Sequence record: LR699048
Length of the DNA stretch: 64,000 bases
Strand: one strand, 5' to 3'
Source of the DNA: Escherichia phage VpaE1_ev035
The notes under the pieces are model-generated. The model saw only the letters and a program-made list of their open reading frames with translations. It was not told where the DNA came from and did no database searches. Within the stretch, counting starts at the first letter, position 1; every line of letters begins with the position of its first letter. This document shows positions 1 to 64,000 of the stretch, in pieces. The translations under genes and the position numbers were made by a program.

Positions 1-7
1 GATTACA

Positions 8-2299
8 ATGACACCTGAAATGTTCAGCCTTTTGAGTTCTGGTGTATATACCTTTAAAGAAAGGGCAGTGATTCGTGAACTGTCATGTAACGCAGTAGAT
101 GCTCAGAAAGAGGCTGGAAAAGAGAACATCCCGTTCCATGTGCATTTACCTACTCGTTTTGAGCCTTACTTTGAAGTTCGTGATTTTGGAACTGGATTGA
201 CTCATGATAAAGTTATGAGTTTGTACCTAAACTATGGGGCTTCTACGAAGAATGACTCTAATGACTACATTGGTGCAATGGGTATCGGCTCAAAATCACC
301 ATTTGCAATTGCTCAGTCATTCACAGTGTCTAGCTATGTTGACGGTGTTGTTAATAAGTACTCTGTTTATCTTGAGAATGGTATCCCTCAAGTAACTAAG
401 CTAACCACTAACCCAACAAAAGAACCTAATGGTTTAGCTGTACGTGTAGCAGTTGCTGACCACCGTATTTCAAAGTTCTTTGAAGAGGCTGGTAATGTAT
501 ACTCATACTTTGCTGTAAAACCAGAGAGTAATGTGGAGTATAATGATATATTAGCAGATATGGATGTGATTGCTCGTGAAGAAGGTGTCTATGATGCCAT
601 GACTCATAAGCATAGCTGGCGTTCAAGCAGCAATAGAACAGAGTTTAACGTGGTTATGGGTAATATTGCCTACCCAGTTAATATGGAGGCATTACTTGGT
701 GATGATTTCTTCAAAGTATTACCAGAATTTTTCCGCAGGAGCATAGACCTTGTAAACATCTACATGCCTATTGGTTCAGTTGCTATTGCAGCTTCTCGTG
801 AAGCATTGCAGATGAATGACACGACAAAAAATGTTATCATCGAGGCTACTAAAAAGATAACTGAAGCAATTACAAAGGATGTTATCAAGAAAGTTAATAG
901 TCAACCTACACTCATGGATGCTGCACAGGCTTATGCTGAGTTACGCTTGAACTCACGAGAGATGTTTAATGTTGTGTGTCCAAAGCTAGAGTGGGGAGGT
1001 GTTAAGCTTGATTCTCTGGAAGAAGAATTACTAAACATTCGTCGTGGAATTATCTACGCAGAAGACGGCTCAGTCATTTACGAACGTGACGGTAAAGGCA
1101 ATATTAAGGTTGATAGGAACGGGAACAATATCCCTAAAGTAGATTATCTTTATGACCCAGTTGCTTATGTCAAGTTCAACTCTTTAGAGAGTAAGATTCG
1201 TGCAACATCGCTTTCCTACACTCAAGAGGCAAGTATGTTCAATATCTTTGGCGCAATGCGTAAAAGCCAAATTGAACAGTTTTTGTTTGTTATAAATGAC
1301 CGTCGCAATAAAAACGGTACTGAGAAGACTGTAGGACGCAATCAAATCTTGCGTGGTGCATGTCGAGACTATGCCAGTGAGTCGAGTCTGTTTCACAGAT
1401 ACAATGGTATTGTTTTTGTATTCTCGACTGAAAAAGAGCTAGACGACTTAATCAATCTGCACAAACTTGATAAAAGCTTGTTAAAGATTGTGAAGATGTC
1501 TGATAAGGAACACCATTATCAGCGTAAAGAAGCTGTAAGAGGCGTTGTAAAACTTTGGAAAGCTGTTCCAGCAGAAGGTGTAGCTTCCTATAAAGAGGTT
1601 TCAGAGGACTTTGATACAATTGAAGAACCTCAGCTTTACATTAAGGCAGTCGGTGACACAGTTGATGGTGAATGTTTTTGCTCATCTCCAGAAGATGTAG
1701 CTAAGTCAGTTGCTAATGTTACAGGTAAGACAGTCTATGTTTTCCGAAAAGCAAATTGGAAAAAGATACCAGAAGACTGGATTGAAGTAGATGAGAAACT
1801 CTTGAACGACAGCTTAACTGATGTTCATTGGATTAATCATAACAGGTATATGACACGTATCTATATGAATGGTGTCCTCGACCTTACAAGCAGTTGGATT
1901 ATTGCCAGAAACTTTACGTTCAATAACAGGAAGATTTCTCGTGGCTATTGTTATTCACGGGATACAAACAAAACTATCTTCTTAGAAGGTAATGAAGATG
2001 CTGTAGAGGCAATGTTTGGTAAAATCCAATACGTTGCTGCACCGTTTGCATATACTTACACTATTAGTAGGTTGCAAACTTTGAAAGACTGCCTTGACAA
2101 TGATACAAAGCTGTACAAGAAAATTAAGAAAGCTGGTGACCGCATGGTCATTAAGGTGACAAACTACCTTTCAAAAAGAAAACAAGAAAACTTCTTGCTT
2201 TCTCATTTAGATTGGGATAAAGTGTCACCCATCGAAGTGAGTAAGTTCTTAGGCTTTGATGTGAAGTGTGTTCCAGAAGGGACTACAATTTACGATTAA
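8..2299 (+). CDS. rIIA: rIIA-like protein with N-terminal GHKL (histidine-kinase-like) ATPase fold
   Basis: 763-aa ORF; N-terminal motifs ELSCNAVDA (N box), DFGTGLT (G1), GAMGIGSKS (G2) typical of GHKL ATPases as found in T4-type rIIA; size and position next to a second large ORF fit rIIA/rIIB pair. Confidence 0.5.
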   Translation: MTPEMFSLLSSGVYTFKERAVIRELSCNAVDAQKEAGKENIPFHVHLPTRFEPYFEVRDFGTGLTHDKVMSLYLNYGASTKNDSNDYIGAMGIGSKSPFAIAQSFTVSSYVDGVVNKYSVYLENGIPQVTKLTTNPTKEPNGLAVRVAVADHRISKFFEEAGNVYSYFAVKPESNVEYNDILADMDVIAREEGVYDAMTHKHSWRSSSNRTEFNVVMGNIAYPVNMEALLGDDFFKVLPEFFRRSIDLVNIYMPIGSVAIAASREALQMNDTTKNVIIEATKKITEAITKDVIKKVNSQPTLMDAAQAYAELRLNSREMFNVVCPKLEWGGVKLDSLEEELLNIRRGIIYAEDGSVIYERDGKGNIKVDRNGNNIPKVDYLYDPVAYVKFNSLESKIRATSLSYTQEASMFNIFGAMRKSQIEQFLFVINDRRNKNGTEKTVGRNQILRGACRDYASESSLFHRYNGIVFVFSTEKELDDLINLHKLDKSLLKIVKMSDKEHHYQRKEAVRGVVKLWKAVPAEGVASYKEVSEDFDTIEEPQLYIKAVGDTVDGECFCSSPEDVAKSVANVTGKTVYVFRKANWKKIPEDWIEVDEKLLNDSLTDVHWINHNRYMTRIYMNGVLDLTSSWIIARNFTFNNRKISRGYCYSRDTNKTIFLEGNEDAVEAMFGKIQYVAAPFAYTYTISRLQTLKDCLDNDTKLYKKIKKAGDRMVIKVTNYLSKRKQENFLLSHLDWDKVSPIEVSKFLGFDVKCVPEGTTIYD

Positions 2300-2305
2300 A
2301 GTGTT

Positions 2306-2335
2306 TGACAAGGGGCTTTGAAGCCCCTTAGAATA
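2306..2335 (+). promoter_or_regulatory. putative sigma70-like promoter with hairpin in spacer
   Basis: TTGACA, 18-nt spacer containing AGGGGCTTTGAAGCCCCT inverted repeat, TAGAAT. Confidence 0.35.
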
Positions 2336-2378
2336 GCCTTACAAAATGATTTATTAACTAACAAGAGAGAGTAATAAG

Positions 2379-3488
2379 ATGACTACTAAAACTAAAGCAC
2401 AGATTGACGCAGAAATTTACAAACTGGTTAAAGAAGGTAAGCTGACTAAAACAGCTATTGCACAGAAGTTCAATACTTCAACCCGTTCAGTTGGTCGTGC
2501 TGTAGAGCGTCATGAAGCAACCTTAAAAGGGAAGAAGAAGGCGACTTCTACACCAGCTACGAAGACTTTGAAGCAAGTTGCTAAGACTTTTAAAAAGAAA
2601 GCTGACAAACCAGTTGAAAAGATTGTTAAAGATGCTGTACAGAAAGCTCCAGTAAATAAACTGCACGAAGCTATGCAGAAAGATGACAAGATTGAGTACA
2701 TGATTACTGGTGACTCTGTAATTATGACTTACGGTTCAGAATCTGAAATTGTTGAGTCTACTCATCCGAACTATCAAGAGATTGTAGTTCATGTTGTGAA
2801 AGGTGAGTTCAAAAAAGCCTTTGAACTGATGAACATTCGTAAGTCTATCGAAAACTTCACTCAGGGCGCTATCACAATCAAAGGTGACAAGTTATTCTAC
2901 GGTGCTGTTGAGATGCGTTCTACTCTGGTTGACCGTATTCTTCACATGATGAAGACTGGAGATAAAGGTTTCGAACGCCTTGTGATGTTCTTCGAAAAAC
3001 TGATGGAAAACCCATCTAAAGATTCCGTAGAACAACTTTGGGGCTTCGTATCTCACCTTGATGTTGAAATTGATGAAGAAGGCTACATCATTGGTTGGAA
3101 GAAAGTCTCTACTCGTGAAGGCAAACTGGTTGACTCTCACACCTACAAAGTACCTAATGATTTGGGTAACATTGTAGAGATGCCACGTTGGATGGTTGAT
3201 AACAACCGTAACGTAACTTGCTCTCAAGGTCTTCATGTTGGTGCTTGGGATTATGTTCGTTGCTTCTCAGGTGATACCATCCTGAAGGTTCGTGTCCATC
3301 CACGAGATGTTGTATCTGTTCCAACTGATTACAACGATATGAAGATGCGCTCATCCCGTTATGAAGTTGCAGCAATCGTTGATAATCAGCGTAAAGTGCT
3401 GAAAGCGTGGGATGGTAAGACTGAAGCTTTGCATGTCATCGTTGGTACTGCTGGTGAACTTATCTCTCAACGTAAACGTGAAATCTAA
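2379..3488 (+). CDS. possible rIIB-like protein (positional inference only)
   Basis: 369-aa ORF immediately downstream of rIIA-like gene, ATG with upstream RBS, followed by intrinsic terminator; no diagnostic motif recognised. Confidence 0.35.
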   Translation: MTTKTKAQIDAEIYKLVKEGKLTKTAIAQKFNTSTRSVGRAVERHEATLKGKKKATSTPATKTLKQVAKTFKKKADKPVEKIVKDAVQKAPVNKLHEAMQKDDKIEYMITGDSVIMTYGSESEIVESTHPNYQEIVVHVVKGEFKKAFELMNIRKSIENFTQGAITIKGDKLFYGAVEMRSTLVDRILHMMKTGDKGFERLVMFFEKLMENPSKDSVEQLWGFVSHLDVEIDEEGYIIGWKKVSTREGKLVDSHTYKVPNDLGNIVEMPRWMVDNNRNVTCSQGLHVGAWDYVRCFSGDTILKVRVHPRDVVSVPTDYNDMKMRSSRYEVAAIVDNQRKVLKAWDGKTEALHVIVGTAGELISQRKREI

Positions 3489-3504
3489 TAAGTAATTTCT
3501 TAAA

Positions 3505-3529
3505 AGGCTGCTTAGGCGGCCTTTTTTAT
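3505..3529 (+). terminator. rho-independent terminator
   Basis: GC hairpin AGGCTGC-TTAG-GCGGCCT followed by T7 run. Confidence 0.65.
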
Positions 3530-3557
3530 TTGTATTTTGTGCAGAGTGCTGTATAAT
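3528..3557 (+). promoter_or_regulatory. putative promoter upstream of SLT gene
   Basis: TTGTAT ... TGTATAAT (TATAAT -10 with upstream TG). Confidence 0.3.
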
Positions 3558-3588
3558 TGTTGTCACGATAAACTAAACAGGAGAACCA

Positions 3589-4137
3589 ATGAAGAAATTG
3601 ATTCTAGGTTTGTGCTTAATGTTTACAGCACAATTAGCTTATGCAGTTGACTGCCCAGAGCTATCAATTAGCCAAAAAGTAAACATGTTAAAAGCTTACC
3701 AGTATGGTGAGAATAACATGGGCAAAGGTTGGGGTATCACTCTAGCTGCTATAGCCTTACAAGAGTCAGAGTTAGGTCTGAAGGTAGAGAATAAAAAGAC
3801 ACACGATTATGGTATTTTCCAGAATCACTTGAAGACTGTTGTAAAGCGTAACAAAATTAGCCCTAATGTGGCTAAAAAGAAACTCTTAAGAGACTTTGAT
3901 TATGCTGCAAAAGAAACACATAAAGAGCTTGAGTTTTGGACAAAGGTACATGGTCAACCAAAGTCAAAGAAGACTTTACAAAAAGTTTTAGCATCTTATA
4001 ATGCTGGGTATTCATACAAAATTCCTAAAGCTAAGAAATATTCTCAAGATGTCTATAACAATATGAAAGTGATTGCTCAATGTGAATTTGCAACAAACAT
4101 TTCTAAGGTAAACCATGAAAAAATTAAGAAAGTCTGA
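3589..4137 (+). CDS. secreted lytic transglycosylase (SLT domain) with N-terminal signal peptide
   Basis: Signal-like N-terminus MKKLILGLCLMFTAQLAYA; SLT family motifs in order: ES (LQESELG), GIFQ (GLMQ-like), AYNAG; AGGAG RBS before ATG. Confidence 0.6.
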   Translation: MKKLILGLCLMFTAQLAYAVDCPELSISQKVNMLKAYQYGENNMGKGWGITLAAIALQESELGLKVENKKTHDYGIFQNHLKTVVKRNKISPNVAKKKLLRDFDYAAKETHKELEFWTKVHGQPKSKKTLQKVLASYNAGYSYKIPKAKKYSQDVYNNMKVIAQCEFATNISKVNHEKIKKV

Positions 4138-4810
4138 TGAAGTACTGTGCCATGCTTACGACTTGCACCCTCATGAGTTAGGTCTTGATTCCTGTGTATG
4201 GACTCCAGAACAGTGCAGGGATTTTGAAGATACTGCAAGAGAAGTTGTATGTTCACTTGAAGAGTTCCACACATCAGAACCAATTGTGAGCGTTGTGGAC
4301 AAAGAGACTGGACAAACTGTAGGCGTAAGGCGTGACAGCTTAGTCATAGTCAATAAAGACCTTGTAGAAAAAGGTAACCTTATCTTAGCAGACATTGATG
4401 GTGTTCTTACAAATTTTAATCACGAAGATTACTCAACGGAATTGATTGATGGGTCATTTTCACAGTACACTAATTTGCTTGACTCTGTAAGTGCAAAGCC
4501 AACGTATGTTTTCAATATCATTGATGCAATTGCTAATCATGCTGCCATTGGACTCTTGACAGCTAGAGGTGAATCTCAGAGAATCCCTACTGAGATGTTT
4601 TTAAGGCATTACATAGAGCATGATTACATGCTTTTTATGCGTGGTTTTGGAACTAACTCTATAAATGCAGAAAGTTTGAAAGTGAGGATGATTCAGTCTT
4701 GCATTCTTCCTTACTTTAATATAGTATGCTTTATAGAAGATACAGAGAAGAATGTTCAGAAGGTAAACAGAATCCTTCCACACATTAAAACCATGTTAGT
4801 TAAACATTGA
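4115..4810 (+). CDS. HAD-superfamily hydrolase-like protein (possible nucleotidase/phosphatase)
   Basis: ORF track; motif ADIDGVLT resembles HAD motif I (DxDG[TV]), LLTARG motif II-like; start uncertain (overlaps upstream gene). Confidence 0.4.
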   Translation: MKKLRKSDEVLCHAYDLHPHELGLDSCVWTPEQCRDFEDTAREVVCSLEEFHTSEPIVSVVDKETGQTVGVRRDSLVIVNKDLVEKGNLILADIDGVLTNFNHEDYSTELIDGSFSQYTNLLDSVSAKPTYVFNIIDAIANHAAIGLLTARGESQRIPTEMFLRHYIEHDYMLFMRGFGTNSINAESLKVRMIQSCILPYFNIVCFIEDTEKNVQKVNRILPHIKTMLVKH

Positions 4811-4821
4811 GAGAAGAACTT

Positions 4822-5286
4822 ATGAACAATATCATTACGGTAGCACTGGACGATACGGCAAACAAATCTGAAGTAGTTCGTAAAATGATTCAAGGTAACT
4901 TTGAAGGTAAAATTTTCCGTGCTGTTAATGTAAAAGCTGATGGTAGCATTCGTGAATATCGTGCATTGTTGAACGTTAAGAAGCACGTAAAAGGTGTTGG
5001 TTCAACGACTGCACACAAAGAAAACCTGATGACTATCTATGATATGGGTAAGGCTTCAGAGTTAGGTGCTGAAGGTATCGTTAAAGAAGGTGCTCCGTAT
5101 CGCTCTTTCAATCTGGAAACTACTCTTATGCTTTCCTTTACAAGTGGTTCTAAAACAATCACTTATCTCTTTACTGATGCTGCAACGGTATCTGCTATTA
5201 AGGATAGCACTGTCAAAGCTGGCGTAGTTGCTGCTGCAAAAGCTTCTTCGATGGCTGCGAATATCCTTGCTAAAGTCCTCGGTTAA
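4822..5286 (+). CDS. hypothetical protein
   Basis: ORF track frame 4807..5286 (TTG); first ATG at 4822 preceded by GAGAGAAG RBS; followed by intrinsic terminator. Confidence 0.5.
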   Translation: MNNIITVALDDTANKSEVVRKMIQGNFEGKIFRAVNVKADGSIREYRALLNVKKHVKGVGSTTAHKENLMTIYDMGKASELGAEGIVKEGAPYRSFNLETTLMLSFTSGSKTITYLFTDAATVSAIKDSTVKAGVVAAAKASSMAANILAKVLG

Positions 5287-5296
5287 GGTTAAGATA

Positions 5297-5321
5297 CAGG
5301 CTCCTTCGGGAGCCTTTTTCA
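5297..5321 (+). terminator. rho-independent terminator
   Basis: CAGGCTCC-TTCG-GGAGCCT followed by TTTTTC. Confidence 0.7.
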
Positions 5322-5338
5322 TTTTAGGAGATTGTTAA

Positions 5339-5686
5339 ATGACATTTAAAGAGTTCTGTCAAGCTACTTTCATAATTGTTTTCTTAGTTGGTGCAGGTGT
5401 CTGGGGAGGATACTCTTACAGAGACTATCAAGTTGCTGAAACTGAGCTAAATAATGAGAAACTAATAAGTGTTGCTAAAGATGCTTATCAGGAAGGTTTA
5501 GCCACACTCAGCACCAATTACAAAAATGATTTGAAAGATGTGCTTGCTAAGAATAAGCATACAAAAGAGGTACTAACATATGAAAAAACTAAGCCAGAGT
5601 TTTATAATGTTTGTGTTACTGATAACTATGTCAGGGTGTTCAACGAACAAAGTGAGCAGTACATTCAAAAACTCCCAAGTAAGTGA
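5339..5686 (+). CDS. membrane protein with N-terminal TM helix; i-spanin candidate
   Basis: N-terminal hydrophobic segment FIIVFLVGAGVWGG then charged/coiled region; a lipoprotein gene starts inside its 3' end in another frame. Confidence 0.4.
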   Translation: MTFKEFCQATFIIVFLVGAGVWGGYSYRDYQVAETELNNEKLISVAKDAYQEGLATLSTNYKNDLKDVLAKNKHTKEVLTYEKTKPEFYNVCVTDNYVRVFNEQSEQYIQKLPSK

Positions 5687-5849
5687 GAGTGATAAGTACA
5701 CCCAAGAAGAATCACGGTATATCATCAAAGGCAACACAGGCAGTGATGTAGCAGCAGCCCTTGAGTTCTATCGTGACGGCTTTTACCAGTGCACAATCAA
5801 AGCTAACAACCTTATTGACATGATTTTATTAGGGAATAAGCAGCAATGA
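5580..5849 (+). CDS. lipoprotein; o-spanin candidate (overlapping partner of 5339-5686)
   Basis: Lipobox-like LITMSGC after signal sequence; start embedded out of frame in upstream TM-protein gene; AAGAGG RBS. Confidence 0.4.
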   Translation: MKKLSQSFIMFVLLITMSGCSTNKVSSTFKNSQVSESDKYTQEESRYIIKGNTGSDVAAALEFYRDGFYQCTIKANNLIDMILLGNKQQ

Positions 5850-6115
5850 CAGAGAATCAAGATACTTTTTACGTAGAAGGGTACTTACTGTTACCACGAC
5901 CAAAAGAAACTTATATGCGAATTGATTTCTTACCAACCATTATGGATAATGTGATGTGCCATATCTTTATGCAAGGTGTCACAGCACAACTTAAGCATGT
6001 TGGTAAAGAGTGCAAAATAAAGGTTGACACTCATCCAGAAATCAAAGAGAATCACTACACATGGTTCTTACCAGACTCTAAAGAAATCTTAGCAGTTCTT
6101 AAAACGAGGAAATGA
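5846..6115 (+). CDS. hypothetical protein
   Basis: ORF track; stop/start overlap with neighbours suggests operon. Confidence 0.45.
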   Translation: MTENQDTFYVEGYLLLPRPKETYMRIDFLPTIMDNVMCHIFMQGVTAQLKHVGKECKIKVDTHPEIKENHYTWFLPDSKEILAVLKTRK

Positions 6116-6426
6116 TTATGCAATTCCAGCCAACAAATCGTGGATTTTCTTATGCAGAATTTAAAGATGCTAAAGGGGAAATTTGTACTTTACAAGAGAG
6201 TTCATCATACGAACCATGTATCTGGTTAGGTGCTAAAGAGGTCTCTGTTCAGTACCTAGATAATGGCTGGAAAACACTTGATATCCCAGCATTAGTTGGT
6301 AAAGATTTTGTAGGTAATCAAAGAATGAAGCTCAATCAGGAACAGGTAAAAGAGTTGTTGCCGTACCTCCAATACTTTGCTGAAAATGGTGAATTACCAA
6401 CAGAGGAACTTACAAATGCAGATTAA
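6112..6426 (+). CDS. hypothetical protein
   Basis: ORF track; overlapping stop/start with upstream ORF. Confidence 0.45.
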   Translation: MIMQFQPTNRGFSYAEFKDAKGEICTLQESSSYEPCIWLGAKEVSVQYLDNGWKTLDIPALVGKDFVGNQRMKLNQEQVKELLPYLQYFAENGELPTEELTNAD

Positions 6427-6739
6427 TGGAAGAGACTTTGTAGCCGTTTACTACGAGAAGGATAAAGAGGTTGGTGTAGCACAAGTAACCTACGGCAACG
6501 GTAAGTGGTTATATGGAACAATAGCAGTAGTAGGAACAAGAAGTGATACAAAAACCTTTAAAGATTGTGTTGACCTTCTTGAAGAATCCATCCAGAATCA
6601 TTGGTGTCTGATATGGATGACTGACAACGAAGTGATGGAGCGTTTCAAAAAGATTGATATCAACATTGACAGTATTGAGCATGTTGATTTATATGAACTA
6701 ACCGAAAAGGTAAGCTATGAAAGCTCTAGAGGTAATTGA
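6416..6739 (+). CDS. hypothetical protein
   Basis: ORF track frame 6377..6739; internal ATG at 6416 has AGAGGA RBS and overlaps upstream stop, chosen as likelier start. Confidence 0.4.
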   Translation: MQINGRDFVAVYYEKDKEVGVAQVTYGNGKWLYGTIAVVGTRSDTKTFKDCVDLLEESIQNHWCLIWMTDNEVMERFKKIDINIDSIEHVDLYELTEKVSYESSRGN

Positions 6740-6944
6740 CAAAGATACTGGAGAAGTTACATCAGCATGTGTTTTCGTGAGCCACGACACAGTGATACCG
6801 TTTTACAATCTCGATAGTTTTAGTTTTACAGGGATAACTCCAGAAGAATACTTTGAAGACCTTACCTTTGCCAGAATTTCTATAGATACATTCTATAAAT
6901 GCTTCTATGATGAAGGTAAAGAATTACGAGAAACTGAACTATAA
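6717..6944 (+). CDS. hypothetical protein
   Basis: ORF track. Confidence 0.4.
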   Translation: MKALEVIDKDTGEVTSACVFVSHDTVIPFYNLDSFSFTGITPEEYFEDLTFARISIDTFYKCFYDEGKELRETEL

Positions 6945-6956
6945 GGTGTATATTAT

Positions 6957-7157
6957 ATGGCTGACTTCTGCAAAGACTGTTCTATCGAAATGTTTGGACG
7001 TGATACAGGTGACTTAAAAGGTCTTATCACTGAAGATGACTTTAAAGCTGGTTATGCAATGCCAGTAATCTGTGAAGGTTGTGGGTGCATCTGGGTAGAC
7101 CATGAAGGGCAACGTGTAAAACCTTCAGAAGATAAAGAATCTTGGGAGAGATGTTAA
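6957..7157 (+). CDS. small zinc-ribbon protein
   Basis: Two Cys pairs CKDC ... CEGCGC in 66 aa. Confidence 0.45.
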   Translation: MADFCKDCSIEMFGRDTGDLKGLITEDDFKAGYAMPVICEGCGCIWVDHEGQRVKPSEDKESWERC

Positions 7158-7937
7158 ATGGGTATTGTAAAAGTTGTGAAAGGTAATTTACTGGCTGCCT
7201 TCAAAAACACAGACATTGAACTAATTGCTCATGGTTGCAACTGTCGTAATCTCATGGGTGCTGGAATCGCTCAAAAAATTGCTAAGATTTTCCCAAAAGC
7301 AGAAGAAGCTGACCGGAAATTCCATAAGAAGTTTGGCTATAGTGCTCATGATATCGGATACCAGATGATTGGTGAAGTGTCACATGCTCGAACGGAGTAC
7401 GGTTACATTTTTAATCTATACACACAGTTGGATGTTGGGAAGTGCGCATCATACCGATACTTAGTAGAGGCACTGGAAAAACTCCGCAAGTTTTGCTGGA
7501 TGAACTCTATCCGTAAAATTGGATTACCTATGATTGGTGCAGGTATTGGGGGTTTAGATGCGGAGGCTGTAAAAAGCATCATTAATAGTGTCATGCACAA
7601 TGTTGATGTGTACCTTTACGTCTATGATAAAGAGATGGCAAGTGTAGTTACCCCTAAGTATGCTACCTCAGCACCACAATTCTATGATGGTGTCGTGCTA
7701 AGTGACGGGAAGACCAATCAAGTTACCCTCTATCAACTTGTTGAAGGTAAGGTCGAGGTTAGTTACCCTCTGGTTAGTGAGATGGGTATGTGCAACAGTG
7801 AAATGTTCCCAGTTGACCCGTTTGGAAGATATGAAGGTGTATTCTTTGATAACTACCCAGCAGCGTACATCTACACAACAAATCAGGATGAAGTTCACTA
7901 CTTGCTGTATTCTAAAAAGTTCAAATTCATAAGCTGA
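7158..7937 (+). CDS. macro-domain protein (ADP-ribose binding/processing)
   Basis: Motifs VVKGNL...IAHGCNCRNLMGAGIAQKI, IGLPMIGAGIGGLD and VYLYVYD align with canonical macro-domain motifs (VVxGDIT...NAAN..L.GGGGV.GAI, FPAIS.G.YG.P, VYFVCYD). Confidence 0.75.
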   Translation: MGIVKVVKGNLLAAFKNTDIELIAHGCNCRNLMGAGIAQKIAKIFPKAEEADRKFHKKFGYSAHDIGYQMIGEVSHARTEYGYIFNLYTQLDVGKCASYRYLVEALEKLRKFCWMNSIRKIGLPMIGAGIGGLDAEAVKSIINSVMHNVDVYLYVYDKEMASVVTPKYATSAPQFYDGVVLSDGKTNQVTLYQLVEGKVEVSYPLVSEMGMCNSEMFPVDPFGRYEGVFFDNYPAAYIYTTNQDEVHYLLYSKKFKFIS

Positions 7938-7969
7938 TTAGTACTTCACAGTATCTACAAATCATCTAA

Positions 7970-8018
7970 GAAGGCTGCCTAACCCATTGAGAAATTTAAG
8001 GTAAGGCGGCCTTTTTCA
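7970..8018 (+). terminator. putative terminator (long-loop hairpin + T run)
   Basis: AGGCTGCC ... GGCGGCCT TTTTTC, arms as in terminator 3505 but 25-nt loop. Confidence 0.35.
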
Positions 8019-8084
8019 TTTTCAATTTGTGCAGGTATCTGTAGGGGTCTGCACAGATATCCCAAAAAATCTCATCGCCGGATA

Positions 8085-8156
8085 GAAAAATCATTTTCAA
8101 AACGTGCAGACCCCGCTCAGGTCGGGCAAGAAAAATCATTTTAGAATCGTGCAGGT
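8085..8156 (+). repeat. two direct repeats AGAAAAATCATTTT(C/A)(A/G)AA(A/T)CGTGCAG
   Basis: Copies at ~8085-8110 and ~8130-8156 in the intergenic region preceding the cassette array. Confidence 0.5.
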
Positions 8157-8175
8157 AGGTTTTTATAGAGAGCCA

Positions 8176-8245
8176 GACCAACCCCTCTCCCCCTCTTACT
8201 CCCCCTGTCTCTAGAGACAGCTCTTACTCCCCCTCTCCCCAAAAG
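8176..8245 (+). other. polypyrimidine (C/T-rich) tract with embedded perfect palindrome TGTCTCTAGAGACA
   Basis: CCCCTCTCCCCCTCTTACTCCCCCTGTCTCTAGAGACAGCTCTTACTCCCCCTCTCCCC. Confidence 0.5.
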
Positions 8246-8361
8246 TCAAGAGAAAAATTTGTAGCGGATTGAAAAATAATTCTTGATTTGTGTTCTGTTT
8301 TGTGGTAGTCGTGCGCGCCCGTTTCATTACAGTTTTTCCAAAAATATTTTTAAAATTTTTC

Positions 8362-8453
8362 TTGACTCTTTGAACGGGGTTATCTAGTATTTGCATCAAC
8401 GGGAGGGAATGACCTTCCTACTAAATAAAACCCTTAAACTAGGAGATTCAAAA
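8362..8453 (+). promoter_or_regulatory. type-A leader cassette: sigma70-like promoter (TTGACT-N17-TAGTAT) + 5' stem-loop + RBS
   Basis: -35 at 8362-8367, 17-nt spacer, -10 at 8385-8390; stem-loop GGGAGGGAATGACCTTCC; leader CTAAATAAAACCCTTAAACTAGGAGATTCAAAA. Confidence 0.5.
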
Positions 8454-8834
8454 ATGGCATATCGCGCACCTAAATTCATCAATAAAGACAACTTTCGCAA
8501 CGCACTGGAGAAGTCACTTGATGAAAATTTTAAAGGTAACATTATCGTTGTTCACGCATTCAATTTTAAGTATGATGTAAACGGGAATAGAATCAACCAT
8601 TACACGGCAACCATGTTAGATGGTACACTATCAAGTGAAAAAGCCGTACTGAATGCACTAGCAGGACGCGGAAAAGTATTAGTAAGATGCGATAAGCGAC
8701 GTTATCAGGGTGGCGCATATGGTTATGATGATGCTGTTTATCATCTTGAAAATATGGGCTATAAAGTAGAAAAAACTGGGGTATCGCAAATCATCGGGAG
8801 CGATGGTTATGTAACAATCTTCAAAATTAACTGA
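8454..8834 (+). CDS. hypothetical small protein (cassette array ORF 1)
   Basis: ATG preceded by conserved leader ...CTTAAACTAGGAGATTCAAAA; ORF track frame 8391..8834. Confidence 0.55.
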   Translation: MAYRAPKFINKDNFRNALEKSLDENFKGNIIVVHAFNFKYDVNGNRINHYTATMLDGTLSSEKAVLNALAGRGKVLVRCDKRRYQGGAYGYDDAVYHLENMGYKVEKTGVSQIIGSDGYVTIFKIN

Positions 8835-8924
8835 TAAAGTACTTTACAAGGGGCTTATAGTTCGATAGAGTAAGCCCCAGATAAAGAGCTTTACCACTCA
8901 ATCCTAAATTGGAGAATCTGAAAA
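8835..8924 (+). promoter_or_regulatory. type-B leader cassette: GGGGCTTA/TAAGCCCC hairpin + conserved leader with RBS
   Basis: Hairpin GGGGCTTATAGTTCGATAGAGTAAGCCCC then AGATAAAGAGCTTTACCACTCAATCCTAAATTGGAGAATCTGAAAA. Confidence 0.45.
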
Positions 8925-9218
8925 ATGGCTATTATCAAAAACGTTGTAATTACTGCAAAAACTCGTGATGACGCTCGCGTTATGGCTAAAAAGTTATGCG
9001 GGAAAGTTGTTGACAATGGGAAAAAATCTGCTGTAAGATGGGGCGTAAAGGTTGATAAACAGTTGAAGTTAAAAAATTCACCGATAAATCTTTTTACATG
9101 TGTAAACACTATCGGGAAGACAAATGTATACACGAAAAAGGCATACATTAGACGCGTAGCATTAACATCCCCCATTCGTACAATGAGAAGTTATGCAAAG
9201 CTGAAAATTAACAAATAA
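8925..9218 (+). CDS. hypothetical small protein (cassette array ORF 2)
   Basis: Conserved type-B leader with RBS directly upstream. Confidence 0.55.
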   Translation: MAIIKNVVITAKTRDDARVMAKKLCGKVVDNGKKSAVRWGVKVDKQLKLKNSPINLFTCVNTIGKTNVYTKKAYIRRVALTSPIRTMRSYAKLKINK

Positions 9219-9303
9219 AGTACTTTACAGGGGGCTTAAAAGTTGATATCTTAAGCCCCAGATAAAGAGCTTTACCACTCAATCCTAAACTGGAGATTCT
9301 AAA
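9219..9303 (+). promoter_or_regulatory. type-B leader cassette
   Basis: Same stem (GGGGCTTAA/TTAAGCCCC) with a different loop, same downstream leader. Confidence 0.45.
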
Positions 9304-9816
9304 ATGAAAACTGTAGACGCTACCTTTGAAGTTGTAAAAGAAAAATTTTCCATCATCTACGAAGCGGTAAATTGCTACGAAGCAAGCCATAATCTTGATA
9401 ATTGGGAATTTACAGATGACCATCAAGGCGGTGTGACGATTAAAAATCCTAGCTGTCAGCGTAATGAATTTAAATATGCAATCCCTTTACATTACAGCCT
9501 TAAACAGCTTTCAAGTGACTATGCAAAACAAGGCCGGGAAAACCCATCAAAAGAGGCTTACATCAGCTTACAGAAAGAACTAGAAAGAGATTTAGAGGCT
9601 TCAGAGTACAACCTTGCCGCGAAAGTTGTGGATGCAAACGGTAACACGGTTTTAGAAAGTTTTTATCTTGGTTATGCTTTCGATTGGTGCTATCGTGACG
9701 GCGATGATTTAGAGGATAGACTAAAAGAAGAGGTGAACAATTCAGACGCAGAAACTGAAGTATTAGAACGTTTGGAATCATTGAAAGATTCAGTGATGAA
9801 TATCTTTAAGAACTAA
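9304..9816 (+). CDS. hypothetical protein (cassette array ORF 3)
   Basis: Conserved type-B leader with RBS directly upstream. Confidence 0.55.
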   Translation: MKTVDATFEVVKEKFSIIYEAVNCYEASHNLDNWEFTDDHQGGVTIKNPSCQRNEFKYAIPLHYSLKQLSSDYAKQGRENPSKEAYISLQKELERDLEASEYNLAAKVVDANGNTVLESFYLGYAFDWCYRDGDDLEDRLKEEVNNSDAETEVLERLESLKDSVMNIFKN

Positions 9817-9908
9817 ATAGATTTCTTTACACGGGGTTATCAAGCTGGTAGGATAGCCCCAGATAGAGAGATTTATCAAATAAAGCCCTTAAACTAGGAG
9901 ATTCTAAA
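9817..9908 (+). promoter_or_regulatory. type-B leader cassette (variant)
   Basis: Hairpin GGGGTTATC...GATAGCCCC (compensatory changes) followed by leader ending CTTAAACTAGGAGATTCTAAA. Confidence 0.4.
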
Positions 9909-10205
9909 ATGAAATTATCAAATCAAGTGCGTGAAAATCTGAGCAAATTACTCAACAAAATTGATTTCATTGAAACATCAAGGAATAGCCATGATGTTAT
10001 GGAATGGTTACACGGCAAAATAAAAGGTCGTCGTGTAGTGATTTGCTTATGGAACAGTTGCAGGGAGTATAAAAAACCTGTATTACAAGTCAATATCTAT
10101 GATGATACTTTTAAAAGTCCAGTAAAGTCTAAAAGCGATTTATTAGAATCTTATGAGATATCTGTAAATGGCAAAGTATCACGTAAAGAGGTAACACCAT
10201 GTTAA
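9909..10205 (+). CDS. hypothetical small protein (cassette array ORF 4)
   Basis: Conserved leader variant upstream. Confidence 0.55.
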   Translation: MKLSNQVRENLSKLLNKIDFIETSRNSHDVMEWLHGKIKGRRVVICLWNSCREYKKPVLQVNIYDDTFKSPVKSKSDLLESYEISVNGKVSRKEVTPC

Positions 10206-10531
10206 TGACTGGTATCACTGCAATCATTGCCATTTTCGCGCTATATAAGGCGTATATAGCCTATAATCTAGCAAATAAGGCAATCACACAGCAGGTTAGA
10301 AATAACCTTGTAGAGAGCTTTCTAGGGCGTCTCAGTGATGAGCAAATAAAGCGGCTAGAGATGAGCTTCAGATACAAAGCGAAAACCTATCAGATAAGTG
10401 ACATCTTCAAAGATGATTTTCAGTTAGTCGATGATTATAATTCACTAATAAATGCTTTAAATATCAGTGACTTAAAAGACTACTACGCTGTAATTGTTCA
10501 AGAATTGAGCAAACGAAAACAAAGTGTTTGA
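10199..10531 (+). CDS. hypothetical membrane-associated small protein (cassette array ORF 5)
   Basis: ATG overlaps stop of previous ORF (ATGTTAATGA), N-terminal hydrophobic segment. Confidence 0.5.
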   Translation: MLMTGITAIIAIFALYKAYIAYNLANKAITQQVRNNLVESFLGRLSDEQIKRLEMSFRYKAKTYQISDIFKDDFQLVDDYNSLINALNISDLKDYYAVIVQELSKRKQSV

Positions 10532-10620
10532 CACTGATTTTTAGATAGGCTAAATTACACATCAACGGGGAGGGAATGACCTTCCCCACTAAATAAAGTC
10601 CTAAACTGGAGATTCTGAAA
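10528..10620 (+). promoter_or_regulatory. type-A leader cassette: promoter (TTGACA-N17-TAAATT) + stem-loop + RBS
   Basis: -35 10528-10533, -10 10551-10556; stem-loop GGGGAGGGAATGACCTTCCCC; conserved leader. Confidence 0.5.
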
Positions 10621-10779
10621 ATGTTTTGTGCAGGTGATAAAGTTGTCTGGAATGATATAGATGACGGTTTATGTACGAAAGTTGTTGTTATCCTAGAAAT
10701 TGATTATATCACTGGTGTTGCAACTGTAGCAGATAATGATATAATCTTTGATGTCTTAATTAGTGAACTGTCAAAATAA
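10621..10779 (+). CDS. hypothetical 52-aa protein (cassette array ORF 6, below ORF-track cutoff)
   Basis: Manual translation MFCAGDKVVWNDIDDG...SELSK; preceded by full type-A cassette (promoter, stem-loop, RBS). Confidence 0.45.
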   Translation: MFCAGDKVVWNDIDDGLCTKVVVILEIDYITGVATVADNDIIFDVLISELSK

Positions 10780-10804
10780 AACCCTTAAACTAGGAGCTTT
10801 TAAA

Positions 10805-11077
10805 ATGTACACTACTAACAACGGTCGCACCTTAAACGTAACCCTACGCCACTATGTGAACGGTGTAATGCACTTCGAGGATTTACAAGCTGAACAGCAC
10901 ATTTTGGATTGGCAAGTTGCAGGACTCCAAAAAACTGCTACAGGATACGGGAAAAAGATTCCAACCAGTTGGAAAGTATACTACGAAGGACGTTTGCGCA
11001 GAATTTATCAAGATGTGCAAAGCAATAGCGCATCGAGTTACATTATAGTAAAAGGCAAAAAACTGCATTTAATGTAA
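10805..11077 (+). CDS. hypothetical small protein (cassette array ORF 7)
   Basis: ATG after conserved CTTAAACTAGGAGCTTTTAAA leader; ORF track frame 10763..11077. Confidence 0.5.
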   Translation: MYTTNNGRTLNVTLRHYVNGVMHFEDLQAEQHILDWQVAGLQKTATGYGKKIPTSWKVYYEGRLRRIYQDVQSNSASSYIIVKGKKLHLM

Positions 11078-11163
11078 AGTACTTTACAAGGGGCTTATAG
11101 TTCGATAAAGTAAGCCCCAGATAAAGAGCTTTACTACTCAATCCTAAATTGGAGAACTTAAAA
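11078..11163 (+). promoter_or_regulatory. type-B leader cassette
   Basis: Near-identical to 8835-8924. Confidence 0.45.
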
Positions 11164-11568
11164 ATGGCTATTAATAACCGTGAATTATCAATTTTAAAAG
11201 CACGTTTGACCGTCAACAGGATTAATGTTCTGACATCATCAGCGCCTGATGAAACATTGCACAACATTATCGGGAAGATTCAAAGTGTTATCTTAGACGT
11301 TGAAAATGTAAAAAGTTCATTGGCTGACGTTGCATCAGGTATCACGCTAGACGGCGCGCAATATGAAATGTCAGACATGTTAGGCAAATCTAAGGTAATG
11401 AATAAAGAGTTAGATTTGAAAATGTTCCGATTTGCTGTTAAAGTGTGGTTATCTGTCGAGTATGATGCTAACTTTGCAATCGCTGACTTTTTCGCCACTT
11501 GGTTGCAGCGTAATTTGTCAAATCACGATTTTCGTAATATCTGCGATGCAATTTATGCAGAACTCTAA
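11164..11568 (+). CDS. hypothetical protein (cassette array ORF 8)
   Basis: ATG after type-B leader; ORF track frame 11149..11568. Confidence 0.55.
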   Translation: MAINNRELSILKARLTVNRINVLTSSAPDETLHNIIGKIQSVILDVENVKSSLADVASGITLDGAQYEMSDMLGKSKVMNKELDLKMFRFAVKVWLSVEYDANFAIADFFATWLQRNLSNHDFRNICDAIYAEL

Positions 11569-11587
11569 AAAAATTGTTGACACTTAT

Positions 11588-11669
11588 TTTTAGATAGATT
11601 AAATTACACATCAACGGGGAGGGATTAACCTTCCCCACTAAATAAAGTCCTTAAACTAGGAGATTCAAA
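11588..11669 (+). promoter_or_regulatory. type-A leader cassette: promoter (TTGACA-N17-TAAATT) + stem-loop + RBS
   Basis: -35 11588-11593, -10 11611-11616; stem-loop GGGGAGGGATTAACCTTCCCC. Confidence 0.5.
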
Positions 11670-11918
11670 ATGATGAATTTTTTAAATATCCCTGATACTT
11701 GCCGACTGTTGACGCAACCAGAAAATTTAGGCAAACCTTTCCTGTACCATATGCCAGACAATACACCAAAAACATATAGCTACACAGTTAACCGCTTTAC
11801 GGGTTACGCTGCAAAAAACGGTTACAAGGTTACTACTCAAAAAGTAACACTATTTACAAATATCGAAGAGCTTCCAACAATCGCTGTAAAACTAATATTT
11901 ACGAAGAAGACGCAATAA
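11670..11918 (+). CDS. hypothetical small protein (cassette array ORF 9)
   Basis: Full type-A cassette upstream. Confidence 0.5.
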   Translation: MMNFLNIPDTCRLLTQPENLGKPFLYHMPDNTPKTYSYTVNRFTGYAAKNGYKVTTQKVTLFTNIEELPTIAVKLIFTKKTQ

Positions 11919-12003
11919 AGTACTTTACAAGGGGCTTAAAAGTTGATATCTTAAGCCCCAGATAAAGAACTTTACCACTAAATCCTAAACTGGAGATTCT
12001 AAA
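11919..12003 (+). promoter_or_regulatory. type-B leader cassette
   Basis: Near-identical to 9219-9303. Confidence 0.45.
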
Positions 12004-12546
12004 ATGAAATGTTTTCACGGTACTACTCAAGAAAATTTCCTCAACCTGATTAATAACGGTGATAAACCATCAGGCGCATGGAATTGTTCGGATATGGACG
12101 GCAATTTTTACGTGTATCCAGAAAATAAAATCTATGGCGACGATGAGGAAGAAATAGCATCAGAGGGCATTCAGCAAGCTCTAGGTAATGCCACTATCAC
12201 CGCAGCTTTTCAGATGAAGACTCAAAATATTGTTATCTTAGAACTCGATATTCCAGAGGATGAGCTAAACGATGATTATTCTTGTGATAATATGTCGAGT
12301 GTAGCAAGTTTTACAGAGTACTTTGATGTAAATTGGATTAAAAAGGTCTATACAACAGAGTTTAACGCTATGTATTCACCTTTTTGTCTTCCTTCATTGG
12401 ATAACCCAAATTTAAACTATCTTGATGAGTCTCTGGAGCTTCTTGCTAAAAGTGTTCAACAGTCGGACAGTATTCAGGTTTTTTGTGACATCATGGATAC
12501 ACTGACAGGAAACATTGCAGAAGAGGATTTAAAGAGCTTTTTCTAA
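12004..12546 (+). CDS. hypothetical acidic protein (cassette array ORF 10)
   Basis: Type-B leader upstream. Confidence 0.55.
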   Translation: MKCFHGTTQENFLNLINNGDKPSGAWNCSDMDGNFYVYPENKIYGDDEEEIASEGIQQALGNATITAAFQMKTQNIVILELDIPEDELNDDYSCDNMSSVASFTEYFDVNWIKKVYTTEFNAMYSPFCLPSLDNPNLNYLDESLELLAKSVQQSDSIQVFCDIMDTLTGNIAEEDLKSFF

Positions 12547-12577
12547 AAACCTATACAATCACCTTATAAACACTAAT

Positions 12578-12600
12578 CAGCCCCTTGTAGGGGCTTTTAG
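12578..12600 (+). terminator. hairpin/weak terminator
   Basis: CAGCCCCT-TGT-AGGGGCT followed by TTTAG. Confidence 0.35.
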
Positions 12601-12612
12601 GGGGCTTAAATC

Positions 12613-12846
12613 ATGCTTACAACCGTTTACCTTATCCTTTCTATTTGTAATGGCCATTCATGTGATTTTAAAGGGCTTGAGGAGTTCACAGGAAGTAAAG
12701 AAAATGCTATTCAAGTTTGCCAGATAGCAAGGCAAGACTATCCCGCAAGTGATGATATTCAGTGTTACTTTAAGACAGAAGATGACGACGGAATCTATTT
12801 CGATAGTGTTGATGGTCAGTATGAGATTATCATTGAAAAAGACTAG
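12613..12846 (+). CDS. hypothetical small protein (cassette array ORF 11)
   Basis: ORF track; preceded by hairpin 12578-12596. Confidence 0.45.
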   Translation: MLTTVYLILSICNGHSCDFKGLEEFTGSKENAIQVCQIARQDYPASDDIQCYFKTEDDDGIYFDSVDGQYEIIIEKD

Positions 12847-12937
12847 ACAAGCCTGATAAAAGTCTGTAAATTGTCAATCAACGGGGAGGAAATGACCTCC
12901 CCCACTAAATAAAGTCCTTAAACTAGGAGATTCAAAA
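12847..12937 (+). promoter_or_regulatory. type-A leader cassette (no clear -35)
   Basis: TAAATTGTCAATCAACGGGGAGGAAATGACCTCCCCC + conserved leader. Confidence 0.4.
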
Positions 12938-13279
12938 ATGGCTTATGTAACCGTAATTACCGATAAAGCTGGCGCATCTTGGTCAACTCAAGTAAGTGAT
13001 AAGATGTCACCTATGCAGTGCCTAAAATACTTTGAACAGTGGAACAAAGGCGAGGACACAAGCCCCTTTCAAGTGATGCAGATTATCCATGTAGATAACG
13101 AAGGGAATAAAACGGTTTTAAATAGTGAGTACTACGCAAGCCGTTTTGAAACGAGAAGTAAAACAATGAAGCTTTTACGTGAATCCGGTTATGCCCATAT
13201 CGCCGCGTTAATCTGGGATGACCTGCTAAAAAACCAACGTATCAGCTATGTAAAACCTGAAAAAATATTCATCAGTTAA
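12938..13279 (+). CDS. hypothetical protein (cassette array ORF 12)
   Basis: Type-A stem-loop and leader upstream. Confidence 0.55.
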   Translation: MAYVTVITDKAGASWSTQVSDKMSPMQCLKYFEQWNKGEDTSPFQVMQIIHVDNEGNKTVLNSEYYASRFETRSKTMKLLRESGYAHIAALIWDDLLKNQRISYVKPEKIFIS

Positions 13280-13429
13280 TCAATAACTTACAAAAAACTT
13301 TTAAAAAAGTGTTGACAATACCCCTTGACATTGGTAACTTTGTTCGAGGGGGTTTATCTAAAAGGGATTCACTTAAAAGATTCTTTATAGATAAACTTAA
13401 AAAATTGCTTGCAATCAGCTATCAAAACA

Positions 13430-13499
13430 AGTAAATTACTAATTAACGGAAGGGATGACCTCCCCACTAAACAAAGTCCTTAAACTAGGAGATTCTAAA
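13430..13499 (+). promoter_or_regulatory. type-A leader cassette
   Basis: TAAATTACTAATTAACGGAAGGGATGACCTCCCC + conserved leader; TTGACA boxes further upstream at ~13311 and ~13325. Confidence 0.4.
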
Positions 13500-14030
13500 A
13501 TGAACAAGTTTAAAGCTATCAACTATATTCGTTCAAATAGCGTAATGTCTAAGCCTGTTAAAGATACCTATGAATTTAGTTGTAATGGGGTACACTTTGC
13601 AACCATTACCAAATCAGAAAACGGGGCTTATTACATTCATCGCCGTAATGTTTCTACTGTTGTAGTCTCTCACTTTATGCAAGCTGTAGCGGAATTATTA
13701 CCGTTATTCTTAGAGATTTACTTAGATGAGTGTAAAAACGTTCACAACCACGTTAAAAACCTTTTAAATGGTTATAAAATGACTTATGAACGTTCTATTC
13801 ATAATTTGAACAAGTTCTATAAAGCCCCTGAAAATACTGTGTCAATAGCTTATGATGTAAGCGGTGAAATGGTCAACCTCTCCAATGTAGAACAAATTAA
13901 CCTTTATAATTTACGTCCTAGTGGTTACTCTAAGACTCTTGGTGAAGGTTTAACGTTCAATATCAAGAACTTAGAAAAAACTTTAAAAGATATTGAAAAA
14001 GATATTGACGAGACACTTAAAAGTCTGTAA
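13500..14030 (+). CDS. hypothetical protein (cassette array ORF 13)
   Basis: ATG after conserved leader; ORF track frame 13455..14030. Confidence 0.55.
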   Translation: MNKFKAINYIRSNSVMSKPVKDTYEFSCNGVHFATITKSENGAYYIHRRNVSTVVVSHFMQAVAELLPLFLEIYLDECKNVHNHVKNLLNGYKMTYERSIHNLNKFYKAPENTVSIAYDVSGEMVNLSNVEQINLYNLRPSGYSKTLGEGLTFNIKNLEKTLKDIEKDIDETLKSL

Positions 14031-14096
14031 ATTGTCAATCAACGGGGAGGGAATGACCTTCCCCACTAAATAAAGTCCTAAACTGGAGTTATCAAG
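14031..14096 (+). promoter_or_regulatory. type-A leader cassette
   Basis: TAAATTGTCAATCAACGGGGAGGGAATGACCTTCCCC + leader. Confidence 0.4.
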
Positions 14097-14360
14097 ATGG
14101 AAAACGTAGAATTAACCACACTTTTACAAATTGCAACTGACAAAGAAGATGTAGCATTATTTCACCGTATCGAAAGCGATTTGTTCAATGATGAAATCAT
14201 CAAAGAATCTTATGAAGTTGTCGGATTCAAAGATGGTAAAGCGTTTGGATTCTTTGACCTCGACAAAGGCAACGCTGTTACAAAGTATGATGTTTTGTCT
14301 TGTGAGATTCTTACAAAATACAACGAAAAAAGGCTTGCAACATACGCCAATATGCAGTAA
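14097..14360 (+). CDS. hypothetical small acidic protein (cassette array ORF 14)
   Basis: Type-A stem-loop and leader upstream. Confidence 0.5.
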   Translation: MENVELTTLLQIATDKEDVALFHRIESDLFNDEIIKESYEVVGFKDGKAFGFFDLDKGNAVTKYDVLSCEILTKYNEKRLATYANMQ

Positions 14361-14426
14361 ATTACTAATCAACGGGAGGCGATAACCTCCCCACTAAATA
14401 AAACCCTTAAACTAGGAGATTCAAAA
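14361..14426 (+). promoter_or_regulatory. type-A leader cassette
   Basis: TAAATTACTAATCAACGGGAGGCGATAACCTCCCC + leader (compensatory stem changes). Confidence 0.4.
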
Positions 14427-14675
14427 ATGGCAACTATCCGCGCTACTGTTAACGAGTTCGGTTTTTCCTCTCTGGATGTTAAATTTGACATTGCAGGCAC
14501 TGATAACGCCTTTGAAATGGTGAAAGGTCTTATCAGTCAGACCATCAAAGATTATAATCCTTCGGATGAGTTCTGGGAGGAAACAAAACAAGAAGTTCTC
14601 AAGGATGGTTATACTTATCACTATTGGGGAGAAAAAATCGTCTCCCTGTACTACAACAAACAAGATTATAACTAA
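14427..14675 (+). CDS. hypothetical small protein (cassette array ORF 15)
   Basis: Type-A stem-loop and leader upstream; followed by tandem hairpins/terminator. Confidence 0.5.
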   Translation: MATIRATVNEFGFSSLDVKFDIAGTDNAFEMVKGLISQTIKDYNPSDEFWEETKQEVLKDGYTYHYWGEKIVSLYYNKQDYN

Positions 14676-14683
14676 TCGACGCA

Positions 14684-14739
14684 GCGGGGCTAAATAGCCC
14701 CAGATACCTTTTACAGCCCCTCATAGGGGCTTTTTTACG
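14684..14739 (+). terminator. tandem hairpins ending in rho-independent terminator (end of + strand early block)
   Basis: GGGGCTA-AA-TAGCCCC then AGCCCCT-CAT-AGGGGCT + T6. Confidence 0.7.
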
Positions 14740-14744
14740 TCTAT

Positions 14745-16280
14745 CGAATCCTTATACAATCCCTTTCCAGAATCTTATCAGACCTTAAAAACAATAACTC
14801 TATAGTCTACTCTATAACCTTTTATCAAATCAACTTAAATAAAAGCCAATAACCCCAGAAAGGGGATGGCCCATTTAAACGCTCTATAAAGCTCTATAAC
14901 AGCCTTATCAACCTAACTTAAGGGATTGCATTAACCTATCTTAAAAAAGCTCTTTACAGGGCTTTATAGAGCCTTAAAAGAATCTTATAAGGGCGTAAGC
15001 TTTATCATCTCATTAGTATTCTTGTGAATAACTAAACAACCCCCTTGATAGTCACTAAAAAGTATGTTATAGGGGCTTTAAAGTTACTTTGAAGTAGCTT
15101 AAAAGTTACGTAAAAGAGGCTATAAAGTTACGTAAATGCTAGCCCCCTTAACATTTTCTTAACAATTTCTTAACAATCCCTACATAGTTATGCTTTTAAG
15201 GCACTTGTTAGCACCTTGTTAAATCTCTGTTAAGACCACGTAAAAGCCTTGTAAGAGTCTTTGACATAGCCTTAAAAGCTCCTGTAAAGCTCTATAAAGA
15301 GGTGTTTGTACAGTTGGGGGATAGATACTAGGAAGAGGCTTAAAAGAGCTTATAAAGAGCTATAGAGAGCTTTTAAAAGGTATGTTTAAGGAATCACTAA
15401 GAAAGGAAAGGGAACGATAAGAAAGAGATAGTGACCATGTTAATAGCTTGTTAAAAAGATTAAACACTTGTTAGAAACTTGTTAATTATCTTAACAAAAT
15501 AACTCTTAAAAATTAACTTGTTAGCTCTTGTTAGTCATCTGTTAAGCCTCTGTAAAGACTATTCAGCAACTGTTAAGAGACTGTTACAGCCTTGTTAGTT
15601 CTGTTAAGAATCTGTTAAGACCTTTGAAGAGTTGTTAAGAAGATGTGAGAACTGTTAAGAGATTGTTAAGGATATTTTAAAATTTTGCAAAGTACTTGTA
15701 AGGGAGTTGTTAAGGGCTACCAAGCAGATATACATCTTCTACAGATATTTTTCAGTTCCTTCAAAGACCCTAAAAAATGACTTGACAGTCCTATTTTATA
15801 AAAATTTTAAGATTCTGAATAATTACCTATACAGTCTTTTAAAAATACAGGTAGAAACAGGCTTATAAGATACCTTGTTAGTACCGTGTTAGACCTTGTG
15901 AGATAAGGTCTGTAAAGATATTCCTGTTAAGTTTGTTAAAACAGTCTATATAGAGGCTTAGTATTTCCTAGTGAACACCTATAGAGAGTATCATAGCTGA
16001 CATAGAGATTAAGAGGTGTATAGGAGCTTCTAAGAAGGTGTAGAGAGATGGTTAAGGTGATTGTATAGGTTGTTAAGAAGGCTTGTTAGAAGAGTGTTTA
16101 GATGGCTATTTAGAAGGGCTATACAGAGGGCTATTAAGACCACTAGATAGTTACTAAGATACTATATAGTACTATATAACTATATATAGAGAGTAAGATT
16201 AAGAAGGTTGTTAAGAAGGATAGATATTTTATTCACATATGATGGTGACCCAGAGGTTGGGACAACCGATAAAATTTTAT
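14745..16280. other. 1.5-kb gene-free convergent intergenic region, AT-rich, dense in short repeats
   Basis: No ORF of 60 aa or more in any frame; bounded by terminators of the converging + and - strand blocks; clusters of CT(N)TA(A/T)AAG and TGTTA(A/G) motifs. Confidence 0.7.
15438..15672 (+). repeat. phased iteron-like array: ~16 copies of (C)TGTTA(A/G)(G/A)
   Basis: TGTTA starts at 15438, 15449, 15469, 15480, 15519, 15529, 15540, 15571, 15582, 15593, 15602, 15613, 15633, 15653, 15664; spacings are multiples of ~10-11 bp. Confidence 0.7.
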
Positions 16281-16282
16281 AA

Positions 16283-16314
16283 AAATTAAAAAGCCCCCGA
16301 TTAAGGAGGCTCTT
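16283..16314 (-). terminator. rho-independent terminator for minus-strand block
   Basis: On minus strand GAGCCUCC-UUAAUC-GGGGGCUU followed by U-rich run; sits just past stop of 16323 gene. Confidence 0.5.
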
Positions 16315-16322
16315 AAGATATT

Positions 16323-16916
16323 TTAAATCAGTGTTTCCAGAACTGTTTTTAATGATGACTTGGTTGTCTGATAAAAATGAGTAAATCCATTGTTGTTATC
16401 AAATACCTGCATCATGATATCATCTCCCTTGATTGGGTACACTCGGATATCATAGTGAAAACCATTAAAGACACAAGAACCACTACAGAATGCTCTAAAG
16501 TCATCCACTGAGATGTACTCTTCATGACCTGTGATTTTTATACAAACACCTTTACTCGGTCTCTTAGGGTTGATATCTTCCATCACAGACATACTCTGTC
16601 CACCAAGAGATACCATAGTGACCACTTTACGGTTCTTCTGTTTAAAGTACATCTTAACTTTCTGCAAAGTGTCTTCATAGAACGGATAAGACCTTTCTAC
16701 AAAGATTCCTTCAAGTGGCTCTTTACCATTTTCAACTTCTCTGTTATGCCGTACTGCAAAGATAATTTGTTCGAACCAGTCAAGATTTTCTTCGGAGAGT
16801 GCTTCCCGAATATCACTCCAATCAAGAACTAGATAGTTACCTTCAACTTCTTTTAAGTTATCTTTTTCCATATCTATCACACCATTATCGTAAAACTTGG
16901 TAAGCTGGAACTGCAA
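16323..16916 (-). CDS. hypothetical protein
   Basis: ORF track, 197 aa. Confidence 0.5.
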   Translation of the reverse strand: MQFQLTKFYDNGVIDMEKDNLKEVEGNYLVLDWSDIREALSEENLDWFEQIIFAVRHNREVENGKEPLEGIFVERSYPFYEDTLQKVKMYFKQKNRKVVTMVSLGGQSMSVMEDINPKRPSKGVCIKITGHEEYISVDDFRAFCSGSCVFNGFHYDIRVYPIKGDDIMMQVFDNNNGFTHFYQTTKSSLKTVLETLI

Positions 16917-17349
16917 ACTTGTTGCCGTTGTTCTTAATGAGGTCTTCTTCTGTTACTAAGAATGTAATCCCACACAAGTGTGTGTATTGGCTATCATACT
17001 CAAATATTTTAAGTAAGTATTTACCATCGTGATAAACAGATTCTACTACACCTTTTGCAACAATCTTTCCAGTCTTGAAATCTTTAAGAGGGTATACATT
17101 ACCAACTTTAGGGACTGTTTTCATCTCAGGTTCTTTTAGTTTCTCACTAACTTCTACATCACCTAGTAAGTGAGAACTCTCAAACGCTACATATTGCATA
17201 TAAGCTTCTGAGCATTCCCAGATAAAACAATGTACAAGAATCTTAGCAGCATGTCTTGAGCAATTCAACTTATCACAAATTTCTTTGTACATTTCATCTT
17301 TAGTTGAGTTGTCAAGCATTGCTTTTCGAACTGTTTCTTTAACTTTCAT
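16885..17349 (-). CDS. hypothetical protein
   Basis: ORF track, 154 aa. Confidence 0.5.
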   Translation of the reverse strand: MKVKETVRKAMLDNSTKDEMYKEICDKLNCSRHAAKILVHCFIWECSEAYMQYVAFESSHLLGDVEVSEKLKEPEMKTVPKVGNVYPLKDFKTGKIVAKGVVESVYHDGKYLLKIFEYDSQYTHLCGITFLVTEEDLIKNNGNKFAVPAYQVLR

Positions 17350-17767
17350 AAGCTCTCCGAATAACCCTATTAAGCATCTCTAAAGTCAGCTTTCCAGATT
17401 CTAAATGTGGCATAACAAGCTTTAAAGCTTTTTCAACATCATGCACAACATCTATTATACCTTCCGCGTAGGCTTCTACAAGGATATCTTTTACATTTTG
17501 TGATTTACCTTTTTGTGGTATCACTAGACGCATATCAAACTCATTTGCTTGAGGATGGTTCTTACCACGCCAGAAACCGTCCTTATCAAAGCTTATAAAG
17601 TTATCCTCATTAAAATTAATACCACAAACCTTAAACTTATCTAAAACTATGCAGTTGAGAGGGTAATCATCACTTGCATCATTCATTCCAAGAAACTTAA
17701 CAGTAGCTATATACCTCTGTGTCTTTGAATCTACAATGTCAAGTTCTTTACCTACATGCTCTTTCAT
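17339..17767 (-). CDS. hypothetical protein
   Basis: ORF track, 142 aa. Confidence 0.5.
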   Translation of the reverse strand: MKEHVGKELDIVDSKTQRYIATVKFLGMNDASDDYPLNCIVLDKFKVCGINFNEDNFISFDKDGFWRGKNHPQANEFDMRLVIPQKGKSQNVKDILVEAYAEGIIDVVHDVEKALKLVMPHLESGKLTLEMLNRVIRRAYES

Positions 17768-17819
17768 TTCGCTACCTTCTAAGTTTCTACAAAGGGGCTA
17801 TCAAGTAACCCCTAAGTTA

Positions 17820-18044
17820 TTACTCAGACTTTTCAGTCTTCTTATCAGACTTCTTACTAGTCTTCTTCTCAGCTTTCTGTTCAGGTTCCTTCTCAGAAGT
17901 TGCCTTAATAACCATATCAAGAAGCTCTGATAAGTCACTCTTCAGCAAAGTAACAGGCTGCTCGTTGTAGAAGTTTTTGTCAAGATAAACTTTGAACTCT
18001 TCTATAGAAGGAAATCCAAAAATTGGTACAGGTGTCTTAATCAT
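17820..18044 (-). CDS. hypothetical small protein with Lys-rich C-terminus
   Basis: ORF track, 74 aa. Confidence 0.4.
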   Translation of the reverse strand: MIKTPVPIFGFPSIEEFKVYLDKNFYNEQPVTLLKSDLSELLDMVIKATSEKEPEQKAEKKTSKKSDKKTEKSE

Positions 18045-18120
18045 TGCTTAGTCTCTCCATAGGCATCTTTTAAGATTGCCTTGTTAATCATTTCAGCGAT
18101 TGCAAAACGAACACATACAG

Positions 18121-18654
18121 CTATAATTGTAGGTTGCATTCTTTACTTACCTCTTCAAGTTTAACCTCAGAATCCTTAAGCCGTTTCTTATGAACTCTGA
18201 ACCTCATTAGTGAGATGATGATACCAGCTAAAGGAACAACATACAAGTACCAGACATCATGCAACTTTGCAGTAATCTGTGTAATGGTCAAGTCTTGAGC
18301 TATGTAGCTGATTGCTGATACAGCTAGTAATGTTGCTAAGAAGAACGCCAGTACCATAACAATACTTAGGCAGCCTCTGGCATGGTGTTCATGCTTAATG
18401 CACTTATTCTTTTCGTCAACAACTCTGTTGTAGTCATTTGCAAAGTCTCTGTAGAAAGCTTTCAAGTATTCTTTATTGTAGCCTTCAAAGCAACCTGTAC
18501 CGTACCAATAATCACCACCAAAATGTGCTATGATACCGGTATCTCCATTCGGTTTGGTTACTCTTAAAGAAGTATGATGGCGAGTATCCTGAAAATCTAT
18601 CTTGTATCTTTCTTCGTAAATCATTTTCCAACCCCTCTCAATCGTTTGTTCCAC
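18121..18654 (-). CDS. hypothetical membrane protein
   Basis: Two long hydrophobic segments (LSIVMVLAFFLATLLAVSAISYI; YLYVVPLAGIIISLM). Confidence 0.5.
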   Translation of the reverse strand: MEQTIERGWKMIYEERYKIDFQDTRHHTSLRVTKPNGDTGIIAHFGGDYWYGTGCFEGYNKEYLKAFYRDFANDYNRVVDEKNKCIKHEHHARGCLSIVMVLAFFLATLLAVSAISYIAQDLTITQITAKLHDVWYLYVVPLAGIIISLMRFRVHKKRLKDSEVKLEEVSKECNLQL

Positions 18655-18971
18655 TCAAGGTCAACAAGCCTTTGCAGGACTTTCCCTCTAGGTGTTACAC
18701 CTTTTAAATCTGCATCATAGCAACGGTAAAAGTCACCTTCAGCGTGTTTACCATAGCATTTTCTGATATTCTGACTCCTACGATATTGTTCTAATAGAGA
18801 CAGCTTGTAGTAATCTTCAACTGTAGTTAGTTTTTTCATTCTTTCACCGTAGTGTTTCTCTAGAAACAAAAAGGGAACTACCTCTCGATAGCTCCCATCA
18901 TAATCAGTGTTGTATACTCGGTCAAGAGTATTTTTTAGGCAGCAATGCACTGCGCTTGTTACTCTCTTCAC
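18621..18971 (-). CDS. hypothetical protein
   Basis: ORF track, 116 aa. Confidence 0.45.
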   Translation of the reverse strand: MKRVTSAVHCCLKNTLDRVYNTDYDGSYREVVPFLFLEKHYGERMKKLTTVEDYYKLSLLEQYRRSQNIRKCYGKHAEGDFYRCYDADLKGVTPRGKVLQRLVDLEWNKRLRGVGK

Positions 18972-19503
18972 TCAATAGTGCAATGAAATCATCACTTTTA
19001 CCTTTCCACGGGCTGAATGAAGGGATATGTTCGCGGATAGCCTCAATCACTGTTTTAAGTGCTGTGTTCTTCATCCACCAATCAGAATCTGCTGATGCTA
19101 CCACGTAGTATCCACCGTCATCTGTGAAGATTGGCTCAGAGATACATGGTGAAATCATAGTGGTAATGATAGAACCATTATTCATGTAGTATGTTCTTTT
19201 TTCAACCTTATCAAGAAGCTTATGAAGGTCTGCAAAGAGACTCACCACCTCTTTATGGTCAATATCTTTTTCAAGATTTGCTCTATATTTCAATAGTGCA
19301 GCATCGACCTCTTTGTCATTGAATTTGAAGTATTGAACTTCTTCATTCACACATACACTGATGTTGTTGGTGTTTATCGTCAATTTGCACAGTTTGACTG
19401 GAGAGTTAATGTTGGTCTGAAAAAGTGCTACACAGCCTTCTACATTCCCGAAATGTTTGACTAATGTAACTTCTGGTTGGATGTGCTCATGTTCTTCTGA
19501 CAT
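18922..19503 (-). CDS. hypothetical protein
   Basis: ORF track, 193 aa. Confidence 0.5.
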   Translation of the reverse strand: MSEEHEHIQPEVTLVKHFGNVEGCVALFQTNINSPVKLCKLTINTNNISVCVNEEVQYFKFNDKEVDAALLKYRANLEKDIDHKEVVSLFADLHKLLDKVEKRTYYMNNGSIITTMISPCISEPIFTDDGGYYVVASADSDWWMKNTALKTVIEAIREHIPSFSPWKGKSDDFIALLSEESNKRSALLPKKYS

Positions 19504-19847
19504 TATAGTTTCCTCATTAAATACTTTTTAAGTTGTGTATTAGGTTTCTCAAAAACTTCTATAGAAGATATCTTGACAGACTCACCACGCATACCTGTAT
19601 GTTTAAATATGTAATACTCTAACATCCCTATGTACTTTGCTGGTAAGTCATGTTTGACATACACTGTTACAGAATCTTCAAATTCAACAACCTTTGTACC
19701 ATCCTTGTAGTTAAACTCTCTAGGGTGGTTGTAGTTATCAATGTCATACATTAAAAAGAGTCTTTTCCGTTGCATGTCAAGCTTATTGGTTAAAGACTCT
19801 TTAATATCTGAGAAGTTTTTGTACACTGTGACATGTAGCTTACTCAT
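19503..19847 (-). CDS. hypothetical protein
   Basis: ORF track, 114 aa; start overlaps upstream stop. Confidence 0.5.
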   Translation of the reverse strand: MSKLHVTVYKNFSDIKESLTNKLDMQRKRLFLMYDIDNYNHPREFNYKDGTKVVEFEDSVTVYVKHDLPAKYIGMLEYYIFKHTGMRGESVKISSIEVFEKPNTQLKKYLMRKL

Positions 19848-20133
19848 CGTTAAACTCTCTGACGAAGAAATAGTTGACTTTGTTATTACCTACCATAAGG
19901 TCAAAGCAGGTATTCTCAAAAGGTTTGTTGTAGGCATCATATGAAACATATGGGTCAGCTACTTGCTTAGTGCTTAACTTCTTACTTGATGGGTTTAAGA
20001 GGCCACCATACAGCTTCTTGATAGCCTCTTCTACAACAGACCAGATAATTTCGTCAGTAATTTCTTCGTACAGGTCAAGTTCACGCTCTAGTGAGAAGTC
20101 ACAAATAGGGAAAACAACCTGTACTTTACTCAT
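19840..20133 (-). CDS. hypothetical protein
   Basis: ORF track, 97 aa. Confidence 0.5.
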   Translation of the reverse strand: MSKVQVVFPICDFSLERELDLYEEITDEIIWSVVEEAIKKLYGGLLNPSSKKLSTKQVADPYVSYDAYNKPFENTCFDLMVGNNKVNYFFVREFNDE

Positions 20134-20528
20134 TAACGAATAACCTGTGAGACTTGAATTGCTTCAGTTACTGACAAATCACCCACTTTCTCTTCTTTGA
20201 TAAAAGTGAAGGTGAGTTCAACAGGCTCTTGTTCTTCTTGCTCAACTGGAACACCATTAAGCTCATCAAAGATTGATTGAGTTGTCCAGTCTTCTCCACC
20301 ATCTGGGTAGTGGATTGCGTAAAGAGGGAACTCTAAATTATACCAAGCAAAAACAGGACAACCATCTGCATCATCTCGACATCTGTGGAGATATGTGTTT
20401 GTACCTTCAAAATGCAAATGAAGATTACCATTCTTCTCAAAGAGAAGAGCATCTTGCAGGTCTAATTCTTCATTTTCACTGTAACGACTGACATCAACTT
20501 TAACGTGGATATGACTGCTATTATTCAT
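20133..20528 (-). CDS. hypothetical acidic protein
   Basis: ORF track, 131 aa. Confidence 0.5.
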   Translation of the reverse strand: MNNSSHIHVKVDVSRYSENEELDLQDALLFEKNGNLHLHFEGTNTYLHRCRDDADGCPVFAWYNLEFPLYAIHYPDGGEDWTTQSIFDELNGVPVEQEEQEPVELTFTFIKEEKVGDLSVTEAIQVSQVIR

Positions 20529-20919
20529 AAAAACCTCTCTCTGCTTGTTCGATTTTTGCTCTTAAAGCTTCGCAATGCTGTAGATGGTAGTTAGCTTCTT
20601 GTTCATGTGTTGCTAACTGCCTTTCCAGAACAGATTTATAGTAACCTGCAAGTTGCTCTTTTGTCAATGGGTGCTCTGAAATAATATCAAGTCCACTTTC
20701 ACCAAGAGGGTTGAATTGTCCATGTTCGTTGACATTGTAAGTCTCAAACTTGAACAGGCCATTGTTCACAGACTCAATAGGTGACAACTCAACAAGCTCT
20801 ACAGTAAACCGTGTATATACCTTGTCACCTCTTGAAACCACATTGTTCCCGACAATGCGTACAAGCGAGCCATTACGAGTGTACTTAAAAGTTCCAAAGT
20901 CACTAGCCCAAAGTTTCAT
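20521..20919 (-). CDS. hypothetical protein
   Basis: ORF track, 132 aa. Confidence 0.5.
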   Translation of the reverse strand: MKLWASDFGTFKYTRNGSLVRIVGNNVVSRGDKVYTRFTVELVELSPIESVNNGLFKFETYNVNEHGQFNPLGESGLDIISEHPLTKEQLAGYYKSVLERQLATHEQEANYHLQHCEALRAKIEQAERGFYE

Positions 20920-20933
20920 AGTTTTCTCCTTAG

Positions 20934-20960
20934 AAAATAAAAAAGGCTCCCGAAGGAGCC
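20934..20960 (-). terminator. rho-independent terminator downstream of lysozyme gene
   Basis: GGCTCC-CGAA-GGAGCC hairpin; on minus strand followed by U6. Confidence 0.65.
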
Positions 20961-20970
20961 TATGAAGATA

Positions 20971-21435
20971 TTACTTTGGGTATACACTGTCAAGATAAAT
21001 GTCAGCTTCCATTCTACGTCTGTTTTTCAGGCCGTTTGAAGTAACCTTCTTACCTTTGACTGTAACCTTGTTCCACCACTGCATAGCTTCTGCACAACCA
21101 ACCTTATTACCAGCATTGTGGCGCTTGATAAATGTAGAGTCCTGCATAGCCGTGATACCAATGTTGTATGTTTCACTTACAAGTGCGTCAAACTCATTCT
21201 GAGAAGTTGGAACCTTGACGGCTTTGTTAACTGCTGCAACGAACTTTTCAACATCTGCGAGAAGATACTGTTCAGCTTGTTCAGCGGTAATTTTCATACC
21301 CATCTTAACAGGTTTACCAGCAATACGGATAGTCCCATACCCAATTGTGGGGATTCCAGCAGAATCTTCGTAAGCCTCAAGCTTAAGACCTTCAAAGAAC
21401 TTAATAGCTTCTAAACCTTTTCTTGAGAGTTGCAT
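20971..21435 (-). CDS. endolysin, glycoside hydrolase family 24 lysozyme
   Basis: Motif LEAIKFFEGLKLEAYEDSAGIPTIGYGT (catalytic E ... TIGYG) typical of T4/lambda-type lysozymes. Confidence 0.85.
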   Translation of the reverse strand: MQLSRKGLEAIKFFEGLKLEAYEDSAGIPTIGYGTIRIAGKPVKMGMKITAEQAEQYLLADVEKFVAAVNKAVKVPTSQNEFDALVSETYNIGITAMQDSTFIKRHNAGNKVGCAEAMQWWNKVTVKGKKVTSNGLKNRRRMEADIYLDSVYPK

Positions 21436-22571
21436 TATGCCTCCCCTGCTGGGTTAACTGTAACTGTTGCCGCATTAGATGTTACAGAGCCACCTGCACC
21501 AGTAACTACACAAGTGTAGCTTCCTGAATCAGCAGCGGTTGCACCTTCTTTGGTGTAAGTTGCAGTAGTTGCATCGAGGATGTCTTCCTCACCTTTCTTC
21601 CACTGGTAACCTGTCGCACCTGTTGCCACAACATTCAGCGTTAAGGTCTCACCTTCATTGATTTCTTGATTGGTTGGTTGCTGAGTGATTACTGGAAGTG
21701 CATTCACAGTAACTGTTGCTGCATTGGATGTGACTGTTGTACCACCAGCACCAGTAACTACACAGGTGTATGAACCTGCATCTGCTGGCAGCGCACCAGA
21801 CTTGCTATAGGTAGCCTCTGTAGCCGAAGGAATGTCAGAGCCATCTTTCTTCCACTGGTAACCCGTTGCACCCGTTGCAGTCACTTCCAAGCTGATGTTT
21901 CCACCCTCATTGATGGTCTGGCTAGAAGGTTGCTGTGTAATCACAGGCAGTGCGTTGACAGTAACTGTTGCCGCATCTGAGGTAACACTTGTACCAGCCT
22001 CTCCAGACACAACACAAGTATAAGAACCAGCATCAGAAGGTGCTACAGACTGTTTTGTGTAGGTTGCAGATGTGGCGCTAGTGATATCCTCACCATCTTT
22101 TTTCCATTGATATCCAGTGGCATTAGTTGCAATAACGCTTAGGGTAAGTGTGCCACCTTCATTTACTGTTTGATTGGTTGGTTGCTGAGTGATTGATGGT
22201 GGCTTGATAGCATCCTTCAACTTAGCATTCAACATTGAGAACGGTTTAACTCTTGCCAGCCATTCACAATAAACTGTGTCAACGTCTTTACCATTGATAA
22301 TTGCATATTGTAAGTCCATGAAGAAGTCAGAAGTTCTCATTTGAGCACCGATGCTGTAAAGCAACTCATCACTAAATGGGACTTTATAGTCTGGTTTGTA
22401 GTCAAACTTCTCAACTTCTGCAATATCAGCTTCAGGCCAATATGAACTATATGTGAGTGGTAAAATAGCCTCTTGATATGTTCTAAAATCATATCTCTTA
22501 CCAGCCTTTACATTTGCAACGAAGCCCTTCACAAACTCTTTGAAGTCTGGGTAAGTCTTTGCTTTAATCAT
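21435..22571 (-). CDS. protein with N-terminal domain paralogous to neighbour and three C-terminal Ig-like domains
   Basis: Three ~85-aa repeats ...ITQQP(T/S)NQ.INEGG...TGYQWKK(D/G)...AGSYTCVV(S/T)G..G(T/S)..S.AATVTVN, Ig-like G.Y.C signature; N-terminus aligns with 22568-22939 product. Confidence 0.6.
   Translation of the reverse strand: MIKAKTYPDFKEFVKGFVANVKAGKRYDFRTYQEAILPLTYSSYWPEADIAEVEKFDYKPDYKVPFSDELLYSIGAQMRTSDFFMDLQYAIINGKDVDTVYCEWLARVKPFSMLNAKLKDAIKPPSITQQPTNQTVNEGGTLTLSVIATNATGYQWKKDGEDITSATSATYTKQSVAPSDAGSYTCVVSGEAGTSVTSDAATVTVNALPVITQQPSSQTINEGGNISLEVTATGATGYQWKKDGSDIPSATEATYSKSGALPADAGSYTCVVTGAGGTTVTSNAATVTVNALPVITQQPTNQEINEGETLTLNVVATGATGYQWKKGEEDILDATTATYTKEGATAADSGSYTCVVTGAGGSVTSNAATVTVNPAGEA
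21440..22200 (-). repeat. three tandem ~250-bp coding repeats (Ig-like domain triplication)
   Basis: Near-repeated DNA units visible within CDS 21435-22571. Confidence 0.6.
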
Positions 22572-22939
22572 TTCTTTTTAGCCTCTAAATGTGCGTTTAG
22601 TCTAAAATAACCTTTGTGATGCGGAGATACATCACCAACAACAATGCCTTTAACCTTATAACCTTTACCAATTACATACTGGATATCCATAAGGAATCTT
22701 CCAAGTCCAACAATATGGAACATTGGATATAATAGATTCTCAGAATCTGGAATATTGATTTCAGGTTTGTAGGTGCGTTGTTCGCTTGTTGGTGTAATAT
22801 CTTCTTCAGGCCATTTACTGAGTCTCCATGTCAAAGGTGTTGGGATGACATCATTAAGGTTGTACCTTTCACCATTTTGCACGGAATTGATATAGGATTG
22901 TAGGAAGCAATAAAAGTCTTTTGCACTCTTAGCTTTCAT
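22568..22939 (-). CDS. hypothetical protein, paralog of the N-terminal domain of 21435-22571
   Basis: Shared blocks MKAK..DF..F...YIN.V..G.RY, WPE.DI, YKP...P.S..LLY, FLMD(I/L)QY(V/A)I. Confidence 0.5.
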   Translation of the reverse strand: MKAKSAKDFYCFLQSYINSVQNGERYNLNDVIPTPLTWRLSKWPEEDITPTSEQRTYKPEINIPDSENLLYPMFHIVGLGRFLMDIQYVIGKGYKVKGIVVGDVSPHHKGYFRLNAHLEAKKK

Positions 22940-22986
22940 TAAATATCCTTATAAATAGTTAAAGGGGCATCAGCCCCTATTCACAC

Positions 22987-23577
22987 TTAAGCTTTGGTCT
23001 TAAGTAGGTTCTTAAGTTTTTTAAGATTCATACTCTCATCAAACTTAAAACCAAATCCATTGACATAATCAATGAACTCGGATTTCTTACTGAGTGACAA
23101 TGCGTAACTCATATCAAAGTTCTTACTTGTTTCTGCGTCTGGACTAGAGTTCACATCAAATGAAATTTCTGTAGGCTCTTGCTTACTTTTTCTCATATTA
23201 TCAACCAACAAACATGTATAGTTTGCTGGATAGAAGTTTACACTACCATCAACGTAGCTGTACTTATTATTATGGATAAGGTTTGAAAATACCTTAAGGA
23301 ATGTTTCTGAGTCGTGGCAAACAAGTTTGAATTGGCTGCTCTCTCCAAGCGCAACTAATGAGTACGGACTTTCACTATCAAAGTCATAATTTGGATTCGA
23401 TGCCGTTACTGTTACACGCATCAAGTTATTAGCAATAGTCTTCTGTTTAAAAGAATTTTGAACGTAGTGAAGACCTCTATCACACTGATTGACTAGCTCT
23501 TTAAGCAGGTCATTTGCATATGGTGAATTAATTGATACAGAGCCATCACTATTGTAATTAAAACTTACTGTTAACAT
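22987..23577 (-). CDS. hypothetical protein
   Basis: ORF track, 196 aa. Confidence 0.5.
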   Translation of the reverse strand: MLTVSFNYNSDGSVSINSPYANDLLKELVNQCDRGLHYVQNSFKQKTIANNLMRVTVTASNPNYDFDSESPYSLVALGESSQFKLVCHDSETFLKVFSNLIHNNKYSYVDGSVNFYPANYTCLLVDNMRKSKQEPTEISFDVNSSPDAETSKNFDMSYALSLSKKSEFIDYVNGFGFKFDESMNLKKLKNLLKTKA

Positions 23578-23804
23578 TTTTCAGTTCTCCTGCGATTTAT
23601 AATTTTGCTGCAATAGAGAAACGAAGTAAACTCACTGGAAGAAACCATCAAGTGTTGTTCACTAGATTGAGCCATTGCCCTGAAATACATTCCAGTCAAA
23701 GCATCATAGTGACTATTCTTTCCAATTGAGGTTATATAGCCATGACTCTTTGCAGTTTGATATAAATCTATAATATCTGCGATTTCTAATTGGGAACTAC
23801 ACAT
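23571..23804 (-). CDS. hypothetical small protein
   Basis: ORF track, 77 aa. Confidence 0.35.
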   Translation of the reverse strand: MCSSQLEIADIIDLYQTAKSHGYITSIGKNSHYDALTGMYFRAMAQSSEQHLMVSSSEFTSFLYCSKIINRRRTEKC

Positions 23805-24127
23805 AGATAATCCTCTTGTCTTCTGTAATTTTGAAAGAACAGGTACAGACCAATTTCAGAGGATGAATAGTAGATTAACTCTACCCTTTTTGATTCCTTA
23901 CAGCGATTGGTATTCTTACCTTTCTTCGGTTTATTTGATTTTCTCATTAAGTCTCCTTTGTAGAACAAGGCAGACCTACAGCTTTAAGTAAGATGGTACA
24001 GTAATCCATACAACAAGTCAAGAACTATTGCAAGTTAAAAAAGTTGTTGACAAAGTACTTGACAAGGTGTAGGCTTATAAATACTTAGAAGATAACTTAA
24101 AAGGTTCCTCTAAAAAGGCTATTTAAA

Positions 24128-24148
24128 CAGATATCTTTCTGGATATCT
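24128..24148. promoter_or_regulatory. palindromic operator-like site (AGATATC-N6-GATATCT) in divergent intergenic region
   Basis: Inverted repeat between the minus-strand block and + strand gene 24197; TTGACA boxes at ~24040 and ~24057 nearby. Confidence 0.25.
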
Positions 24149-24196
24149 ATCTTTTATCTTAAAAGCCTTTTAAGAGGTCTTATAAGAGGCATACCA

Positions 24197-24568
24197 ATGA
24201 AAAACAGAACAAACAAAGGCCAGTTTAAAAAAGGCCAATCTGGAAACCCATCTGGAAGACCAAAAGGCTCTCGTAACAAAAGCTCACTTGTAAAAGCTCA
24301 ACTGACCATTGATAATTCTGCTGAGTTTGCTGCAAAGTTGTTTGAGGCGATTGTTACAAGGGACGCTGCTAAGCTTGCAGAGTTCGGGTTAAACACAGAC
24401 GATGTAACCATCAAGAGTATGATTGAGGTCGGTAAAACTATCATGACTCACTCAGCAGGTGAGATGAAAGCCATTGCAGCAGACACTAAGAAGACTCCTG
24501 ATAACGGTGGTCAGTCTCAGACAGATAACAAACCAACGTTCTCTGCTGTTGCAACCCTCAAAAAATAA
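24197..24568 (+). CDS. hypothetical protein with basic N-terminal SGNPSGRPKG motif
   Basis: N-terminus KGQFKKGQSGNPSGRPKGSRNK, a Gly/Pro/basic motif seen in some phage DNA-binding proteins; family not assigned. Confidence 0.45.
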   Translation: MKNRTNKGQFKKGQSGNPSGRPKGSRNKSSLVKAQLTIDNSAEFAAKLFEAIVTRDAAKLAEFGLNTDDVTIKSMIEVGKTIMTHSAGEMKAIAADTKKTPDNGGQSQTDNKPTFSAVATLKK

Positions 24569-24649
24569 TTTTAAAAGATGTTGACAGACTCTATAAAGTT
24601 ACTCTAAAGTCTGTCACATCAAACAACAAATGAGAGAAGAGAGTAAAAT

Positions 24650-26065
24650 ATGAGCGAATTATTTAAACATGCGCACCTTCATGCAGGTCGAACTGAAAAT
24701 GGTGCTGTAAACCATACTTCATCAATGTCTGCTCTTGTAGACTTTTACAAAGCTGCTGGTTCTAGCCGTAGCAACGTAGAAATCTTACCAGACCTGTTCT
24801 ACAAAGCTTTGCGTGAGGATGTTGATGTTGCAGTTCGTATTTTGCTTCATATGCGAGATGTACGAGAAGGTATGGGTGAGCGTAAAGCCTTCAGAACTGT
24901 TTTGCTTCAAGCAATTGAAGATAAAGTTTTAGAGCCTACACAGGTTCTTCGCATTATGGATAAGATTGCAGAACTTGGTCGTTTTGATGACTTCAAAATC
25001 TTCGTAGGTACTCGTTTCGAGACAGATGCCTTCAAACATTTAGAAGCAGCATTACTAGACCCTGCAACAGCAGGTTTGGCAGCCAAGTGGCTACCACGAG
25101 TCAAACCACGTCATAAGCAGTTTGTAAAACGTTTCTGCAAGTTTGCCAACTTGAGTGAGAAAGAGTACCGCACACTGTTGTCTGCACTATCTGATACAGT
25201 TGAGCAAAAAATCTCTGCTAATGAGTTTGGTAAGATTGACTACAGTAAGATTCCTTCACTTGCTGCTGCACGTTACCAAAACCTGTTTAACCGTAAAGAT
25301 GGAGAGCGTTACAAAGCTTACATCGAGTCCTTATCAAAAGGTGAGACTAAGATTAACGCTGGTGCTGTTTACCCATACGATGTGATTAAATCTGTCAAGT
25401 ATGGTAATGCAGATGTTGCTAATGAGCAGTGGAAATCACTACCAAACTGGATGGCAGAAGGTGAAAACATCTTGTGTATGTCTGATGTATCAAGTTCAAT
25501 GTCTTGGGTGAATTTTGGCTCCATTACTGCTCTGGATATTGGTGTATCACTTGCCTTGTATGTAGCAGAACGCAATACAGGTTGCTTTAAGGATGAGTTG
25601 ATGGTTTATTCAACAAACCCTCACTTCATCGAACTGAGTGGTGATTTACGAAACCGTCATCGTCAGGTGATGCGACACGTTGAATATGGCTCAACCAACT
25701 TACAAGCAGCTTTTGACCGCATTCTTGAGATAGGTAAGAGAAACAACTTGACTCAGGAAGATATGCCAAGTAAGCTTATCATCTTCTCCGATATGGAGTT
25801 CAATCAGGTTGATGGAGCTAACGGTCGTACAAACTTTGAAGCAATTCAGAGCAAGTACAAGAAAGCTGGATATGAGATGCCACAACTGGTATTCTGGTAC
25901 TTAGCAAACCGTAATGGTACTTGCGAAGTGTCTGTTAAGGATAACGGTGTAGCAATGGTATCTGGTTTCTCTCCCGCCACTTTAAAAGCTCTGCTTGGTG
26001 GTGAGAAGTTTGACCCAATCAGCGTAATGCTCAAAGCAGTAATGATTGACCGTTATATCTGGTAA
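24650..26065 (+). CDS. vWA (MIDAS) domain protein with N-terminal helical domain; candidate Ro60/TROVE-like or DUF2828-like protein
   Basis: C-terminal half carries the vWA MIDAS signature in order: CMSDVSSSM (DxSxS), GSTNLQAAF (GxT), LIIFSDMEF (D); N-terminal ~250 aa predicted helical; TROVE assignment is an inference from architecture only. Confidence 0.55.
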   Translation: MSELFKHAHLHAGRTENGAVNHTSSMSALVDFYKAAGSSRSNVEILPDLFYKALREDVDVAVRILLHMRDVREGMGERKAFRTVLLQAIEDKVLEPTQVLRIMDKIAELGRFDDFKIFVGTRFETDAFKHLEAALLDPATAGLAAKWLPRVKPRHKQFVKRFCKFANLSEKEYRTLLSALSDTVEQKISANEFGKIDYSKIPSLAAARYQNLFNRKDGERYKAYIESLSKGETKINAGAVYPYDVIKSVKYGNADVANEQWKSLPNWMAEGENILCMSDVSSSMSWVNFGSITALDIGVSLALYVAERNTGCFKDELMVYSTNPHFIELSGDLRNRHRQVMRHVEYGSTNLQAAFDRILEIGKRNNLTQEDMPSKLIIFSDMEFNQVDGANGRTNFEAIQSKYKKAGYEMPQLVFWYLANRNGTCEVSVKDNGVAMVSGFSPATLKALLGGEKFDPISVMLKAVMIDRYIW

Positions 26066-26083
26066 AAAGTTTTAAAAAGGGTA

Positions 26084-26112
26084 TTGACAATGTGTTTAAT
26101 ACCCTTTAATAT
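26084..26112 (+). promoter_or_regulatory. sigma70-like promoter (TTGACA-N17-TAATAT) embedded in a palindrome, upstream of the tRNA array
   Basis: -35 26084-26089, -10 26107-26112; inverted repeat AGGGTAT/ATACCCT brackets the -35 and spacer. Confidence 0.5.
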
Positions 26113-26174
26113 GTTCTACATAGAAACGAAATGAGAGCTTTTCTAAGATACTGAAAAATATTTTAAAAAAGTTC

Positions 26175-26203
26175 TTGACAATCACTAAAAAATAATGTTA
26201 AAG
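26175..26203 (+). promoter_or_regulatory. possible second promoter (TTGACA-N17-TTAAAG, weak -10)
   Basis: Consensus -35 at 26175-26180, poor -10. Confidence 0.25.
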
Positions 26204-26230
26204 TGGTTACATAGAGTTTGAAAAGTTTAT

Positions 26231-26307
26231 CTCTGTTTAGCTCAGCTTGGTAGAGCGTTCCGTTTGGGGCGGTAAGGCCGGAGGTTCAAGTCCTCCAACA
26301 GAGACCA
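26231..26307 (+). tRNA. tRNA-Pro (anticodon UGG)
   Basis: Manual cloverleaf: acceptor CTCTGTT/AACAGAG (C1-G72), D-arm AGCTCAGCTTGGTAGAGC, loop UUUGGGG, T-arm GGAGG-TTCAAGT-CCTCC, encoded CCA. Confidence 0.75.
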
Positions 26308-26314
26308 AATTAAT

Positions 26315-26392
26315 GTTCCAGTGGACAAAATGGTAAAGTCACCACTCTTTCAAAGTGGATATTTGAGGGTTCAAATCCCTTCTGGAACGCCA
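26315..26392 (+). tRNA. tRNA-Glu (anticodon UUC)
   Basis: Acceptor GTTCCAG/CTGGAAC, anticodon stem CCACT/AGTGG with loop CUUUCAA, T-loop TTCAAAT, CCA. Confidence 0.75.
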
Positions 26393-26397
26393 GTTTT

Positions 26398-26475
26398 GAC
26401 AGAAGACCAATTACAGCAAGTTTAATCTTATTCATCTGAAGGTAAATCGGACAAAGAAGAGATTTGGTCTGGTCA
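26398..26475 (+). ncRNA. conserved structured tRNA-spacer element, copy 1
   Basis: 5' box GACAGAAGACCAATTACAGCAAG and 3' box TTTGGTCTGGTC fold as lower helix GAC/GUC, internal loop AGA opposite G, upper helix AGACCAA/UUGGUCU; ~43-nt apical region. Confidence 0.45.
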
Positions 26476-26483
26476 TTAAGAAT

Positions 26484-26560
26484 TGCGGGTATAGAGAAAT
26501 GGCGTCTCACATGTCTCATTAGCATGGTATCGGCAGGTTCGACTCCTGCACCCGCCTCCA
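26484..26560 (+). tRNA. tRNA-Met or Ile2 (anticodon CAU), non-canonical 1:72 pair
   Basis: Anticodon stem CATGT/GCATG, loop CUCAUUA; T-arm GCAGG-TTCGACT-CCTGC; acceptor pairs 6/7 with position 1 unpaired; CCA. Confidence 0.55.
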
Positions 26561-26564
26561 ATTT

Positions 26565-26629
26565 TGCAGAAGACCGTATTCAGCAACAAAATACTTTTTG
26601 CGGATAAAAGAAAAAACACGGTCTGGCAA
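26565..26629 (+). ncRNA. conserved structured tRNA-spacer element, copy 2
   Basis: 5' box TGCAGAAGACCGTATTCAGCAAC, 3' box ACACGGTCTGGCA; lower helix UGC/GCA (compensatory vs copy 1), same AGA/G internal loop, upper helix AGACCGU/ACGGUCU. Confidence 0.45.
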
Positions 26630-26637
26630 TGTATTAA

Positions 26638-26714
26638 GGTTAGGAAGCACATAAGGTATGTGCGGTCGCCTGTTAAGCGAATGGCACAGGGTTCGAATCC
26701 CTGACTAACCGCCA
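26638..26714 (+). tRNA. tRNA-Asn (anticodon GUU)
   Basis: Acceptor GGTTAGG/ACTAACC, D-stem GCAC/GTGC, loop CUGUUAA, T-arm CAGGG-TTCGAAT-CCCTG, CCA. Confidence 0.75.
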
Positions 26715-26783
26715 AATTTAGGAGAGAAGCGATTGCTCACCGATTTGTAAGGTGCAAGTCCTTAGCCTGAATAGAAATTAAAT

Positions 26784-26871
26784 GTGTCGTTATCCCGTAG
26801 ATGGTAGCGGTGGGGACTGTAAATCCCTTGTCATTGAGACTCGGTAGGTTCGACTCCTACACGGCACACCA
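26784..26871 (+). tRNA. tRNA-Tyr (anticodon GUA), long variable arm
   Basis: Acceptor GTGTCGT/ACGGCAC, anticodon stem GGGA/TCCC with loop CUGUAAA, ~16-nt variable arm, T-arm GTAGG-TTCGACT-CCTAC, CCA. Confidence 0.7.
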
Positions 26872-26876
26872 ATAAA

Positions 26877-26954
26877 GGTTATGTAGTTTAATTTGGTTAA
26901 AATACTCCCCTGTCACGGGAGATGATGAGGGTTCAAATCCCTTCGTAACCGCCA
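26877..26954 (+). tRNA. tRNA-Asp (anticodon GUC)
   Basis: Acceptor GGTTATG/CGTAACC, anticodon stem CTCCC/GGGAG with loop CUGUCAC, T-loop TTCAAAT, CCA. Confidence 0.75.
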
Positions 26955-27012
26955 ATTTTGAGAGGGCTATTTAGCCCCTCCCTTAAAGGGTTCTTACGAG
27001 TATCCTTTAAAG

Positions 27013-27092
27013 GAGCAGAAGACCAAATACAGCAAGTTACTTAAAATTTCAAGCCAATTTAATTTTGAAAAATTTAAAACTTGGTCTGGCTC
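27013..27092 (+). ncRNA. conserved structured tRNA-spacer element, copy 3
   Basis: 5' box GAGCAGAAGACCAAATACAGCAAG, 3' box CTTGGTCTGGCTC; lower helix GAGC/GCUC, AGA/G internal loop, upper helix AGACCAA/UUGGUCU. Confidence 0.45.
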
Positions 27093-27097
27093 AACAA

Positions 27098-27236
27098 ATT
27101 TACAGAAGACCGTTTACAGCAAAACTTAAACAATCTATTTCTCGGTAAAGAAAAGGCGAAGGTTCGATTCCTTCACTCGGCAGATGTCGAGTTGGTGTAA
27201 TGGTAGCACTTAAGATGATAAACAACGGTCTGGTAA
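27098..27236 (+). ncRNA. conserved structured tRNA-spacer element, copy 4, enclosing a circularly permuted tRNA-like module (Y RNA/YrlA-like architecture)
   Basis: 5' box TTTACAGAAGACCGTTTACAGCAA, 3' box AACGGTCTGGTAA (lower helix UUAC/GUAA, upper helix 8 bp); apical region 27158-27210 holds T-arm GAAGG-TTCGATT-CCTTC, then acceptor 3' strand ACTCGGC joined by a short loop to acceptor 5' strand GTCGAGT, then D-arm GTG-TAATGGTAG-CAC; no anticodon arm. Confidence 0.45.
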
Positions 27237-27382
27237 TTATCTTTGTAGATAAGTTATTAAGCTTACCTGTGAGTATGCGACCACAAAGGGTGAAAGGGTA
27301 AATTCTAGATTTAAACCCAAAAAGGCACATCGCTACAGACCTTAAGCAAGTCTGGGTAGCTTATCTACAAAGATAATTTAAT

Positions 27383-27458
27383 GGAAGTGTAGCAGAATGG
27401 TGATGCGGCAGACTTTTAATCTGACAGGCGATGGGTTCGAATCCCTCCACTTCTACCA
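27383..27458 (+). tRNA. tRNA-Lys (anticodon UUU)
   Basis: Acceptor GGAAGTG/CACTTCT, loop CUUUUAA, T-loop TTCGAAT, CCA; T-stem has mismatches. Confidence 0.6.
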
Positions 27459-27462
27459 ATAT

Positions 27463-27539
27463 GGTTCAGTCGCAGATAAGGTAATGCAAGGGTCTCGTAA
27501 GCCCTATGAATGTGGGTTCGAATCCCATCTGAACCTCCA
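27463..27539 (+). tRNA. tRNA-Thr (anticodon CGU)
   Basis: Acceptor GGTTCAG/CTGAACC, anticodon stem AGGGT/GCCCT with loop CUCGUAA, T-arm GTGGG-TTCGAAT-CCCAT, CCA. Confidence 0.7.
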
Positions 27540-27541
27540 AT

Positions 27542-27616
27542 TGTGGGTTAGCATAAATGGTAATGCAAACGGCTGATAACCGTTAGAAGAGGGTTCGATA
27601 CCCTCACCTACAACCA
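27542..27616 (+). tRNA. tRNA-Ile (anticodon GAU)
   Basis: Acceptor TGTGGGT/ACCTACA, anticodon stem AACGG/CCGTT with loop CUGAUAA, T-arm GAGGG-TTCGATA-CCCTC, CCA. Confidence 0.7.
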
Positions 27617-27631
27617 AGTTCAATAAAGTTG

Positions 27632-27660
27632 TTGACATTGAGATGTGACTACTTTATAGT
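27632..27660 (+). promoter_or_regulatory. sigma70-like promoter inside tRNA array (TTGACA-N17-TATAGT)
   Basis: -35 27632-27637, 17-nt spacer, -10 27655-27660. Confidence 0.5.
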
Positions 27661-27864
27661 AACCTTAGTTTTCGTTGCGTAGCGTCTATTTTGCAAATTT
27701 AAAATAAATGCAAACGACAATGTTTTTCTGGCAGTAGCTTGATAGGCTAAACACCAGTGAGGTCTTCCAATCCCTCATCAAAGAATTTGGCGTACTCGCC
27801 CACGGTATGATTAATAAGGTGGGCATCTTTAAGGGCTTTCTAAGAGAGTCTTTAAAGATAATTA

Positions 27865-27946
27865 CGGGGCGTATCTCAGCGGTCTTCTAAACCGCCGTTA
27901 ACCGAGTAAGTGGAGTATGCGGGTTCGAGTCCTGCCGCCTCGACCA
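27865..27946 (+). tRNA. tRNA-Arg-like (anticodon UCU) with aberrant D-arm and enlarged variable region
   Basis: Acceptor CGGGGCG/CGCCTCG, anticodon stem GCGGT/ACCGC with loop CUUCUAA, T-arm GCGGG-TTCGAGT-CCTGC, CCA; D-region does not fold canonically. Confidence 0.45.
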
Positions 27947-28089
27947 ATTTAGTTAGCAGATTACTTAGACGACCTAAGCGGGTCTTCCTGTAGGGAGGTG
28001 GTCTGTATCTCATGTTTTCCAGAACATGTAAATAATCTGAGAAGGGGCTTTACAGTGTTGAGATAATACGGTAAGCTTCGAATTATAGT

Positions 28090-28172
28090 ATGGGACGATG
28101 TTAAGACTCTAAGGCATGAGCAACGGCCTCCAAAACCGTTTCAAAGGGGTTCAACTCCTCCGTCCCATGCCA
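28090..28172 (+). tRNA. tRNA-Trp (anticodon CCA) with expanded D-region
   Basis: Perfect 7-bp acceptor ATGGGAC/GTCCCAT, anticodon loop CUCCAAA (as in E. coli tRNA-Trp), T-loop TTCAACT, CCA; ~6 extra nt before the anticodon stem. Confidence 0.5.
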
Positions 28173-28185
28173 AAGTCTTATTAGG

Positions 28186-28275
28186 GGTAGGTAGCGGCTA
28201 ATGGTAGCCAAACTGTCTTGAAAACAGTTGCCACTGTAGAGATACGGTGAGGGTTCGACTCCTTTACTTACCGCC
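28186..28275 (+). tRNA. tRNA-Ser (anticodon UGA), long variable arm, CCA apparently not encoded
   Basis: Acceptor GGTAGGT/ACTTACC, D-stem GGC/GCC, anticodon stem ACTGT/ACAGT with loop CUUGAAA, long variable arm, T-loop TTCGACT. Confidence 0.6.
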
Positions 28276-28531
28276 TAATAAGATTTAAAGCCAAGCTTCA
28301 TTCGGATGTTGCTTTGGTATCCCTCGTGTATTGTCGTACACGCACAGTAAAGCACCTAGTAGGTGTCACGGAGAAGAGATAATATCAAGCTCTCCAAAGG
28401 TTCTAGTCACCGGATTAAACAAGACTATGCAAAGACCAAATTAGGTCTTTTTAGAGGGCTTCTAAGGTTATTACAGCTTGTTGTGGAACCTTGTTGCTTA
28501 GGTTCTTAGAAGTTCTCTAAAAAGATTTAAT

Positions 28532-28609
28532 GGGAGATTGATGGTAATTGGTAAACCTATCTCGCTTAGAACGAGATGTTTGAGGGTTCGAATCCCTTGT
28601 CTCCTACCA
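28532..28609 (+). tRNA. tRNA with Leu anticodon UAG but short variable arm (type-I architecture)
   Basis: Acceptor GGGAGAT/GTCTCCT, anticodon stem TCTCG/CGAGA with loop CUUAGAA, 5-nt variable loop, T-arm GAGGG-TTCGAAT-CCCTT, A73, CCA. Confidence 0.55.
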
Positions 28610-28616
28610 AATTAAT

Positions 28617-28692
28617 GCAGGTGTAGCAAAATGGTTATGCGGCTGACTCTTAATCAGTAAGACGATGGGTTCAATTCCCTCCACCTGTACCA
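28617..28692 (+). tRNA. tRNA-Lys (anticodon CUU)
   Basis: Acceptor GCAGGTG/CACCTGT, anticodon stem GCTGA/TCAGT with loop CUCUUAA, T-loop TTCAATT, CCA. Confidence 0.55.
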
Positions 28693-28698
28693 AAAAAT

Positions 28699-28774
28699 GG
28701 GGTCATAGTTTATATGGTTAAAATTCGAGTTTTGCAAACTTGGGAACTGAGTTCAATTCTCAGTGACTCCACCA
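28699..28774 (+). tRNA. tRNA-Ala (anticodon UGC)
   Basis: Acceptor GGGGTCA/TGACTCC, loop UUUGCAA, T-arm CTGAG-TTCAATT-CTCAG, CCA. Confidence 0.7.
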
Positions 28775-28780
28775 ATTAGT

Positions 28781-28855
28781 GCATCCATAGTTTAAACGGG
28801 AAAATTACAGTCTTCCAAACTGAGGTTGAGGGTTCGATTCCCTCTGGATGCTCCA
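28781..28855 (+). tRNA. tRNA-Gly (anticodon UCC)
   Basis: Perfect acceptor GCATCCA/TGGATGC, loop CUUCCAA, T-arm GAGGG-TTCGATT-CCCTC, CCA. Confidence 0.75.
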
Positions 28856-28861
28856 AATAAT

Positions 28862-28937
28862 GCTCCTATCGTATAATTGGCTATTACGGTTGCCTTGTAA
28901 GCAACTTATCAGGGTTCGAATCCTTGTGGGAGCACCA
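28862..28937 (+). tRNA. tRNA-Thr (anticodon UGU)
   Basis: Acceptor GCTCCTA/TGGGAGC, anticodon stem GTTGC/GCAAC with loop CUUGUAA, T-arm CAGGG-TTCGAAT-CCTTG, CCA. Confidence 0.75.
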
Positions 28938-29032
28938 ATTCAGAGGTCAAGTGAAAGACCGCTGGTGTCAACTGAAGACCGTAACAAATTCCACGGAGTT
29001 GAGTTAGCGGCACAACTTCAGACCTCTTTCAC
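28938..29032 (+). ncRNA. candidate structured RNA between tRNA-Thr(UGU) and tRNA-Val
   Basis: Multiple complementary segments (GAGGTC/GACCTC, GTGAAAG/CTTTCAC, CTGAAG/CTTCAG); contains a GAAGACCG box related to the spacer elements; no tRNA fold. Confidence 0.3.
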
Positions 29033-29107
29033 ACTCGCTTAGTTTATATGGTAAAACATCACCCTTACAAGATGAAGAAAAAGGTTCAAGTCCTTTAGTG
29101 AGTACCA
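29033..29107 (+). tRNA. tRNA-Val (anticodon UAC)
   Basis: Acceptor ACTCGCT/AGTGAGT, loop CUUACAA, T-arm AAAGG-TTCAAGT-CCTTT, CCA. Confidence 0.65.
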
Positions 29108-29108
29108 T

Positions 29109-29186
29109 GTTCCAGTATCCCAATTGGCAGAGGATGCAAGCTCAAACCTTGTACTAGTGACGGTTCGAATCCGTCTTGGAACACCA
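29109..29186 (+). tRNA. tRNA with Leu anticodon CAA but short variable arm (type-I architecture)
   Basis: Acceptor GTTCCAG/TTGGAAC, anticodon stem GCAAG/CTTGT with loop CUCAAAC, T-arm GACGG-TTCGAAT-CCGTC, A73, CCA. Confidence 0.55.
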
Positions 29187-29191
29187 ATTTT

Positions 29192-29267
29192 GCAGGATTA
29201 GTTCAAATGGATAGAGCAACAGTCTACGAAGCTGTTAATAGGGGTTCGAATCCCTTATCCTGCACCA
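29192..29267 (+). tRNA. tRNA-Arg (anticodon ACG)
   Basis: Perfect acceptor GCAGGAT/ATCCTGC, D-arm GTTCAAATGGATAGAGC, loop CUACGAA, T-arm AGGGG-TTCGAAT-CCCTT, CCA. Confidence 0.8.
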
Positions 29268-29285
29268 GATAAGCAAGAGGAATTT

Positions 29286-29528
29286 ATGCAAACATTAATC
29301 GTCGTTGAACATGAAAATTCCAATAGTATTGAGTTTGTAAGGGTTCCCACTATAGATACCCACATTTTCTTAAAAGTCGGATGGGAATGCGACCCAATAA
29401 AAGTAGAAAGATTTATTGGTCATTGCTTTGGTGGAAGACAACTTAAAAGTGTCAATTTTGAGACAATGTTACCAGAAAGCTCAGAAACAAGTAATAATGC
29501 TTACCTCCTTACGAGGGTTAGACAATGA
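29286..29528 (+). CDS. hypothetical protein (inside tRNA array)
   Basis: ORF track, ATG with AGAGG RBS. Confidence 0.4.
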   Translation: MQTLIVVEHENSNSIEFVRVPTIDTHIFLKVGWECDPIKVERFIGHCFGGRQLKSVNFETMLPESSETSNNAYLLTRVRQ

Positions 29529-30082
29529 GATACTTAAAATATGCTTCATGGATTTTCTTAGCTTTGCTAGAACCACTTGCAGCAATACTAGCAGTTATCT
29601 TAGCACCTTTCGTAGTTCCATTCTACAGTGAGAAGAAAGGACATCTACCTTTTGGATTCAGATGGATGGAGACCTATGACAACCCAATTGATGGTGATGA
29701 AGGTCACGTTAAAAGATGGGCTAATATTAGATGGATTGGTAAACTAGGTGTCTACATGCAAAGAGTTGGATGGCTCTGGAGAAACAAAGCTTATAACTTC
29801 TCTTACCATGTGTTAGGAAGAGATGTAAAAGATGTTACTAAGTGGAAAGGTAATATCAACGTAAGTTCTAACCCTGAAGATAATCAGACTGGTTATCTCC
29901 TAATGTGGAACAGGAATGCTTGGGGATTATTCGCTTTTATCCCATCAATTAAAATCTTTGGTAAACAATTTTACTGGAGAATTTATATTGGATGGAAACT
30001 AAAAAGTGTTGTCCCAGAAGAAAGAGCATTCTCAAGGGAAAGAGTTATGTTGGCATTCTTTATTCATCCACTGAGAAAGTAA
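29525..30082 (+). CDS. hypothetical membrane protein (inside tRNA array)
   Basis: N-terminal hydrophobic segment IFLALLEPLAAILAVILAPFVV; Trp-rich. Confidence 0.45.
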   Translation: MRYLKYASWIFLALLEPLAAILAVILAPFVVPFYSEKKGHLPFGFRWMETYDNPIDGDEGHVKRWANIRWIGKLGVYMQRVGWLWRNKAYNFSYHVLGRDVKDVTKWKGNINVSSNPEDNQTGYLLMWNRNAWGLFAFIPSIKIFGKQFYWRIYIGWKLKSVVPEERAFSRERVMLAFFIHPLRK

Positions 30083-30090
30083 AGATTTAA

Positions 30091-30166
30091 AGGGGATTAG
30101 TTTACAAGGTTAAAACCTCGGTCTTTGAAATCGAAGAAGTTGGTTCAATTCCAACATCCCCCGCCA
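30091..30166 (+). tRNA. tRNA-Gln (anticodon UUG)
   Basis: Acceptor AGGGGAT/ATCCCCC (1:72 unpaired), anticodon stem TCGGT/ATCGA with loop CUUUGAA, T-arm GTTGG-TTCAATT-CCAAC, CCA. Confidence 0.65.
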
Positions 30167-30168
30167 AT

Positions 30169-30247
30169 GCTCCATTACTCCAATTGGCAGAGAGGCCAGA
30201 CTTAAAATCTGTGTTATGTATCGGTTCGAATCCGATATGGAGTACCA
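30169..30247 (+). tRNA. tRNA with Leu anticodon UAA but short variable arm (type-I architecture)
   Basis: Acceptor GCTCCAT/ATGGAGT, anticodon stem CCAGA/TCTGT with loop CUUAAAA, T-arm ATCGG-TTCGAAT-CCGAT, A73, CCA. Confidence 0.55.
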
Positions 30248-30252
30248 AATTT

Positions 30253-30328
30253 AGCGGTATAGCATAACTGGCAATGCAGCAGTCTCTGAAGCTGTCTTAT
30301 TAAGGTTCAAATCCTTATGCCGCTGCCA
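30253..30328 (+). tRNA. tRNA-Gln (anticodon CUG)
   Basis: Acceptor AGCGGTA/TGCCGCT, anticodon stem GCAGT/GCTGT (two G-U pairs) with loop CUCUGAA, T-arm TAAGG-TTCAAAT-CCTTA, CCA. Confidence 0.6.
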
Positions 30329-30359
30329 CTTCTAAGGGTTCTTACGAGAGTCCTTAAAT

Positions 30360-30435
30360 GTGGCCTTATCATAAATGGTAATGACCCATGCTGTGAACAT
30401 GGTCTATACGGGTTCAAATCCCGTAGGTCACCCCA
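30360..30435 (+). tRNA. tRNA-His (anticodon GUG)
   Basis: Acceptor GTGGCCT/AGGTCAC, perfect anticodon stem CCATG/CATGG with loop CUGUGAA, T-arm ACGGG-TTCAAAT-CCCGT, discriminator C73, CCA. Confidence 0.75.
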
Positions 30436-30440
30436 ATTTA

Positions 30441-30517
30441 TAGTCCAAGTAGCTTATATGGTTAAAGCGCGTGTCTGAAAAACATGAGAAGAGGGTTCAA
30501 ATCCCACTGGACTACCA
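30441..30517 (+). tRNA. tRNA-Phe (anticodon GAA)
   Basis: Acceptor TAGTCCA/TGGACTA, anticodon stem CGTGT/ACATG with loop CUGAAAA, T-loop TTCAAAT; exact ends uncertain. Confidence 0.6.
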
Positions 30518-30533
30518 ATTTCAAAGGTGCTTA

Positions 30534-31268
30534 ATGAAAGAGATGACAGAACAAGGTAAGGAGATTTTTAATCTCTTAAAAACTGGTAAAGGGTTCTCTA
30601 ATCCCCTTATTACTGGTGCAGCAGTTCTCGGTGGAACCGTAGCTGCCTCTATATCACTTGTAAGCTCTATTAGCTCTGTAACAGACCCTACAATAAAAGA
30701 TAAACTTGTTGCTGCTGGACTTACAACAGTTCTGCTTAACAGCTTTACAACGAGTCTGACAAGCACTACATCAACTACCAAAACGCTAACGGATTATGGT
30801 CAAAAATCCATTGATGAGTTTTCATCACGTATGCAGGTAGCAAAAGGTTATTCTAATGTTATGGGTGCAGCAGGGGAGCAAGTTGGTTGTACACCGTTTA
30901 GTGGTATTATGGGCGTTGCTACAGAATATGGTCAAAAAGCTATTGACACAATTAACAGTGCACTAGATGGCGTTAATGATGTGTTAAGTGACTTACAAGA
31001 TGCTATTGATAATGGTCTTGATACTGTTTCTGATTTAGCTAACCAAGCTGTCAGTAAGATTAATGAAGGTATCTCAAAGATTACAGCTTATGCAGATGAA
31101 GTTGTGCAGATGATTGAAGAAGAGGCTGCCCTTATTGCAGAGTACCTTAAAACGAATATCAATGGGTTCTTAGCAGGTATCTTACCAGACTGGTTTGATG
31201 ATGCCTGTAAAACTGGTGTAATTGACACTATTGCAACACCAGAAATGAAGAGCGCATTACAGAAATAA
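30534..31268 (+). CDS. hypothetical protein (inside tRNA array)
   Basis: ORF track frame 30471..31268 starts inside tRNA-Phe; first ATG after the tRNA at 30534; Ser/Thr/Ala-rich with helical C-terminus. Confidence 0.5.
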   Translation: MKEMTEQGKEIFNLLKTGKGFSNPLITGAAVLGGTVAASISLVSSISSVTDPTIKDKLVAAGLTTVLLNSFTTSLTSTTSTTKTLTDYGQKSIDEFSSRMQVAKGYSNVMGAAGEQVGCTPFSGIMGVATEYGQKAIDTINSALDGVNDVLSDLQDAIDNGLDTVSDLANQAVSKINEGISKITAYADEVVQMIEEEAALIAEYLKTNINGFLAGILPDWFDDACKTGVIDTIATPEMKSALQK

Positions 31269-31269
31269 T

Positions 31270-31360
31270 GGAAGATTAACCCTAAAAGGTAAGGGAGCAG
31301 TTTGCTAAACTGCCAGTAGCTGAGAAATCGGTGTACCAGTTCAAGTCTGGTATCTTCCTC
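31270..31360 (+). tRNA. tRNA-Ser (anticodon GCU), long variable arm
   Basis: Perfect acceptor GGAAGAT/ATCTTCC, D-stem CCC/GGG, perfect anticodon stem GCAGT/ACTGC with loop UUGCUAA, ~20-nt variable arm, T-arm ACCAG-TTCAAGT-CTGGT, CCA. Confidence 0.8.
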
Positions 31361-31367
31361 CAATTTT

Positions 31368-31443
31368 GAATCCGTGACAGAAATGGATATGTGCCTGTCT
31401 GCAAAACAGGTTTATAAGGGTTCAAGTCCCTTCGGATTCTCCA
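31368..31443 (+). tRNA. tRNA-Cys (anticodon GCA)
   Basis: Perfect acceptor GAATCCG/CGGATTC, perfect anticodon stem CCTGT/ACAGG with loop CUGCAAA, T-arm AAGGG-TTCAAGT-CCCTT, CCA. Confidence 0.8.
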
Positions 31444-31480
31444 AGTTATTTTACTCTCTCTCAATTAAAATAATAATAAT

Positions 31481-31541
31481 GCCCTGCTATAAGTATTCTT
31501 CCTTTCGCTACCGAAGAGTATTTTTAGACAGGGCTTTTTTA
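31481..31541 (+). terminator. terminator at end of tRNA array (long hairpin + T6)
   Basis: GCCCTG ... CAGGGC stem enclosing a ~40-nt loop, then TTTTTT. Confidence 0.5.
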
Positions 31542-31665
31542 CAGAGTTATACTTTATAGGAAGACTTATACAGTATGTCTCTGACGTACATTGTGGTTTC
31601 TCCTTGACGGTCTCTGTGCCGTCTTTTTTAAGGGGAAACAAGATTAATTATTTGGAGAAAACATA

Positions 31666-31866
31666 ATGAGCGAGAACGTTTATAAAGAACTTTATGAAGC
31701 TAACAAGAAGTTAGAGTTTATGCAGAATACTATCATGGCAATTGCAGATAGATTATCTGTAGCAACAGGTATTGATATTCAAGAAGCGTCTATGGATGCA
31801 CTTCTTGATGCTGTTGATGCAAAGTTCGAAGTTAAGAAAGAAGAGACTGCTACAGACTCTGAATAA
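31666..31866 (+). CDS. hypothetical small acidic protein upstream of terminase
   Basis: ORF track, 66 aa. Confidence 0.4.
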   Translation: MSENVYKELYEANKKLEFMQNTIMAIADRLSVATGIDIQEASMDALLDAVDAKFEVKKEETATDSE

Positions 31867-31887
31867 TTCTATTTGCGGAGGTGCTTA

Positions 31888-33489
31888 ATGGACTTAAATG
31901 CTGTTAAGCAGAAGCGAGTGGAAGATGTTAGGAAAGTCCTAGCTGGAGAGTTGGGGCTTTCTGATGAAGTAAAAGAAATTATCAAATCATTCGGTAAAGA
32001 CCCCTCTAAATTCCTTCCAACTCAAATTCTGACTTTATTAAGATACACACCAGACCAAGTTAGACTTATCTTCAAATTGATGACTGATAAGAACTATGTA
32101 GCCCCTCAGCCGGGTTCTCAAGAGGTCTTTTTAAATACTAATGCTGACTTGGTTCTCTATGGTGGTGCTGCTGGTGCTGGTAAGACTGCCGCATTGTTAA
32201 TGGACTCTTTAAGATTTATTGAAGACCCTAACTATAATGCTGTATATTTCCGTCGAAATACAACACAGTTACAAGGTGGTTTATGGCCTGCTGCAAAGAA
32301 ACTATTTGGTAAGTTTGGTGGGATTCCTCACGAGCAGAAAATGACTATCACATTCCCTTCTGGGGCAACTATCAAGTTTACCTACCTAGAACTTGAAAAG
32401 CACGCTGAAGGTCATCAGGGTATTGAATACTCAGCTATTTACTTTGACGAAGGTACGCACTTCTCTGCTTCACAGATTTCATACCTACAAACCCGTCTAC
32501 GTTCTGGTGCTGAAGGTGATTCATACATGAAGATTTCCATGAACCCAGACAGAGACCATTTTATTTATGATTGGGTAGAACCATTCTTAGATGAAGAAGG
32601 TTATCCAGACCCTGAAAAGTGTGGTCGTATTCGTTGGTATGTAATGAACGATGGTGTGATGGTTTCTGATTGGGAGAGAGACAAGATTCTTGAAATGTTC
32701 CCTCTTGAGATTCCTCAAACATACACCTTCATCTCTGGTACGATTGATGATAACCCAATTCTTGACTTCTTAGAACCAAAGTATCGCGGTAAGCTTGAAA
32801 ACAACACTCCTGTAAACGTTGCAAGACTTCGTTTCGGTAACTGGAAGGCTCGTGCAGAAGGTTCAAACTATTGGCAAAGACAATGGTGTGAAATTGTTGA
32901 TTCACTCCCAGAAGATGTATTTGATGTTAGAGCATGGGACTTAGCAGCAACTTTACCATCTGAGATTAACCCTAATCCAGACTGGACAGCAGGTGTTAAG
33001 ATGGGTAAATCTAAAAAAGACGGTTGCTATTATATCATTGATGTAGTAAGATTTAGAGATAGACCCTCTGGAGTCGAAACACAAATTAATTTGACTGCTG
33101 AAAGTGACGGTAAGCGAACTGGTATTTTTATCCCTCAAGACCCAGGCGCTGCTGGTAAATCCTACGCAACATCCCTCATCAGGAAACTTGCCGAGAAAGG
33201 CTATCGTGCAAGAGCTAAACCAACAAATAAAGATAAAGTTACCCGCTTTGCGGGATTTTCTGCTGCTTCTGAAGCTGGACTTGTAAAAGTCTTGAGAGGT
33301 AGTTGGAATGAAGCTTACTTTCAAGAGCTTGAAGGTTTTTGTGGTGATGGTAAAACTAAAGATGACCAAGTGGATGCTACCAGTGATGCTTTCAACAGTC
33401 TTAACGAAGTTAAATTATTCAAGCCACCATCAATGGGTGCTCACACAGATTTAGTGAGAGGAAACCCATATGAGGGGCTTAGACGTTGA
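31888..33489 (+). CDS. terminase large subunit
   Basis: Walker A LYGGAAGAGKT, Walker B-like IYFDEG, C-terminal nuclease-like region; ATG 31888 with GGAGG RBS (ORF track frame begins at TTG 31873). Confidence 0.9.
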   Translation: MDLNAVKQKRVEDVRKVLAGELGLSDEVKEIIKSFGKDPSKFLPTQILTLLRYTPDQVRLIFKLMTDKNYVAPQPGSQEVFLNTNADLVLYGGAAGAGKTAALLMDSLRFIEDPNYNAVYFRRNTTQLQGGLWPAAKKLFGKFGGIPHEQKMTITFPSGATIKFTYLELEKHAEGHQGIEYSAIYFDEGTHFSASQISYLQTRLRSGAEGDSYMKISMNPDRDHFIYDWVEPFLDEEGYPDPEKCGRIRWYVMNDGVMVSDWERDKILEMFPLEIPQTYTFISGTIDDNPILDFLEPKYRGKLENNTPVNVARLRFGNWKARAEGSNYWQRQWCEIVDSLPEDVFDVRAWDLAATLPSEINPNPDWTAGVKMGKSKKDGCYYIIDVVRFRDRPSGVETQINLTAESDGKRTGIFIPQDPGAAGKSYATSLIRKLAEKGYRARAKPTNKDKVTRFAGFSAASEAGLVKVLRGSWNEAYFQELEGFCGDGKTKDDQVDATSDAFNSLNEVKLFKPPSMGAHTDLVRGNPYEGLRR

Positions 33490-33505
33490 TAGCTAGGTGA
33501 GAAGA

Positions 33506-34972
33506 ATGGCAGATATTACAGAAACACAAGAAAGCTTACCACCATTTAGAATGGGTGAAGTAGGTTCTTTGGGTCTGAAGGTTAAGAATGGAAGAATCTA
33601 TGAAGAACCTCGTCAGGCACTAAGGTTCCCTGAAAGTATTAAAACTTTCCAATTAATGATGCGTGACCCTGCTGTAGCAGCATCTGTAAATATTATTAAG
33701 ATGTTTGTCAGAAAAGTCAACTGGAGATTCGTACCTCCAAAGGGAAAAGAGCAAGACCCTAAAATGCTTGAAAGAGCAGACTTCTTTAATTCTTTAATGG
33801 ATGACATGGAGCATGATTGGGCAGATTTTATTAACTCTGTAATGTCATTCTGCACTTATGGGTTCTGTGTTAATGAGAAGGTTTATAAGAAACGTCAGGG
33901 TAAAAAAGGAAAGTACCAGTCTAAATTTGATGACGGTTTAATTGGGTGGGCTAAATTACCAATCAGAAACCAGTCAACACTTGATAAGTGGTATTTTGAT
34001 GAAGACTTTAGAAAAGTTACTGGTGTCAGACAGAATCTGAGAAATGTTTCACATATTGCTGGAGCAATTAATCTTGGAGAAAGACCACTAACAAGAAAAC
34101 TTCCACGAGCTAAATTCATGCTGTTTAAGTATGATGATGAATATGGAAACCCAGAAGGTCGTTCACCATTACTTAATGCCTATGTACCGTGGAAGTATAA
34201 AGTTCGGATTGAAGAGTACGAAGCGGTTGGTGTTTCAAGAGACTTGGTAGGTATGCCAAAGATTGGTTTACCACCAGATTATCTGGATGAAAATGCAGAA
34301 CCTGAAAAGAAAGCTTTCGTACAATACTGCAAAACTGTTGTCAATGACATGATTGCTAATGACAGAGCAGGTTTAATCTGGCCTAGATATATCGACCCAG
34401 ATACTAAAGAGGATATTTTTGAGTTCTCATTAGTTTCTAGACAGGGTGCTAAAGCATACGATACAGGTTCTATTATTGACAGATATTCCAAGCAGATTAT
34501 GATGGCATTTATGTCAGATGTTCTTGCTATGGGTCAGTCAAAATATGGTTCATTCTCTCTTGCAGATTCTAAGACAAGCTTACTAGCAATGTCAGTAGAT
34601 ATTCTGCTGAAGCAAATTAAGAACGTAATTAACCGTGATTTAGTTGCACAGACTTATGCTCTTAATATGTGGGACGATGAAGAACATGTACAAATCACTT
34701 ACGATGATATCGAAACTCCAGACCTTGAAGCAATTGGTTCTTATATCCAGAAGACTGTTGCAGTAGGTGCTTTGGAAGTTGACAAAGAGCTATCTAACAA
34801 GCTTAGAGAGCATATTGGTCTTCCTCCTGCTGATGAGTCTCAGCCAGTATCTGAAAAGCTTTCTCCAAATAGCCAAAGTCGTTCAGGAGATGGTTATAAG
34901 ACCGCTGGAGAAGGTACTGCAAAGACACCTTCAGCGAAAGACCCAAGCACAGCAAATAAGGCAAATAAATAA
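33506..34972 (+). CDS. portal protein
   Basis: ~490-aa ORF immediately downstream of terminase large subunit with acidic Gly-rich tail; ATG 33506 with RBS (track frame begins at GTG 33497). Confidence 0.7.
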   Translation: MADITETQESLPPFRMGEVGSLGLKVKNGRIYEEPRQALRFPESIKTFQLMMRDPAVAASVNIIKMFVRKVNWRFVPPKGKEQDPKMLERADFFNSLMDDMEHDWADFINSVMSFCTYGFCVNEKVYKKRQGKKGKYQSKFDDGLIGWAKLPIRNQSTLDKWYFDEDFRKVTGVRQNLRNVSHIAGAINLGERPLTRKLPRAKFMLFKYDDEYGNPEGRSPLLNAYVPWKYKVRIEEYEAVGVSRDLVGMPKIGLPPDYLDENAEPEKKAFVQYCKTVVNDMIANDRAGLIWPRYIDPDTKEDIFEFSLVSRQGAKAYDTGSIIDRYSKQIMMAFMSDVLAMGQSKYGSFSLADSKTSLLAMSVDILLKQIKNVINRDLVAQTYALNMWDDEEHVQITYDDIETPDLEAIGSYIQKTVAVGALEVDKELSNKLREHIGLPPADESQPVSEKLSPNSQSRSGDGYKTAGEGTAKTPSAKDPSTANKANK

Positions 34973-35472
34973 TGGCTGAAGTTATCTCTATTTCAAATGC
35001 TACACGAGTGCATTCGTATAGAGGTGTTCTTATTATCACTGACAAATTATCTGTAGAGGCTGGCTCAAGGGTCAGCCTTTCAGGTTATGTAAGTGATGGT
35101 GGAACCTCTGACGTTTTCACTATTTGTAGGTTACTTGATGCACCAATGAGTGGAAAACCGTTTATTTCAGGAAATTGTAGTGAAATTGTTAAAATTCCAT
35201 TTGACAGTTCATGCCTTTTGGGTGTAAAGTTATATAACTGCGAGAATAAACGTATCAATGTTAATAGCATTGAAGCCGCTTTCATTACCCTCGACACTGC
35301 ATTTCAATCTCCAATGACAGTTAATAAAGAAACAAACAGACTTGAATACATTTTTTCACAAAATGATTACAAAGTACTTGTCAAAGGTAAAGTATATGAT
35401 ATGATTGTAAATGTGGTAGATGAATCTGGTAACCATTCAACAGTCCTTAAACAAAAAGTAAGGTTTAATTAA
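34972..35472 (+). CDS. hypothetical head-module protein
   Basis: ORF track; between portal and protease. Confidence 0.45.
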   Translation: MAEVISISNATRVHSYRGVLIITDKLSVEAGSRVSLSGYVSDGGTSDVFTICRLLDAPMSGKPFISGNCSEIVKIPFDSSCLLGVKLYNCENKRINVNSIEAAFITLDTAFQSPMTVNKETNRLEYIFSQNDYKVLVKGKVYDMIVNVVDESGNHSTVLKQKVRFN

Positions 35473-35804
35473 TGGGAACATTAACTATTGATGGTAAGAA
35501 TAAAATCCTCGCCACGCTAACCCCAACGACTATTATTTTACACAATGTAGACCCAACGGCAGACCCTACAGCAAATAAGGTTACTCAGCCAGTGGCTATT
35601 TATTTTTCTGAACCGGATAATGGCTTAATTGCCTCAGAAGACACAGTTAACATTACTGTCCCAGCTTCTGCAACGGTCTCACACTATAGCTTGTGGGATG
35701 CTAACGATAAATGCGTGGCAACTGGTGCTCTTAGCAAACCTCAATTCTTTGCTGAAGAAGGTATCTATGTTATCTCTTCAGTCTCTGTAGATTTAAACAA
35801 ATAG
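35472..35804 (+). CDS. hypothetical head-module protein
   Basis: ORF track. Confidence 0.45.
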   Translation: MGTLTIDGKNKILATLTPTTIILHNVDPTADPTANKVTQPVAIYFSEPDNGLIASEDTVNITVPASATVSHYSLWDANDKCVATGALSKPQFFAEEGIYVISSVSVDLNK

Positions 35805-35815
35805 GGTGAGTAAAA

Positions 35816-37162
35816 ATGAGTTCGAATATCTTCAGACTTGCTGATAGATTATTCAACCAACCTTTACTAGCCACTGAATCATTAGCTCACTCAGCAGCAA
35901 CTTATGTGAATAACAGATTGCTGGGTGATGTCCAAGCAGCAGTAAACTTTGATAAACCCAAAGGTGAAGCAAGAAGTCTTTTAAAAGTAAAAGATGACAT
36001 TGCTATTATCCCTATTATGGGTGGTTTAACCCATCGTATGACATTCATTGATGCAATGTGTACAGGTGGATTAAGCTCTTATGAAGGTTTGCGTAGAGGC
36101 TTTGACGAAGCTTTAGCAGATGAGTCAATTAAGACTATTGTTCTGCACATTGATTCTGGTGGTGGTGAAGCTTCAGGTTGCTTTGAATTAGCACGTCACA
36201 TTATGGCTTCAAGAGGCCAAAAGAAAATTATTGCCTATGTAGATGAGTTCGCTTGTTCCGCTGCATATGCTCTTGCATCTTCTGCTGAAGAAATTATTGC
36301 ATCACCAGATGCAGATGTTGGTTCTATTGGTGTAATTATGGTTCATCAGGAATTAACTAAGGCATTTGAAAAGAATGGCGTAACAATTAACGTCATCAAA
36401 GCTGGTGAGTTTAAAGGTATGGGTTCACCATTCCAAGCACTCTCAGAAGAAAGCAAAGAAAGACTTCAAAAGAGAATTAATGATACCTACGCAACCTTTA
36501 CAGGTTTTGTAGCCGAATCTCGTAATCTCTCTGAAGAAGCTGTAAAGAATACTGAGGCGAATGTTTATTCTGCTCAGGAAGCTCTTGAACTTGGTTTAAT
36601 TAACTCAATCATGTCTCAAGATGATTTCTTAAATTACTTACAAGGTTCTGAAGAGGCTCCTGTAAGTTTAAACGTTAACAATTCAGGTGAAGAAATGACT
36701 GAACAAGAAAAGCAAGAACTAGAAGCTTTGCGTCTTCAGGTTGCTCAAATGAAAGCTAAAGAACAGGAAGCTGCTTTGTCAGATTTGACTAATAAGATTT
36801 CTGCTTCTGCTGAAGCTTTTGGATTTGATGCAAAAGAAGCTGCAACGACTATTTTAGGTGCTGGTCTTGATAACCCTCTGAGTGTTCTGTTTATGAATGC
36901 TATGGAAGGTGCTAACCAGAAACTTAATGAAACTATCGCGTCCCATGCTTCTGCAATGGAAGAAAAAGAATCAGAAATTACCAAGCTGAAAGAAACTGCT
37001 GGTGCTGTTCTTGAACATTCCAACGCTATGGAAGAAATGGGTAATGACGGCGAAGCTGATTTGGTTGAAGAAGAAAAAGAACCAGCTAAGAATGCTTCCG
37101 AAGACACCGCTGAACAACGCAAACTGGCTCTCCAGAATGCTCTAAAATCTCTTATCAAATAA
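35816..37162 (+). CDS. prohead protease (S49/ClpP-like serine peptidase) fused to scaffold-like coiled-coil domain
   Basis: S49-like blocks IAIIPIMGGL, IVLHIDSGGGEASG, AYVDEFACSAAYALAS, SIGVIM; C-terminal half coiled-coil/acidic. Confidence 0.8.
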   Translation: MSSNIFRLADRLFNQPLLATESLAHSAATYVNNRLLGDVQAAVNFDKPKGEARSLLKVKDDIAIIPIMGGLTHRMTFIDAMCTGGLSSYEGLRRGFDEALADESIKTIVLHIDSGGGEASGCFELARHIMASRGQKKIIAYVDEFACSAAYALASSAEEIIASPDADVGSIGVIMVHQELTKAFEKNGVTINVIKAGEFKGMGSPFQALSEESKERLQKRINDTYATFTGFVAESRNLSEEAVKNTEANVYSAQEALELGLINSIMSQDDFLNYLQGSEEAPVSLNVNNSGEEMTEQEKQELEALRLQVAQMKAKEQEAALSDLTNKISASAEAFGFDAKEAATTILGAGLDNPLSVLFMNAMEGANQKLNETIASHASAMEEKESEITKLKETAGAVLEHSNAMEEMGNDGEADLVEEEKEPAKNASEDTAEQRKLALQNALKSLIK

Positions 37163-37173
37163 GGAACACAATA

Positions 37174-37551
37174 ATGGCATATCAAGGTTTTACTAAGTTA
37201 GGTAAAAGAGAACCTCTGAATGATATCATTCTTTGGGAACAGGTTACCCCAACAGGCCACTCTCGTAAAGAGTACACTCCACAGGCATCTACAGAATATC
37301 GTGTAGGTGAAGTTCTGAAGGAAGACGGTACTAAAGTCGCAGCAGGGGAAGAAGCTCAGGCTGATTCTGTATGTATCGTTAACTTTTATTCAGACCTGCA
37401 ACTGTCTTACCACGGTCAGTTGAAAGTTGTTGGTATTTACCGTGACGCAGAACTGAAAGACATGCTTACTCTTGAGTCTGGTGTTAATGCTGAGAACGTC
37501 AAGAAAGCTCTGGCTGCTAAAGGTATTGATTTCGTACCAACTGGCCTGTAA
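37174..37551 (+). CDS. head protein (possible decoration or scaffold-associated protein)
   Basis: 125-aa ORF between protease and major capsid with highly biased codon usage like the capsid gene. Confidence 0.45.
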   Translation: MAYQGFTKLGKREPLNDIILWEQVTPTGHSRKEYTPQASTEYRVGEVLKEDGTKVAAGEEAQADSVCIVNFYSDLQLSYHGQLKVVGIYRDAELKDMLTLESGVNAENVKKALAAKGIDFVPTGL

Positions 37552-37584
37552 TAACAATAATAAGACATTCTGGAGAATTTTACA

Positions 37585-38694
37585 ATGTTGACTAATTCTG
37601 AAAAAAGCAGATTTTTCCTTGCTGACCTGACTGGTGAAGTCCAGTCTATCCCAAATACTTATGGGTATATTTCCAACTTAGGTCTGTTCCGTTCAGCACC
37701 AATCACCCAAACTACTTTCCTTATGGACTTGACTGATTGGGATGTTAGCTTGCTTGATGCGGTAGACCGTGATAGCCGTAAAGCAGAGACTAGCGCACCT
37801 GAGCGTGTTCGTCAAATCAGCTTCCCAATGATGTACTTCAAAGAAGTTGAAAGCATCACTCCTGATGAAATTCAGGGTGTACGTCAGCCAGGCACTGCAA
37901 ACGAACTGACTACTGAAGCTGTAGTACGTGCTAAGAAGCTGATGAAGATTCGTACCAAGTTCGATATTACTCGTGAGTTCCTGTTTATGCAAGCTCTGAA
38001 GGGTAAAGTTGTTGATGCTCGTGGTACTCTGTATGCTGACCTGTACAAGCAGTTCGACGTTGAGAAGAAAACTGTTTACTTCGACCTTGACAACCCTAAT
38101 GCTGACATCGACGCTTCTATTGAAGAACTGCGTATGCACATGGAAGACGAAGCTAAGACTGGCACTGTAATCAACGGTGAAGAAATTCACGTAGTTGTTG
38201 ACCGTGTATTCTTCAGCAAACTGGTTAAGCATCCTAAGATTCGTGACGCTTATCTTGCACAGCAGACTCCGCTGGCTTGGCAACAGATTACTGGTTCTCT
38301 GAGAACTGGTGGTACTGACGGCGTTCAGGCTCACATGAACACCTTCTACTACGGTGGTGTTAAGTTTGTCCAGTACAACGGTAAGTTCAAAGACAAGCGT
38401 GGTAAGGTTCATACTCTGGTTAGTATTGATGGTGTTACTCAGGATGGAACTGTAGGTGTAGGTCATGCTTTCCCTAACGTTTCTATGCTGGGTGAAGCAA
38501 ACAACATCTTCGAAGTGGCATATGGCCCATGTCCTAAGATGGGTTATGCAAATACTCTGGGTCAGGAACTGTACGTATTCGAATACGAAAAAGACCGTGA
38601 CGAAGGTATTGACTTTGAAGCTCACTCTTACATGCTGCCATACTGCACACGTCCTCAGTTGCTGGTAGATGTTCGTTCTGACGCTCAAGAATAA
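37585..38694 (+). CDS. major capsid protein
   Basis: 369-aa ORF directly after protease/scaffold; strongly biased codon usage consistent with very high expression; fold family not determined. Confidence 0.75.
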   Translation: MLTNSEKSRFFLADLTGEVQSIPNTYGYISNLGLFRSAPITQTTFLMDLTDWDVSLLDAVDRDSRKAETSAPERVRQISFPMMYFKEVESITPDEIQGVRQPGTANELTTEAVVRAKKLMKIRTKFDITREFLFMQALKGKVVDARGTLYADLYKQFDVEKKTVYFDLDNPNADIDASIEELRMHMEDEAKTGTVINGEEIHVVVDRVFFSKLVKHPKIRDAYLAQQTPLAWQQITGSLRTGGTDGVQAHMNTFYYGGVKFVQYNGKFKDKRGKVHTLVSIDGVTQDGTVGVGHAFPNVSMLGEANNIFEVAYGPCPKMGYANTLGQELYVFEYEKDRDEGIDFEAHSYMLPYCTRPQLLVDVRSDAQE

Positions 38695-38715
38695 TATTCT
38701 TAAGGAGGGTTATGA

Positions 38716-39165
38716 ATGTGTTATACAGGCGACCCAGCCAATAACCCTCTTGATAGAGTAAGAATCCTCTGCACAGACACCAATAATGATGAAATTCTTA
38801 TTGAGCAGTCTGTGCTAGAGTGGTTCTATCTAGAATCTGGAAAGGATGAAAAGAAAGCAGCCATCAAAGCTCTTAAATATTTACTCTTTCAAGTAGCCAA
38901 GATGGGAGATGAGAAGGTTGGTGGTGTTTATTTACGTAACTCTTCCAGATTCAAATCTCTGAAAGCTGTTTATGACGACCTTGTTAAAAGCTCTGTTTCA
39001 GGACTACCCTATGCAGGTGGTATTAATCAGTGTGATATTGACATGCGTCGTCAGAATCCTTGCTCTGTCAAGAAATACACAGAATATGGTGATGCTGCCA
39101 GATACGAAGGCAGAGATTACTGCAACCGTGTTAATGGCGTATTTATTATCGAGCGAGATGAATAA
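38716..39165 (+). CDS. head-tail joining/neck protein candidate
   Basis: Position after capsid gene. Confidence 0.45.
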   Translation: MCYTGDPANNPLDRVRILCTDTNNDEILIEQSVLEWFYLESGKDEKKAAIKALKYLLFQVAKMGDEKVGGVYLRNSSRFKSLKAVYDDLVKSSVSGLPYAGGINQCDIDMRRQNPCSVKKYTEYGDAARYEGRDYCNRVNGVFIIERDE

Positions 39166-39647
39166 TGGTTAAAAGGGTTATTCACCCCGCGAGAGCAAAA
39201 TTAGTCGGGGCTATGAAGAACTTGCAAACGGCTAATGCTCAAGTTGGGTATTTTCAAGAACAAGGTCAACATAGCTCTGGTTTTTCTTATCCTGCTTTAA
39301 TGTATTTACAAGAAGTTATTGGGGTTCCTTCAGCTTCTGGTAAAGTATATCGTAGGTTGTTTGAAATCACTATGATGCTAAACAAACAGACCTTGTTAGA
39401 GCAGACTAAGAAGAATCTATATAAGCAACTTAGCAGTCTCAACACAGACCCTTCAAATACCTTAGAAGCATTTGCAAAGAATGCTCAAAAGGCAATTAAA
39501 AGAGGTTTTGGTAATTCTGCTATCCTCCCTCCTAACGCACCTTCCACAGTCAAGAAAAAAGGCTTTAACGCACCTCTTGTTGAGACAGGTGACTTAAGAG
39601 ATAACCTTGCTTATAAAATTTCTACTAAGAAGGGTATTAAGAAATGA
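39165..39647 (+). CDS. head completion/neck protein candidate
   Basis: Position; overlapping start/stop. Confidence 0.45.
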   Translation: MVKRVIHPARAKLVGAMKNLQTANAQVGYFQEQGQHSSGFSYPALMYLQEVIGVPSASGKVYRRLFEITMMLNKQTLLEQTKKNLYKQLSSLNTDPSNTLEAFAKNAQKAIKRGFGNSAILPPNAPSTVKKKGFNAPLVETGDLRDNLAYKISTKKGIKK

Positions 39648-40045
39648 GACTCTTAAACAGACACAGCTTTGTAGTAAAGCGTAAAGTCTCTGAAGACGGT
39701 TATTATAATGATGATGGTGATTGGGTAGCTTCACAAGATATTGTAGAGGTTAACTGCAAAGGTAATATCCAGCCATATATCAAAGGTTCTGTAAAGAACG
39801 GTACACAGATTGCTTTACCGGAAGGTATTAGACTAACCGATACAAGAATCCTGTATACTACATATAAACTTAGAACTTCAGATGATGTAGAGTGGAATGA
39901 GTCTGATATTGTTATGATTGATGGTCATGAGTATGAAGTATTTATGACTATGGATTGGTCACAGCAATTAGCCCATACATCCCATTATGAATATATCATT
40001 ATTAGAAGGGATAAAATGAATGCAGTTAGAAACAGCAGAACTTGA
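39644..40045 (+). CDS. tail completion/neck protein candidate
   Basis: Position; overlapping start/stop. Confidence 0.45.
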   Translation: MRLLNRHSFVVKRKVSEDGYYNDDGDWVASQDIVEVNCKGNIQPYIKGSVKNGTQIALPEGIRLTDTRILYTTYKLRTSDDVEWNESDIVMIDGHEYEVFMTMDWSQQLAHTSHYEYIIIRRDKMNAVRNSRT

Positions 40046-40619
40046 AAAAGGTCTAGTTAGAACCTTAGTGGATGTTATTGGTCACAGATTAGCTCGTGAT
40101 AAAAATAATAGACCAAACGTAATTAGAGCTTACCCTTCTGATAACTCAAATGACAAAGGTTTAAAACCTGACCAGCCATTTATTACCGTATATTGTCAAG
40201 ATGCTGCAACACCTTATGGTTGGGTTCTTGATAAGTTTGTTGAAGATGATGTAGTTTGTTACAGAATCGCTTTTCAGATTCCTGTATTGATTACGGTAAA
40301 TGGTAAAGGTGCTCACAGTATTATGCTTGAGCTTAAACAAAGATTAGAGATGAGTTCAGTCAGAGATTTAATCCTTGAAGAAACAGGAGCTACAGTATTA
40401 GACACTGGAGCAATCCCTAACGATTACACTTATCTCAATACAGATTTCGAAAATTCTGCGCCTCTTGTTGTAACTCTTGTAAAAAACTCAGTCCTGAAAG
40501 ATGAACGTGGAAGTATTATTGAGCGTGTCATTGTTGATGGTGAGTTGGTTTATGAAGAAGGGCAAGAGCCACCAGAATATACTATCCATCTAGATGTAGA
40601 CTCCAAAGGGGTAAAATAA
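40020..40619 (+). CDS. tail completion/neck protein candidate
   Basis: Position; stop overlaps sheath start. Confidence 0.45.
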   Translation: MQLETAELEKGLVRTLVDVIGHRLARDKNNRPNVIRAYPSDNSNDKGLKPDQPFITVYCQDAATPYGWVLDKFVEDDVVCYRIAFQIPVLITVNGKGAHSIMLELKQRLEMSSVRDLILEETGATVLDTGAIPNDYTYLNTDFENSAPLVVTLVKNSVLKDERGSIIERVIVDGELVYEEGQEPPEYTIHLDVDSKGVK

Positions 40620-41972
40620 ATGTGGAATCCAATTGTTAATGTAGATATTACATTGAACACCGCAGGAACTACAAGAGAAGGTTTTGGTTTGCCACTATTC
40701 TTAGCTTCAACAGATAACTTTGAAGAAAGAGTGCGTGGTTATACTTCCTTAACTGAAGTTGCTGAAGATTTCGATGAGAATACTGCTGCATATAAGGCTG
40801 CTAAACAACTTTGGAGTCAGACTCCTAAAGTAACTCAGCTTTATATTGGTAGACGCGCTATGCAGTACACTGTATCAATTCCTGATGAGGTTACTGAGAG
40901 CACGGACTACTCAATTACTGTAGCTGTCGGTGGGGGAATGTCACAACCATTCCAGTACACCTCACAAGGTGAAGATACTGCCGAGAATGTATTACAACAG
41001 TTTAAAACACAGATTGAAGCTGACCAATCAATTAAAGATAAAGTTTCAGTCAATGTTACTGGTAGCAACGGTTCTGCCACAATGGTCATCTCCAAAGCTG
41101 GTGACAATGATTTCGTGAAGGTAACCACTACAGCACAAACTGTGTCTATTGCAAGCACAACTGCTGATACAGCGTCAACTGCTCTGGCAGCTATTGAAGC
41201 TTATTCTACCGACTGGTATTTCATTGCAGCAGAAGACAGAACTCAACAGTTTGTTTTGGCAATGGCTTCTGAGATTCAGGCTCGTAAGAAAATCTTCTTC
41301 ACAGCTAACTCTGATGTAGCAGCACTGCAAGGTACAGAATTAAATAGTGCAAATGATGTTCCAGCACAGCTTGCTAAGAGTATGTATACTCGCACAGTTT
41401 GCTTGTGGCATCACACAGCGGCAGAAGATTATCCAGAGATGGCATATATTGCTTATGGCGCTCCATACGATGCAGGGTCAATTGCTTGGGGTAATGCTCA
41501 GTTGACTGGTGTAGCTGCTTCTTTACAGCCAGCTAATAAGAGACCTCTGACAAGCATTCAGAAGTCAGCTTTAGATGTACGTCACTGTAACTTTATCGAC
41601 CTTGATGGTGGTGTTCCAGTGGTTCGTAGAGGGATTACTTCTGGTGGGGAATGGATTGATATCGTCCGTGGTGTTGACTGGTTAGAATCAGACCTGAAAA
41701 CTTCTCTGAGAGACTTGCTAATTAACCAGAAGGGTGGTAAGATTACTTATGATGATACTGGTATTACCCGTATTCGTCAAGTCATTGAAACCTCTCTACA
41801 AAGAGCAGTCAACAGAAACTTCCTGTCATCTTACACAGTTAATGTTCCTAAAGCCTCTCAAGTTGCTTTGGCAGACAAGAAAGCTCGTATCCTGAAAGAT
41901 GTTACCTTCGCAGGTATCTTAGCAGGGGCTATCTTGGATGTTGACTTGAAAGGTACAGTGGCTTACGAATAA
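40620..41972 (+). CDS. tail sheath protein
   Basis: 450-aa ORF immediately upstream of a 148-aa tube-sized ORF, chaperone pair and tape measure (myovirus order). Confidence 0.55.
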   Translation: MWNPIVNVDITLNTAGTTREGFGLPLFLASTDNFEERVRGYTSLTEVAEDFDENTAAYKAAKQLWSQTPKVTQLYIGRRAMQYTVSIPDEVTESTDYSITVAVGGGMSQPFQYTSQGEDTAENVLQQFKTQIEADQSIKDKVSVNVTGSNGSATMVISKAGDNDFVKVTTTAQTVSIASTTADTASTALAAIEAYSTDWYFIAAEDRTQQFVLAMASEIQARKKIFFTANSDVAALQGTELNSANDVPAQLAKSMYTRTVCLWHHTAAEDYPEMAYIAYGAPYDAGSIAWGNAQLTGVAASLQPANKRPLTSIQKSALDVRHCNFIDLDGGVPVVRRGITSGGEWIDIVRGVDWLESDLKTSLRDLLINQKGGKITYDDTGITRIRQVIETSLQRAVNRNFLSSYTVNVPKASQVALADKKARILKDVTFAGILAGAILDVDLKGTVAYE

Positions 41973-41987
41973 TAGAGGTAAATTGGA

Positions 41988-42434
41988 ATGGCTATGTATC
42001 AGCAATATTCCCCTAAAGACGTTGTATGTAGCTGGAATGGTATTGCCATTGAAGGCTTTGCCCCAGACTCATTTTTACGTCTACAGAGAACATCACCACT
42101 TATCACACCAGTTGTAGGTGCAGGTGGTCAGGTTGCTCTGACAAGAAATGCAGACAAGACAGGTACTATTGAGATTGAGCTAATGCAGACTTCTCTCTCT
42201 AACCAGATGCTTTCTGCAATTCAAGCTAAACAAGACAACATGGAACTTGAAGAAGATATCTCTTCTAACTTCGTAATCTACGACCCATCAGGCTCTGTTC
42301 TGGCAACTGGTATTAATGCTTGGTTGCAGGAATTACCACAGATTGAACTTGGGCGTGACCAGAACTCTAAAACTTGGATTTTTGGTTGTGAGAAGCTAGA
42401 CTACACTTCTACAATTCCAGCGTCAAGTGTTTAA
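41988..42434 (+). CDS. tail tube protein
   Basis: Size and position after sheath; followed by strong terminator. Confidence 0.5.
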   Translation: MAMYQQYSPKDVVCSWNGIAIEGFAPDSFLRLQRTSPLITPVVGAGGQVALTRNADKTGTIEIELMQTSLSNQMLSAIQAKQDNMELEEDISSNFVIYDPSGSVLATGINAWLQELPQIELGRDQNSKTWIFGCEKLDYTSTIPASSV

Positions 42435-42445
42435 TAAATCCTATA

Positions 42446-42480
42446 AGGGGGAGACTTTAAAAGGTCTTCCCCTTTTTTGT
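42446..42480 (+). terminator. rho-independent terminator after tail tube gene
   Basis: GGGGGAGAC-TTTAAAA-GGTCTTCCCC then TTTTTTG. Confidence 0.7.
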
Positions 42481-42507
42481 TTCTTTTAAAAGTATTAAGG
42501 AATCACA

Positions 42508-42906
42508 ATGAAAACAGAATCTAAAGTAATTAATGGTAAGAAAGTAAATATCGTTCTGCTTGGGGCAAGAGATGGGATTAAGATGTCTATGAAGCTGGGT
42601 AAAATTGTTGTTCCAACATTTGCACAGATGCTATCAAGTCTGACTGATAAAGATAAGAAAGAAGCTCCAATGGTTCCATTTAAAGACCTTGTTGAAGCTT
42701 GTTTTGACAGAATTGAAGAAATTAACCTTGAAGAAATGGCTACCCTGTTATTTCAAGGGGCAACTGTTGATGACTTCCCACTCAATATTGATACATACTT
42801 CCAAGCAAACTACGGTGAGTTTATTGATTACTTAGCATTTGCGCTGGAGGCAAACTTCGGAAGTTTTTTCGAAGCAAGCATTTTCAAAAGCCTAACTTCT
42901 CAGTAA
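42508..42906 (+). CDS. tail assembly chaperone candidate
   Basis: Position between tube and tape measure. Confidence 0.45.
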   Translation: MKTESKVINGKKVNIVLLGARDGIKMSMKLGKIVVPTFAQMLSSLTDKDKKEAPMVPFKDLVEACFDRIEEINLEEMATLLFQGATVDDFPLNIDTYFQANYGEFIDYLAFALEANFGSFFEASIFKSLTSQ

Positions 42907-42908
42907 AC

Positions 42909-43147
42909 ATGGGTAATACTCTACAGACACCACTAACTGATGCTGCTGTAGAGGCAACCTATGAAGAAGCAGACGAGATGAAATTTGTGCTTGCTATTTA
43001 TGGTATGGAAGGGTGTAAAGAAACACTTGACCAACTCTTTGCTATGACATTCTCTGATTTATTATCATTGAGACAATTTCTTGAAATTCAGAGGTCGTAT
43101 AAAGAGGAAATTGCTTACAACGAACTTAGAAGAGCAGGAAAAATGTA

Positions 43148-43148
<1 letters not shown>
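42909..43148 (+). CDS. tail assembly chaperone candidate (second ORF of pair)
   Basis: Position; stop overlaps tape measure start. Confidence 0.4.
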
Positions 43149-51164
<8,016 letters not shown>

Positions 51165-51166
51165 TA

Positions 51167-52339
51167 ATGGCAGTAGGTGAAATTCAAATTAGTGCCTTGC
51201 CTCAAGCATCCTTACCAATTGACCTTAGTGATATCTTCCATCTTAAGCAGGGTATTGAGGATAAGAGGTGTACTCTTGAGCAATTACTTGCTCCACACGC
51301 AAGCCTAAGAAATAACCCTCATGGTGTTACTAAAACACAAATTGGTTTAGATAATGTTATTAATGCTCTTCAGTTAGTCGCTGCAAATAACTTATCAGAT
51401 ATTGTTAATGTAGCTGAGGCAAGAGCAAATCTACAGATTATGTCTTCAGAAGAGGTTAATAACCTTGTCCAGCAACATATCAAGGACAAGAGTAACCCAC
51501 ACAATACAACTAAGGCACAGGTTGGTTTAAGTAATGTTCAGAACTGGACAACATCTAATCTGTATAACGAAGATGCAGATAAGTATGCTACAGCAAGAGC
51601 AGTAAATAACTTGTACAAGGCTGTTCAGGCTTCTTATCCAGTAGGTACTATCCATCTTTCTATGAACTCTGCAAACCCTTCCACATACTTAATTTGTGGA
51701 GGTACTTGGGAGTTAGTTTCAAAAGGCAGGGCATTGGTTGGCTATGACTCTGATACAAGACCAGCAGGTTCTGTATTTGGCGCTTCAACTGTCACTTTGT
51801 CAGTTAATAACATGCCTCAGCACTCCCACTCTGTGTCTCTTAGCGGTGGTGGTCACACTCATAATGCAACTGTGTCAATTTCAGCTTTTGATTATGGGAC
51901 TAAGACTACAAACTCTTTTGACTATGGGACAAAAGCTACTAACACAACTGGTAACCATACACACAGTGTGTCAGGTAACACTAGCACCAATGGTACTCAC
52001 AACCATGATGTGTATCCTAGAGAAAATGATGGCACTGGTAATGCTGTAGCTGACTCTGATGGTGGTGGTGCAAGAAGAACATCAAGGACTTCTAGTGACG
52101 GTGCGCACTCACACAGCTTTAACGTCACATCTGGTGCATCAGGTGACCACAGCCACACGGTTGGTATTGGTGCTCACAGCCATACAGTTGGTATTGGTTC
52201 ACACACGCACAGTGGCACTGTAACAGTTTCTTCTTCTGAACATACACATAGTGGCAATACAAATAGCGTTGGTGGAGGTCAGGCAGTTAATATTGAGCAG
52301 CCATCCTTCGTACTGTATGTATGGCAGAGAACAGCTTAA
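51167..52339 (+). CDS. tail fiber protein with His-rich (HxH) repeat tip
   Basis: Repeats HSHSVS, GHTHNATVS, FDYGTK.TN (x2), NHTHSVSG, AHSHS, DHSHTVGIGAHSHTVGIGSHTHSG; C-terminus W.RTA shared with 52386-54740. Confidence 0.7.
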   Translation: MAVGEIQISALPQASLPIDLSDIFHLKQGIEDKRCTLEQLLAPHASLRNNPHGVTKTQIGLDNVINALQLVAANNLSDIVNVAEARANLQIMSSEEVNNLVQQHIKDKSNPHNTTKAQVGLSNVQNWTTSNLYNEDADKYATARAVNNLYKAVQASYPVGTIHLSMNSANPSTYLICGGTWELVSKGRALVGYDSDTRPAGSVFGASTVTLSVNNMPQHSHSVSLSGGGHTHNATVSISAFDYGTKTTNSFDYGTKATNTTGNHTHSVSGNTSTNGTHNHDVYPRENDGTGNAVADSDGGGARRTSRTSSDGAHSHSFNVTSGASGDHSHTVGIGAHSHTVGIGSHTHSGTVTVSSSEHTHSGNTNSVGGGQAVNIEQPSFVLYVWQRTA

Positions 52340-52349
52340 TTTCTTTACA

Positions 52350-52371
52350 GGGGCTTTATAGCCCCTTTTTA
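52350..52371 (+). terminator. rho-independent terminator between tail fiber genes
   Basis: GGGGCT-TTAT-AGCCCC then TTTTT. Confidence 0.75.
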
Positions 52372-52385
52372 GAGGAAAATTTATA

Positions 52386-54740
52386 ATGGCAGACTACAAG
52401 TTGAGTGAATTAAACTCAATCGACACAATTCGTTCAGACGACCTTCTTCATGTCAGGGTTAAAAAGAGACCTGAAATGCTGGGTGATGAAGACCGTCGAA
52501 TGACCTATCAAGACTTCTTAGCATCTTTTAAACTAGAAAGATTTGTTCAGATTGCTGGTAGCACTATGACGGGTGACTTAGGGATTGTTAAGTTACTTTA
52601 TGGTGGTAAGGCAGTATTTGACCCAACAGGCTCTTCTGAGATTAGTATTGGGGATGTTTTAAAGACTCTTAAAATCAACGCAAACGGCCTTAAACTAACT
52701 ATTGCAGACGCTTCAAGGTCGGCAACTGTTTATCATACTTTGAATAAGCCAAGCCCTAATGAACTTGGGATGAGAACTAATGAAGAGAATGACGCAAGGT
52801 ATGCAAGACTAGCCGTGAATAATACCTTTAGAGGTACTCAAGCTATCCTCTCTGACAATGAAGCGCTCATTATTAAAAATATCACTCAAGGTGCTCCACT
52901 CTATCTTCGTGGTCAAGATGCAGATGGTACTAACAGATGGTATCTAGGTAATGATAATAGGGGTACAAATAATCTTGTATTGAAGAATGTAAAATCTGAC
53001 GTTTCAATTGCTATTTTAGAAAATTTGGTGACAGTCAACAGAACTCTTCAAATTGCTGGTCAAGTTCAGCCTTCAAGTTTTGCTAACTTAGATGCTAGAT
53101 ATTTTACCCAGACAGCAGCTAATCAAAGATTTGCACAGTTAACTGCGAATAACACTTTTACTGGCACTAACACTTTCGCTAATTTTGTTGCTAAGAAGAA
53201 TGCTGAAGCCATCACTCTTCAGAATGTGGACACTGCTCCCTCTTTATATATCCGAGCAAGAAAGTCAGATGGGAATTATAAGTGGTACATTGGTAATGAC
53301 GGTGATGAGAGTATTTTAAAAATCTATAATTATCTAACAAAAACACAAGTCTCACTAGGTAACACCATTACCATGAGCAAAACAGTTCAAATTGATGGTC
53401 AAGTACAACCTTCTGATTGGACTAATATTGACTCTAGATATATTCCAGCAGGAACTTTGGGCAACCTCCCTAAACTTAATGTGTCTAATACTTTCACAAA
53501 TGTGCAAACTATTGTATCTAACAACGAAGGTTTGGTATTAAGAAACTTGACACAGGGGAAGCCACTATATATCCGTGGTGTTGATACTGAGAATGTTTCT
53601 AGATGGTGGTTAGGTGTAGGTGGTTCAAACTCTAATGTGGTAACACTTAACAACAACTATTCTGGCACTAAAATCTCACTTGGTGGCTCATCAGTAATGA
53701 CTAATAAGAGCTTAGCTATTACTGGTCAAGTACAACCTTCTGACTTCTCTAACTTAGATGCTAGATACTATACCCAAGCTGCCGCAAACGCAAGATATAT
53801 GCTTGCAAGCATCACTGGTTCGGCTTCTGAAGCAGATGGTGGTGATGGTGTTGCATGGGATGCAAAAACAGGTCTTTATAAGGTTACTAACACCACTGGA
53901 CAGTCTTCTTCACTTGTATATCACATGTTTTTAGGGACTAGTTCTACACCATCTGCACAATTAAAGTTTTCGTTTAAAAATGGTGGGATGTGGTATAGAA
54001 CATCAAGAGATGCCTATGGCTTCGAAGTTAATTGGTCTAAAGTTTACACGGAAGCACAAAAACCAACCCCTTCAGAGATTGGTGCATACACTAAAGCTGA
54101 AACTGACCGGAAAATTGCAACAGCAATTAGTGACTCTACAGACCTTAACAAAATCTATCCAGTTGGTATTGTAACGTGGTTTAACAGTAATGTTGACCCT
54201 AATACAGCACTTCCTGGGTTAACTTGGACGTACCTGAACAATGGTGTTGGTAGAACTATCAGAGTCGCAGCAGCAAACGGTTCGGATGTTGCTACAACTG
54301 GTGGTTCAGACTCTGTAACGTTGTCTGTTGGTAACTTGCCATCACACACTCATCGTTTCTCTGCTACCACTTCATCTTTTGATTATGGTACGAAGAACAC
54401 TAATAGTACTGGCGCTCACACCCACTCAGTTAGTGGTACTGCTGCATCTGCTGGGCAACACGCACACAGAATTTCACAGGGTGACAACGCTAACGTTCCA
54501 TCAGGTAGAGTTGCATCTTCGAACTCTGCTCAGACCCATGTTGGTTGGACTGAAAATGATGGTGCTCACACCCACTCAGTTAGTGGTACTGCTGCATCTG
54601 CTGGTGGACATGCTCATTCTGTAGGTATTGGTGCTCACAGTCACACAGTTAGTGGTAAAACTGGTGGTACAGGTTCTGGTTCAGCATTTAGTGTTACTAA
54701 CCAGTTCTACAAGTTAATGGCTTGGGTAAGAACTGCTTAA
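52386..54740 (+). CDS. long tail fiber protein with internal repeats and His-rich (HxH) tip
   Basis: Three ~100-aa internal repeats (PLY(L/I)RG...W(Y/W)LG...QI(A/D)GQVQPS(D/S)(F/W)(S/A/T)N(L/I)D(A/S)RY); C-terminal SFDYGTKNTNSTGAHTHSVSGTAASAG.HAH repeats homologous to the tip of 51167-52339. Confidence 0.75.
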   Translation: MADYKLSELNSIDTIRSDDLLHVRVKKRPEMLGDEDRRMTYQDFLASFKLERFVQIAGSTMTGDLGIVKLLYGGKAVFDPTGSSEISIGDVLKTLKINANGLKLTIADASRSATVYHTLNKPSPNELGMRTNEENDARYARLAVNNTFRGTQAILSDNEALIIKNITQGAPLYLRGQDADGTNRWYLGNDNRGTNNLVLKNVKSDVSIAILENLVTVNRTLQIAGQVQPSSFANLDARYFTQTAANQRFAQLTANNTFTGTNTFANFVAKKNAEAITLQNVDTAPSLYIRARKSDGNYKWYIGNDGDESILKIYNYLTKTQVSLGNTITMSKTVQIDGQVQPSDWTNIDSRYIPAGTLGNLPKLNVSNTFTNVQTIVSNNEGLVLRNLTQGKPLYIRGVDTENVSRWWLGVGGSNSNVVTLNNNYSGTKISLGGSSVMTNKSLAITGQVQPSDFSNLDARYYTQAAANARYMLASITGSASEADGGDGVAWDAKTGLYKVTNTTGQSSSLVYHMFLGTSSTPSAQLKFSFKNGGMWYRTSRDAYGFEVNWSKVYTEAQKPTPSEIGAYTKAETDRKIATAISDSTDLNKIYPVGIVTWFNSNVDPNTALPGLTWTYLNNGVGRTIRVAAANGSDVATTGGSDSVTLSVGNLPSHTHRFSATTSSFDYGTKNTNSTGAHTHSVSGTAASAGQHAHRISQGDNANVPSGRVASSNSAQTHVGWTENDGAHTHSVSGTAASAGGHAHSVGIGAHSHTVSGKTGGTGSGSAFSVTNQFYKLMAWVRTA

Positions 54741-54819
54741 TCCCTTGTTGACTGATTGTTAAGATGGTGTTAATATTCTTTATGGGTATTCTCACCATCT
54801 TGGCTGATGAGGTGATTAA

Positions 54820-55017
54820 ATGCCTACAATCCTAGCAATTCTTCTAAAAAATCTAGGCAGCTTCTTCTGGAAACTCATTTTATCCCTTCTAAGTGAATAC
54901 ATGATTGAGAAAGTGTTCTTTAAGCTTGCAAGATACCTTGCGAGTAAAACAGACACACCTATTGATGATGAGTTCGTAGATAACTTAGAAAAAGCTTTTA
55001 AGGGGGAGAATAAATGA
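54820..55017 (+). CDS. small hydrophobic protein (holin-like candidate)
   Basis: 65 aa, hydrophobic N-terminal segment ILAILLKNLGSFFWKLILSLL. Confidence 0.3.
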   Translation: MPTILAILLKNLGSFFWKLILSLLSEYMIEKVFFKLARYLASKTDTPIDDEFVDNLEKAFKGENK

Positions 55018-55385
55018 AGTGGCTAGAGGAAGCTTTTAAAAATAATATTGGTGCAATTGTAGTTGGTATTTTTAGTGTTATTGGGATGTATACCACGATG
55101 CAAGTTTCAAGTGGTAAACAAGAAGTGTCTGTCACAACAAAGTTACAGCAGCTAGATAATTATTCCAAAAGTAACTATTCAGCTATTCGTGATTTACAGT
55201 CTGACATGAGACTGATTCAGCTAGGGATGGAGAACCAGAAAGTTCAGTTAGAGAATGTTAAGGGTGAAAACGCAAAACTTACCAAAACTCTTGATAAATT
55301 CTCTGACAGTGTGAACAATCTGGCTCAATCAGTATCAGCCTTGCAAGCTATTACTGAGAAGAACACAAAGAATACTGAAAAATAA
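55014..55385 (+). CDS. membrane-anchored coiled-coil protein
   Basis: N-terminal TM IGAIVVGIFSVIGMY followed by coiled-coil; start overlaps upstream stop. Confidence 0.4.
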   Translation: MKWLEEAFKNNIGAIVVGIFSVIGMYTTMQVSSGKQEVSVTTKLQQLDNYSKSNYSAIRDLQSDMRLIQLGMENQKVQLENVKGENAKLTKTLDKFSDSVNNLAQSVSALQAITEKNTKNTEK

Positions 55386-55391
55386 AATTTT

Positions 55392-55421
55392 AAGGCTCCT
55401 TTTTACGGGAGCCTTTTTTGT
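55392..55421 (+). terminator. rho-independent terminator at end of late (+) module
   Basis: AAGGCTCC-TTTTTAC-GGGAGCCTT then TTTTTG; convergent with thymidylate synthase gene. Confidence 0.75.
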
Positions 55422-55422
55422 T

Positions 55423-56322
55423 TTACTTGCCTACTGACAGAGGTGCTTCAATCTTCCCTGCATGTTGGTAGTTGTTAATACCACCAATAAAGTCACTTGC
55501 AGTAAGGTGTTTTAGGTCACTTAGTGTGTTAAGCTGCACACCAATCTCAAAAGTAGGTGCATGGAACTCTTTATTGTTCATCAGTTCATAAACCTGCTTC
55601 ATATGATTCTGATAAATCTGAGTGTCTCCAAAGACACCTATCAAGTATCGTGGAGTGTATCCAGTCATCTTACAAAGAACTTCTAAGATGAAGCCATAAG
55701 ACGCAATATTAAACGGAAGCCCTAAAAAGGTGTCTACAGAACGTTGATACCATTGCAAATCCACTTCACCTTCGTTAGTGATATAAATCTGAAACAGTAC
55801 ATGACAAGGTGCTAAAGCCATCGAATTAGCTGCAATATCTGCTGCATTCCAAGCATTAACAAGCATGTAGCGGTCTGTGATATCACCTTTCATCTTCGTT
55901 ACTAAGGTTTCTAACTGGTCTACAACACAACCATTATGACCTTCAAAGTTTCTCCACTGAACCCCGTAGATTCTCCCACCTGCATCTTCTAACCAGTCTT
56001 GTTCAGAAGAATAGTTAGAGCTTAACCAGCGTTTAAAATCATCTGACCAGATAGTCCAGCGTTCCCCATCATTTTCACCCCAAGTACGGTAACGGAGTTC
56101 ACCAAGTTTATTCTCACCGTTCAGGAACCATAAAGCTTCCCCAATAACTTGCCGTGTAAACACCTGTTTAGATGTTAAGAGTGGGAAACCAGTTCTCATA
56201 TCAAAACGAAATTGTGGTGGAGCAAATGCAGAGATAACGTCTCCAGTTCGTGTAGTACGCAGTTCACCAACGGATAGAACATGGTTCAGAATATTTTTGT
56301 AACTTGAATCTGCTTGTGACAT
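55423..56322 (-). CDS. thyA: thymidylate synthase
   Basis: Conserved blocks including active-site ALAPCH and LGLPFNIASYGFIL. Confidence 0.93.
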   Translation of the reverse strand: MSQADSSYKNILNHVLSVGELRTTRTGDVISAFAPPQFRFDMRTGFPLLTSKQVFTRQVIGEALWFLNGENKLGELRYRTWGENDGERWTIWSDDFKRWLSSNYSSEQDWLEDAGGRIYGVQWRNFEGHNGCVVDQLETLVTKMKGDITDRYMLVNAWNAADIAANSMALAPCHVLFQIYITNEGEVDLQWYQRSVDTFLGLPFNIASYGFILEVLCKMTGYTPRYLIGVFGDTQIYQNHMKQVYELMNNKEFHAPTFEIGVQLNTLSDLKHLTASDFIGGINNYQHAGKIEAPLSVGK

Positions 56323-56323
56323 A

Positions 56324-56869
56324 TCAAAAGTGTCCTTTTACTTGTGGAACATAAATTTCAAAGGTTGCTTTACCATCATCTGAGGGTCTTGACTGCACCT
56401 TTGCAAATACACGGCTATCATACAATTTATCGAAGAAGTTTTCAAAAGGTAAATACACAGTGGCCTCTTCAGTGACTTTATGGAAAACTGTATGGAAAAC
56501 CACACCAGCATACGGCAAAGCATCGACAAGAACACCTGCACCACCAATTACAAAGACATCTTCATCAATAGAGCTGTCAAGATACTTCAAAAATGCTCCA
56601 AAGGATTCTTTACTAGCCTTAGCATACATTACATCGTCTTTGTCAAAGTCTATACCCAAATATGGAACAGAGTTCGTTAAGACGAGGTTTGTACGTTCTG
56701 GTAATGGTTTGCTACCCAGAGTCTTAAAAGTTTCATTACCCATGACTACTAAGTTATCTTTAGTGAGTCTCTTAAACTCTTGCATATCCTGTTTATGTCG
56801 AGGCCACGGCATACCAGTTGGAGTACCAAACTCCCCATTTTCACCACTTGCAAAGATTAATTTAATCAT
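56324..56869 (-). CDS. folA: dihydrofolate reductase
   Basis: N-terminal IKLIFASGENGEFG, GMPWP motif, VVMG...F; adjacent to thymidylate synthase. Confidence 0.88.
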   Translation of the reverse strand: MIKLIFASGENGEFGTPTGMPWPRHKQDMQEFKRLTKDNLVVMGNETFKTLGSKPLPERTNLVLTNSVPYLGIDFDKDDVMYAKASKESFGAFLKYLDSSIDEDVFVIGGAGVLVDALPYAGVVFHTVFHKVTEEATVYLPFENFFDKLYDSRVFAKVQSRPSDDGKATFEIYVPQVKGHF

Positions 56870-57126
56870 TTTGTAAATCCTTTCTTAATGAACCAGTTGA
56901 TAACACTCTTCACAGCTTTATTGCTATGGTAGATTAAGTGTGGTGTAGGTTGGTATGAACCATAAGCCCAGAAAGCAATGATTTCATTACATCCTGTACA
57001 CCTTGTACTCTCTTCAGCAATATGACCGTTGACTATTTCACTTACCTCGCCTTGTAAGTCTGTACACCCACAATGTGGACATCGGATAGGTGTTCCATCA
57101 GACTCATAGCAGTGTTCAATTTTCAT
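56866..57126 (-). CDS. small zinc-ribbon protein
   Basis: CPHCGC ... CTGCNE Cys pairs. Confidence 0.45.
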   Translation of the reverse strand: MKIEHCYESDGTPIRCPHCGCTDLQGEVSEIVNGHIAEESTRCTGCNEIIAFWAYGSYQPTPHLIYHSNKAVKSVINWFIKKGFTK

Positions 57127-57642
57127 CTATTTAACCTCAAAAACTGGCTCAAGAACCAATATAAAGTCTACACAGTCATCTTCTTCATCCAGAATACCAT
57201 CAAAGTTCTTAGGAACGAAGTCGAAGAGGCTCATAACAAAACAGTCAGAAGTGACCTTAATAGTTCCTCCCATGTTCTCTACAGTTAACACTGTACGACT
57301 TTCTTTTACCTCCCTCAGAAGATTACCCACAAAGTCATCTAAGAAATACTTCATCAGTGACTTGAAACCTTTAGGGTAATCTGTACCAGAGTATGTTTCA
57401 ATCTGAGGAACAAGTTTAACATTTATACTCGTCTTTGTTAAGAACGTGCTAGAGAACATACTATCAGGTAACTTACAAACAGTCTTTCCAGTACCTTCAT
57501 GCTCAATCTCAACAAAACCAGCTTCATCGCCACATGTAACTATTTTAAAAGATGCTTCATTCTCATACTGTGAAGCCATAAACTTTTTAAGCATCTCTTT
57601 AAGGAAATCTGCATGAGCATCTTGTAAGTAGATATCAATCAT
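57127..57642 (-). CDS. hypothetical protein
   Basis: ORF track, 171 aa. Confidence 0.5.
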   Translation of the reverse strand: MIDIYLQDAHADFLKEMLKKFMASQYENEASFKIVTCGDEAGFVEIEHEGTGKTVCKLPDSMFSSTFLTKTSINVKLVPQIETYSGTDYPKGFKSLMKYFLDDFVGNLLREVKESRTVLTVENMGGTIKVTSDCFVMSLFDFVPKNFDGILDEEDDCVDFILVLEPVFEVK

Positions 57643-57655
57643 AGTTAATCACCTA

Positions 57656-58015
57656 TTATGGGAACAGACACTTAATGTCATCGTTTTTGAAAACGAAGCT
57701 TGTGTAGTTGTGACCATCAACATCCAACCAAACAGCCTGAACATCTACACCATCAAGATTCTGGTAAAGCTCTTTGATGAAGTGGTCTTTCACAATCTGA
57801 CTGCTAGTTGTTTCCAGCTTAATGTTCGAGATTGCTGAACCTACAGCCATATAGCCCATGACACGTTTCTTCTCAGTATGCTTAATCTTACCATCTTTGT
57901 AAGCCATAATGAGATTGGAGAGAATCTTCACACCATAATACTTTTCAAGGTGAGTTGGTACGCCATAAAAGCCTAATGCGAAGTTTTCAGAGTGGATAAT
58001 GTTTTCACGTTTCAT
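57656..58015 (-). CDS. hypothetical protein
   Basis: ORF track, 119 aa. Confidence 0.5.
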   Translation of the reverse strand: MKRENIIHSENFALGFYGVPTHLEKYYGVKILSNLIMAYKDGKIKHTEKKRVMGYMAVGSAISNIKLETTSSQIVKDHFIKELYQNLDGVDVQAVWLDVDGHNYTSFVFKNDDIKCLFP

Positions 58016-58016
58016 A

Positions 58017-58346
58017 TTAATCTGCCAACCTTAAATTGAAATTAACACCAAATTTTTCACATACTTCCAACATATACTCAAGGGAGACGTTACCAGTGAG
58101 ATGGATTATGTTGGATACACGAGCCTGAGAGATACCACAAATTTTAGCAACTTGCTCTTGAGAAAGACCTCTGGATTTAATCTCTCTCTTAAAACGATGT
58201 GCAACGAAGTCTCTCATTTCGTCTACATCCATTGGACAAATATAACTCTCCATTTCAGCCTCTCTATCAGCCTCCCAATCATCTTGTGGGGCATAAGGGT
58301 CAAAAACCTCATTCATCTTTCTTCTTCCGTTTGCGTGAAGTGTCAA
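58017..58346 (-). CDS. helix-turn-helix DNA-binding protein
   Basis: HTH-like segment LSQEQVAKICGISQARVSNIIH. Confidence 0.55.
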   Translation of the reverse strand: MTLHANGRRKMNEVFDPYAPQDDWEADREAEMESYICPMDVDEMRDFVAHRFKREIKSRGLSQEQVAKICGISQARVSNIIHLTGNVSLEYMLEVCEKFGVNFNLRLAD

Positions 58347-58521
58347 TCAATGAATCTATGTTTGTAGCCCTAACCTTTTCACGTTCATCATTAAGATAAT
58401 CATCAAGAGCCTTTTCAATCTGTGAATCATCTTGACAGATAACTGTAAAGACTGTAAATCCGTCTGTATCGTCAATTATCTTACCATAACCGCTTCTGGG
58501 ATGTAACTTTTTAAGAGCCAT
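58309..58521 (-). CDS. hypothetical small protein
   Basis: ORF track, 70 aa. Confidence 0.35.
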   Translation of the reverse strand: MALKKLHPRSGYGKIIDDTDGFTVFTVICQDDSQIEKALDDYLNDEREKVRATNIDSLIDTSRKRKKKDE

Positions 58522-58522
58522 A

Positions 58523-58906
58523 TCAAATACCTGTGCAGCTTCTGTTTTCTAAGAAATACTCCACACCATACATAGCTTTTTGCATTAAATCTTCTTTAAA
58601 CTGGATACGATGATTGAGCATAGCCTGTACATCAATATCATCAGGGTGCTTCTCTTTAATGTTTGCAGATTGCAGGAAGTACTCTGCAAGAACGCGATAC
58701 TGGTAGTCAGTCACCTTATCAGTCATCTCTGTCAAAGACTCTTCAGAGATGGGTTTAAGTAACTCACCATTAGCTAGAGCAACACCTTTTACAATCTGGC
58801 AAGTGTCTTCTGGAACACCTGATAAGTCCACATTTGGAAGTTCTGTTGCATTGACTGGTAAATTCATTGCCATAACCATTGCAGCAGCTAATAAAATCTT
58901 TTTCAT
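58523..58906 (-). CDS. secreted/periplasmic protein with signal peptide
   Basis: N-terminus MKKILLAAAMVMAMNLPVNA. Confidence 0.5.
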   Translation of the reverse strand: MKKILLAAAMVMAMNLPVNATELPNVDLSGVPEDTCQIVKGVALANGELLKPISEESLTEMTDKVTDYQYRVLAEYFLQSANIKEKHPDDIDVQAMLNHRIQFKEDLMQKAMYGVEYFLENRSCTGI

Positions 58907-59127
58907 AATGACCTCAAAGTTATATTAAATTTTGTATTACATTGAGTATAAAAATAAGCTATAACACCTGACTTGTCAACAGATTTTATAGCTTATTTGG
59001 CAGATTTTTTATAAGGCTACTGCCATCCTTCCATACCAAACCTCACCTGACCTCGCCTAACCCTACCTTACTCCACCATACAGCACCTTATTAAAACACC
59101 CTGTTTAAAGACCTTTTAAAAAGGTAA

Positions 59128-59165
59128 GTCTCATTTTAATGTAGCTGAGACTAACTACCCATACC
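59128..59165. repeat. hairpin element copy 1 (GTCTC-ATTTTAATGTAGCT-GAGAC + AACTACCCATACC)
   Basis: Inverted repeat with conserved 14-nt loop. Confidence 0.55.
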
Positions 59166-59258
59166 TCACCCTACCAGACCCTACCAGACCAGACCTTACC
59201 CTACCAGACCCTACCGAACATCACTTAAAAACCCTCTTAGAAGACTCTTAAGTGATGT

Positions 59259-59297
59259 AATCGAATTTTAATGTAGCTCCGATTAACTACCCATACC
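59259..59297. repeat. hairpin element copy 2 (AATCG-AATTTTAATGTAGCTC-CGATT + AACTACCCATACC)
   Basis: Same loop and tail as copy 1 but stem arms changed in a compensatory way. Confidence 0.55.
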
Positions 59298-59375
59298 TCA
59301 CCTCACCCAACCATACCATGCCTTGCCAGACCGCACCTTACCTCATTAAAAGACCCTCTTAAAAGACCTTTTAAA

Positions 59376-59396
59376 AAGGAGCCTCCGAAGAGGCTA
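59376..59396 (-). terminator. rho-independent terminator (minus strand)
   Basis: GAGCCTC-CGAA-GAGGCT hairpin; on minus strand followed by U5. Confidence 0.55.
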
Positions 59397-59405
59397 CTAG
59401 TCAAC

Positions 59406-59846
59406 TTAGAAAGGTTTTCTACGTTGCTTGTTAATGTTAGCTTTCATAGCAGCTAAATGGTTTTGCTGTTCAATCAGTCGTGAACGTTCTTGATGACTAA
59501 GCGCCATAGTGTTCACATTCTCAATTGCTTGAGTGGCTTGCTTTAAAGCTCGACCAATCTTACCAGACATTTTGCGTTTTGCAATAGTTGCTTGATGCTT
59601 AGGTTCAACCACACGATAACCAACACCCATTGAAGCAACCAGATAAATCTTCTCTTCTTTAAGAAGCTTTTCAATAAACTTCTCAAGTCGGTTTAGACGT
59701 GTAAGTGCATAAGCCTTCATTTCATCTTCGTACTTAACAATGTCACCTTGATAAGTTGGCTTCACAATACCTAAGAAGGTGTCCATCTCGGAATGTGATA
59801 CAGTGTCGCCGTAACTAAACTTTGCTGCTAATGCTTTTGTATTCAT
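59406..59846 (-). CDS. hypothetical protein (first gene of repeat-flanked two-gene module)
   Basis: ORF track, 146 aa, basic C-terminus. Confidence 0.5.
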   Translation of the reverse strand: MNTKALAAKFSYGDTVSHSEMDTFLGIVKPTYQGDIVKYEDEMKAYALTRLNRLEKFIEKLLKEEKIYLVASMGVGYRVVEPKHQATIAKRKMSGKIGRALKQATQAIENVNTMALSHQERSRLIEQQNHLAAMKANINKQRRKPF

Positions 59847-59848
59847 AA

Positions 59849-60454
<606 letters not shown>

Positions 60455-60499
60455 TTAGTTGATTGTTAAGTTGTTTGTAAAGAACCCTCAACAGAAGAC

Positions 60500-60850
60500 T
60501 CTTTAGAAACTTGGTAGATTTTTAACGTGGCTACTACCATCCACCCATACCTCACATCACCATACCATACCATACCATACCTGACCGGACCTAACCAAAC
60601 TCCACAGCACCATACATCACATCACACAACCTTATTAAAAGACCCTGTTTAAAGACCCTTTAAAAAGGTAAGTCTCATTTTAATGTAGCTGAGACTAACT
60701 ACCCATACCAAACAGCACCGCACTATGCCTTACCCCACCTCACCGAGCCTCGCCCCACATCACTTAAAAACCCTTTTCAAAGACTCTTAAGGGATGTTGG
60801 TGAGTACCCGTTGGTTTATGCTGCTCAGTATACTCACCAAATTTTCTATG
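60500..60850. repeat. intergenic repeat region B (direct repeat of region A), with (CCATA)n microsatellite
   Basis: CCATACCATACCATACCATACC; same conserved blocks and hairpin element as region A. Confidence 0.65.
60672..60708. repeat. hairpin element copy 3 (identical to copy 1)
   Basis: GTCTCATTTTAATGTAGCTGAGACTAACTACCCATACC. Confidence 0.55.
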
Positions 60851-60861
60851 TCAACAACTTT

Positions 60862-61962
60862 TTACTCATAATCCCTAATAACTAACCCAACAGGGAACTG
60901 TAAAGACCCCTTACGAGTCATCTTCTGGAACTGAACCGTTAAAGGCTTCCCGATAAACTCTTCAGGATGCTCAGCCAGATACTGCTTTTTCTCATGAGTG
61001 GTTTTCCATGAGACATCTACAAAGACGTTAGGAAGAGTCTCTACAACGAACTTACCATGACCACGTTTATCAGTCTTTACACCAGTTACTTTAAACTCTT
61101 CAGTGTGCATCTTCTTGTGCTTAATCAAGAAGTATGAACGGTGACAACACTCATAGAAGGAGTCTTCAGAGATTGAACGGTACATTGCACCTTCAAACTT
61201 AGCTTCAACCCACTTATCATGAGCTTCATCAAATTCTTCCCAAGAATTTACACGGATAGTCTGCACAGGAACAACTCTACAGGTATCCCCAAGCTCAACA
61301 ATAGGTGAGTTATCAATAACTTCACGACGCTCAGGCCAAGATTTTGAATTGTCACAGATATCATACCAGTAGAATTTAAGAAGGTGACGGTCTGGATTGT
61401 CAGCATTCTTAATCATAGACACAATATCTTCTAAGTCCCAACCATGAGCATAAATCTCTCCATCAAAGTCTTCAACTTGCGGATGTAATTTAAGCAACAA
61501 AAGTAAGTCTGGTATTAGTTCTGCTGGAACGTTGTAAACAGTATTCTCACGAGAATAAGCTGTGAAACCGACTGAATCAGCATCTCTTGAAATTCTACAA
61601 CGTACACCATCCAGTTTCGGTTGAGCATCAGCAGGGAACTTCAGATACTTTGCATGACTAACCTTTGCAGCATCATGAGCAAGCTGTACACCTACCTTCT
61701 CAGTATTCTGTGCAGACTCTTTTGTGTAAGCATACCCTTTACGGTCAACTTGCTTTTTATACTTAGCAGCAACTTCAAAGAGAGCTTGCTGTTCAGCATT
61801 ACGCTCATTCTTTTTACCGATGTTTTTAGGTTCTGCTGTATACTCTTCAAACATCATCTTGCCATTTTCTTTGCCATAGGTTGTAATAACCTTGTCACCT
61901 ACAGCAGTACATGACCAGATGTTAAAAGAGCCATCTTTATTTTGTTTGTACAGTATTGTCAT
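60862..61962 (-). CDS. ATP-dependent DNA ligase
   Basis: Motif I PKLDGVRC (KxDG), motif III FDGEIY, motif V EGAMYR; ATG at 61960-61962 with AGAGGA RBS (track frame starts at 61998). Confidence 0.85.
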   Translation of the reverse strand: MTILYKQNKDGSFNIWSCTAVGDKVITTYGKENGKMMFEEYTAEPKNIGKKNERNAEQQALFEVAAKYKKQVDRKGYAYTKESAQNTEKVGVQLAHDAAKVSHAKYLKFPADAQPKLDGVRCRISRDADSVGFTAYSRENTVYNVPAELIPDLLLLLKLHPQVEDFDGEIYAHGWDLEDIVSMIKNADNPDRHLLKFYWYDICDNSKSWPERREVIDNSPIVELGDTCRVVPVQTIRVNSWEEFDEAHDKWVEAKFEGAMYRSISEDSFYECCHRSYFLIKHKKMHTEEFKVTGVKTDKRGHGKFVVETLPNVFVDVSWKTTHEKKQYLAEHPEEFIGKPLTVQFQKMTRKGSLQFPVGLVIRDYE

Positions 61963-61963
61963 T

Positions 61964-62155
61964 TTATTCCTCTGAGTGATACCAAGTATTGCAAGCATTA
62001 CATGCGTAAAGCTCTAAATCATTTTTATCTGGTTTATGAAAACAGTTTGCTCCGCAGTGGCAACGAAACGGTTTTCCACCAACTGTCAGGATGAAGGATT
62101 GAACCTTTCCATCAGGAGTTCGTACAGCATTTTTATGCTTATCTTCTTTGTTCAT
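61964..62155 (-). CDS. small zinc-finger protein
   Basis: CHCGANC ... CNAC Cys clusters. Confidence 0.4.
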   Translation of the reverse strand: MNKEDKHKNAVRTPDGKVQSFILTVGGKPFRCHCGANCFHKPDKNDLELYACNACNTWYHSEE

Positions 62156-62457
62156 TTTCTCTTACCACCAATCTCTACGTCAATCACTTGAACATCACCA
62201 GCAACATCGAACTTATGAATGATGCTTTCCACAGTGTAAGTCCAACCCTCGATTCGAACCAACTCACCTTCTCGTGGAACTATTGGATTACGTTGAGCTA
62301 CGGTTGTAGTGGAGTGAACAACATCATAACAGTAGATATAGTTTACTAGGACTTCCATCTTGAGCACCTCACTCAATAACAGTAGTGTGTGATTGACCAT
62401 TTTTGCCATAGCTATAAGATGTTGTTGTTTGAGAGTTTGGACACCTGACAACAACAA
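62152..62457 (-). CDS. hypothetical protein
   Basis: ORF track, 101 aa. Confidence 0.4.
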   Translation of the reverse strand: MLLSGVQTLKQQHLIAMAKMVNHTLLLLSEVLKMEVLVNYIYCYDVVHSTTTVAQRNPIVPREGELVRIEGWTYTVESIIHKFDVAGDVQVIDVEIGGKRK

Positions 62458-62626
62458 TGTCTCTGCTTATGGCATCACCATGTAACTTATAGACTCTGCA
62501 ATCTTGCATCTCTGGTGGGAGGCTATAAGAAGCGTTTTTGTCCTCGTAAGAGGGATTACAGCCAGATAGAAAAATTACTCCAAGTGCAACCATTGCTTTC
62601 ACACAACTCTCAACCTTATTGTTCAC
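62369..62626 (-). CDS. putative lipoprotein
   Basis: Signal + lipobox FLSGC; overlaps 62152-62457 in another frame so one of the two may be spurious. Confidence 0.35.
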   Translation of the reverse strand: MNNKVESCVKAMVALGVIFLSGCNPSYEDKNASYSLPPEMQDCRVYKLHGDAISRDIVVVRCPNSQTTTSYSYGKNGQSHTTVIE

Positions 62627-62758
62627 GATAGTCTACCTCTCTGTATGTTTTTAAATAGTGAGTGATGAGTTCTGGTAATTCACTACGTTTAACGTTTGAA
62701 CGAAGAAGTGTCCAGTCAAAACCTTTACCAACCCTTCCCCAGAGACTGTACATTTTCT

Positions 62759-62992
62759 TCATAGCAACTCCAGAATATCAATACGTTCACCTTTGAGTAC
62801 TCCAGTACGGTCTTTTGCAATCTTACCTTCAACAATAAGAATGTGTGCAGACCTTAAAGTGTCACTGTTAAAGGCTTTTACGAACTTGCTAGGCATCACT
62901 ACAATACACATCTCCTGAATCAACTCTGGAGTATAGCAATTGTCGTGAAGTTGCTGAATAACGTCTGCAAGTGTCATTTTTGATGTCTCCAA
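62759..62992 (-). CDS. hypothetical small protein, paralog of 63180-63398
   Basis: Shared C-terminal block I(V/A)(E/G)GKIAKD(R/K)TG(V/Y)LKGER(I/V)(D/N)I(L/E)(E/S)LL. Confidence 0.45.
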   Translation of the reverse strand: METSKMTLADVIQQLHDNCYTPELIQEMCIVVMPSKFVKAFNSDTLRSAHILIVEGKIAKDRTGVLKGERIDILELL

Positions 62993-63183
62993 TACTCAAT
63001 ATCAATAAGTTCTTGTGCAATGCTTTTCAGATTGCCTTTCAAGAAAACCTTCTCAGAACCTGAAAGAGATGAATTGTCAATTAACCTGTTCATTCTCTCA
63101 AACAACTTCTGCTTACGATTCTTGATAGTTTCCTTTGAAGCACCTTTCATCATCGCTGCATGGGTTCTTCCACGGTGGCTCAT
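62974..63183 (-). CDS. hypothetical basic small protein
   Basis: ORF track, 69 aa. Confidence 0.4.
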   Translation of the reverse strand: MSHRGRTHAAMMKGASKETIKNRKQKLFERMNRLIDNSSLSGSEKVFLKGNLKSIAQELIDIEYWRHQK

Positions 63184-63398
63184 AGTAAACTCTCAATATT
63201 TACACGCTCACCTTTCAAGTATCCTGTCTTATCTTTTGCGATTTTGCCTCCAGCGATAAAGATATCTACTCTACGTAGAACTTCAGGGTTTACCTTCAAA
63301 TTCCTACAGCTACTGCAAAGAACAATAAACAGCCCTTCAATCTCTTTTTGAGAGTAACCAGCACATTGCAACTGGACTTCAATTTCTGAAAGTGTCAT
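63180..63398 (-). CDS. hypothetical small protein, paralog of 62759-62992
   Basis: Shared C-terminal block (see 62759-62992). Confidence 0.45.
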   Translation of the reverse strand: MTLSEIEVQLQCAGYSQKEIEGLFIVLCSSCRNLKVNPEVLRRVDIFIAGGKIAKDKTGYLKGERVNIESLL

Positions 63399-63459
63399 GT
63401 GACCTCCTATACAAGATACAGTATAAGGTACTCTTCCATGAGCACCTTGTCAATACTAA

Positions 63460-63921
63460 TTAGTGTACTTCAAGCCAGCTTTTACCAACCTTACCAGTAC
63501 CTGTAACAAGCGTTTCTTTCTTAAGGCCTAAGTTCTTAGAAGCTTGTCCATAATACCAGTCAGTAACTGCTTTCACTTCTGCCGTCATACTTTCTGGGCA
63601 TTCCCAACTCGTCTCATCGTGATATGCGCAGAGTAAGCGAGCACCAATAGCTGGTTGACGACCATTCAACTTCATCAAACCTTCGTCAATCATACGACGA
63701 CAAGCAAGGTTAATTGCCTCATTTTGAATCTGAGCCTCTGAACCCATCAAAAGATAGTTCAATAATTTGTGTGGAGATTTACACCACAACCAAGCTCCAG
63801 CAACCTTTACAAAGCCCCCTTTAGAAATTGCAGCAGTCTTACCAAACACCTCTTCAAGAGCCTTTTTAGTTGCTTTGTAGTCAGCTTCCAAGTCATCTAG
63901 TAGCTTCTTAATTTTAGGCAA
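63460..63921 (-). CDS. hypothetical protein (start uncertain; may extend toward window edge)
   Basis: ORF track, 153 aa; apparent TTG start. Confidence 0.4.
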   Translation of the reverse strand: MPKIKKLLDDLEADYKATKKALEEVFGKTAAISKGGFVKVAGAWLWCKSPHKLLNYLLMGSEAQIQNEAINLACRRMIDEGLMKLNGRQPAIGARLLCAYHDETSWECPESMTAEVKAVTDWYYGQASKNLGLKKETLVTGTGKVGKSWLEVH

Positions 63922-64000
63922 ACGGATAAAGTAAGTCTGTTTAGTCAGCGCACCTTCCTGAGTAGTCGCAGCTTTAATCGTCTTAGCAAACTTCTCATCA

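Follow-up and report, generated by a model that had tools for sequence, protein, structure and literature searches.

A probable divergent Ro60-type protein and Y-RNA-like elements in the tRNA array spacers of a Felixounavirus

Ro60/Y-RNA particles are conserved from bacteria to humans and their mechanism is still debated. To our knowledge, the described phage examples of Ro60 are limited to TROVE-annotated proteins of actinophages and Thermus phages. In bacteria, the Y RNA YrlA is a stable RNA with a tRNA-like domain in the order V-T-AS-D and, near its 5' end, the motif GNCGAAN0-1G as the presumed Ro60 contact, and a Ro60-Y RNA-PNPase machine has been described in Deinococcus and Salmonella (Chen et al. 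2014, PMC4201824). The Ro60 of Thermus phage phiLo (phiRo60) captures PNPase (PMC12135203); it is a recognisable TROVE protein, and its partners Yrl1 and Yrl2 are canonical RNAs in their stem-bulge-stem form and binding site, for which no tRNA-array context has been reported (PMC12135203; PDB 9kop, 9l5y). Cluster-L mycobacteriophages encode proteins that GenBank names "Ro-like RNA binding protein" (Kingsolomon gp54 and LeBron gp53), and LeBron gp53 has been reported only as moderately toxic upon overexpression (PMC13148394).

In this study, a window of 64,000 nucleotides from Escherichia phage VpaE1_ev035 (LR699048; the whole stretch of DNA that was analysed) was investigated, focusing on a gene located directly upstream of a tRNA array and on the spacers of that array. 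The locus probably encodes a divergent Ro60-type protein together with Y-RNA-type partners, here called E1-E4, which occupy spacers at the beginning of the tRNA array downstream. The coordinates of all features are listed in Table 1.

Table 1. Features of the Ro60-like locus, with positions numbered from the first letter of the window
Feature	Position	Strand	Basis or detail
Sigma-70-like promoter before the gene	24581..24610	+	TTGACA-18-TAAAGT; consensus match alone, 10/12
CDS, Ro60-like RNA-binding protein of DUF2828/DUF7788 type	24650..26065	+	ATG start, 471 aa
N-terminal helical domain	24650..25453	+	aa 1-268, Pfam DUF2828
C-terminal vWA domain	25454..26062	+	Pfam DUF7788, full MIDAS D279-x-S281-x-S283, T349, D381
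Two tandem sigma-70-like promoters ahead of the array	26084-26112 and 26175-26204	+	Consensus match; repeated sequence
tRNA array, 25 tRNAs	26231-31443	+	ARAGORN
Flanking tRNAs Pro, Glu, Met, Asn, Tyr, Asp, Lys-UUU	26231..27458	+	
E1, short Y-like RNA	26396..26479	+	CM 26.6 and 30.2 bits, E 0.0012
E2, short Y-like RNA	26563..26633	+	CM 30.1 and 35.2 bits, E 7e-5
E3, short Y-like RNA	27012..27096	+	CM 24.1 bits, E 0.04
E4, long YrlA-like Y RNA	27099..27240	+	CM 134.8 bits
E4 closing stem	27107-27114/27224-27231		
E4 CAGCAA	27117-27122		
E4 anticodon-stem-like helix	27125-27128/27211-27214		
E4 V arm	27134-27156		
E4 T arm	27158-27174		GAAGG-UUCGAUU-CCUUC
E4 acceptor hairpin	27175-27192		7 bp, closed by 4-nt loop AGAT
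E4 D arm	27195-27209		GUGU-AAUGGUA-GCAC

Gene context and fold of the protein

The gene marks a divergent switch point, with leftward tail and lysis genes upstream and, in the rightward direction, a small DUF5681 gene, the Ro60-like gene, the tRNA array and then the terminase and portal genes. Its placement immediately before the array, pointed out in the first-pass annotation, was borne out, the first tRNA starting 166 nt past the stop codon. About 250 Felixounavirus genomes, including FelixO1, VpaE1 and Mushroom, match a 3-kb stretch around the gene at 96-97% identity. The counterpart in FelixO1 is ORF42 (Felix01p079), and HNH endonuclease genes are inserted in the tRNA array of that phage. 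In the sequence records the CDS is named "RNA-binding protein" (RefSeq) and elsewhere "vWFA protein" or hypothetical protein. The promoter before the gene overlaps an inverted repeat, GACAGACT..AGTCTGTC, and the two tandem promoters behind the gene would, judged by their consensus match, drive the array of tRNAs and Y-like RNAs. The upstream DUF5681 gene was considered as a conserved partner and rejected, as it was present only in the closest relative (locus L007).

Pfam searches placed both halves of the protein above the curated cut-offs, with 151.1 bits for the vWA-like DUF7788 (cut-off 27.1; E 4e-44) and 101.6 bits for DUF2828 (cut-off 29; E 6e-29), together with a weak match to VWA_2, while a search of NCBIfam returned nothing relevant for the protein. 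The ordered MIDAS signature that had been read from the letters was found in place: DVSSSM at aa 279-284 (nt 25484-25501), GST in the region of aa 345-349 with T349 (nt 25688-25696), and FSDME at aa 379-383 (nt 25784-25798). D279, S281, S283, T349 and D381 were invariant across 42 homologs with 40-89% identity to the VpaE1 protein, as were the N-domain motifs TxNG, RDxRxGxGER, GRxDD and KWxPR. The protein also matched phrog_850 (PHROG "RNA-binding protein") over profile positions 1-476 of 476 with an E value of 6e-183. Homologs formed 1780 clusters at 90% identity; at 50% identity the family comprised 9036 clusters at E<=1e-3 and 4152 at E<=1e-30. These numbers, with the Pfam matches, are far beyond chance. 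Of the isolate phage genomes, 708 contained homologs.

A template-free AlphaFold2 model built from a 42-sequence alignment had a pLDDT of 90.8 and a pTM of 0.90, and in this high-confidence model the N-terminal ~265 residues are helical, in agreement with the first reading of the sequence. When the model was compared with the PDB using Foldseek, the best 11 matches were all full-length Ro60 structures (Xenopus, human, Deinococcus Rsr and Thermus phage phiLo), with TM scores up to 0.68 and E values of about 1e-7, and the matches ranked after them covered the vWA domain alone with TM scores of about 0.2. The comparison with Ro60 structures that the first-pass annotation had proposed thus came out in favour of Ro60: over its whole chain the predicted fold has the alpha-helical HEAT-type domain followed by the C-terminal vWA domain of the solved Ro60 proteins. 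In BFVD, the nearest folds outside its own family were a crAss-like "TROVE domain-containing protein" and a Gordonia phage "Ro-like RNA binding protein".

Sequence profiles linked the vWA half to Ro60 and gave little for the helical half. Pfam TROVE (PF05731) had no match in the VpaE1 protein at E<=1 and none in the 42 homologs at E<=10; vWA_Ro60 (PF25045) matched 10 of the 42 homologs weakly (best 1.7e-4), the VpaE1 protein itself falling under the Pfam cut-off. Only the vWA domain was aligned by hhalign against one canonical Ro60 and then against an alignment of 23 canonical phage Ro60s, the latter with 80% probability and an E value of 1.4e-5, whereas the N-domain alone reached 4% probability against the same 23 proteins, which is not significant. 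Likewise, phmmer and profile searches against the PDB yielded only weak vWA matches and no link from the N-domain to TROVE. The sole similarity of the N-domain to canonical Ro60 was a motif resemblance, ElGRwDD versus RiGAFDDM, and it is about 100 aa shorter (~265 aa versus ~360 aa). However, gp106 of Streptomyces phage Gilson, a canonical Ro60 with Pfam TROVE and vWA_Ro60 domains, matched PHROG 850 over its full length at 1.4e-98. As hhalign gave the N-domain only 4%, homology of the helical domain is argued from the predicted structure and from PHROG clustering. The TROVE/Ro60-like assignment, made at first from domain architecture, stood in its whole-chain fold and its PHROG 850 membership and failed in Pfam TROVE and in the N-domain hhalign comparison. 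Taken by fold, the VpaE1 protein falls into a divergent clade of Ro60-fold proteins, and its N-domain is predicted to be a segment of a HEAT/TROVE-like ring.

Y-like RNAs in the array and beside homologous genes

A repeat search found CAGAAGACC..ACAGCAA four times in the first spacers of the array, with a partner ..GGTCTGG downstream of each. The spacer elements mentioned in the first-pass annotation proved to be real, namely four formerly unannotated RNAs in which a stem of 7-8 bp closes a loop with UWCAGCAA and an A-rich side. All four are on the + strand, the strand of the gene, 331-1034 nt downstream of it. E1 fills the tRNA-Glu/tRNA-Met spacer almost exactly, as E2 does the tRNA-Met/tRNA-Asn spacer, and E3 and E4 stand in tandem between tRNA-Asp and tRNA-Lys. 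The inner stem and motif are AGACCAA/UUGGUCU with ACAGCAA in E1 and E3 (in the loop in E1) and AGACCGU/ACGGUCU with UCAGCAA in E2. The distal stem bases vary among E1-E4 in a compensatory fashion, and an outer 4-bp helix covaries across the four (UGAC/GUCA in E1, UUGC/GCAA in E2, GAGC/GCUC in E3 and UUAC/GUAA) and flanks a fixed AGA/G internal loop.

E4 has in addition a tRNA-like domain with the topology of YrlA, in which the closing stem surrounds the V arm, the T arm, an acceptor-like stem-loop and the D arm; a U-G dinucleotide is also present. It is not a tRNA, since ARAGORN made no call, the acceptor is closed and there is no anticodon arm, and the Rfam tRNA model matched its T arm alone (14.9 bits). 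Among seven Felixounaviruses E4 was 99% identical, the few changes lying in loops or keeping G-U pairs. A blastn search for diverged orthologs of E1-E4 gave, below ~92% identity, similarity to tRNAs alone, and no E-type copy was detected in the 5' UTR of the VpaE1 gene, so an autoregulatory copy at that site was rejected.

To search beyond the Felixounaviruses, 80 viral-contig loci with homologs were sampled, 75 of them non-Felixounavirus loci with proteins 39-47% identical to the VpaE1 protein. A descriptor consisting of a T arm, a closed 7-bp acceptor hairpin and a D arm detected modules in nine unrelated loci, always on the strand of the gene. Upstream of these modules C(A/C)GCAA follows a strand of 7-9 nt that pairs 3' of the D arm, and the sequence of this closing stem was different in every one of the nine loci with the pairing always kept. 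A covariance model (R1) was seeded on a structure drawn by hand for the near-identical Felixounavirus E4 copies, and 18 of its diverse matches were then used to rebuild it (R2); this route was taken because MAFFT alignments of the diverse RNAs were partly or worse misaligned and were rejected.

With R2, 92 matches at E<=1 were obtained in 709 kb, none of which was on the minus strand. Thirteen overlapped tRNAs, and the other 79 comprised the four VpaE1 copies and 75 elements in 46 of the 75 loci. When the threshold was tightened to E<=0.01, 46 matches in 31 loci remained. The median distance between element and gene was 156 nt and 50 of the 75 elements lay within 300 nt, while in about 29 of the 75 loci no element was detected within 4 kb of the gene. 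Since any tRNA was present in only 25 of the 75 loci, the elements are not a by-product of tRNA arrays. Pairing was found in 93.8% of cells, compared with 58% for shuffled and 37-45% for slid partners, with compensatory changes in 35 of 36 pairs, and over all 92 matches it was 87.8% versus 54.5%; these counts are inflated by the fitting of the covariance-model alignments to the structure, and the pairing was visible by eye before any model was built. The E4-type helices were 83-99% paired with compensatory changes. The consensus of the module was AAG-R-W-U-NNN / UW-CAGCAA ... AAAA / NNN-A-W-Y-C-U-G, in which CAGCAA was 90-100% invariant and C19, G21 and C22 reached 99-100%. Approximately half of the matches were long forms with a tRNA-like core and the remainder were short hairpins.

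Among six independent named phages, five had R2 elements next to the gene (Klebsiella phi1_175008, Cronobacter S13, Bacillus PJN02, Campylobacter Los1 and Listeria List-36), and none was detected with R2 in the sixth, Staphylococcus phage Alsa_3. Genes of the DUF2828/DUF7788 family are accompanied by such RNAs in numerous unrelated phages. Copies ending 2-15 nt ahead of the Shine-Dalgarno sequence or start codon of the gene were seen in at least nine loci, and many other copies are located directly past its stop codon. The copies abutting the Shine-Dalgarno sequence suggest feedback control, and support the module as the putative binding site of the protein.

Comparison with described Ro60/Y-RNA systems

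The VpaE1 locus resembles the bacterial and actinophage systems of Ro60 (Rsr) and YrlA/YrlB in the predicted helical ring and vWA/MIDAS fold, in partner RNAs on the same strand within a few hundred nucleotides, in the combination of a long RNA, with a V-T-closed acceptor-D mimic within a closing stem, and shorter RNAs without the mimic, and, among the related loci, in an occasional linkage to RtcB, RNA ligase or phosphoesterase genes. It differs from them in that the VpaE1 protein lacks a Pfam TROVE or vWA_Ro60 match and has the shorter N-domain, and phiRo60 differs from it likewise in its recognisable TROVE domain. The RNAs also differ. Rather than the bulged-helix motif of YrlA, the CAGCAA RNAs have a 7-8 bp AG..CU stem, UWCAGCAA and an A-rich 3' strand, and GNCGAAN0-1G is absent from E1-E4, its place being taken by the AG..CU stem and UWCAGCAA. 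Against Rfam YrlA (RF02553) the class scores from 0 to 39 bits (cut-off 69): E1-E4 were unmatched even at E<=10 in a 1-kb scan, and relatives reached 36.7-39.2 bits, below the 69-bit gathering threshold. VpaE1 further stands apart in having four copies inside a tRNA array. At the canonical Ro60 locus of Gilson there is a YrlA-like RNA with a GUCGGAUG-type motif of the GNCGAA class and no CAGCAA, which indicates that the partner RNA diverged along with the protein, the same design having another presumed recognition module.

Within the DUF2828/DUF7788 family, the cluster-L proteins are 33-34% identical to the VpaE1 protein over the full length. Kingsolomon shares the CAGCAA Y-like RNA class downstream of the gene (one element at 130 nt, R2 72.5 bits), but its RNA is a single long one, outside a tRNA array and unannotated in the record; the Rfam YrlA alignment to it spans the tRNA-like core and leaves out the 5' stem/CAGCAA module. 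The family and the fold are shared by proteins of giant viruses and eukaryotes, with BFVD TM scores of 0.6-0.88 to those of Pithovirus, CroV, Mimiviridae and Marseillevirus. Members from eukaryotes and giant viruses are longer, and phage proteins match mainly the last ~110 of the 405 positions of the DUF2828 profile.

A Ro-like identity is already implicit in the annotation (RefSeq "RNA-binding protein", cluster-L "Ro-like"), and the protein adds a new member to a family already regarded as Ro-like by annotators. We found no paper arguing a Ro60 identity for this protein or linking Felixounavirus to Ro60, TROVE or Y RNA, and literature searches on DUF2828 gave nothing relevant. No report was found of the CAGCAA RNA class or of a placement in tRNA-array spacers, a prior mention in the key Ro60 literature being possible. 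With its distinct motif and its position in array spacers, the cognate RNA class seems to represent a variant of the Ro60/Y-RNA system that has so far gone unreported. The known phage examples would accordingly be joined by a much larger and more divergent family with the same fold and with matching tRNA-mimic and short partner-type RNAs, which takes in phages that serve as models or in applications (FelixO1, Listeria P100/A511-type, Campylobacter, Vibrio and Klebsiella phages) and whose RNAs carry a different, sharply conserved putative binding module. Two solutions of protein-RNA recognition on one fold would allow a natural comparison, and a tractable E. coli/Salmonella phage system would become available for the role of the Ro RNP in infection. 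The covariance model annotates elements that are now blank or mislabelled as odd tRNAs, as in Cronobacter phage S13, and the VpaE1 array suggests that phage tRNA arrays may carry non-tRNA cargo.

Alternative readings and proposed mechanism

The protein might be a generic vWA/MIDAS interaction factor (serving in assembly or adhesion, or as a cofactor of a chaperone) that carries an unrelated helical domain, and the hairpins would then be processing or termination signals of the tRNA operon. Such a reading would fit an N-domain to which sequence profiles give only a DUF and which TROVE leaves unmatched, the records that name the protein simply "vWFA protein", and a gene situated between the tail/lysis and packaging genes; it is nevertheless quite improbable, as the match of the whole chain to the Ro60 fold scores far higher than matches to the vWA domain alone and the RNA module follows the gene in tRNA-free loci, so that the module is not a feature of tRNA operons. 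A MoxR-associated vWA cochaperone, which would call for an adjacent AAA+ gene, was rejected, no MoxR-type AAA+ ATPase gene being found among the neighbours in FelixO1, in the adrianh annotation or in the related loci examined. A virion component is hardly credible: the gene has its own early-type sigma-70 promoter and is outside the head/tail module, which starts at the terminase gene, and homologs are spread over very different virion types, including siphoviruses and giant viruses. For the VpaE1 virion, 22 proteins have been listed (PMC4690856).

For the RNAs, it is conceivable though improbable that the stem/CAGCAA elements regulate the gene in cis, as operators or leaders of its mRNA (autoregulation, riboswitch-like), instead of being stable trans-acting Y RNAs. 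The copies close to the Shine-Dalgarno sequence or start codon and those right after the stop codon are what this would predict, but in VpaE1 two promoters and two tRNAs stand between the gene and the four copies, with no copy in the 5' UTR, and the long forms have a complete tRNA-like domain like that of YrlA, a stable bacterial RNA (PMC4201824). The two roles are not exclusive, and binding of the module by the protein would follow from an operator copy too. That E4 and related elements have no link to the protein, and represent tRNA genes in a decayed, permuted or split state or scars left by homing endonucleases, is in our view very improbable. The tRNA-like T and D arms, the location in a tRNA array, the HNH endonuclease genes within the FelixO1 array and the Cronobacter S13 elements, which overlap features called 121-nt "tRNA-Ser" and "tRNA-OTHER" in RefSeq, all point that way; against them stand the near-identity of E4 among Felixounaviruses, where substitutions are confined to loops or G-U pairs, the closed acceptor hairpin and absent anticodon arm, the conservation and covariation of a non-tRNA closing stem and CAGCAA module, and the presence of elements beside the gene in tRNA-free loci.

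For the preferred reading, a Ro60-type protein with Y-RNA-type partners, we infer the following scheme of processing, binding, partners and role from the fold, the MIDAS, the covarying RNA structures and the gene-RNA linkage. Strong early promoters would place tRNAs and Y-like RNAs in one precursor transcript, and RNase P and the 3'-processing enzymes that excise the tRNAs would also free E1-E4. The protein would bind the stem and UWCAGCAA / A-rich module; in E4 this module carries a tRNA-like domain, and the domain may recruit a partner that handles tRNA or RNA, for which the analogy would point to host PNPase or to an enzyme of RNA repair. The resulting RNP may act on structured, misfolded or cleaved RNAs in infection. 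Its function could be RNA quality control, repair or PNPase capture, the precedents being the PNPase machine of Deinococcus and Salmonella (PMC4201824) and the PNPase capture by phiRo60 (PMC12135203). An RNA-repair neighbourhood was rejected as a general rule, as Rnl1 was present in two, Metallophos in four and Band_7 in three of the 75 loci. A link to RNA repair is suggested, though such neighbours are rare, by Listeria phage List-36, in which RtcB and a phosphohydrolase (phosphoesterase) adjoin the gene, and by two further loci (L082 and L022), in which Rnl1 and a phosphoesterase adjoin it.

A more far-reaching reading, which we consider possible but rather unlikely, is that DUF2828/DUF7788 proteins, with an RNA code of their own (stem plus UWCAGCAA), form a second class of Ro-type RNP that had gone unrecognised. 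In phages with tRNA arrays, Y-like RNAs made by tRNA processing would then constitute, with the ring, a counter-defence device. Such a device would capture, shield or pass to repair tRNAs cut by host anticodon nucleases, or divert host PNPase. The clade is found in phages of Proteobacteria, Campylobacterota, Firmicutes and Actinobacteria, in giant viruses and in eukaryotes. An RNA-repair neighbourhood was rejected as a general rule, as Rnl1 was present in two, Metallophos in four and Band_7 in three of the 75 loci. A link to RNA repair is suggested, though such neighbours are rare, by Listeria phage List-36, in which RtcB and a phosphohydrolase (phosphoesterase) adjoin the gene, and by two further loci (L082 and L022), in which Rnl1 and a phosphoesterase adjoin it.

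Genes beside the Ro-like gene and spread of its fold

RNA-repair genes were found to adjoin the Ro-like gene in Listeria phage List-36 (locus L089) and in a metagenomic phage (locus L082), and the gene directly upstream of it in the Listeria (L089) and Staphylococcus (L090) Herelleviridae phages is annotated 'ribosome associated inhibitor A; zinc finger'. The coordinates are listed in the table. Matches in BFVD, a viral structure library, revealed that the DUF2828/DUF7788 fold is shared by giant viruses of eukaryotes (Pithovirus, Cafeteria roenbergensis virus, Mimiviridae and Marseillevirus) at TM 0.6-0.88.

Coordinates of features in the window and at loci encoding homologs
Locus	Coordinates	Strand	Feature
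L089	5075-7021		Metal-dependent phosphohydrolase and 'tRNA splicing ligase' (RtcB)
L082	5279-6391 and 8842-9555		T4-type Rnl1 RNA ligase, Band_7 protein, Metallophos phosphoesterase
L089	2349-2561		'ribosome associated inhibitor A; zinc finger' gene
L090	2647-2859		'ribosome associated inhibitor A; zinc finger' gene
L031	3781-3906		Long form without closed acceptor hairpin
L016	1524-1643		Long form without closed acceptor hairpin
L029	3839-3951		Long form without closed acceptor hairpin
Window	27235-27378		Long hairpin between E4 and tRNA-Lys
Window	26986-27010		AAGGGTTCTTACGAG..TCCTT motif
Window	30334-30358		AAGGGTTCTTACGAG..TCCTT motif, between tRNA-Gln and tRNA-His
Window	21435-22571	-	ORF with three Ig-like repeats
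Window	22568-22939	-	Neighbouring ORF

Y-like RNAs in other phages

Region 4896-5138 of Cronobacter phage S13 (NC_028773) carries a 121-nt 'tRNA-Ser' and a 113-nt 'tRNA-OTHER' in RefSeq. Because the covariance model R2 reads this region as Y-like RNAs, with calls at 4939-5074 (62.5 bits) and 5146-5297 (46.5 bits), the two RefSeq entries are probably mis-annotations. Some long-form Y-like RNAs possess T and D arms and lack a closed acceptor hairpin, and the acceptor loop of the Y-like RNA at L077 8476-8615, CCCAAU, resembles an encoded NCCA end.

Hairpins and tRNA-like sequences of the array

The long hairpin that follows the Y-like RNA E4 has two 22-nt arms (27235-27256 and 27357-27378), which are 95% complementary and enclose a structured loop of about 100 nt; the minimum free energy of 27230-27385 was -48.6 kcal/mol, and neither Rfam nor R2 matched the hairpin. 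Two further hairpins were observed 3' of tRNA-Asp, within 26955-27011, and these and the recurring AAGGGTTCTTACGAG..TCCTT motif may represent processing or termination signals. Two tRNA-like stretches received no ARAGORN call, namely 27865-27943, which at 31.7 bits passes the 29-bit tRNA threshold of Rfam, and 28092-28166, with a weak tRNA-Sec-like match of 23 bits. Weak, sub-threshold tmRNA-like matches were also recorded at 27559-27863.

Repeated predicted promoters and an Ig-like ORF pair

Predicted early-type promoters are repeated in the window at about 24040, 24581, 26084, 26175 and 27632, with a common A-rich upstream element, AAAAAGTT..TTGACA; the promoter at 27632 (11/12 match) is situated within the tRNA array. 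The Ig-like repeats of ORF 21435-22571 follow the pattern ITQQP..NEGG..YQWKK..GSYTC, and the neighbouring ORF is paralogous to its N-terminal ~120 aa.

Follow-up and report, generated by a model that had tools for sequence, protein, structure and literature searches.

Positions 26231–31443 of the analysed window, a stretch of 64,000 nucleotides from Escherichia phage VpaE1_ev035 (LR699048), are the known tRNA gene cluster of Felixounavirus, the Felix O1-like myoviruses of E. coli and Salmonella. The cluster is composed of 25 ordinary tRNA genes and two odd tRNA-like genes. It very probably supplies a minimal, U34-biased set of tRNAs that tops up the host pool and serves as a reserve. The array is helpful to the phage and is not a mark of independence from the host.

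ARAGORN places 25 tRNA genes on the + strand, the first starting at 26231 and the last ending at 31443, which coincides exactly with the extent originally predicted. At the Rfam gathering score there are 24 tRNA matches (E-values 1e-6 to 6e-12), comprising 23 of the ARAGORN genes and one extra match at 27865–27943 (31.7 bits). Chance cannot explain the matches. The standard genes, all called by ARAGORN, are listed with their Rfam scores.

26231–26307, +, tRNA-Pro (TGG), 57.7 bits, CCA encoded
26315–26392, +, tRNA-Glu (TTC), 59.3 bits, CCA encoded
26484–26560, +, tRNA-Met (CAT), atypical (U1-C72 mismatch, U37, loop CTCATTA), 31.6 bits in a regional search
26638–26714, +, tRNA-Asn (GTT), 48 bits
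26784–26871, +, tRNA-Tyr (GTA), class II with long variable arm, ARAGORN only, clean cloverleaf
26877–26954, +, tRNA-Asp (GTC), 65.2 bits
27383–27458, +, tRNA-Lys (TTT), 54.4 bits
27463–27539, +, tRNA with anticodon CGT (Thr by anticodon), 55.6 bits
27542–27616, +, tRNA-Ile (GAT), 63.4 bits
28186–28275, +, tRNA-Ser (TGA), the sole standard gene without a full CCA, 33.2 bits
28532–28609, +, tRNA-Leu (TAG), 44.7 bits
28617–28692, +, tRNA-Lys (CTT), 56.9 bits
28699–28774, +, tRNA-Ala (TGC), with G3.U70 and A73, 56.9 bits
28781–28855, +, tRNA-Gly (TCC), 59.6 bits
28862–28937, +, tRNA-Thr (TGT), 58.4 bits
29033–29107, +, tRNA-Val (TAC), 60 bits
29109–29186, +, tRNA-Leu (CAA), 43.6 bits
29192–29267, +, tRNA-Arg (ACG), 61.1 bits
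30091–30166, +, tRNA-Gln (TTG), 56.6 bits
30169–30247, +, tRNA-Leu (TAA), 47.5 bits
30253–30328, +, tRNA-Gln (CTG), 58.7 bits
30360–30435, +, tRNA-His (GTG), T at position -1, C73, 53.3 bits
30442–30517, +, tRNA-Phe (GAA), 45 bits
31270–31362, +, tRNA-Ser (GCT), 46.2 bits
31368–31443, +, tRNA-Cys (GCA), 56 bits

U33 is present in all 25 and a purine at position 37 in 24; the spacers between genes are 1–7 nt at many places. As had been noted, nearly all encode CCA (24 of the 25, Ser-TGA excepted, and both non-canonical genes). In Rfam, tRNA-Tyr matches only the tRNA-Sec model (29.6 bits), and it is labelled 'pseudo' in Felix O1 (PMC3185647).

The original prediction counted about 27 tRNA genes covering all 20 amino acids. 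The standard genes number 25 and serve 19 amino acids, without Trp and with ACG as the only Arg anticodon; 27 is reached only by adding the two non-canonical genes, one of which (28090–28172) is the sole candidate for Trp. The three Leu anticodons (TAG, CAA, TAA) are found as predicted, as are second isoacceptors for Gln, Lys and Ser (two each), but a second Arg (TCT) exists only as the non-canonical RNA at 27865–27946. A second Thr isoacceptor is present by anticodon (CGT, 27463–27539), but this tRNA is a private one-base variant of a second CAT tRNA common to relatives. It differs from its EC6 counterpart by A35G, at anticodon position 35, and the tRNA at the same position is CAT in all relatives. 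Neither the A35G change nor an identical copy of the CGT tRNA occurs in any of 251 related records.

Over the whole 5.8 kb, the locus shares 95–97% identity with more than 200 Felixounavirus records, and its gene order from the Ro60-like gene to the terminase gene is that of the relatives. Relatives carry 23–26 tRNA genes, with gains and losses; REP12, for example, lacks Asp and Arg (ACG) by ARAGORN. The cluster of the genus was already described in 2009–2010, with 22 tRNAs and a discussion of codon usage for Felix O1 (PMC3185647) and 23 tRNAs for wV8 (PMC2674420); other members have 17–23 (PMC8300805). According to Whichard et al., tRNA genes are rare in myoviruses with genomes under 100 kb (PMC3185647).

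Two non-canonical tRNA-like genes

Two further genes fail normal tRNA criteria and are not standard tRNAs; ARAGORN calls neither of them.

27865–27946, +, TCT tRNA-like RNA, Rfam tRNA 31.7 bits
28090–28172, +, Trp-like gene with anticodon CCA, best Rfam score 23 bits with the tRNA-Sec model

The TCT-like RNA has a T arm, a CCA end and an acceptor stem with C1-G72, G2-C71, G3.U70 and A73, as well as an anticodon-like loop, CUUCUAA (UCU), and a variable region of 23 nt, but no D arm. It is at least 95% identical in 116 records and at least 99% identical in 75. Its anticodon stem exists in four covarying versions around an invariant loop, and one version is a stand-alone copy, with its own promoter, in the unrelated jumbo phage SE_PL. 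The RNA occupies the site of tRNA-Arg (TCT) in relatives: a canonical gene stands there in LF82P3, CHB7, Sf17 and Mordin, while about half of the genus, including VpaE1_ev035, has the odd RNA instead. The G3.U70 and A73 of this RNA are alanine identity marks.

The Trp-like gene combines A1-U72, G73 and a CCA end with an aberrant D arm lacking GG and with mismatches at C31-A39 and A49-C65. Its anticodon stem is fully compensatory between versions (ACGG/CCGT and TAAG/CTTA), its anticodon loop is identical to that of E. coli trpT, and its anticodon arm shares 15 nt with the canonical tRNA-Trp of phage Tian. Both genes are conserved, and their anticodon stems have changed in a compensatory way, so they are judged to be real. 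From such sequence patterns, the TCT- and CCA-anticodon RNAs are probably functional, with a putative role in decoding AGA and UGG.

Gap contents and transcription signals

The gaps hold the more unusual content of the array, namely a Ro60-like gene with Y-RNA-like elements and a tmRNA-derived RNA.

24650–26065, +, Ro60-like protein gene (DUF2828 and DUF7788/vWA in Pfam), adjoining the array upstream
26084–26204, +, two tandem sigma-70-like promoters before the first tRNA, by motif
26398–26474, +, Y-RNA-like element 1, by repeat families D9 and D17 and fold
26566–26627, +, Y-RNA-like element 2, by repeat families and fold
27013–27092, +, Y-RNA-like element 3, by repeat families and fold
27100–27236, +, Y-RNA-like element 4, its tRNA-like core circularly permuted, by fold
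27236–27377, +, conserved long-stem structured RNA whose pairing arms covary
27632–27660, +, internal sigma-70-like promoter, TTGACA-17-TATAGT (11/12)
27666–27864, +, tmRNA-derived mRNA-like RNA, partial Rfam tmRNA match
27947–28089, +, conserved spacer, nearly invariant in three genera
29286–30082, +, two small ORFs in the array, of 80 aa (PHROG 14202) and 185 aa (DUF7338)
30534–31268, +, ORF of 244 aa (DUF7217) in the array, annotated 'membrane protein' in relatives
31606–31623, +, terminator-like hairpin and T run downstream of the array

The Ro60-like protein belongs to PHROG 850 ('RNA-binding protein'). With its AF2 model (pLDDT 86.9) as query, the top 10 Foldseek PDB hits are all Ro60, Rsr or TROVE structures (TM 0.5–0.67). 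DUF2828/Ro60-like genes also lie near tRNA arrays in unrelated large phages. Of the four Y-RNA-like elements, the first has the 5′ sequence CAGAAGACC..UACAGCAA and a 3′ closing stem GGUCUGG. The core of the fourth consists of a T arm (27158–27174), an acceptor-like hairpin (27175–27192) and a D arm (27193–27209), and its acceptor-like stem has compensatory changes in three pairs in a consensus structure from eight phages. A tRNAscan call of element 4 in phage ASO1B as an intron-containing tRNA-Thr-GGT is a miscall. The 18-nt arms of the long-stem RNA (27236–27253 and 27360–27377) pair and covary between genera.

The tmRNA-derived RNA contains a tag frame at 27710–27745 that encodes ANDNVFLAVA followed by two stops. 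Its Rfam tmRNA score is 16 bits (E 2e-4 in a 601-nt search), and in Mordin ARAGORN calls it 'tmRNA*'. The tag-encoding RNA occurs at 41 loci in four nucleotide versions with three tag peptides; substitutions between versions are mostly synonymous, and the hairpins covary.

The tandem promoters lie at 26084 (TTGACA-17-TAATAT, 10/12) and 26175 (TTGACA-18-TAAAGT with an upstream TG, 10/12), and the internal promoter is annotated as such in ASO1A and ASO1B. These signals point to an operon layout, in which host RNA polymerase would produce a few polycistronic precursors from sigma-70-type promoters. RNase P and other host tRNA-processing enzymes would then release individual tRNAs, with CCA already encoded.

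Codon supply and the role of the array

Together the anticodons make up a minimal but complete set for decoding, at one tRNA per codon box. Four-codon boxes are all served by a U34 tRNA, apart from CGN (ACG), and no two-codon box is left uncovered. This set appears to fit the AT-rich codon usage of the phage, which has a GC3 of 0.32 (host, 0.57). Relative to E. coli, codons matched exactly by a phage anticodon show a mean log2 ratio of +0.36, against -0.36 for the others, a moderate match (one-sided Mann-Whitney p = 0.078). Enrichment is 2.9-fold for CTA, 2.8-fold for TTA and CCA, 3.6-fold for ACA, 2.7-fold for TCA and 19-fold for AGA. AGA is the codon most discordant with the host, and here it has no canonical tRNA, only the 27865–27946 RNA. 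AGA is 2.5 times commoner in the structural gene block than in other genes, but the share of all codons with an exact match is alike in the two (0.50–0.52).

With products tilted to U34 anticodons, the array would top up host-scarce tRNAs for CUA, UUA, CCA, ACA, UCA and AGA, and would act as a reserve when host tRNAs are missing, depleted or cleaved. E. coli Syn61-delta-3 lacks the serT and serU tRNAs; 12 phages infect it, of which eight are Felixounavirus (REP) phages, and these eight depend on viral tRNA-Ser(UGA) (PMC12269064, PMC13596443). In these related phages, it is the homologue of 28186–28275 whose function as viral tRNA-Ser(UGA) has been proven by experiment (PMC13596443), so at least this phage tRNA stands in for one that the host lacks. 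Work on the Felixounavirus Bas63 found its tRNA genes largely dispensable on four laboratory E. coli hosts (PMC11482910), and any benefit is therefore conditional.

Such conditional use also agrees with a mainly counter-defensive array, a tentative reading that is possible but clearly less probable. In that case the tRNAs would replace host tRNAs destroyed by host shut-off or by anticodon nucleases (PrrC, PARIS, retron-associated nucleases, VapC, colicin-type enzymes), the phage versions would escape recognition, and codon matching would be secondary. The full one-per-box set, which includes tRNAs for the well-read host codons GAA, AAA and GAC, exceeds what codon compensation needs, and loop changes like those of tRNA-Met at 26484–26560, with its U37 and 1-72 mismatch, have been tied to nuclease evasion (PMC10264068). 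Furthermore, phage-carried tRNAs are reported to evolve so as to escape host defence RNases (PMC13596443), and the Bas63 homologue of the adjoining Ro60-like gene counters the defence system ppl (PMC11482910). However, all but one of the 25 genes have an ordinary anticodon loop, the literature searched holds no report of a Felixounavirus tRNA defeating a tRNA-targeting defence, and the choice of U34 anticodons tracks the codon usage of the phage.

The earlier view that the set strongly decouples translation from the host tRNA supply is overstated, and a phage largely free of the host pool is improbable. The set is formally complete if U34 reads whole boxes and the odd RNAs decode, and viral tRNA-Ser(UGA) alone rescues infection without serT and serU (PMC12269064, PMC13596443). 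Under strict U34 wobble, though, 24% of the phage's own codons are unread by phage tRNAs; about 5.5–9% are still unread when U34 is allowed to read U, or U and C, as well, and generous wobble leaves GGT and GGC (5% of codons), ATA and CGG uncovered. The Trp and Arg (UCU) genes have an aberrant or absent D arm and only a putative decoding role, host synthetases and modification enzymes are still required, and both the varying gene content of close relatives and the dispensability seen in Bas63 speak against independence.

A further reading sees many members as pseudogenes in decay or as neutral remnants of horizontal transfer, with the odd genes, Met, Tyr and Ser-TGA non-functional, and is very improbable: low covariance-model scores (Met, Ser-TGA and the TCT-like RNA), Tyr and Trp-like scores under the tRNA threshold, two 'pseudo' tRNAs flagged by tRNAscan in Felix O1 (PMC3185647) and gains and losses among relatives would suit it, but conservation of the low-scoring genes extends over three genera, the odd RNAs have compensatory stems and invariant loops, the TCT-like RNA is nearly unchanged in 75 records and, in a jumbo phage, follows a promoter of its own, and Ser-TGA works in REP phages (PMC13596443).

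Comparison with known systems

Felix O1, wV8 and other Ounavirinae have the same tRNA genes in the same order at 94–97% nucleotide identity, likewise flanked by the Ro60-like gene and the gene for the large terminase, and with the same low-scoring Met and Tyr genes (PMC3185647, PMC2674420, PMC8300805); VpaE1_ev035 alone has the A35G change of the second CAT tRNA to CGT. Cluster C mycobacteriophages (Bxz1, ET08, Rizal) also join a large tRNA array with Ro60, the Y RNA YrlA and tmRNA (PMC4201824, PMC4131195, PMC10264068), as the present locus joins its array with a Ro60-fold protein, permuted-core Y-like RNAs and a tmRNA-type tag frame. However, the Ro60-like protein here matches DUF2828/DUF7788 rather than Pfam TROVE, the Y-like RNAs lack a conserved GNCGAA motif near the 5′ end, and the tag-encoding RNA lies outside any tRNA-like domain and far under the tmRNA threshold.

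Like the TLD-only tmRNA of mycobacteriophage DS6A (PMC4131195, PMC11915505), the 27865–27946 RNA is short, with a G3.U70, A73 acceptor stem, a T arm and a CCA end, and has neither D stem nor tag frame. Unlike it, the RNA retains an anticodon arm of the tRNA-Arg type, whose UCU loop is invariant, occupies the tRNA-Arg (TCT) site of relatives and is scored by Rfam as tRNA, not tmRNA.

T4, T5, KVP40-type vibriophages and cluster C mycobacteriophages are AT-rich lytic phages that likewise cluster same-strand tRNAs with short spacers, and the same roles have been proposed for them, namely compensating for codon usage and resisting the depletion of tRNAs (PMC10264068). Compared with T4, the array here is denser, with 25–27 genes in an 86-kb genome and a nearly complete one-per-box set. 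Organelles and Mycoplasma use minimal sets of about 25 species, in which each four-codon box is read by one U34 tRNA and each two-codon box has a single tRNA. The phage set follows the same pattern, but it supplements a full host complement, and any reading of all four codons of a box by its U34 tRNAs would depend on host modification.

The tRNA gene set and its relatives

ARAGORN identifies 25 tRNA genes in the window, all on the + strand, and its first and last calls coincide exactly with the limits claimed for the array, 26231-31443. The original prediction of about 27 genes covering all 20 amino acids is partly confirmed. The 25 standard genes account for 19 amino acids, but the remaining two members (27865-27946 and 28090-28172) are non-canonical RNAs with putative decoding roles, and it is on one of these, the Trp-like RNA at 28090-28172 (anticodon CCA), that coverage of Trp depends. 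The claimed second isoacceptors hold for Gln, Lys, and Ser (two anticodons each), alongside three for Leu. In contrast, the standard set reads Arg with ACG only, since Arg(UCU) is the non-canonical RNA at 27865-27946 (the TCT RNA), and the second of two Thr anticodons, which does read CGT here, is a private point variant of a conserved CAT tRNA.

A canonical cloverleaf, with a 7-bp acceptor stem and D, anticodon, and T arms, is recognized in 23 genes by both ARAGORN and Rfam at its gathering score. The 24 Rfam tRNA matches at that score (E-values down to 6e-12) comprise these 23 genes and one additional match at 27865-27943. As for the other ARAGORN calls, Met 26484-26560 scores 31.6 bits in a regional Rfam search, and Tyr 26784-26871 is called by ARAGORN only and in the same search scores solely on the tRNA-Sec model. 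All 25 standard genes have 7-nt anticodon loops with U33, and 24 carry a purine at position 37, the sole exception being U37 in Met 26484-26560. CCA is encoded in 24 of the 25, Ser-TGA excepted, in agreement with the claim that nearly all genes encode it.

Several individual features deviate from the standard pattern. The tRNA-Met at 26484-26560 combines an initiator-like U1-C72 mismatch with U37 in place of a purine and an anticodon stem lacking the G-C run; it could represent an initiator-type tRNA whose loop has been altered. In tRNA-His (30360-30435) a T stands at -1 opposite C73, so the G-1 typical of enterobacterial tRNA-His is not encoded. The 69-nt spacer between Asn and Tyr (26715-26783), which is only ~9 nt in ASO1A and bumzen, holds a T-arm-like hairpin, AAGGTGCAAGTCCTT, and may be the remnant of a lost tRNA.

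The gene at 27463-27539 has the anticodon CGT in this phage and CAT in nine of nine relatives scanned with ARAGORN. Against its EC6 counterpart it shows a single difference, A to G at anticodon position 35, and no identical copy occurs among the 251 phage records carrying the gene. By this comparison, the apparent CGT isoacceptor is a conserved tRNA of the Met or Ile2 type that carries a point change private to this phage. The change could be a genuine mutation altering tRNA identity or a sequencing error.

Many Felixounavirus records, LF82P3 and EC6 among them, match the 5.8-kb region with 95-97% identity. Coverage of the query reaches at least 80% in 222 records, and over all 409 that match, identity runs from 80% to 99%. 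The order in annotated relatives starts with a gene for a DUF2828 'RNA-binding protein' and continues with blocks of tRNA genes, between which two or three small ORFs are inserted; after these come a 66-aa ORF and the gene for the large terminase subunit. Both identity and gene order, from the DUF2828 gene to the large terminase gene, are those of the Felixounavirus/Ounavirinae cluster, and the relatives scanned with ARAGORN carry 23-26 tRNA genes. The cluster has been known in the literature since 2009-2010, having been published for Felix O1 (22 tRNAs, with a discussion of codon usage; PMC3185647), wV8 (23 tRNAs; PMC2674420), and the genus overall (17-23; PMC8300805). The protein genes embedded in the array of this phage are:

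29286-30082, 80-aa ORF and 185-aa DUF7338 protein
30534-31268, 244-aa DUF7217 protein, called a membrane protein or holin in relatives

Expression, codon usage, and the role of the set

Upstream of the first tRNA lie two sigma-70-like promoters. Another promoter, near the consensus (TTGACA-17-TATAGT), is located at 27632, and the last tRNA has a terminator-like hairpin downstream of it. Many spacers between tRNA genes measure 1-7 nt. The array would thus probably be transcribed polycistronically by host RNA polymerase and then processed by host enzymes.

Codon usage was compared between 66 phage ORFs (15,676 codons) and the annotated genes of E. coli K-12. GC3 is 0.32 in the phage vs. 0.57 in the host. 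Enriched codons with an exactly complementary phage anticodon include ACA (3.6x), CTA (2.9x), TTA (2.8x), CCA (2.8x), TCA (2.7x), and AGA, whose relative usage (RSCU) is 19 times that of E. coli and for which this phage has no canonical tRNA-Arg(UCU). The overall enrichment test is weak (one-sided p = 0.078). A closer match of late-gene codons to the anticodon set, proposed as a check of the original prediction, is not seen overall (exact-match fraction 0.50 vs. 0.52 elsewhere). The sole exception is again AGA, which is 2.5 times commoner in the structural block at 31888-55385 (25 per 1000 codons) than elsewhere (~10 per 1000).

The composition of the set is that of a minimal one-per-box complement, with a U34 tRNA for each of Leu-CUN, Val, Ser-UCN, Pro, Thr, Ala, and Gly, ACG for CGN, one tRNA for each two-codon box, and additional C34 species for Leu, Gln, and Lys. 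By strict wobble rules, the phage tRNAs leave 24% of the phage's codons unread. This share falls to ~8.7% if U34 also reads U and to 5.5%, mainly GGT and GGC, if it reads both U and C. Modified U34, as in cmo5U tRNAs, can read this widely.

The interpretation that a full set signifies strong decoupling from the host tRNA supply is partly supported. Of 12 phages infecting Syn61-delta-3, a strain without serT and serU, eight belong to Felixounavirus and depend on viral tRNA-Ser(UGA), which can thus stand in for a missing host tRNA; REP12 has the same array as the window. However, in the Felixounavirus Bas63 the tRNA genes are mostly non-essential on four E. coli hosts and are viewed in that study as a toolbox that pays off under certain conditions (PMC11482910). 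Taken together, the Syn61-delta-3 and Bas63 results support the array as a supplement and reserve of tRNAs, rather than a means of host independence. A serious rival to codon compensation is that the array might act in counter-defense against anticodon nucleases (PMC10264068). The finding as first described adds little, since clusters of this type are long published and their practical value is established, viral tRNA-Ser(UGA) having been shown to defeat recoded 'virus-resistant' E. coli. The content between the tRNAs could matter more.

Non-canonical tRNA-like genes and the tag RNA

Three RNA genes follow one another in the first half of the array:

~27666-27864, + strand, tmRNA-derived RNA (tag RNA)
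27865-27946, + strand, non-canonical tRNA-like gene (TCT RNA)
28090-28172, + strand, non-canonical tRNA-like gene (Trp-like RNA)

Neither the TCT RNA nor the Trp-like RNA is called by ARAGORN, and neither forms a canonical cloverleaf, although both carry U33 and A37. In the TCT RNA, the acceptor stem is 7 bp long, a T arm and a CCA end are present, and a 5-bp stem bears the loop CUUCUAA (anticodon UCU); 7 nt replace the D arm, and the variable region measures 23 nt. The Trp-like RNA has A1-U72, G73, and a CCA end. Its anticodon loop, CUCCAAA, is that of E. coli trpT, and 15 nt of the anticodon arm match the canonical tRNA-Trp of Erwinia phage Tian. The D arm of the Trp-like RNA is aberrant (its loop lacks GG), the stems contain the mismatches C31-A39 and A49-C65, and the top Rfam score, 23 bits, comes from the tRNA-Sec model only.

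A chance match is ruled out for the Trp-like RNA by a four-pair compensatory change between genera, in which its anticodon stem passes from ACGG/CCGT to TAAG/CTTA. The anticodon stem of the TCT RNA occurs in four compensating versions, with the loop and the remainder invariant. On the strength of these compensatory changes, both RNAs are real conserved genes, with a putative role in decoding. The anticodon arm of tRNA-Arg(UCU) is retained in the TCT RNA. An origin as a mere deletion remnant of that tRNA is rejected in view of an acceptor stem that is distinct yet self-complementary, the covarying anticodon stem, conservation of at least 99% in 75 records, and a stand-alone, promoter-driven copy in the unrelated 348-kb Salmonella jumbo phage SE_PL (L012 2505-2587). 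Copies at least 95% identical are found in 116 records, where they replace the canonical tRNA-Arg(TCT). The TCT RNA also carries G3.U70 and A73, which are marks of alanine identity and are shared by the phage's own tRNA-Ala.

The tag RNA is conserved and starts after its own promoter at 27632. Its frame at 27710-27745 starts GCA AAC GAC, encodes ANDNVFLAVA, and ends in two stops, thereby showing the GCA resume codon, Ala-rich hydrophobic C-terminus, stops, and coding constraint of a tmRNA tag. The upstream AAAAUAAAU and the start GCAAACGAC agree with the Rfam tmRNA model, to which the RNA gives a partial match of 16 bits (E 2e-4 in a 601-nt search). The gathering score is missed, with 16 bits vs. 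47 for RF00023 and 14.7-31.4 bits vs. 47 for RF04321. The tag RNA is found in 41 loci and is conserved in all Ounavirinae sampled, two of its hairpins covary, and substitutions in the tag are mostly synonymous. The Erwinia phage tag ANDAQFLAVA, for instance, differs from ANDNVFLAVA by five synonymous changes (stop codon counted) and two non-synonymous codons. Scans of IMG/VR for the TCT RNA and the tag returned Ounavirinae-sized contigs only.

Neither a tRNA-like domain flanking the tag nor a preceding acceptor piece was found, leaving the tag RNA without an acceptor strand. In this phage, the complete TCT RNA lies on its 3′ side, and the corresponding neighbor in LF82P3 is just a normal tRNA-Arg(TCT). 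A tRNA-Arg also comes next in CHB7, Sf17, and Mordin, and after it stands a 121-nt RNA that possesses an acceptor stem, a T arm, and a CCA end. The order differs in Erwinia phage Tian, where a 165-nt tRNA-like RNA precedes the tag RNA; Rfam finds neither a tRNA nor a tmRNA match in it and recognizes no family. RNAs of 120-165 nt adjoin tRNA-Arg(TCT) in Mooglevirus, Suspvirus, and Kolesnikvirus relatives, all of them combining a 7-bp acceptor stem, T arm, and CCA end with an enlarged core whose hairpins covary. In the loci of relatives used for comparison, they lie at:

L003 2323-2442, 120-165-nt RNA
L004 2331-2451, 120-165-nt RNA
L008 (Mordin) 2924-3044, 120-165-nt RNA
L009 ~4249-4415, 120-165-nt RNA

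A permuted tmRNA called by ARAGORN in Mordin (L008 2060-2809) is rejected as a single gene, since it joins the tRNA-like core of a Y-like element (one of the repeats treated below) to the tag across tRNA-Lys, tRNA-Met, and tRNA-Ile. ARAGORN 'ssrA' calls have been mentioned in passing for Moogle (PMC4319497), and an exhaustive 2014 survey of tmRNAs does not list these phages (PMC4131195).

Other gaps of the array are also structured or conserved. A conserved structured RNA of ~140 nt occupies 27236-27377; in it, two 18-nt arms form a long-range pairing that covaries from genus to genus. The gap at 27947-28089 is nearly invariant across three genera, and those at 28276-28531 and 28938-29032 contain long hairpins. 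In relatives, HNH or PD-(D/E)XK endonuclease genes are inserted at these gaps.

The Ro60-like protein, Y-like elements, and comparison with known systems

Just upstream of the array, the 471-aa ORF at 24650-26065 (+ strand) is predicted by AF2 (pLDDT 86.9, pTM 0.86) to form a HEAT-repeat ring with a C-terminal vWA domain. The ten best Foldseek matches of the model in the PDB are Ro60, Rsr, a TROVE-domain structure, and the Ro60 of phage phiLo, over the full length. At the sequence level, Pfam finds DUF2828, DUF7788, and a weak VWA_2 only, with no TROVE domain, and phmmer against PDB sequences does not find Ro60, which is reached only by fold comparison. The Bas63 homologue of this protein, gp130, is reported to counter the ppl defense system (PMC11482910).

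Four Y-like elements, recognized as repeats and by their fold, lie 0.3-1.2 kb downstream of the Ro60-like ORF on the same strand:

26398-26474, + strand, first Y-like element
26566-26627, + strand, second Y-like element
27013-27092, + strand, third Y-like element
27100-27236, + strand, fourth Y-like element

This placement agrees with that by which YrlA is recognized, namely within 4 kb of the Ro60 gene and on its strand (PMC4201824). In all four elements, the 5′ CAGAAGACC..UACAGCAA pairs with the 3′ GGUCUGG as a closing stem, the conserved 5′ motif being GAAGACC..UACAGCAA. The fourth presents a T arm, then an acceptor-like hairpin, then a D arm, that is, a circularly permuted tRNA-like core. 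Its minimum-free-energy fold and an 8-phage consensus both give the YrlA architecture of a long closing stem with a tRNA-like module, and the acceptor-like stem shows compensatory changes in three pairs. In ASO1B, the counterpart of this element is miscalled by tRNAscan as an intron-containing tRNA-Thr. No Y RNA or YrlA family is matched in Rfam at E-values up to 5 over 25900-31700, so the Y-RNA assignment stands on structure, context, and covariation.

A similar arrangement is seen in an unrelated 143-kb phage contig (Logan SRR10097265), which encodes a 52%-identical DUF2828 homologue. There, a promoter, four elements with the GAAGAnnUACAGCAA motif, and 14 tRNAs follow in that order (elements at L044 7441-8130). 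These elements share the UACAGCAA motif, and two have the same permuted tRNA-like core. In Vibrio phage phi-pp2, a DUF2828 homologue lies 3.4 kb away from nine tRNAs.

Instead of failed tRNAs and spacers, the non-canonical RNAs and the gap RNAs might together be conserved tRNA mimics that act in RNA quality control or in the rescue of ribosomes, a reading we put forward as rather unlikely. It has three parts. About half of Felixounavirus genomes have swapped the canonical tRNA-Arg(UCU) for a D-arm-less RNA with G3.U70, A73, and an invariant UCU loop; a tag RNA with a separate promoter (encoding ANDNVFLAVA) and without a tRNA-like domain of its own lies just upstream in all Ounavirinae sampled; and four Y-like RNAs occur alongside a Ro60-fold protein whose homologue is anti-defensive. 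Cooperation of the TCT RNA with the tag RNA would amount to a split, phage-encoded trans-translation system, and alternatively the two could hijack or block host tmRNA-SmpB. Should the TCT RNA decode AGA, the codon whose use in late genes departs most from that of the host, either alanine or arginine could be inserted there. The interleaved tRNA mimics are the part of the locus worth further work. The Ro60-like protein with its candidate Y RNAs, the tag RNA detached from a tRNA-like domain, and the alanine-identity RNA with an arginine anticodon are leads on phage manipulation of translation and RNA surveillance.

Among known systems, the TCT RNA resembles the TLD-only tmRNA of phage DS6A in its missing D stem (PMC4131195, PMC11915505). 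A 2024 preprint on Bas63 speculated that Y RNAs might be hidden among the annotated tRNAs (PMC11482910); unlike those, the candidate Y RNAs described here are intergenic elements. They differ from YrlA in that the GNCGAAN0-1G motif near the 5′ end was not found. GGCGAAG was rejected as this motif because it overlaps the T stem and is not conserved (GGAGAAG in REP12, GAGAGAAG in Mordin). Nevertheless, the Y-like elements share the topology of the YrlA Y RNA (PMC4201824).

Follow-up and report, generated by a model that had tools for sequence, protein, structure and literature searches.

Ro60-Y RNA particles form a conserved RNA quality-control machine, and Ro60 itself is a major human autoantigen. 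To our knowledge, the particles of bacteria and phages have been found only for Ro60 proteins of the TROVE type. The RNAs used here as Ro60/Rsr-bound comparators are YrlA and YrlB of Salmonella and Mycobacterium, mycobacteriophage YrlA (RF02553), and Yrl1 and Yrl2 of the Thermus phage phiLo. The Ro60-contact motif is GGUCCGA in animals and GNCGAAN0-1G, or CGAA, in bacteria and phages (PMC4201824, PMC12135203). The domain order V-T-AS-D has been described for YrlA (Chen et al. 2014, PMC4201824), and the Ro60 protein of a Thermus phage binds two adjacent Y-like RNAs (PMC12135203). The YrlA of phage Bxz1 carries GCCGAGAG as its Ro60-contact motif.

The Class I RNAs of dictyostelid social amoebae (RF01414) are reportedly known from the work of Aspegren (2004), Avesson (2011) and Kjellin (2021). 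They have been reported as absent outside Dictyostelia. They are defined by a stem, a G:C pair and an 11-nt motif, CCUUACAGCAA, which follows the 5′ stem strand unpaired and has invariant U3, C6, C9, A10 and A11; they are 42-65 nt long (median ~60), with a G+C content of 32-41% (PMC7919456). Their sole proven direct binder is the RRM protein Rnp1A, which is not Ro-like (PMC7919456). Among phage proteins, Bas63 gp130 has been noted as Ro60-like, by authors who guessed that Y RNAs were hidden among the tRNA genes (bioRxiv 10.1101/2024.10.10.617714).

Here we describe four RNA elements, all in tRNA spacers, within a window of 64,000 nucleotides from the FelixO1-type Escherichia phage VpaE1_ev035 (LR699048), which also encodes an ortholog of Bas63 gp130 (Table 1). 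We think it probable that these elements are non-coding RNAs of the Y-RNA kind and the cognate partners of this Ro60-like protein. What leads us to this reading is the structure of the RNAs and its covariation, the fold of the protein, and the linkage between gene and RNAs.

A preliminary description of the locus had proposed four bipartite elements with a single fold, comprising an AGA/G internal loop and a 7-8 bp upper helix. These are real: pattern count, partner boxes and minimum free energy (MFE) folds agree. Exactly four matches to the pattern CAGAAGACCNNNTNCAGCAA are present in the 64-kb window, always on the + strand (26400, 26567, 27016 and 27103), where shuffles expect 0.5 occurrences, and each of these 5′ boxes has a YGGTCTGG partner (at 26465, 26619, 27082 and 27226). 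MFE folds of all four copies contain a lower helix, the AGA/G loop and an upper helix, P1. The common core therefore consists of a 4-bp lower helix, the loop, a P1 of 7-8 bp and a single-stranded (U)UWCAGCAA. As had been claimed, the lower helix stays paired while differing in sequence, but its length is 4 bp in all four copies (UGAC/GUCA, UUGC/GCAA, GAGC/GCUC and UUAC/GUAA), not 3-4 bp. The elements lie in three tRNA spacers (Glu-Met, Met-Asn and Asp-Lys) rather than four, the last holding both copies 3 and 4, and their boxes are 32-103 nt apart instead of 36-110 nt. Copies 1 and 2 occupy their respective spacers almost end to end. Against our covariance model R1, copies 1, 2, 3 and 4 score 32.9 (E 3.9e-5), 32.6, 31.9 (filters off) and 98.4 bits, respectively. 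The interiors of copies 1-3 are short idiosyncratic hairpins.

Table 1. Coordinates of the Ro60-like protein gene, the promoter-like sites and the four RNA elements in the window.
Feature	Position	Strand	Description
Ro60-like protein gene	24650-26065	+	471 aa; Pfam DUF2828 + DUF7788; vWA domain
Sigma-70-like promoters (two)	26084-26112, 26175-26204	+	before tRNA-Pro; scan scores 10/12 each; consensus matches only
Copy 1, short class	26397-26475	+	fills tRNA-Glu/tRNA-Met spacer
Copy 1, lower helix	26397-26400/26472-26475
Copy 1, AGA loop	26401-26403
Copy 1, P1	26404-26410/26464-26470
Copy 1, UUACAGCAA	26411-26419
Copy 1, bulged G	26471
Copy 2, short class	26564-26629	+	tRNA-Met/tRNA-Asn spacer
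Copy 2, lower helix	26564-26567/26626-26629
Copy 2, P1	26571-26577/26618-26624
Copy 2, AUUCAGCAA	26578-26586
Copy 2, G	26625
Copy 3, short class	27013-27092	+	long tRNA-Asp/tRNA-Lys spacer
Copy 3, lower helix	27013-27016/27089-27092
Copy 3, P1	27020-27026/27081-27087
Copy 3, AUACAGCAA	27027-27035
Copy 3, G	27088
Copy 4, tRNA-like class	27100-27236	+	tRNA-Asp/tRNA-Lys spacer; MFE fold, alignment with 10 relatives
Copy 4, lower helix	27100-27103/27233-27236
Copy 4, P1	27107-27114/27224-27231
Copy 4, UACAGCAA	27115-27122
Copy 4, connector helix	27125-27128/27211-27214
Copy 4, V hairpin	27138-27153
Copy 4, T arm	27158-27174		GAAGG UUCGAUU CCUUC
Copy 4, acceptor-like hairpin	27175-27192		closed, 7 bp
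Copy 4, D arm	27195-27209

To assess conservation of the core, 21 distinct sequences were collected from the window together with 17 related Felixounavirus loci; the search pattern left the lower helix and the top two upper pairs free to pair or not. The same boxes, which the preliminary description had proposed to seek in related phages, are present at these 17 loci, and the compensatory variation it took as a sign of conserved RNA structure holds among the variants: 231 of 231 pair cells are paired (100%), compared with 21-45% when the partner is slid, with changes on both sides in three of the four lower-helix pairs and two of the seven upper pairs. Across distant phages, all seven P1 pairs show two-sided changes and 96% of cells are paired (99 distinct sequences). 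For the whole structure, 93% of cells are paired in an R1-based alignment, versus 61.5% shuffled and 37-43% slid, pair counts that are somewhat inflated because the alignment is fitted to the model. A partner test that does not presuppose pairing found a downstream partner of at least 7 bp for 64 of 248 5′ boxes, with controls at 14-17; this is a tightened form of an earlier test whose unlimited G-U pairs were too permissive (94 of 248 real versus 54 control boxes). The sequence of P1 is free, and the single-stranded U, C-A-G-C-A-A and G after P1 are each ~85-99% conserved, giving a phage consensus of AAG-N5-N-U-W-CAGCAA...AAA-N5-CUG-N-U. Fixed single-stranded bases together with a freely varying P1 are the pattern expected of a protein contact site, for which these bases are thus a candidate.

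Copy 4 alone contains a tRNA-like domain; copies 1-3 are without one, as are YrlB-type RNAs. The domain spans 27138-27209, and its order of V hairpin, T arm, closed acceptor-like hairpin and D arm is that of a circularly permuted tRNA. All seven pairs of the acceptor-like (AS) helix show two-sided changes. ARAGORN calls no tRNA at any of the four elements, and the only match of the Rfam tRNA model (RF00005) to them is to the T arm of copy 4 (14.9 bits). Against Rfam YrlA (RF02553; gathering score 69), the relatives of copy 4 obtain 32.5-40.1 bits, a range that includes the 32.5 bits of the genuine, TROVE-linked YrlA of phage Bxz1. In these relatives the alignment to the YrlA model is confined to the tRNA-like core and excludes P1 and ACAGCAA; R1 likewise matches only the tRNA-like core of Bxz1 YrlA. 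At Aeh1-like and phiAS5-like loci, the module (P1, ACAGCAA and the 3′ G) sits as a cap where the anticodon would be, on a tRNA-like RNA whose order is otherwise normal. This natural permutation indicates that module and tRNA mimic belong together wherever the ends of the RNA lie.

The protein encoded upstream has the Ro60 fold, a HEAT-repeat ring with a vWA/MIDAS domain, and its MIDAS motif (DxSxS...T...D) is intact. Searches with Pfam, phmmer and a profile against PDB sequences detected no TROVE domain (PF05731 / PF25045) in it, and NCBIfam returned nothing, while the positive control, Bxz1 gp220, gave TROVE at 9e-50 and vWA_Ro60 at 4e-54. A profile of 40 homologs found Ro60 among PDB sequences at an E of 1.6. 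The DUF2828/DUF7788 protein is related to Ro60 at the fold level only. Homologs of DUF2828 occur in 709 of 50,697 phage records. As an aside, the gene often lies within phage tRNA clusters, and sometimes near RtcB.

In the window, copy 1 starts 332 nt past the stop codon of this gene, on the same strand. To judge from their consensus matches, the two promoters are presumed to start a polycistron of tRNAs and non-coding RNAs, and no terminator-like site was found on the + strand between them and the next promoter at 27632.

The linkage between gene and module extends well beyond Felixounavirus. A search of 846 kb on both strands with R1 gave 104 matches at E<=1, and eight phages of Mycobacterium, Listeria, Campylobacter, Staphylococcus, Enterococcus, Bacillus, Ralstonia and Klebsiella gave 39 more; all 143 of 143 lie on the strand of the DUF2828 gene. 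The 39 fall in unannotated gaps adjoining the gene, apart from some false positives at tRNA junctions and one exception in Bacillus Nate (L088 1212-1341), which sits in a tRNA spacer ~1.6 kb upstream. False positives of this type, removed by eye, are junctions of two adjacent true tRNAs (such as 28545-28660 and 27476-27585 in the window). With a strict descriptor, the density of matches up to 1.5 kb from the gene was 4.8 per 10 kb, compared with 0.8 elsewhere and 0.3 on the opposite strand, and at 57 of 69 distant loci there was at least one match near the gene. In all, the module is found next to the gene at about 60 of these 69 loci. Hosts of module-bearing phages also include Vibrio and Aeromonas.

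Elements occur in arrays of two to four copies with differing interiors, including tRNA mimics and domains of 200-250 nt, and many distant members of the short class measure 50-62 nt. The 200-250 nt interiors have no Rfam match at the gathering score or at E<=1, and folded as single sequences they do no better than shuffles (z = -0.5). We also considered short-class interiors as mimics of anticodon stem-loops and rejected the idea for all but a minor subclass, with a hairpin in 9 of 100 versus 2.9 expected and a shuffle maximum of 8.

The phage elements share several features with the Y RNAs bound by Ro60/Rsr. They adjoin, on the same strand, a gene for a Ro60-fold protein with a ring and a vWA domain; there are several per locus; their paired ends form a stem with a short conserved sequence, enclosing a variable, modular interior; and one member per locus carries the permuted tRNA-like domain (V, T, acceptor-like, D). 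The YrlA-type domain of copy 4 and the same-strand DUF2828 linkage thus support the initial idea that the elements are conserved structured RNAs akin to Y RNAs and that the upstream vWA gene encodes their partner, with binding as a prediction. In contrast to Ro60/Rsr Y RNAs, the partner belongs to DUF2828/DUF7788 and not to TROVE/vWA_Ro60, the stem-side motif is ACAGCAA with a 3′ G, and no curated Rfam threshold is reached. The preliminary description had likened the bulged helix to the sites that Ro60 recognises on Y RNAs; the conserved sequence is ACAGCAA and not GGUCCGA or GNCGAA, and a scan of the window for Y_RNA (RF00019) and YrlA (RF02553) gave no match at E<=10, even in a 990-nt search. 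The elements are therefore best read as a new Y-RNA-like class, the likely, predicted partners of DUF2828 Ro60-like proteins.

From these features we infer how the RNAs might be expressed, processed, bound and used. They would be transcribed with the tRNAs from the promoters just 3′ of the Ro60-like gene, and released as RNase P and the tRNA 3′-end enzymes excise the neighbouring tRNAs, copies 3 and 4 needing one extra cut. Their ends would then pair to form the lower helix and P1, presenting a fixed module that consists of an A-rich 5′ side with AAG, a P1 of 6-7 bp with free sequence, the single-stranded (U)UWCAGCAA beginning 3 nt past P1, an A-rich stretch on the 3′ side, and CUG. This module may be the docking site for the Ro60-like protein, and the variable interior its working end. 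Working ends would be the short hairpins of copies 1-3 and the YrlA-like permuted tRNA mimic of copy 4; the latter might serve as a decoy or attract PNPase, tRNA-binding enzymes or enzymes of RNA repair. The resulting particle would act on RNA, probably in tRNA surveillance or repair, or in the evasion of defences during infection.

Such an arrangement points to a second, much more widespread phage Ro60/Y-like lineage that has an RNA recognition code of its own and several modular RNAs, some of them tRNA mimics. It also gives the anti-defence protein Bas63 gp130 concrete candidate RNA partners, and the link to tRNAs suggests a function in the arms race over tRNAs between phages and the defences of bacteria.

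The RNAs might instead be real and tied to the DUF2828 gene, but with P1 and ACAGCAA read by a host factor or an RRM-type protein, or they might be substrates or products of the Ro60-like protein instead of its stable partners. We consider this unlikely. It would fit the RRM protein Rnp1A being the only direct binder of Class I RNAs, the lack of the Ro60 contact motif, and the behaviour of gp130, which alone (on a plasmid or in the T7 genome, without these RNAs) restores growth of T7 on the ppl defence. That activity thus does not depend on the RNAs, unless RNAs of the host can take their place. However, no second protein is shared among the neighbours: of 70 loci, 15 have the largest other ORF family. 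With hosts from Actinobacteria to Campylobacterota, a common host reader would need very wide conservation, and Ro60 genes and their Y RNAs show just this adjacency on the same strand.

Quite improbable, in our view, is a purely cis-acting role, in which the elements are operators or stability elements for the Ro60-like protein's own mRNA, or sponges that titrate the protein. At many distant loci the first element does lie ~10-60 nt past the stop codon of the gene, and at L021 and the KVP40-like loci (L017, L018) a 5′ box lies in the 5′ leader of the gene; at L017 and L018 it is ~20 nt from the ATG. Yet in the window two promoters and two tRNAs separate gene and elements, and a simple operator has no need of arrays of two to four copies, elaborate tRNA mimics or 200-250 nt domains. 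Co-transcription with rsr is also common among bacterial Y RNAs.

The preliminary description had itself raised two alternatives, signals for precursor-tRNA processing and small stable RNAs like species 1 and 2 of T4; that the elements are processing or punctuation signals of tRNA precursors, or partnerless stable by-products of the T4 kind, now seems very unlikely. The window elements do sit in tRNA spacers, two of which they nearly fill, and DUF2828 genes are frequent in tRNA clusters, but more than 25 module-bearing DUF2828 loci have no tRNA within 6 kb, which argues against a processing signal, and the arrays of phages SEP9 and Krypton555 are not interleaved with tRNAs. The T4 RNAs (rnaC and rnaD) resemble the phage elements as small stable RNAs co-transcribed with tRNAs, and rnaC ends in a T-arm-like hairpin; as relatives they were rejected, having neither the P1/ACAGCAA module nor a DUF2828 gene nearby, and R1 found only tRNA-junction false positives in the T4 tRNA cluster.

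That the elements are functionless remains of decayed tRNA genes, or scars of rearrangement or homing endonucleases, is close to refuted. In its favour, both a T arm and a D arm can be read in copy 4, the matched tRNA region bears 'tRNA-OTHER' or pseudo-tRNA annotations in some records, and some relatives have HNH endonuclease insertions here. Against it, the acceptor-like strands pair in a closed, covarying 7-bp hairpin, which two remnants of tRNAs would not be expected to form; copies 1-3 are free of tRNA parts; and the non-tRNA module is conserved across host phyla.

The DUF2828 protein family is also found in eukaryotes. A literature search on DUF2828 (PF11443, IPR011205) found nothing relevant. 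The module of its presumed phage partners matches the layout of the Class I RNAs: AAG, a 6-bp stem, CUUACAGCAA and CUGU. Set against the phage consensus, that of Rfam reads GaUcuCCUUACAGCAA...GagAuCUG. Both groups have a short end-joining stem that shows compensatory changes, and they may also be alike in length (~55-70 nt) and in a low G+C content. In both, an invariant 5′ G, preceded by two As, pairs with the C of the 3′ CUG(U), an unpaired (C)CUUACAGCAA directly follows the 5′ strand, and an A-rich run precedes the 3′ strand, around a variable middle. Of 91 phage sequences, 86 have the G:C pair, and covariation is seen at the remaining P1 pairs. The phage elements have an A-rich 5′ flank and C-U-G-N-U as their 3′ end, the window copies having AAG...CUGG. 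At the position of the 11-nt motif, copies 1-4 carry UUACAGCAA, AUUCAGCAA, AUACAGCAA and UUACAGCAA, and conservation across phages is 92% or more for each of C6, C9, A10 and A11. The length from AAG to CUG is 128 nt for copy 4, 68-69 nt for copies 1 and 3 and 55 nt for copy 2, with a G+C content of 29-41%. Unlike Class I RNAs, the phage elements have a linker 1 nt shorter than the Rfam consensus, lie behind sigma-70-type promoters rather than DUSE (~60 nt upstream in Dictyostelia), and in some members have tRNA-like or 200-250 nt interiors.

We tentatively raise the possibility, which we hold with less than even confidence, that phage and Class I RNAs are one family, cognate to DUF2828-type proteins and forming a third Ro/Y-type RNP lineage in phages and eukaryotes. 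Its members may, equally tentatively, share a docking module (AAG, stem, ACAGCAA, CUG) fused to interchangeable effector parts: a tRNA mimic, short hairpins or a 200-250 nt domain. If true, the long-enigmatic Class I RNAs would gain a candidate protein partner and a mechanism, and the view of them as an amoeba-specific invention linked to multicellularity would be overturned. The near-identity of the cores makes what those abundant RNAs bind and do directly testable. All five matches to RF01414 fall on the elements described here, each below the gathering score of 41.5: copy 2 (24.0 bits), copy 3 (15.3), and distant loci L047 (28.8) and L090 (25.0 and 23.5). In database records, the spacers that hold the elements are unannotated or mis-annotated as CDS.

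The four elements open a cluster of 25 tRNA genes, all on the plus strand at 26231-31443 (ARAGORN), just 3′ of the 471-codon gene 24650-26065, in a region 96-97% identical to Felixounavirus genomes (Salmonella phage Mushroom, Escherichia phage adrianh). The 64-kb window contains the 5′ box CAGAAGACCNNNTNCAGCAA at four places, always on the plus strand (shuffle expectation 0.5), and YGGTCTGG follows each 32-103 nt downstream. Every copy folds as the preliminary description had it, with a lower helix of 4 bp, an AGA facing one G, and an upper helix (P1) of 7-8 bp; its placement in four spacers was wrong, the copies occupying three (Glu-Met, Met-Asn and, for copies 3 and 4, Asp-Lys). A pattern that left the lower helix and the top of P1 free to mispair was used to collect core sequences, both in the window and in 17 related Felixounavirus loci. 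It yielded 21 distinct cores, in which standard pairs fill 231 of 231 pair cells; with the partner slid, the share falls to 21-45%. Two-sided changes affect three of four lower-helix pairs and two of seven P1 pairs, confirming the four elements as structured; orthologues of copy 2 switch from UGC/GCA to UAC/GUA. Phage Bas63 carries the same four elements in spacers, distinct from its annotated tRNAs. There, small CDSs on the minus strand have been annotated over part of the copy 3-4 region. They include bas63_0137 and bas63_0138, which run across copy 4 and the structured RNA next to it; bas63_0137 additionally clips the 3′ end of copy 3. Neither is probably a real gene; their window counterpart is a 76-codon minus-strand ORF.

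The protein encoded by 24650-26065 is assigned by Pfam to DUF2828 and DUF7788, with VWA_2 matching weakly and TROVE not at all, and PHROGs labels its family 'RNA-binding protein'. A relationship to Ro60 is undetectable in sequence searches. A confident AlphaFold2 model built with 40 homologs (pLDDT 90.2, pTM 0.90) was compared with the PDB using Foldseek, and Ro60/TROVE proteins take all of the top 12 places. Bas63 gp130 shares 97% identity with the window protein; a 2024 preprint (bioRxiv 10.1101/2024.10.10.617714) reports it to be Ro60-like and active against the ppl defence, and its authors speculated that Y RNAs could be concealed among the tRNA genes.

We fetched 80 viral contigs, each encoding a relative of the window protein, 65 of these only 39-47% identical. 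Orphan T-loops adjoin the DUF2828 gene on its own strand, in regions of the same architecture with wholly different P1 sequences (for example AGAUUCAC…UACAGCAA…GUGAAUCUG and AGGUUCAC…UUACAGCAA…GUGAACCUG). R1, a covariance model of 11 tRNA-like members, gave 104 matches at E ≤ 1 across both strands of 846 kb, every one on the gene's strand. The R1-derived alignment has itself been fitted to R1; 93% of its cells pair, compared with 61.5% after shuffling and 37-43% after sliding, and all seven pairs covary in both P1 and the acceptor-like hairpin. Because of this fitting, a further test was run in which 5′ boxes were kept and the downstream sequence alone was randomised. Partners of at least 7 bp were found for 64 of 248 boxes, against 14-17 in controls, with no excess on the opposite strand. 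The density of matches to a strict descriptor is 4.8 per 10 kb at distances of up to 1.5 kb from the gene, compared with 0.8 elsewhere and 0.3 for the opposite strand. The descriptor matches near the gene in 57 of 69 distant loci, and several of the others hold slightly variant copies, judged by eye.

A DUF2828-type protein was found by tblastn in 709 of 50,697 phage records. Eight far-flung phages fetched as examples from these matches all have the elements: Mycobacterium phage Krypton555 (whose gene is annotated 'Ro-like RNA binding protein'), Listeria phage P100plus, Campylobacter phage CP8, Staphylococcus phage SEP9, Enterococcus phage EF1, Bacillus phage Nate, Ralstonia phage RSP15 and Klebsiella phage KP13-26. 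Each carries one to four, nearly all in unannotated gaps flanking the DUF2828 gene (one in Nate lies in a tRNA spacer ~1.6 kb upstream). All are on the gene strand with G after P1, and all but one have ACAGCAA, the exception being ACAGCUA in Nate. In most of the eight, the gene sits inside or beside a tRNA cluster. The P100plus neighbourhood is RNA-centred, with tRNAs, three module RNAs, an RtcB RNA ligase gene 1.3 kb downstream of the DUF2828 gene, and a ROOL RNA match (RF03087; 86 bits, gathering score 99.1) ~1 kb upstream.

The module consensus, taken from 99 distinct sequences, comprises an A/U-rich 5′ flank, a P1 5′ strand of A-G-R-N4 (second pair G:C in 86 of 91), then N-U-W and C-A-G-C-A-A (each 85-99% conserved), a variable interior, an A-rich run, and a P1 3′ strand of N4-Y-C-U followed by G in 85 of 93. 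The first A of P1 almost always lies 10 nt from the C of CAGCAA. Interiors form three classes, namely short hairpins (50-70 nt overall), tRNA-like (100-140 nt) and large (200-250 nt), and elements commonly occur in arrays of two to four. An anticodon-stem-loop-like hairpin (5-bp stem; 7-nt loop such as CUGCUAA, CUCUUAA or CUCCUAA) occurs in 9 of 100 short-class elements, with 2.9 expected. Large elements often directly follow a short one, downstream of the DUF2828 stop codon, and have no Rfam match at gathering score or E ≤ 1. Permuted Aeromonas members are tRNA-like RNAs in normal order (long acceptor-like stem, D arm, T arm), with their ends in the acceptor-like stem and the module standing in for the anticodon arm; P1 is capped by G-AUA, then UAUUCCGCAA or UUACGGCAA. 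The AGA/G loop is therefore the form that a wider pattern, A-rich bases 5′ of P1 and a G 3′ of it, takes in Felixounavirus. In KVP40-like phages and in L021, a 5′ box (AGACAUUUUACAGCAA) also occurs in the DUF2828 gene's own leader, ~20 nt before the ATG in the KVP40-like ones, which raises the possibility that the protein controls its own mRNA. R1 false positives (23-33 bits) pair the T arm of one real tRNA with the D arm of the next, a caveat for genome-wide searches with permuted tRNA-like models.

Copy 4 is a YrlA-type tRNA mimic, whose interior consists of a V hairpin, then the T arm (GAAGG-UUCGAUU-CCUUC), a closed acceptor-like hairpin of 7 bp and the D arm (…UAAUGGUAG…), sharing the circularly permuted V-T-acceptor-D order known from bacterial and mycobacteriophage YrlA (Chen et al. 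2014, PMC4201824). We rejected two tRNA remnants as its origin: its two 'acceptor' strands pair together, and the hairpin covaries between phages, its sequence wholly replaced and its pairing kept. On the Rfam YrlA model, the authentic TROVE-linked YrlA from phage Bxz1, whose gp220 is a true TROVE + vWA_Ro60 protein, scores 32.5 bits, and DUF2828-linked tRNA-like elements of KP13-26 and Krypton555 score 32.5-40.1 bits; copy 4 has no match at E ≤ 10. In the KP13-26 and Krypton555 elements the model aligns only the tRNA-like core, leaving P1 and ACAGCAA outside. Conversely, R1 matches only the core of Bxz1 YrlA, which has GCCGAGAG where DUF2828-linked elements have ACAGCAA. The effector domain is YrlA-like and the docking module different.

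The lead reading of the preliminary description, Y-RNA-like RNAs partnered by the upstream gene's product, holds for structure, covariation, protein fold and gene-RNA linkage, and we infer binding. The elements are best filed with the Ro60/Y-RNA kind, within which their protein family and recognition module are distinct and their distribution across phages is wide. For expression and role, we propose that the RNAs would be transcribed with the tRNAs from two sigma-70-like promoters, after which no terminator-like site was found before 27632, and that tRNA 5′ and 3′ processing, as established for tRNA maturation, would release them. Once folded, P1 would present ACAGCAA, the flanking As and the G, and the Ro60-like protein would dock on this module. 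The variable interior (in copy 4, the tRNA mimic) may link the protein to other factors or substrates, by analogy with Y RNAs, which tether Ro60 to PNPase. The published finding that gp130 alone rescues T7 growth on ppl argues against a strict need for the RNAs. A different protein might read them; other ORF families reach at most 15 of 70 loci, and no second common neighbour family was found. The elements might instead regulate the DUF2828 gene in cis. That they are tRNA-processing signals or tRNA relics is contradicted by many tRNA-free loci and by covariation.

Dicty_Class_I_RNA (RF01414) is the only Rfam family matching the short elements. All five matches seen fall on these elements, below the gathering score of 41.5 (copy 2, 24.0 bits; copy 3, 15.3; L047, a fetched locus, 28.8; KP13-26, 25.0 and 23.5), and the family consensus is GaUcuC-CUUACAGCAA-…A-rich…-GagAuC-UG. 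Class I RNAs are 42-65 nt long, with a 6-bp terminal stem that varies through compensatory changes, an invariant 5′ G, preceded by two conserved As, that pairs with the C of a conserved 3′ CUGU, and an unpaired 11-nt motif beside the 5′ strand in which U3, C6, C9, A10 and A11 are invariant (Kjellin et al. 2021, PMC7919456). Each of the stem and motif features recurs in the phage module, with a linker 1 nt shorter, and the eukaryotic promoter is not matched; from AAG to CUG, the window copies span 55 nt (copy 2), 68-69 nt (copies 1 and 3) and 128 nt (copy 4). Class I RNAs were concluded to be absent outside Dictyostelia in a search that did not include phages (Kjellin et al. 2021, PMC7919456). 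The likeness is striking and previously unreported.

Coordinates of the RNA elements and associated features (L numbers are fetched loci with a DUF2828 gene)
Feature	Location	Remark
Copy 1	26397-26475 (+)	5′ box at 26400
Copy 2	26564-26629 (+)	5′ box at 26567
Copy 3	27013-27092 (+)	5′ box at 27016
Copy 4	27100-27236 (+)	5′ box at 27103
Promoters	26084-26112, 26175-26204	sigma-70-like
Fifth structured RNA	27234-27384 (+)	shortened module-like hairpin ~27330-27358
Promoter and tmRNA-like unit	27632-27945 (+)	tag-like frame ~27710-27742
tRNA-like element	27865-27943
Minus-strand ORF	27100-27330
bas63_0137, bas63_0138	L092 (Bas63, MZ501086) 22749-23023	minus strand
ROOL match	L084 (P100plus) 1426-1977
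ACAGCUA element	L088 (Nate) 2798-2873
Permuted members	L063 ~10090-10420 (Aeh1-like); L060 ~9930-10230 (phiAS5-like)	two in tandem, 2.5 kb downstream of DUF2828 gene
Large class	L047 7521-7762; L037 4793-5032; L029 7850-8080; L017 2595-2841; L040 5771-6002; L049 5409-5659; L068 5652-5897; L073 5653-5899	P1/CAGCAA/G module around 200-250 nt interior
Short class with anticodon-like hairpin	L083 4664-4719; L085 2865-2929; L019 4091-4148; L020 9236-9293; L035 5869-5928
Leader 5′ box	L018 5964-5985; L017 ~5950-5975 (KVP40-like Vibrio); L021 ~5930-5960
R1 tRNA-junction false positives	window 28545-28660, 27476-27585, 30164-30297; L082 3822-3939

The spacer between copy 4 and tRNA-Lys holds a fifth conserved structured RNA, built of a ~24-bp closing stem with four hairpins inside it (MFE -48.3 kcal/mol, z = -5.5; none of 200 shuffles as stable), with compensatory changes in the closing stem and an inner hairpin (L011, L013). 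It has no Rfam match and is missed by R1; one hairpin, CUAC-AGAC-CUUAAGCAA-GUCU-G-GUAG, looks like a shortened module. Downstream, a promoter (TTGACA-17-TATAGT) precedes a tmRNA-like unit with a tag-like frame, ANDNVFLAVA*, and sub-threshold Rfam matches to tmRNA and tmRNA_permuted (the latter 31.4 bits, gathering score 47). The tRNA-like element there has no ARAGORN call and scores 31.7 bits on the Rfam tRNA model.
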